A stretch of 20,000 bases of DNA from Asterionella formosa (lineage: Eukaryota). Where the stretch lies: positions 53,116 through 73,115 of the forward strand of contig NKIB01012676.1 of NCBI GenBank assembly GCA_002256025.1, in the 5' to 3' direction. Position numbers and translations under genes: made by a program. This document shows positions 1 through 20,000 of this stretch, in pieces; the first letter of the stretch is position 1, and each line of letters begins with the position of its first letter. The notes beneath the pieces are model-generated. The model had not been told where the DNA came from, did no database searches, and saw only the letters and a list, made by a program, of their open reading frames with translations.

Positions 1-612
1 TAGAACAGGTCGATATGATATGAATTCAGCTGACAAGTTCTGAGTAGACAGAGGTACTTGTCGGGTCAAACGAAGTTGGGTCGCCACAAGCCATGTCCAA
101 CTCAACATGAGCCAGTGAAAAATGGGAAGATACTTGATGAAAGGGTTGGTAATTGTCTCTAGTTTCCATCCATAAAATCGACACTTTTGTCCATCACTAC
201 CATACTGCTGCTGCTCGTGGAGAAAGTGTTGAACTCCTCGGCACGTGGCTCGATGATTGACATGTCCCGATACACCTTCTTCATCAAACGTAATCAAGTG
301 TACGACCGGTGTATCGGTCGGTAACTGTTCTCTCAAGACTCGATCAATATCGTATTTGGACCAAAACCCCGTTGGACCATCTGGAAGGGCAGGATGGTTC
401 AGACACACAATCTTGTCAAAGCCAAGCATTCCACATGCTCGATGAAGTTCCATTTCTCGATCCTTTCCTAATCCGTCGTAGTTTCCATTCGACAAGCATA
501 CGATCCATTTGGGATTAGGGAGGGAGAGTATTGTGGGGATGAAGAACATGGATTCGTCATCAGGGTGAGCCGTAATGAACACGTGTAACGGTGGAGCGTT
601 TGTTATTGTCAT
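1..612 (-). CDS. PIGL: N-acetylglucosaminyl-phosphatidylinositol de-N-acetylase (PIG-L/GPI12), 3'-partial (continues past position 1)
   Basis: Manual translation from ATG 612 gives 204 open codons: MTITNAPPLHVFITAHPDDESMFFIPTI...CLSNGNYDGLGKDREMEL...DGP...LITFDEEGVSGHVNH...KYLP. The AHPDDE-MFF, LSNGN and TFDxxGVSGHxNH motifs are diagnostic of PIG-L. An alternative in-frame ATG lies at 678. Confidence 0.93.
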   Translation of the reverse strand, partial: MTITNAPPLHVFITAHPDDESMFFIPTILSLPNPKWIVCLSNGNYDGLGKDREMELHRACGMLGFDKIVCLNHPALPDGPTGFWSKYDIDRVLREQLPTDTPVVHLITFDEEGVSGHVNHRATCRGVQHFLHEQQQYGSDGQKCRFYGWKLETITNPFIKYLPIFHWLMLSWTWLVATQLRLTRQVPLSTQNLSAEFISYRPVL

Positions 613-1264
613 GGTTGGTAATGTAACATTGTTTATTCTTTGCCGGCAAACGCGCAGTGTCTGCCAATCATCAGGCATGCGCACGACCGAAATACCGGTA
701 CATACATACCGGTATATGATTCTTCCTCGTATGTATCTGAATATACATATTCCTGTAATGTTATGATGCGGCCAAATAATTTATACCAGTATATGATATG
801 CGGACAAGAAATACTCCGAGTATGATTATGTACCGGTATAGCTATATACATACATGAATGTACCCGTATCTATGATTATAGACCATCATCAGCCAATACC
901 TACAGTACCAGGTGTAGGTACGCCCTCCGTCCTGCATACTTACCGGTAATAAACATCATCAGTCATGAAGTAACGCCTGTGCTGCTCCCCCCCTCCCCCC
1001 GCCTCAAGTTATTTCTTAATAATATTACGGGATAATCTAGATTTTAGATTTATGAAAAAGTATAATTTTCATTTGTTAGTACTAATAAAATACTTGGCCT
1101 ACCTCTCCTTTCCTCTCCATTAGCGGCGCTTCAGTAAATATTTGTTGAACAGCATAGCAGTAAGTCGCACAAGCAGTACAATTTCAATCACGAGAGCAGG
1201 AGCAAAACTGTGATAAGATTCGACTGATACCTGTACGCGAAGCTGAAAACTTCACTTTTTACGC
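613..1264. promoter_or_regulatory. Divergent promoter region between PIGL and RPC2, with four TACCGGTA palindromes and an AT-rich tract
   Basis: Head-to-head starts at 612(-) and 1265(+). TACCGGTA at 693, 707, 831 and 941; AT-rich stretch at about 1010-1092. Confidence 0.55.
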
Positions 1265-4200
1265 ATGTCGGAAAAGAAGCGCTTTCGTCCTCGTGCAAAA
1301 GGCAAAGCAAGCGTCTCTACTAAAAAGGAAGACGAGGACTGCAGTGCACTTGTGAAGCAACAAGCGGATGAAGAGGATGGGCGGAATCTGTTGAAAGGTG
1401 GGAGTTGTGTTCCACCAGAAAAGGTGGCTGTAGAAGCATCGCCTTTCATTCCTCTGGCACAGTCACCTCCAGCGCCCAAAATTCCCTTCGGCAAGGTTCG
1501 CGCCACGCCTTACGGTGCGTGCCTTGCCGATCAGGAGGACCTGCAAGCCGCCTGGCAGTCCTACCGCGAAGCTCTTCCGAAGTTGGTGTTTCCCAAGGCC
1601 GGATTCGACCACGTCTACGGACAAGCCACTATTGACTCGGTCGACGACGTGGACTTGGGCGAGGACTATGGAGCGGCTGCTGCGTTTACCCAAGCTCACG
1701 AATATGGATCCACAAAAACAACAGACGATGCTCCGATAGGCTCTCTGAAGGATAAGTGGAGAATGCTTCCTCACTTTCTACAACTCCGCGGATTGCTCAG
1801 ACAGCACATTGATTCCTTCAACCACTTTGTTTCCGTCGAACTACGGCAAATTGTGCAGTCACCATCCAATTCAGAATTGCGCAGTGAACATGATCCCAAA
1901 TTCTATTTAAAGTACACGGACTGCTGGGTGGGGGAACCATCCGTAGAAGAAGACTCGTATGCGAGTACGCAGGCCACGCCGTTTCAATGCCGCCTCCGGG
2001 ATTGCACCTACAGCGCTCCCGTTTACGTGAATGTTCGCTACACCCGAGGGCGACAAATTGTCGTGAAGAAAAAGGTACTCATTGGAAGAATGCCAATCAT
2101 GTTACGATCGACCAAATGCTTGCTAAATAACAAAACGGAACGACAACTGGCTGCCATGAGAGAGTGTCCGTACGATCCGGGAGGGTATTTCGTTATTAAA
2201 GGGGTGGAGAAGGTTATTTTAATTCAAGAACAACTCAGTAAGAATCGTGTCATTCTGGAAATGGACAATAAGAAATGTGTCTCAGCTTCCATTACATCGT
2301 CCACGCACGAGCGAAAGTCAAAGGCATATATCATCGTCAAGAATAAAAGAGTCTACATGAAGAACAATACTCTGGGTGAAGACATTCCTATTACTATCAT
2401 TCTCAAAGCAATGGGGGTCGAGTCTGACCTTGAAATGGTGCAGCTCGTGGGATCAGAACCGGAAATTGTCAACGCCATGGCACTCAGCATGGAAGAGCCA
2501 GTTCGTCTGGGCATTCACACACAAATGCAGGCATTGCGATATGTGGGGAACAAAGTAAGGGGCCGAACGCAAAATAATACATGGTACCGAAAACCGACTT
2601 CTGTAGAAGAAGAAGCGAGGGATGTCTTGGCCAATGTGGTTTTGTCTCATGTGCCTGTAGAGAACTTTGATTTTCGAGCCAAGTGCATTTATGTTGGGCA
2701 CATCGTGAGGAGAGTCCTTATGGTGGATATGGGTCAGGCAGATTTAGATGACAAAGATTATTATGGAAATAAGCGTCTGGAACTGGCTGGAAACTTGCTA
2801 TCCTTGTTGTTCGAAGATTTATTCAAGCTCTTCAACAAGGACCTCAAGCGACAAGCCGACATGGTCCTGTCGAAACCCAATAGGGCACAGGCTTTTGATG
2901 TGGTCAAAACAATTCGGCCGGATACCATCACCAATGGTATGATGCAAGCCATTTCTACAGGCAACTGGGTATTGAAGAGATTTCGTATGGACCGCGCAGG
3001 AGTTACTCAGGTCTTGTCGAGACTCAGCTATATCTCTGCTCTAGGAATGATGACCCGAGTAAACAGTCAATTTGAAAAGACGCGAAAAGTCAGTGGACCG
3101 CGGTCGCTTCAAGCCAGTCAATGGGGTATGTTGTGTCCAGCCGATACGCCAGAAGGAGAAGCTTGTGGTTTGGTGAAAAACTTGGCACTTTTGGCGCATA
3201 TCACAACTGACGAAGATATTCAGCCGATCGATAGACTATGTCGTGATTTGGGAGTGGAAGATGTGCGCCGATTGTCTGGAAATGAAATTCATTCTAAAGG
3301 CGCCTTTATTGTATTTTTGAATGGGTTAATCATGGGCATTCATACGCGACCTTATGATTTCGTTCATGACCTTCGAACCATGCGAAGACGTGGAATGACT
3401 GGAGAGTTTGTGTCGGTGTATTTGCACGCTGTTCAGCGAGTTGTTCATATCGCCACCGATGGGGGCAGAGTTTGCCGTCCACTCATCATTGTGGATGAAA
3501 AGACTGGACAGCCAGCTCTGAAGCAGTTGCATCTAGAGTCGTTGGCTCTTGGGATCATCACCCTCAAGGACTTACTCCGTCAAGGTTTTATTGAGTATGT
3601 TGACTGCAACGAGGAAAATAATACGCTAATTGCTGTAACGGAGCGTGATTTGGAAGTCGCCATCAAGCAAGGATTCAAAAATCTAAAAATGAGATACACG
3701 CACCTCGAAATAGACCCCTTGACTATCCTGGGTGTGGTTTGCGGACTTGTTCCATTTCCTCATCACAATCAGTCCCCGCGAAACACATATCAGTGTGCTA
3801 TGGGTAAACAGGCTATGGGTTGTATCTCAATGAACCAATATGCTCGAATGGATGGCTTGATCTACACTCTCATCTATCCTCAAAAACCAATGGTCAAGTC
3901 ACGTACGTTGGACTTGGTGAACTTCGACAACACTCCTGGAGGCCAAAACGCATGCATTGCTGTTATGTCGTATTCTGGCTATGATATTGAAGATGCGATT
4001 GTTCTAAACAAAGCATCCGTTGATCGAGGATTCGGGCGCTGCATGGTCCTTCGTAAGTACCAAACGTCTATTCGACGATTCGCTAATGGTACAATGGATC
4101 GCACTTGTAGTGCTCCCGATCCTGCTGGATTTCCAGATGGAGAAGCAGACAAGCGGTTTCTAAAATACAAGGCAATTGACAAGGATGGAATTTGTCGAGT

Positions 4201-5167
4201 GGGGGAGCCACTTGATAATGGATGTTACATGGTGAACAAAGAGTCTCCAATGGACACATCAACCAATAATGATTTCATGCAACAAGGATCCGGAAGTCAA
4301 ACCCAATACAAGCCATCTGGTATGTCCTATCGTGGTGGTGCTCCTGTGTATGTCGACAAAGTGCTGGTTACTTCGAACGAGAACGAACAGTTTCTCATAA
4401 AAATTATGCTTCGGCAGGTACGCCGACCCGAAGTAGGTGATAAATTTTCGTCTCGTCACGGTCAGAAGGGTGTTTGTGGTTTGATTGTTCCTCAGGTAGA
4501 CTTTCCCTTCAATGAGTTTGGTCACGCACCTGATCTTATCATGAATCCTCATGGCTTTCCTTCTCGCATGACCGTCGGAAAGCTTTTGGAACTCTTGGTT
4601 GGCAAGGCGGGAGTATACGAAGGTCGCCAGGGATACGGAAGTGCCTTCGGCGAAGAACACGGTTCTGCCGATACAGCAGAAGCTTCACACGATGCGCTTG
4701 CACGAAATGGATTGAATTATACTGGTAAAGATGTTTTGTATAGTGGAACATCTGGAGAACCCATCGACGCATATATTTTCAGTGGGCCGGTGTTTTACCA
4801 AAAGCTCAAACACATGGTCTTGGACAAGGCGCATGCTCGAGCTCGAGGCCCTCGTGCCGTCTTGACTCGGCAGCCCACAGAAGGCCGATCACGTGATGGA
4901 GGACTTCGCTTGGGGGAGATGGAACGAGATTGTTTAATTGCTTACGGAGCGTCAAGCTTGATTATGGAACGATTGATGCATTCCAGTGATGCATTTTCTG
5001 CCAGCGTTTGCATGTCCTGTGGCCTGTTACAGTACCAAAACTGGTGTCAAATGTGCCGTTCAGGCGAAAAGGTGGCTGACATTCGTCTTCCATATGCCTG
5101 CAAACTATTGTTCCAAGAACTCCAGAGTATGAATGTTGTTCCAAGATTGAGGCTAAAGGACGTGTAG
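1265..5167 (+). CDS. RPC2: DNA-directed RNA polymerase III second-largest subunit (RPC2/POLR3B), intronless, 1300 aa
   Basis: Universal beta-subunit motifs GDKFSSRHGQKG, PDLIMNPHGFPSRMT, YQKLKHMV, GGLRLGEMERDC and C-terminal Zn cysteines. Pol III-type signatures DKWxxLPxFLxxRGLxxQHIDSFN, IQEQLSKNR, KRFRMDRAGVTQVLSRLS, SQFEKTRKVSGPRSLQ and ERDCLIAYGAS. Confidence 0.97.
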   Translation: MSEKKRFRPRAKGKASVSTKKEDEDCSALVKQQADEEDGRNLLKGGSCVPPEKVAVEASPFIPLAQSPPAPKIPFGKVRATPYGACLADQEDLQAAWQSYREALPKLVFPKAGFDHVYGQATIDSVDDVDLGEDYGAAAAFTQAHEYGSTKTTDDAPIGSLKDKWRMLPHFLQLRGLLRQHIDSFNHFVSVELRQIVQSPSNSELRSEHDPKFYLKYTDCWVGEPSVEEDSYASTQATPFQCRLRDCTYSAPVYVNVRYTRGRQIVVKKKVLIGRMPIMLRSTKCLLNNKTERQLAAMRECPYDPGGYFVIKGVEKVILIQEQLSKNRVILEMDNKKCVSASITSSTHERKSKAYIIVKNKRVYMKNNTLGEDIPITIILKAMGVESDLEMVQLVGSEPEIVNAMALSMEEPVRLGIHTQMQALRYVGNKVRGRTQNNTWYRKPTSVEEEARDVLANVVLSHVPVENFDFRAKCIYVGHIVRRVLMVDMGQADLDDKDYYGNKRLELAGNLLSLLFEDLFKLFNKDLKRQADMVLSKPNRAQAFDVVKTIRPDTITNGMMQAISTGNWVLKRFRMDRAGVTQVLSRLSYISALGMMTRVNSQFEKTRKVSGPRSLQASQWGMLCPADTPEGEACGLVKNLALLAHITTDEDIQPIDRLCRDLGVEDVRRLSGNEIHSKGAFIVFLNGLIMGIHTRPYDFVHDLRTMRRRGMTGEFVSVYLHAVQRVVHIATDGGRVCRPLIIVDEKTGQPALKQLHLESLALGIITLKDLLRQGFIEYVDCNEENNTLIAVTERDLEVAIKQGFKNLKMRYTHLEIDPLTILGVVCGLVPFPHHNQSPRNTYQCAMGKQAMGCISMNQYARMDGLIYTLIYPQKPMVKSRTLDLVNFDNTPGGQNACIAVMSYSGYDIEDAIVLNKASVDRGFGRCMVLRKYQTSIRRFANGTMDRTCSAPDPAGFPDGEADKRFLKYKAIDKDGICRVGEPLDNGCYMVNKESPMDTSTNNDFMQQGSGSQTQYKPSGMSYRGGAPVYVDKVLVTSNENEQFLIKIMLRQVRRPEVGDKFSSRHGQKGVCGLIVPQVDFPFNEFGHAPDLIMNPHGFPSRMTVGKLLELLVGKAGVYEGRQGYGSAFGEEHGSADTAEASHDALARNGLNYTGKDVLYSGTSGEPIDAYIFSGPVFYQKLKHMVLDKAHARARGPRAVLTRQPTEGRSRDGGLRLGEMERDCLIAYGASSLIMERLMHSSDAFSASVCMSCGLLQYQNWCQMCRSGEKVADIRLPYACKLLFQELQSMNVVPRLRLKDV

Positions 5168-5532
5168 TTTATCAGTTTTTGAACAAATATTCAGTACATG
5201 CAGAGTACAACTATGCTTGTTATAGGAAACCTTGGCTCATGAGTACTTCTCATCGTATTAGTACTAGTCCGAGAATTGGTTACAACAATCATCATTATAC
5301 TATTTTGATTATTGACGATGTTTTAGCAGCGATGGGTGGTCGAAAGTGTCATGAATATATAATGGCAAATCGCTTTCTGTGGCACACATGAATAAAAGTG
5401 TGTAACTGATCATACCTATATTCTTAAAATAACTTGACGAGGCTATTGGAGGTGCAATGGATGTGATTATCAGATGCACTGGATTTGTTTTGCTCTGCAC
5501 TTCCATTCTTTAAGTTGCCCTGCTGTTTCTTG

Positions 5533-6228
5533 TCATGCTGCTGCCGCCCCATGCATTTGATTTGTAAGTACCATGGCATTGATTAGAAATCCATTTCGTT
5601 CTATTGCAATGGATTTTTCCACTGGAGTATCCAGCGAAGAAATGTAAGAAAACAAGTCTTCAAAGCATTCGTTGCTGTTCGTAAAGTCGCCCTGGTCATA
5701 GTGAAGGAGTCCCAAATTGTTAAGCGACGACATCACAATTAGAGATGTTCGTTCAGTTTGACACACTCGCAACGAAAGATTGTATGCCATTTCGAAGAGT
5801 TTAATGGCGTTATCGAGGGCCTTGGGGAAACGATTCGCACATATGGAGTTGAGGTGGTAGGCCAGGGCCATGTTGTAAAGAATCACTGCAGACTCTTCAT
5901 GATAATTACTTGATGTATCGCCGTTAGAGAGGAAAATCGGCATGGAACAAATGAAGGAGTTGTCTTCTGTCATGGACGAGATCATGGGTCGTCGAGGAAT
6001 ATTGTGTGACTCCGGAGCCGATTTACAGTCAATTACATTTTGACATTCTGGTTCGTCCCTGGATTTGTCCTTGTTGGTGCTACTGAGTGTCAACGTATAC
6101 ATAAGCTTAGCAGCTTCCTTGAGTAGACGAACAGCCTCTTCATGATGACCTTCTTCGAGGTAAGCGATTGCAAGATCGTTGTAGTAAGAGAAAGAGGAAG
6201 TAGGAAATGTTTTTGTTGGAGTTGTCAT
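5533..6228 (-). CDS. Hypothetical TPR-like helical protein (about 231 aa), of a type common in diatoms that ends in xAAAA
   Basis: ORF 5533..6321; the likelier start is ATG 6228 (MTTPTKTF). TPR-like segments YNDLAIAYLEEGHHEEAVRLLKEA, VILYNMALAYH...AIKLFEMAY and SLNNLGLLHYDQGDFTNSNECF; C-terminus HGAAAA. Confidence 0.75.
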   Translation of the reverse strand: MTTPTKTFPTSSFSYYNDLAIAYLEEGHHEEAVRLLKEAAKLMYTLTLSSTNKDKSRDEPECQNVIDCKSAPESHNIPRRPMISSMTEDNSFICSMPIFLSNGDTSSNYHEESAVILYNMALAYHLNSICANRFPKALDNAIKLFEMAYNLSLRVCQTERTSLIVMSSLNNLGLLHYDQGDFTNSNECFEDLFSYISSLDTPVEKSIAIERNGFLINAMVLTNQMHGAAAA

Positions 6229-6591
6229 GTTGAAATAAAGTACAGAATCTATGGACGTGACGAATTTGTGATATGTTTGACCCAAATGGAAAGATACAAC
6301 AGAAAGAAAAAGAAGTCGCATGTAGCTTCGGAGTTTCTATTGCCGAAGGATAGGAACAGAGAACACGAGGTGCGAAAAATAATACCTGTGGTACAAAGAA
6401 AGAGAAACGAGTCCTAATTACCAGTAGGGATGTTTGGATATCAAGAAGATGTTCGCGGATTTATGCTTCAACCTTCAATGTTGATGGCACGCTGTTCTGA
6501 TCGCAAAACAGGAACCATGTACATGACCGTGAAATTGAAATGTGACATATTCCCCGGGCATTGAAGTAGAGTCGTGTCAACGAGACCGGTA

Positions 6592-6870
6592 CCGGTATCT
6601 GGGAGTACCAGGTACTTCTATGTAGTCCACTTGTAAACTTTAAGGACTAGGACAGCAAACAAGAAGTCAGAAAAGATGCCTGGTTCCGGTATCTGGGAGT
6701 ACCTGCAAGTTGCGGCAATTTTGTTGAACTAAAGATTTAGCTATCTTTATCCAAGATTAAATTGTTGATTTAAGCAAAATGACCGCAAAATGACCGCAAA
6801 TTGTAGGTAGTCCACCTGTACACTGTAAGGACCAGGACAGCAAACAAGAACTCAGAAAAGATGCCTAGTA
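6592..6870 (+). repeat. Imperfect two-unit tandem duplication (94 bp and 185 bp units)
   Basis: CCGGTATCTGGGAGTACC at 6592 and 6686; 60-bp blocks 6622-6681 and 6807-6866 match at 55/60. Confidence 0.9.
6702..6807. mobile_element. 106-bp MITE-like element with imperfect terminal inverted repeats, flanked by TA
   Basis: Left TA|CCTGCAAGTTGCGGCAATTTTG; the reverse complement of the right end reads TA|CCTACAATTTGCGGTCATTTTG (18/22 match). TA at 6700-6701 and 6808-6809. It is absent from the sister tandem unit. Confidence 0.6.
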
Positions 6871-7835
6871 ATTCATTGAACTTGAACAACCATCAGTTCC
6901 AATGTAGACGTCTCGGTACATTGTGATTCTGTTCCAATGTTTTGGAGGCTTTGATTTTGTCGACTTTTCCGACAAAGGGGTTGAAGTTGGTAGAATAATT
7001 GCCTTGTTCTAATAGCATCAGTATGAAGCTTATGGCAGGTCTTAACAGAGAGACAATTTAATTCTTGTTGCATCTTCAGAAAAAATGAATCTTTACAGAG
7101 TTACATTCCACAAATAGATCTCAGTAACAGCAAAACAATTTGCTTTTTTGAGTCTCTGTAAATATGTGCACCATCAGACTCAAAAGAAAGCAGCGAAATT
7201 TTAGCAGTGTGATATAACCACTCCTGCTGCACACCATCATTTTTACATCCTAATGCCATTTCATGATTTGTTTGGCTGCATGATGTTGATGATCTAATGA
7301 TTGGATGTGAGGGGTTAGATGCAAAGTGTCTTTCTGATGGGCACCAAGCATATGTGGCAATCTTGTCTGATCTGCTTCCTGACTGAGTCTCAGAAGCCTG
7401 TGGTGATATCAGTTCAATCAACAACTACTACTTGCCGTAAAACTATCGACCTCTCAAACCCACTATTGAAAGGAAAGAGTCTATAACATGACATACTAGA
7501 ACAATGCAAAACTCTCCTTCCTAGAACAATAGCTAGCATCTCAAAACGTAAAATTCTATCCTATAGTCGTAGTATATGAATCTTGATATTTGATAGGTAA
7601 TTTTAAAAGTACAAAATAAATAATTTCCTTCCTTCACATTAAAAATGTGTGTGTTTATAGCAGGCAAATAAATCTTAAAGAATGCTTTTATTGAAACACA
7701 AATCTAATGGAGTACTACTTGGAGTCGCACTAGTGTCCATACTAGGGGCCCCAAGGAAATGATAGTGAGGGTGAGTCTATTGAGAAACTCTTAGGGGTTG
7801 CAGTTTGGAGGTAAAACAACCGTAGAGATTGTGAG

Positions 7836-8575
7836 CTACCGGTAGGGCAAGAAGCCCATTCTGGGGCTCTTAGAGGGTTTGGAGTCATGTGTAGAAAAGT
7901 AGAGGGAAAAGCGAGCAGACTGGTAGCAAATATGAAAACTGCACAACCATTTTGGGACAATTGCTTTGAAAATAGAATCCGGGAGTTGGTAGAATCAATA
8001 TGAGGAGTGTTTTAGCTCGATGAAGACATGATAAGAGATTAAGTGAGAGGGTCTTGGCAGGCATAGAAAGTAGTTTTGGCAAACTGTATGGCCATCTCGG
8101 TTTATTTGAATCGAGAAGCCTGGCAGTCGATTGCCAGGATGAAATGTAGTAGGCAGAACAAGGTTGGAGCACATCCTATGGAATCCATTGGCCGGCGTGC
8201 TTGGAGAGTAAGTCGAGGTAGGATCAGCAAAGATATGTGACTGGCTGGGTGGAGATGAGAAATAAGAAATGACACTGTGATGGGGGGAGTGGGTGATTGC
8301 AGCTGGAAGGAGCACTTTTTCTTGTTTCGCATGGTAACAACATAGAGAGGGATGAGTGCAATGAGTGAGAAAGGATGACAGAAGAAGGCGGGATGGTGCT
8401 GGAAGTAGGCACTTAATATAGTAAGCATTCATGTCCTGATGTCAATCTTTGACTTCTTTGCGAATTTGGGCGCTTTCTTTTTTGGAGTGATGACAGGATT
8501 GATGCGATTATTGTTGTCCATAGGATGGTTACTTGGAGGTTTGGCAGCGCATGCTGCTTTGTTCGATGACACCAT
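7836..8575 (-). pseudogene. Possible decayed gene of unknown family
   Basis: CCACCATGG start context at 8575 (MVSSNKAA...TPKKKAPKFAKKSK, NLS-like). After an apparent frameshift it continues as the 145-codon frame 7995..8432, which reads on past one TGA as FYQLPDSIFKAIVPKWLCSF. No family recognised. Confidence 0.3.
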
Positions 8576-8869
8576 GGTGGGGGCGGAAAATTCAGTAACA
8601 GCACATAGGGAGGGCTGTAGGGCCAGTACTAGTGTAGAGCATGCAAAATACACCAGAAAGTTGCAAGTTGTGTTGCTAAAAATGAAAAATGTGTGTATTT
8701 ATACACAATCAGCCATCCTACTAGTTCCATATCCAAGTCTGCTTGGAACATGCATTGCCTCTTTAAAGAAGCATTGAAGCAAATCATAATTATATGAGTT
8801 GCAATAATGATAACTGCTGTTGATCATTCCTCCCAAATTCTCCGCTGTTGCCATTAGAAATAAAAATGG

Positions 8870-8923
8870 TGTCTTTGTTGATTAATTTAGTTACATTGTC
8901 TTTGTTGATTAATTTAGTTACAT
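8870..8923 (+). repeat. Perfect 27-bp tandem duplication
   Basis: TGTCTTTGTTGATTAATTTAGTTACAT at 8870-8896 and 8897-8923. Confidence 0.95.
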
Positions 8924-9677
8924 GTCATAAATTAAATTTATAGAATTAGTTTTGCTTAACGCTGTATCTGCCGCAATGCACACAGATACACATTTCGGAG
9001 CAACAAAAAATTTGTTGCTGGTAGCGACATTATTGATGAACTCAAACACAAAAGGACAGTTGTGAAGGAAATCGATGAACTAAGTAATTTATGAGTGAGT
9101 GGACAGGCTAGGGCTAGCTTGCTTGATTAGGTTCTGGGTCATTTGGCGGAGAAACCCGGAGGATGCCGATGGGTTTATCAACAAACATGTCAGTGTGTGT
9201 CTGTTAGGCTGTTGATGCCGACAGATGTCCGAAGACTAGATGTAGCCTGAGGAATGTCTAAACGGAAATAGACAGTATTTATTTAGCAGAATAATACGCA
9301 AACGAGCGGCGCGAGAAAGATCTTGACCAGTAATTCAAGGGCAGAACTGGCTGGAGCGCGCTTGAAGAGGCGCCATACATTGCAACAGCAACATACCACC
9401 TGGATGTGTGAGATACAAAAGCTTGGGCCAAGCAATATTTTTAAATTTTTGTATCTCTATCAAGACCTGCACTTATGGCGAGAAAGATGCAGAAAGGAAC
9501 TTCTTCTTCACACCCTGAATTCTAGGTCACACCTAAAAAATAGTCAGTACATTTACAGCACGTATATACGGAATGACTTCTACCCCAAGCGGATCACATT
9601 CATCTACAGCTAACACAGCCAGAAAATAACTGATATTACATTTTGCCAAGTGAAATTTCAACATATAGCTAATAAAG

Positions 9678-10084
9678 TGTTAAAGTATTGTTACGTTTAC
9701 AAGATAGATCTATCATTAGACAAAGATGACTATAGACAGAGACATTTGTTTATCTTTTGTTGCTGAATTCTTATCATTGTGAGTTACTAAACTAGATAAT
9801 AGGTTTATTCGGTTGGAAAAACAAACAAACAATTCACCAAATGCTGTTTGCATTTGTCAGGTCATACATTTATAGAGAGACACGTTTCTACCTCACATTC
9901 ATTGATCACAGATTTATGACCATTGATCATTAGATTCAAATTTATTGGTCTTCCGCATACAAGTCTATATCGTCCGGCTCATTATAACAGAATAAAATCA
10001 TGTGTGGTTGATGGGAGCTTGGTACACCCTAAGTTGACTCATTAGACAGTGAGTCATAACTATTAGGATACGTTCACTTTGGCA
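9678..10084 (-). mobile_element. Old solo or truncated LTR (407 bp) of a Ty1/Copia family related to the element at 19470
   Basis: On the minus strand it reads TGCCAAAGTGA...AATACTTTAACA and is collinear with 19470-19892. Shared blocks include TGTACCAAGCTCyCATCAACCACACAT, TATAATGAGCCGGAC, CGGAAGACC, AAATGCAAACAGCATTTGG and TCTATAGTCwTCTTTGTCTAA. Confidence 0.88.
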
Positions 10085-10154
10085 ATATAGCATATCTGCT
10101 TTAATAATTGAATAGTATTTATAGATTTTTGCGGCAAGTAGCTCATTCCTCACC

Positions 10155-10926
10155 TCAACCTGCCACTTGACCAGCTAACTGAGACCCATGCTCAATGGGG
10201 GTATTATCAGAAATCTGGTTGGTACTAAATAAATGTGGCTTTCCAACAGGAACTTTGTTAGGTATGATTCTTAAATAGGTAGGCCACTTAGTTTGCTCTG
10301 AATGCCAATGCCGGCCCTTTGGAGTCACTGTGGAACTCCTAATCATGACCGAGCCACAACATTAAATGCCTTCCTGCAATAAAACTCTGACCTTTCCTAA
10401 TGTAGCAACCCTTTTTCATGTGCAACCAAATCTAACCTTCTCATGAGAAGCTTGAACTCCTCTAACCTTCGCCTACCATTTGTCAAAAATTCAACATCCA
10501 TGGGCTTTAAAAATTTTCATGGCACACTGTGGTTCTGAAATCATGTTTTTGTATGCAACAAGGAGGCCGCATTTCGGGAATTTCCAGTTGAGAGGAACCC
10601 ATCTAAACTTTCCCTTTTGAATCCAAATTTTGTATTCACCCATCGATTCGGCTTGATCTGTATTATCACCAGTAGCTGACCTTGGCATCCTTCGATCTAG
10701 CTCCTAAAAAATCGTCACTCAGCAACTTGGTAATGAATTACTGTCGATAAAGTGTTTTCTGTTCTGCTGTTCAGATGTTTGTTTTCTAGTCGCTTTGATT
10801 TGTTGGGGGAGAGGATGTTGATGATGACGACAACCAATTCTGATTTCCATCGCGAATAACATTTCAACCTCCATGTCCACCAGTTCCAATTTCGGAAACA
10901 CGACGGCCACCACTGGAGTGCGGCAT
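10155..10926 (-). pseudogene. Decayed gene resembling the C-terminal domain of stramenopile Crypton-type (tyrosine recombinase) transposon proteins
   Basis: Reconstructed across frameshifts and stops: MPHSSGGRR...YKIWIQKGKFRWVPLNWKFPKCGLLVAY / P*KFLKPMDVEFLTNGRRRLEEFKLLMRRLDLVAHEKGLL...CRKAF...LGVP / TVTPKGRHWHSEQTKWPTYLR. The G-F-x-x-VP-x-x-W-x-FP ... TPKGR-x-x-x-x-Q-x-KW pattern is recalled from such proteins and has not been verified. Confidence 0.5.
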
Positions 10927-11108
10927 GTTGCAGTTATTGTATTTATTGTTTGTTGTAACTAATGATGTGTAAACTATTAAACTATGGATAGGACAACGTT
11001 AAAAAAATATATAGAATTAAAGCTGAATACATGACATCTCACTAAAGGAGTTTGAAACGACATTGAAGTAAAAAATAATATTGAAATGAATGAAAATAGT
11101 ATAATAAA

Positions 11109-11547
11109 CTAATCACCACTAGTTTTAGAGCGTTTAGAAACAGGTCTGAAGCCCGTGTTCACTTCGTTTGGGTCCTTGTTTTTTAATATGGATCAAACAC
11201 CCTTCAAGCAACAGTCAGGAAGTTCCATATGAGCATGCACCTTTTCCCAACAATGGTCCACACAAAACTCTGATTTAAAACTTGTAGAGAAGATTGCAGG
11301 CTCGTGATGCCATAATGTCTTCGTTCTTCAATCTACTGAGAATGGGTTCACCTTCCAAGAACTTTTCCACCAACTTTTTGACTTCACTTCATTGTCACTG
11401 ACATTCAGGGCAACCAAAATCACAGTATTCACAGAAGTTGCGACTCTCACATCCCTCCACAGCCCATTCAACTCTACAATCATCGGTCTTAGCATGTAGG
11501 ACAACTATCAAGACTGTAGTTGAATTCTTCATTGCCGTTGTTGTCAT
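11109..11547 (-). pseudogene. Decayed small Cys-rich gene with a P2X7 C-terminal (ballast, nanor-like) signature
   Basis: From ATG 11547: ...NFCEYCDFGCPECQ*Q*SEVKKLVEKF...SRACNLLYKF*IRVLCGPLLGKGA /fs/ MELPDCCLKGV*SILKNKDPNEVNTGFRP...TAG at 11109. This fits the R..LY...G.LGKG.R..LP.C...VR.......TGF pattern. Confidence 0.6.
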
Positions 11548-11909
11548 GGTGATGTGTTATTATCCTGAAAAAGAAAATTGTTGTTGCTTCCCTAGAATGA
11601 ATTTTTACCAAAATGAAGAACACTATGTAATGATTTGCATTGGGTCAGAAACAGTCTGTAACATCCATGATATATGTGCTCCTGACTTAGCTGTCACTTT
11701 CATCAAGAAGTCAGTGGTTGCCTTAATTAACTGCTAAATCCTGAGTTATAAAAGACACATTCGGTGCTAGCCACACATTGGAAATCTTCTAACATTGAGG
11801 AATGTGAATTCTGTAACAGGTAGTAACCACCTCAAATGTTGCAAGACAATTTCGTCCAGTGTTCTGGTAGAATAGTCTAGCTTCATTTAATTGAGCATGG
11901 TTCGTTTAG

Positions 11910-13276
11910 TTAAGTATCATTTGTCATAGCAACAACTGGTTCCCCTGGGACGTTCATTGGAACATATGCCGTTTCATTCGAAGGATATACTTGACAATAC
12001 CCCAATGTCCACTCTTGCTCATGACTCTCAGGCAGCCTGACTTGAAGACTGTATTTAACTTCAATGGCCTTTCTCATTTGGAACCATGAACGATGTCCCT
12101 TTCTACATTGCGAATGTGAGGCATTCTTCCACCATGGCAAGCCGCAGGTCCATGGCTTTTGGCAAGTTGTAAAATGAATGAACTTGATTTGATCAAAGGG
12201 CGTTTGGGAGCAGTCATCGCAATTCCTCTGCGTGGAATTCTTGCACATGATCCCATCATCTTCTATATGAGTATTGTATATGCATCGGTCCAACTCGACC
12301 GCATTTTCATGATACTTATAGTTTTATAGCCCCATATAAAGGCAAATAGTCCCTGCACTTGTGCGTCACCGTAGAAATTTCCCACTTTGCTTCCTTCCCA
12401 TCCATTCTCAATCGTAAAATTACCCTGAGAGACAGTGTGCACCATTTCTTGATATAGTGTGAGACTAGGCTTGGCCAGGATGAAGCCACCTTGTATGGGG
12501 AATTTTCTCCATGATGTGGGCTCGTTACGATTAGGTTGCAGATAGTCCCGTGTAAACATGACGTCAATGCGTGTGGGCAATGGTTGTTGACCCATGGTAA
12601 CAATGTTTTGGAATGTGGTAGCATCGTTCGACAACATTGCGTCGAACAATTCGTCTATCGGTTGTAGAAATATCATATCATTGTCCAAATGCATAACTAA
12701 ATCATGTTGAACAAATTGAAACGGAATGAGTTTCATCAACTCCCTGGCGCCACAACAGCCCCGTTCTTTCAACAATTTGAAAAAGGAAGGCTTCGTTTCC
12801 TTTAGCTCTTTAATTTCTATGGGAAGGTCTTGTTCCAACAACTCATATCCGTAATTTACCAAGTGTTTGGAGCATTCTCGGGTACGTCCTGATGAAAAGA
12901 CAATGGCATATAGCTTGTAGTCATAGTTGGAGTGCTCATGAATCTGTTGAATGGAATGAGCTAAAACGGCGGCACCTTCGTTGATTGAGGACATGCTGTA
13001 GATTTGATTTGGCATACAAAACGATATCGAAATACAGTAAGCGATGGAAGGTCGAGCTCGTGTCAGCGCCATTTCTGAATGTGACGATGTTAATATGCTA
13101 TTATTCAAGCCCTTGACAGGATTGGGATACTTTACTGATGGAAACACTTGAACAAATATAACCGCTACTGATATTAGAGCTGGCGCGACGAAGAGGTTCG
13201 TATTCCATCGGAAGCGCTTTCTTCGCCCGCCATGTTCAGCTGTGCGACTGATACTGTGCTGCGCAATGGCTGTCAT
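11910..13276 (-). pseudogene. Glycosyltransferase family 8-like type II membrane protein, frameshifted by an 8-bp insertion (452 aa if repaired)
   Basis: Basic RRKRFR then a hydrophobic anchor; AAVLAHSI, GCCGARELMKL, DxD motif HLDND and QVQGL in ORF 12263..13276. The continuation AVELDRCIYN...IHFTTCQKPW lies in the next frame (11910..12293). The junction is at 12316-12329. Confidence 0.85.
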
Positions 13277-13831
13277 TTTTCAAATCGTCATCACTTTGTT
13301 GGTCAAAAACGATAATTGCAGGGATTTGAGGTAAATTACAGTATGGGGGATCAACTTAAATGCGACCTTGTGCATATCGTAACTGCTATTTTTCAGGATA
13401 AAGCGAAGGCTCCAACAAAAACGATGCAATCGCCTTTGTCATGGTCACCATACGGTTTTTGGTTGATTTTTGTCAAAAGTTTTTTCAGACTCTATGAAAT
13501 CTATATTTATTATATGTATATTGTACAACGATATACCGGTACCTTTATTAAAATACATACGTGAAATTTATCCGGGTTTCCGGCGCGCCAAAATAATTAC
13601 TACGACCGAACCTTGCTGCTGTCTTATGCTTTTCTAAGATATACCTGCAACCTTTTTTGTGGAAGGATTTTTGCCACAAATATTTCCGTAAAAAAATAAT
13701 ATGTATACAATTCAATCAGATCAAATTTTACCGTACAAAAATGCGTAGTGATAAAAAGCATTTTTCGTTGTTCAACTCTTTGGTTCTGAGTTTCCGTTTC
13801 ATTGCCTCAGAACAAAGGGATCAACATCATT

Positions 13832-16800
13832 ATGTCACGTGATCCTCCCAATAAGAAAGCCAGAAATGCAAGTAATTCGAACTATGACAACTTCGAACAA
13901 GTGCGACGAGCAACGCTGACCCGACTGACGCGCGAAGCCCTCTCGGCGCCTGGCAGACCCGGCAGCAGCTCTGACAATTCTCATTCTGCTCATTTTGACA
14001 TGAAGGAAGATGGAAAAGAGGCACGCAAGCCAAAGGACAAGCGAATTACAGACCTATTGAATGAGCACCTGGCAACACAATTCATTTCGAAAACTGAACA
14101 GGGAGAGCAGAAGATGGAAGGGGATGTTGTCAGTTTGGGACTGCACAGTAGTTTTTTTGTGGAAGGTGTCAAGATTGGATGGCCGTACCCAGTAGTCATG
14201 ACGCCTCAGAGACAGGTAAGCTTCATGTTTACAGTGAAAATTCAATAGTTGTTGGTTGTTGTTACAATGCAGAACTCATAATTGCAGTTATGCAATAGTT
14301 TACCCTGATCTAATATTATCCGTCCAAAACTGATCCAACCATTTCCACACCGACACAAAATAAGCACAGATGGCCATTCATCTGATCAAGGCACTCAAGA
14401 ATCGTCGTCATGTTGTCATGGAATCCCCTACCGGAACGGGGAAATCTGCTGCTATTCTGTGTTCCGTTCTTGCTTGGCAACGCTGGCACAAAAAGCGCTT
14501 TCATTCTGACAAAACAGAAGAACCAGGTACCAACAAGACACCCACAATTATTTACTGCAGTCGCACTCACTCACAAGTCGCCCAAATGATTTCCTCGCTC
14601 CGAAAGACACCATACCGACCGAAAATGGCTGTGTTGGGCTCCAGAGAGAGACTATGCATTAATTCAAAAGTGACAAATTCAAAGAAAAAGCTTAACATCA
14701 ATCAGGCATGCCGTATCCGAGTCAGCAACACGGAAATGAATCGCAAAAAATTGTTTAATGATCCCACTTCATTTTATGACGACGAGAGTCCACCAGAGTC
14801 ATTGCTCGATGATCGTTTTGATAATGACGACGACCAGGGGTCATTGGAAAATTCAATGGAACAAAGCCGTGTCTCCGATATCGAAATGGATCAAGGTCGG
14901 AAGATTTCCACTCAAGCAATGTGCTCACATTACAGACAATTGGGACCTAGTCAAACCTCAAAACTGGCGCACGAAGCGTTTGTACCTGCACCAGACCGTG
15001 TAAATCACTGCGAATGCGGTGGTGAACAAACCAAGTTGGGCACACACGATGTAGAGGACTTGGTGAAGTTTGGAAAAGATCCACTTAAAAAAAGAAACGT
15101 AGCTATATTTCGAAGAGATTCATCTCGCAAGGTGGGTATGACGATTGCTCCTGATGATGACGGGAGAATACGAGTTGTTGATATTTCAAGCAGTGGATGT
15201 GTGGCCAAAGAAGGATCTATTAAGAAAGAAGATGAAATCGTGGCAATTCACGGGAAAAAAACAATTGGAAAGAGTCTAGCTAGCGTATGTGCCGAAATGA
15301 ATGAAGCGCCAGAGCCCCTCCTTTTGGATGTGACAAGTCATCCACATCAAGTGACGCGCGAGGACAATGAAGTGTCCCCATTTGCTCCTTGTCCATATTA
15401 TATTTCGCGGGCTTTAGCCAAGCATGCTGAAATAATATTCTGTCCATACAACTATGTATTGGATCCATTCATTCGCAAATCTCTCGACATTAATTTGAAG
15501 GAAGCCGTTGTTGTCCTAGACGAAGCTCACAATATAGAAGATATCCTTCGAGCAAGCGGATCAGGAAAGTTTGGAGAAATTGAACTATGTGAGATGGTGG
15601 TTATGTTGAATAATTATGCTGGCTCAGACAAGAACTCAAGAAATCTTGTGGACTTAAAAGGAAAAATGGAAGGCGAACATGACGAACAGGCGGATATCAG
15701 TGTCATTGCCCATGATTTACTCTTATTTGTGGAGAAGCTGGTAAACTTTCTAGTCTGCGAGAAAGAAAAGTTTCAGAACAGTTCTGATGCCGAAAAGGTC
15801 ATTGCTGATTGGATCAAGTTCAAGACTCCTGACGATCAAGAGTTTGAAATGTCTTTTGACGGCCCCACAGGCCACGGAACTGGAGGGAAAATTAAGGGAT
15901 GCCAACCATTTTTTGAAAAAATTGCTCTGAATGCATCACAAGCTAATCATTATCGAAAACTTGGAGAAGGACTGGAAGAGCATATTCGGAAAATTCACGG
16001 TGATGAAAGAAGTGACAAGCATTCAACGTTGTTGGACAAAATGAACAATTTAATCATGATAGTGTCGTACGCCCTGGAGCACTCGGAGCACTATTATGTT
16101 GCGTCAGTCGTTCAATCCAACGGATCATTAGAGTTTGCAAGTGGTACAAGTTCTGGGGGACTTCGAAAGGATGGCGGCTATCAGCGCCAGCCAAAGGCAA
16201 TGCCATTGGTGTGGCCTCGCACCAACGATAGTTCAAAAACATCAAATATGAAACTTCATTCGTGCCTTCATCTGGAATGTCGTAAAGCGACGAGTGGCCC
16301 CAACTTTCATGAAGGTGCCATTCGACATGGAAACTACTGTAACGGGTCAACTCAGCCTTGGGAAGCCCATCTGGTCGTCAATCTATTGGCCCCATCGAGG
16401 TTGATGAAGGACTTAAGGGACCAGTGCCGAACTGTAGTTCTCGCGAGTGGAAGTCTTGCTCCATTGTCTTCTCTGTGTGCTGAACTTGGCTTGGAAGGCC
16501 AACCACATGAGCTGTCAAAAAAGCTTGGCCCTGCTGTGTCCACCACGGCCGTGAATGATAAAGGAGAAACTCAAAAGAAACTTGAAGAGCTGAAGGGCAA
16601 AAGACTACAAATCGTTCCCAAACCTTTGGAAGCTAATCACGTCATAGACCTCGAAAAGCAGCTTCTTGCCATAAGTATTGGTTACTTTCCCGATGGCTCA
16701 CTATTGACCGTCAATTACAAGAACCAGAGTCAAGGAAACTTCATCCCGAAGTTAGGCGATGCCATTGCGTCGTGTATCGAAGCAATTCCAACTGGAGGAG

Positions 16801-17897
16801 TACTTGTCTTTCTTCCTAGCTACAAGACTCTCAATACTTGTATCAAGAGGTGGAGGGACGGCACCAACCAGAGTCAATCGAATGGCTACTACAATCGAGA
16901 CAACAACGACAAAGGCAGTAATGTCTGGCTTCGACTTCTTGCCAGTAAGGGGAAGGTAATCATTGAACCCACCGGTGGATCGCAGAATTCGTTTGAAGAA
17001 GCACGTGATGAATACGCAGAAACCATAAAGCGCACTGGAAAGTGTATTCTTTTCGCTGTATTTAGGGGAAAGATGTCAGAGGGAATCAGTTTCAATGATG
17101 CAAATGCCAGAGGTGTGATTTGCATAGGTATTCCATTTCCGAATTCCTTCGACAGAGCTATTACAGCCAAAAAGAAGTACAACGACGAACAACGTACAAT
17201 CAATAAGAAGCATGACATTCTTCCAGGTGACCAATGGTACATGCAACAAGCATACAGAGCAATCGCACAAGCGCTGGGTCGTTGTATTAGACATTCAGCC
17301 GACTATGGAACTATTATTTTGATGGACTCGCGCCACTGTGATGATGGATCGCCGATGGACGGAGTTTGCCCAGCCCATCGCAACCTGCCCAAATGGATGC
17401 GTCACCATGTCAGAAACCTTTCGAAGCGACAAGGAGGGGATCCAGATTACAAATCCATTCCTGGAGGTTGGCCAGGTCTCAAACTGGAAATGACACGATT
17501 CTTTCAGCAAGCCCCGATTCATGCAAAAGCCGTGTTGACGAAACAAAACGAAGACTTAGAGAAAGCTCAAATGCAACGAGGAGAAGCCCATAAATTCAAC
17601 AACAAGACCGGGCAATGGAGTTCTCCCTCATTCAGCGTATTGCCTAAGCCGCAACGTTCAATCCCGATCGAAAGCGGTTTGGATTCATGGCATGCTCGAC
17701 AAGATCTGCACTTATCTTCCAAGGCAAGAACTAGTGTGGTTATGTCAGGCACACCAATCGTGGCACCAGATTCAACGCCAAGTAGTATACGAAGCAATGA
17801 AGTGACCCCAACGCAACACGCAATTATCGATATAGTCGACTCCGATGACGACATGCCCTCACTTTCAGTCCTTTCAGGCGGTGAGAGAAGATACTAA
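13832..17897 (+). CDS. XPD/Rad3-family Fe-S DNA helicase, FANCJ/BRIP1-like; join(13832..14215,14370..17897), about 1303 aa
   Basis: Splicing CAG|GTAAG...CACAG|ATG restores the Q motif (WPYPVVMTPQRQ-MAIHLIKAL) ahead of Walker A ESPTGTGKS. Other motifs: SRTHSQ, four Fe-S cysteines (RLCIN, QACR, MCSHY, CPYY), DEAHNIED, LASGSLAP, RGKMSEGISF, GIPFPN and QAYRAIAQALGRCIRH. The C-terminal motifs are closer to FANCJ than to RTEL1. Confidence 0.92.
14216..14369 (+). other. GT-AG spliceosomal intron (154 bp, phase 0) of the helicase gene
   Basis: Donor GTAAGC at 14216 and acceptor CACAG ending at 14369; AT-rich with in-frame stops; removal joins two ORFs in frame. Confidence 0.85.
15093..15332 (+). other. 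PDZ-like domain inserted in the helicase Fe-S domain
   Basis: RNVAIFRRDSSRKVGMTIAPDDDGRIRVVDISSSGCVAKEGSIKKEDEIVAIHGKKTIGKSLASVCAEMNEAPEPLLLDV follows the PDZ consensus (R...LG+.I......I.V..I..GG.A...G.+..GD.I+.+NG....G.....+...+......L.V). Confidence 0.8.
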
Positions 17898-18145
17898 CGG
17901 AAAGACGTTAGATTCTCGGCAATTCAAAGACGCTGCATACCGGTAGTAATTTCATGTATAATGGATAACTATCAATGTAGGCACGAGTTTTGTATCTAAT
18001 GGTAGTTGAATATAATAACGTATTAATTCTGGGAACCGCTGCAGCAATTTTCAACACTGCCCCATTGTTGTTTGTTGTAGATATGAATGTTGAATGGATG
18101 GCGCAATCTTTAGAATGCCAAACGTCACTTGAGCGCATGCGCATC

Positions 18146-18778
18146 CTATAGTCCCTCCAAGTTCATTTGAACATTGGTGCGAAAGTCCTCGCTTGGGCTA
18201 TGGAGATCCAGCATTACTGTTGGAGTGGGTGGCGTCTGACGTTGATGACGCCCCGCTCTGGTGGAGTATTGAGACTTGGGTTGAGCTGCAAATACTCCAC
18301 CAGCCCGCAGATCTTCAATCAGGACGAGGCCTTCACTGCGCGAGTACGAGTGTGTCACAATACGAAAGCAGGGTAAGCGAGATGTTTCCTGTCAAAATGC
18401 AAAATGATACAATATTAAAAAAGAGACTTACTCCAAGATTTCAACCAAACGACAGTCGAACGCATATCCCAAGTCGCTGTCAAAACATTTTCCTTTCTGA
18501 GGGTGATTTTTCCAGGAGATGTGATGACCGGCGTCTTTTTCGTCGGTGTCATGATTTGCTGATGAATGACTGATACCGGTACCAAGGATGTTCAGTTTGG
18601 TACAATCGGCCCCAGAGCAGAACTGGAGACCCTGCCCCATCTTGCTCTTTTGTGGATCAGCGCTGTCTCCTCGTACGCCATGGCGAAGGAGTTTCCAAAT
18701 GCTTGAAGTAGCATTTGCTGAGATGACTAAAGTCATTACAAAAATCATGATTTTGACAACGAGGGATTCGGCTTTCAT
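18146..18778 (-). CDS. Hypothetical small, probably secreted protein; complement(join(18146..18335,18432..18778)), about 178 aa
   Basis: ATG 18778 with a signal-peptide-like start MKAESLVVKIMIFVMTLVISANA. Donor GTAAGT at 18431 and acceptor CGCAG at 18336 (96-bp intron) join two ORFs in frame as CRLVEILDEGLVLIEDLRAGG. Confidence 0.55.
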
Positions 18779-19469
18779 GGTCAATGACTGTTAGTTGATT
18801 TGATGTGAAGCTTGTAGAGCGAGTAGTTGGAGTGGACCGGTATATCGATCAGGAGCAAAGCAGCAGCTAATGTATTGTTCTTTTCGGAATAGTTGAGGTA
18901 ATGGGCGCCAGGGAGCCGTTTGTTTTGCTGTTCCTTTTGTGTCAAAATGGCGAGCGAAGCGAAGCTGATGTGAGAATTTCTCTGCTCCCAGCATTCTTGT
19001 TACCCAAGCAAAGTTGTCAACTATAGGACAACCGCGACATGATTCACTGATGTGATGTATGTATACTCATACATGAATTTATATAAGAAAACAGGTAAGT
19101 ACTCCTGTACCGATACTATACTATACCTTGTAACTCTATATGTAGAACGAACAAATTGGTCGGAGTGGCATTATGTATCATTTGTACTCGGAGTACCAGG
19201 TACCGGTAATATTTTAGCTGGCAGTACGACACCCGGAGGAGTGCCTGATTACCAGACCTGATGGTCACCAGCAGGTACCAGGTACCAGCAAGTTGCAGTA
19301 CCGGTAAATTTGCCAAAGAAATGATAATAGGATATGGCGGATGTTCACGCCTGATGATTGAATACTTAAATAAATATGCTGGCCAGCACAAGACAACCAT
19401 CACCTTTCATTTGTGGCGTGATCATTTTGAATACTATTATGCTGGAATTCAATTTGGCAGGAACTATGA

Positions 19470-19892
19470 TGTTAAAGTGAGCTCATCTACGTAGTTAGGA
19501 CTCGGAGTCAAACGAGTCAAACGATTCGAATGAGTCCACTTTGATGTACCAAGCTCTCATCAACCACACATTATACTTTGCTACTCCGACTATAATGAGC
19601 CGGACAACATAAGCTATTTCGGAAGACCGATAGTTTGAAATGAATGATCATGGTTAAATACCTATGATCAGTAAGTGTGAGATAGACATGGGTCTATCTA
19701 TGATTGTATGTTCCTAGAAATGCAAACAGCATTTGGAGAATAGTTCGTTTGTTTTGTTCAAACAGAACAACCTAAACTAGATTAGTAAACTCACAATAAG
19801 AATATAGAAACGGAAAGAGAAACGAACGTCTCTATCTATAGTCTTCTTTGTCTAACGATATAGATCTATACAAAAAAGGTAATACTTTAACA
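19470..19892 (+). mobile_element. 5' LTR (423 bp) of a Ty1/Copia retrotransposon (diatom CoDi-like)
   Basis: Perfect 9-bp terminal inverted repeat TGTTAAAGT...ACTTTAACA; homologous to 9678-10084; followed after 29 bp by a gag-like ORF. Confidence 0.9.
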
Positions 19893-19921
19893 CGTTTATA
19901 AACGGACTTAAGTGTTTTAAC

Positions 19922-20000
19922 ATGTCTACAGAAATGTCTGAAGAGAGCATGAGGCTCATCAAGTTTGATGGCAACGAAACGAACTGGTACCAGTGGAGCG
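19922..20000 (+). CDS. gag: Start of Copia Gag polyprotein (runs off the window end)
   Basis: MSTEMSEESMRLIKFDGNETNWYQWS matches the Copia Gag N-terminal F-x-G-x-x-x-x-W-x-x-W motif and lies immediately downstream of an LTR. Confidence 0.8.
   Translation, partial: MSTEMSEESMRLIKFDGNETNWYQWS

Follow-up and report, generated by a model that had tools for sequence, protein, structure and literature searches.

A PDZ domain nested in the Fe-S domain of a FANCJ-type helicase from diatoms and Triparma

The mature mRNA of a gene for an XPD-family DNA-repair helicase in the diatom Asterionella formosa codes for a PDZ domain that is nested within the Fe-S cluster domain of the enzyme. The gene is located in the window (the whole stretch of 20,000 nucleotides that was analyzed), and alignment of its homologues indicates that the PDZ domain is kept at one site across diatoms and Triparma, one of their sister algae. 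We regard the gene product as the form that a FANCJ-type Fe-S helicase takes in ochrophytes (diatoms and bolidophytes), with a nested PDZ domain; the literature searched contained no description of a PDZ domain nested in the Fe-S domain of a FANCJ-type helicase. A study on human FANCJ (PMC13490418) describes the Fe-S domain of XPD-family helicases as their strand-separating and substrate-sensing part and reports that disease mutations beside the fourth cysteine cripple the human enzyme. Here, a whole 85-residue interaction domain has been tolerated a few residues from the fourth cysteine and was retained in diatoms and Triparma, and the family offers a natural experiment on the tolerance of the cluster domain to insertion. 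The ligand of the PDZ domain would provide a handle on what a FANCJ-type helicase couples to in major marine primary producers. Together with an ancestral RING domain (see below), the family constitutes a candidate case in which target recognition and ubiquitin ligation are built into the same polypeptide as a helicase.

The gene lies on the forward strand and comprises two exons (13832-14215 and 14370-17897) that encode a product of 1303 amino acids; the joined exon sequence is identical to database model P0003. Exon 1 (128 codons) was defined by its reading frame and ATG and by a splice junction in RNA contigs of X1, X3, and X5, and its 3′ end codes for ...VEGVKIGWPYPVVMTPQRQ, where helicase domain 1 has its N-terminal strand and Q-motif region. 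Exon 2 (1175 codons plus stop) contains a split DEAD_2 domain and Helicase_C_2, and all residue numbers given here refer to its 1175-amino-acid open reading frame (ORF). The exons are separated by a GT..AG intron of 154 nucleotides (14216-14369, forward strand), which is skipped in the RNA contigs of X1, X3, and X5 and served as a positive control for splicing. The earlier note had raised the possibility that the segment 15078-15389, which carries the PDZ domain, is itself removed as an intron. In four runs from two studies, the RNA contigs crossed this segment unbroken, and in three of these four runs (X1, X3, and X5) the upstream intron had been spliced out; record 4 of X1 spanned 14366-18172 without a joint. 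Spliced RNA contigs thus retain the insert.

The helicase surrounding the insert showed all features of an XPD/Rad3-type enzyme, i.e., DEAD_2, Helicase_C_2, Walker A, DEAH, four cysteines, and an XPD-like four-domain fold. In Pfam searches, the window protein matched DEAD_2 with 131.8 bits (two stretches with the insert between them) and Helicase_C_2 with 143.6 bits, and its whole AlphaFold2 (AF2) model matched XPD structures in Foldseek (9pd3_B, E of 3e-30 and target TM of 0.70; 6ro4_B, TM of 0.73). The four Fe-S cysteines and the helicase motifs, which the earlier note had described as intact, were found in alignment columns that are invariant or at least 90% conserved. Along the forward strand, Walker A (GTGKS, 14433-14447, conserved columns) is followed by cysteine 1 (C96, 14655-14657), cysteine 2 (C114, 14709-14711), and cysteine 3 (C185, 14922-14924), each in a column conserved to at least 90%. 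Cysteine 4 is provided by C341-P-Y-Y (15390-15401), of which C341 and Y343 were invariant in 114 rows, and motif II (DEAHN, 15519-15533) occupies invariant or near-invariant columns. A family-specific acidic loop with NTE..RK and Y-D-D-x-P-P motifs runs between cysteines 2 and 3 (14721-14921, forward strand) and is partly disordered in the AF2 model (pLDDT below 50 for residues 154 to 176); the stretch from cysteine 1 to cysteine 3 measured 60 to 148 residues in family rows versus 38 to 63 in most outgroups. A common origin of this loop and the PDZ domain was rejected, as YDDxPP is also present in the PDZ-less proteins P0088, P0067, P0072, and P0084.

The insert directly follows the DVEDLVKFGK helix of the Fe-S domain (15048-15077, forward strand; D227 at 15048, helix at residues 228 to 236 in the model). 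Its estimated length of about 104 residues between this motif and CPYY proved to be exact: positions 15078-15389 on the forward strand code for 104 in-frame residues without stops (residues 237 to 340). The PDZ fold proper, as supported by Pfam PF00595, AF2, and Foldseek, covers 15087-15335 (residues 240 to 322, forward strand) and is connected to cysteine 4 by a return linker of 18 residues (15336-15389, forward strand; family consensus ...D.DYS.hsA). The PDZ identity proposed from the bare sequence was borne out by a profile match, a confidently predicted fold of the PDZ type, and structural similarity to PDZ domains of solved structure. The insert alone scored 26.3 bits against PF00595 (E of 9.9e-6; cutoff of 23.2), while in the context of the whole protein the score was 20.7 bits (E of 5.5e-4), which is under the cutoff and the weakest PDZ score in the family. 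Among PDB sequences, LNX2 PDZ2 matched the window insert best (E of 7e-4). The carboxylate-binding loop reads R248...K254-V255-G256-M257 and fits the pattern [R/K]-x(n)-x-hydrophobic-G-hydrophobic; the GLGF-equivalent loop had been given as RKVGM and corresponds to R253-K254-V255-G256-M257. Likewise, ED was recovered at the "GD" position (E287-D288). The PDZ domain is indeed divergent, as had been suspected: where the family consensus has F, G, and N, it carries V255, E287, and H294.

Structure prediction was run with an alignment of 62 rows. The full-protein AF2 model had a pLDDT of 87 and a pTM of 0.86, with values of 90 to 97 for the PDZ part, and both AF2 models displayed the nonpermuted PDZ order b1-b2-b3-aA-b4-b5-aB-b6 in DSSP (b1, residues 240 to 246; b2, 257 to 261; b3, 267 to 272; aA, 277 to 281; b4, 289 to 293; b5, 296 to 297; aB, 303 to 312; b6, 317 to 322). 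A Foldseek search of the PDB with the domain-only model yielded 321 matches at an E of ≤1e-3, and the best 50 of these 321 were all PDZ domains. Compact alignments among these 50 had a root mean square deviation (rmsd) of 1.3 to 2.8 Å over 81 to 92 columns, and longer ones had 4 to 9 Å; 7qct_A (LNX2) was among the top matches (TM of 0.83, rmsd of 1.5 Å, 20% identity). The linkers flanking the PDZ domain were predicted with a pLDDT of 93 to 97 in the full model (return linker, 93 to 95), whereas the return linker dropped to 56 to 77 when the domain was modeled in isolation. Judged by these pLDDT values, the model suggests that the PDZ domain is rigidly docked on the helicase.

An insert of 105 to 154 residues was present at the same site in 89 of 93 close homologues from diatoms and Triparma, a taxonomic scope that rests on the source names of 15 organism-named family members. 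Outside the family, the distance between the DIEDL aspartate and the CPYY cysteine was 14 residues, without deviation, in 18 of the 19 outgroup rows, and among the 55 library representatives with short spacing, 51 had this same value; the short spacing assumed to be normal for FANCJ-type enzymes was thereby verified. The PF00595 cutoff was reached in 10 of 12 scanned homologues (up to 50.8 bits) and in 35 of 38 further insert-bearing representatives, and the PDZ domain of P0030 matched solved PDZ sequences down to an E of 4e-7. Two PF00595 matches were observed in five of these 38 library representatives and in Seminavis P0046, which suggests a tandem pair of PDZ sequences. In a family alignment of 91 rows, R248 was conserved in 87, G256 in 89, D288 in 87, N294 in 85, and G295 in 81 rows. 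Position 255 was F, W, or V in 83 rows, S, K, or P stands in for the first Gly of GLGF, and aB1 (column 303) was L, V, or I in 52 of the 91 rows. By this measure, the PDZ hallmark residues, including a carboxylate-binding loop of the type R-x(3-6)-x-[FWV]-G-hydrophobic, are strongly conserved.

The models of three family members (P0067, P0084, and P0072) lack the PDZ domain. Given these two or three members, the domain either may be dispensable in some lineages or may have been skipped in their gene models. The idea that P0067 and P0084 represent the ancestral state was rejected, because both nest inside the diatom clade together with P0080 and P0085, which have the PDZ domain; the clade of these four proteins received an SH-aLRT value of 100% in a quick LG+G4 tree calculated with no bootstraps.

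The label "FANCJ-like" was upheld in a comparison limited to FANCJ, XPD, and CHL1. Human FANCJ was by far the best solved-structure match of the window protein (269 bits, E of 6e-79), compared to 92 bits for XPD and 83 bits for CHL1, and the nearest nonfamily relatives include a sponge FANCJ orthologue that matches the human protein at 671 bits. Plant rows named "RTEL1" and "FANCJ" share one clade in the tree. With human FANCJ (BRIP1; PDB 9ej9), a 5′-3′ Fe-S helicase of the XPD family, the window protein shares DEAD_2 and Helicase_C_2, the four cluster cysteines, and DIEDLV...CPYY. The FANCJ-type outgroups differ from the diatom/Triparma family in their spacing (14 versus 105 to 154 residues) and lack the PDZ domain, the acidic loop of 60 to 100 residues between cysteines 2 and 3, and the RING. 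The partner motifs of FANCJ are a BRCA1-binding phospho-motif and MLH1-binding lysines. LNX1 and LNX2 combine a RING with PDZ modules that select substrates by their C termini; however, these are beads-on-a-string scaffolds, whereas the diatom PDZ is nested within a catalytic helicase domain, and the sequence likeness between the LNX and window PDZ domains (20% identity) is at the generic PDZ level. Nesting of this kind has a precedent in the PH1 domain of syntrophin, which is split by a PDZ domain and tolerates this because the PDZ termini are adjacent. There, the host is the PH domain of a membrane scaffold and not the metal-cluster domain of a motor enzyme. RTEL1 carries harmonin-homology domains (HHDs) and a C4C4 RING behind its helicase core; PMC10853778 describes it as an Fe-S helicase with its RING at the extreme C terminus. 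The centric-diatom and Triparma family members share this layout of helicase and C-terminal RING; RTEL1, in contrast, is not known to have a PDZ domain, and the window protein has no RING. No RTEL1 entry of any kind, HHD and RING structures included, was found among the best 60 of the 109 PDB matches of P0030 (E of ≤0.01).

A RING domain (PF13920) was detected at the extreme C terminus of five of the 12 scanned homologues, including both Triparma proteins, and a RING is also present in P0135; centric diatoms and Triparma carry this C-terminal RING. It is likewise present in P0088, a PDZ-less basal relative, and the RING of P0030 matches those of CGRRF1, MGRN1, and IAP. The window ORF showed neither a RING nor any other C-terminal Pfam domain at an E of ≤10. 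Its C-terminal tail contains a family-specific motif, F-N-N-K-T-G-Q-W (17595-17618, forward strand; pattern F-[NDS]-x-x-[TSA]-G-x-W-[STA]). Many of the 94 family proteins are truncated ahead of the tail, and 22 carried the pattern. Outside these 94, it was matched by just two stored proteins, P0001, which is the window ORF itself, and P0151, a library representative that has an insert, and by none of the FANCJ-type outgroup rows. RING-bearing members end with ...V-[FY]-[WMVIL]-COOH, while the C termini of RING-less clades are not conserved (...ERRY in the window protein, ...NEHQ in P0004, and ...EILT in P0044). A complex prediction for the P0030 PDZ domain (residues 712 to 815) and its own RING and tail (residues 1795 to 1861), run with no alignment and no controls, gave a score of 0.01 against a mark of 0.34, a result that carries no weight on either side of the question of binding.

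We consider it fairly probable that the PDZ domain is a peptide-docking module at the leading edge of the helicase that tethers or regulates the enzyme via the C terminus of a partner, a function and a ligand that we infer from the predicted structure and the conserved residues. The N and C termini of the PDZ domain would lie side by side, so that the module could bulge out from the Fe-S domain and the four cysteines would not be separated. According to PMC13490418, Cys350 of human FANCJ belongs to the cluster, and Tyr353, Arg356, and Glu357 contact single-stranded DNA next to a G4. The PDZ domain would accordingly be placed at the leading edge, since the residues flanking the equivalent Cys350 contact the junction of single-stranded DNA and G4. 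There, it would most likely dock the free C terminus of a partner or obstacle protein. As aB1 is mostly aliphatic, the ligand is likely to be a hydrophobic tail of a class-II-like kind, and its binding would tether the helicase at forks or lesions or regulate it there.

Rather unlikely, in our judgment, is that the PDZ domain binds no peptide and constitutes a structural or nucleic-acid-facing appendage. As such, it would lengthen the Fe-S wedge or pore, act as a gate for it, or touch duplex or G4 DNA in front of the helicase, with the PDZ scaffold being reused as a rigid insertion. The well-predicted linkers, whose confidence for the return linker is lost in isolation, suggest fixed packing on the helicase and fit this explanation, as do the proximity of the insertion point to the DNA-contacting residues of human FANCJ and the degenerate GLGF and GD signature of the window copy. 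However, the best-conserved residues over the 91 rows are the Arg and the Gly of the carboxylate-binding loop. Maintenance of the fold could equally explain most of the conserved positions, but the Arg of the loop lies outside the core. It also appears improbable that the domain binds its own polypeptide or a second copy (via the hydrophobic tail of the RING, the F-N-x-x-T-G-x-W motif, or the acidic loop with YDDxPP) and thereby causes autoinhibition or dimerization. Formally, the end of the RING-bearing members is a hydrophobic PDZ-type tail, and family-specific tail and loop motifs do exist. Yet RING-less clades keep the PDZ domain although their C termini are not conserved, the PDZ-less P0088 and P0067 share the loop and tail motifs, which are hence not PDZ dependent, and a RING tail of the IAP type normally serves RING dimerization.

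That the insert lies outside the protein, as an unannotated intron or an assembly artifact, or resembles a PDZ domain by chance is hardly credible. The whole-protein Pfam score below the gathering cutoff and the three relatives whose models lack the segment would be compatible with such an error, but contigs from four RNA runs retain the insert while the neighboring intron is spliced, the segment is in frame and conserved at the protein level in the 89 homologues, and the confident AF2 model shows a PDZ fold with 321 PDB matches.

A peptide-docking PDZ domain may originally have been part of a larger machine. The ancestral protein would also have borne a C-terminal RING of the IAP/MGRN1 type, and with it the original machine was probably a helicase combined with a PDZ domain for target recognition and an E3 ligase. 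In the lineage of the window protein, the RING would have been lost and the PDZ domain kept; as this protein lacks a RING, the E3-coupled idea does not apply to it directly. An extended version of this scenario is speculative, and we think it doubtful. In the ancestor of diatoms and bolidophytes, a FANCJ-type translocase with a leading-edge PDZ domain and an E3 RING in its tail would have seized the C terminus of an obstacle or replisome partner by the PDZ domain and ubiquitinated it by the RING. Such a self-contained device for the clearance of roadblocks or DNA-protein cross-links would have no counterpart in animals, fungi, and plants. Pennate and related lineages, including that of the window, would have kept a PDZ-guided helicase and outsourced the ligase.

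In the homologue P0117, the insertion site is occupied by another, different segment, about 135 residues long, that shows a PDZ-like GDVII...LLVVRRR pattern and has no Pfam PDZ match at an E of ≤0.05. The Pfam accession PF27679 is listed for many homologues.

The helicase gene lies on the forward strand and consists of an upstream exon (13832-14215), which terminates in ...GWPYPVVMTPQRQ, a GT..AG intron of 154 nt (14216-14369) that is skipped by RNA contigs, and an open reading frame (ORF) of 1175 codons (14370-17897), onto whose first codon the exon is spliced. Joined, exon and ORF encode a protein of 1303 residues that agrees with P0003, the database model of the same gene, across the junction. 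In the ORF, Pfam recognised DEAD_2 as two stretches (131.8 bits) together with Helicase_C_2 (143.6 bits), which, judged from sequence, identifies the protein as an XPD/Rad3-family Fe-S helicase. In ORF numbering, C96, C114, C185, C341, Walker A (GTGKS) and DEAHN occupy columns that are invariant or at least 90% conserved in alignments of 114 and 62 relatives. The two DEAD_2 stretches are separated by an insert of 104 translated residues (237-340; window 15078-15389), flanked exactly by DVEDLVKFGK and C341-P-Y-Y. An earlier note, made from the sequence alone, had described this separation, the four cysteines and the intact helicase motifs, and everything it stated about the sequence was correct.

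The earlier note further proposed that the insert is PDZ-like, and both profile searches and structure prediction supported this. Scanned alone, the insert matched Pfam PDZ (PF00595; cut-off 23.2 bits) at 26.3 bits (E 9.9e-6); a scan of the whole ORF gave 20.7 bits, which is under the cut-off. Against PDB sequences, PDZ domains made up the majority of the 46 matches at E<=10, with LNX2 PDZ2 at the top (E 7e-4). An AlphaFold2 model of ORF residues 1-1010, computed with 61 relatives, reached a mean pLDDT of 87 and a pTM of 0.86, and the ten-residue blocks from residue 231 to 350 scored 90-97. The predicted elements (b1 240-246, b2 257-261, b3 267-272, aA 277-281, b4 289-293, b5 296-297, aB 303-312 and b6 317-322) follow the order of a canonical, non-permuted PDZ domain in this model. 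Foldseek placed the full model on XPD in TFIIH structures (E 3e-30, target TM 0.70-0.73). A domain-only model (residues 227-350, pLDDT 85.9) returned 321 PDB matches at E<=1e-3, and the best 50 of the 321 were PDZ domains throughout, including 7qct_A (LNX2 PDZ2; target TM 0.83, rmsd 1.5 Å, 84 columns); the rmsd to 2qg1 was 1.3 Å.

RNA showed that the insert is not removed as an intron. In four runs, assembled contigs read through it with no joint: a polyA run from one study (X1, record 4, 14366-18172) and three runs from a second study (X3, 14858-18335; X5, 14731-15428; X6, 14297-15456), of which X5 and X6 come from a single sample. The contigs show presence, and abundance cannot be read from them. 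Contigs of X1, X3 and X5 skipped the upstream 154-nt intron and therefore come from spliced RNA. Among the variants carried by the runs are 15117 G>A (D250N) and 15127 G>T (R253L; L253 is the residue in P0003), both within the variable portion of the b1-b2 loop. The C-terminus of P0003 was modelled as spliced within window 17860-17979 (...SLSVLS joined to AVREDTNGK...). No joint of this type was found there in the four runs, and contigs were continuous through the region (X1 14366-18172, X3 14858-18335, X5 15410-18000, X6 15720-17979); because of this, the transcript-supported C-terminus is ...SGGERRY, with the stop at 17895-17897. One more X1 contig skipped 83 nt (14213 to 14297), and other X1 contigs lay within the first intron (14186-14326 and 14297-14395), which points to use of an alternative 3′ splice site or to partial retention of this intron.

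The insert is widespread among diatom and Triparma relatives. Of 7998 candidates scored in a homologue search with ORF residues 1-420, 615 passed E<=0.001, and 120 were listed. Among the matches listed, 89 of the 93 close homologues (P0004-P0096) had a spacing of 105-154 residues from the D of DIEDL to the C of CPYY, the exceptions being P0067 (26), P0072 (32), P0084 (29) and P0088 (14). Short spacing is normal elsewhere, as the earlier note had held: it was exactly 14 in 17 of 19 outgroup rows of the same alignment (fungi, plants, animals and red algae), with P0116 at 16 and P0103 carrying an unrelated insert. Named members include the diatoms Thalassiosira (4 species), Conticribra, Cyclotella cryptica, Amphora, Nitzschia, Seminavis, Cylindrotheca (2), a Bacillariaceae MAG and Pseudo-nitzschia, and two Triparma (Bolidophyceae). 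A Pfam scan of 12 homologues located a PDZ between both DEAD_2 halves in every one; PF00595 reached the cut-off in 10 (maximum 50.8 bits), while P0003 and P0064 scored 18.6 bits. When 1.84 billion representatives were searched exhaustively by HMMER with residues 227-420, 3380 proteins matched at E<=1e-3, 40 of them at E<=1e-30. Among the matches listed were 121 new proteins: 38 with an insert of at least 90 residues, 55 with short spacing (51 exactly 14) and 28 unclassifiable fragments. PF00595 matched 37 of the 38 insert-bearing representatives at E<=0.05 and reached the cut-off in 35; P0143 scored 21.5 bits and P0154 23.1 bits, and P0144 gave no match at E<=0.05. Two Pfam PDZ stretches, positioned inside or beside the split DEAD_2 region, were present in five of the 38 (P0131, P0146, P0150, P0165 and P0169) and in P0046 from Seminavis, suggesting tandem duplication of the nested domain. 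P0117, an unrelated-looking helicase, carries a different insert of ~135 residues at its DIEDL...CPYF site (residues about 380-530) with a PDZ-like GDVII...LLVVRRR pattern; it had no Pfam PDZ match at E<=0.05, and the insertion may have arisen independently or have diverged very far.

A quick maximum-likelihood tree (69 rows, 729 columns, LG+G4, SH-aLRT only) was calculated after removal of the PDZ and acidic-loop columns, three near-duplicates and every row with <50% coverage. The root was our choice of outgroup, and the tool warned of long-branch joins among the outgroups. All PDZ-bearing rows fell within a single clade with 100% support, in which Triparma and P0090 stood apart from 45 diatom rows. 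The PDZ-less P0067 and P0084 were nested with the PDZ-bearing P0080 and P0085 inside the 15-row clade of the window protein, and P0088, PDZ-less and RING-bearing, was in the basal polytomy. We read this tree as one PDZ insertion predating the diatom-bolidophyte split, after which a few rows either lost the domain or have gene models that skip it. In P0088, the helicase is joined to both a UPF0029 (IMPACT-family) domain and a C-terminal RING, and the second Fe-S cysteine is apparently missing from the aligned part.

The top solved match of the window protein was human FANCJ (9ej9) at 269 bits, compared to 92 bits for XPD and 83 for CHL1. The outgroup sponge protein P0116 matched human FANCJ at 671 bits, which identifies the nearest non-family relatives as FANCJ orthologues; the window helicase is likely orthologous to FANCJ as well. 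Plant rows labelled 'RTEL1 homolog' and 'FANCJ homolog' formed a single clade, and these names therefore carry no information. The RING-bearing P0030 had no RTEL1 HHD or RING among its best 60 PDB matches; the RING that it carries is similar to the RINGs of CGRRF1, MGRN1, cIAP/XIAP and MEX3C.

Conservation within the insert was highest at Y247 (84 of 91 rows), R248 (87), F/W/V255 (83), G256 (89), D288 (87), N294 (85), G295 (81) and P316 (82), positions that by alignment correspond to the PDZ core and the carboxylate-binding loop. In 52 of the 91 rows, the first aB residue (column 303) is aliphatic (L, V or I); in characterised PDZ domains, such a residue at this position is associated with hydrophobic (class II) ligands. 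The insertion point precedes the equivalent of human FANCJ Cys350 by a few residues. An excerpt of PMC13490418 gives Cys283, Cys298, Cys310 and Cys350 as the cluster ligands of that enzyme and describes engagement of G4 by the Fe-S domain, with Tyr353, Arg356 and Glu357 touching the adjoining ssDNA. Since the insertion adjoins the Cys350 equivalent and these contacts, the PDZ would extend outward at the leading edge of the enzyme and there bind the C-terminus of another protein, either a partner or an obstacle. In the original protein, with an ancestral RING, recognition may have been coupled to ubiquitination. Because the family proteins are already deposited publicly under automatic names, automated annotation can pick up the architecture, yet in full-text searches of freely available literature none of the papers listed, judged by title or abstract, described a PDZ nested in a helicase Fe-S domain.

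Further features accompany the helicase core. Cysteines 2 and 3 are separated by a long acidic loop in which the motifs NTE..RK and YDDxPP are conserved; the PDZ-less relatives have this loop too. A C-terminal C3HC4_3 RING was detected in 5 of the 12 scanned members, both Triparma included, and in P0135 and P0088; Pfam found none in the window protein. RING-bearing members (e.g., P0030 and P0013) have a conserved Cys/His-rich stretch N-terminal to the helicase (alignment consensus H.R..C..H.F...C.KCYC.VCD..A..C..W...HCHA...D..W), and the window protein lacks it. The stretch resembles a zinc finger and matched nothing in the local Pfam copy; it may correspond to PF27679, an accession listed for homologues and not part of that copy. 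Of 94 family proteins, 22 (e.g., P0004, P0008, P0013, P0044, P0047 and the PDZ-less P0067) contain F-[NDS]-x-x-[TSA]-G-x-W-[STA] in the tail, a candidate linear motif for partner binding; beyond these 94, only the window ORF (P0001) and the insert-bearing representative P0151 matched, and outgroup rows gave no match. The motif, which in the window spans 17595-17618, lies ~70-90 residues past the helicase core.

The window also contains a PIG-L (GlcNAc-PI de-N-acetylase) fragment (1-684, minus strand), an Rpb2-type second-largest RNA polymerase subunit with all seven Rpb2 domains (1265-5167, plus strand), a TPR protein (5533-6321, minus strand) and an ORF of 337 aa that gave no Pfam match (12263-13276, minus strand). 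A minus-strand gene at 18143-18600 is convergent with the helicase 3′ end; its 96-nt intron (18336-18431, CT..AC, i.e., GT..AG on its own strand) was skipped in all four RNA runs, at a contig depth much above that of the helicase contigs.
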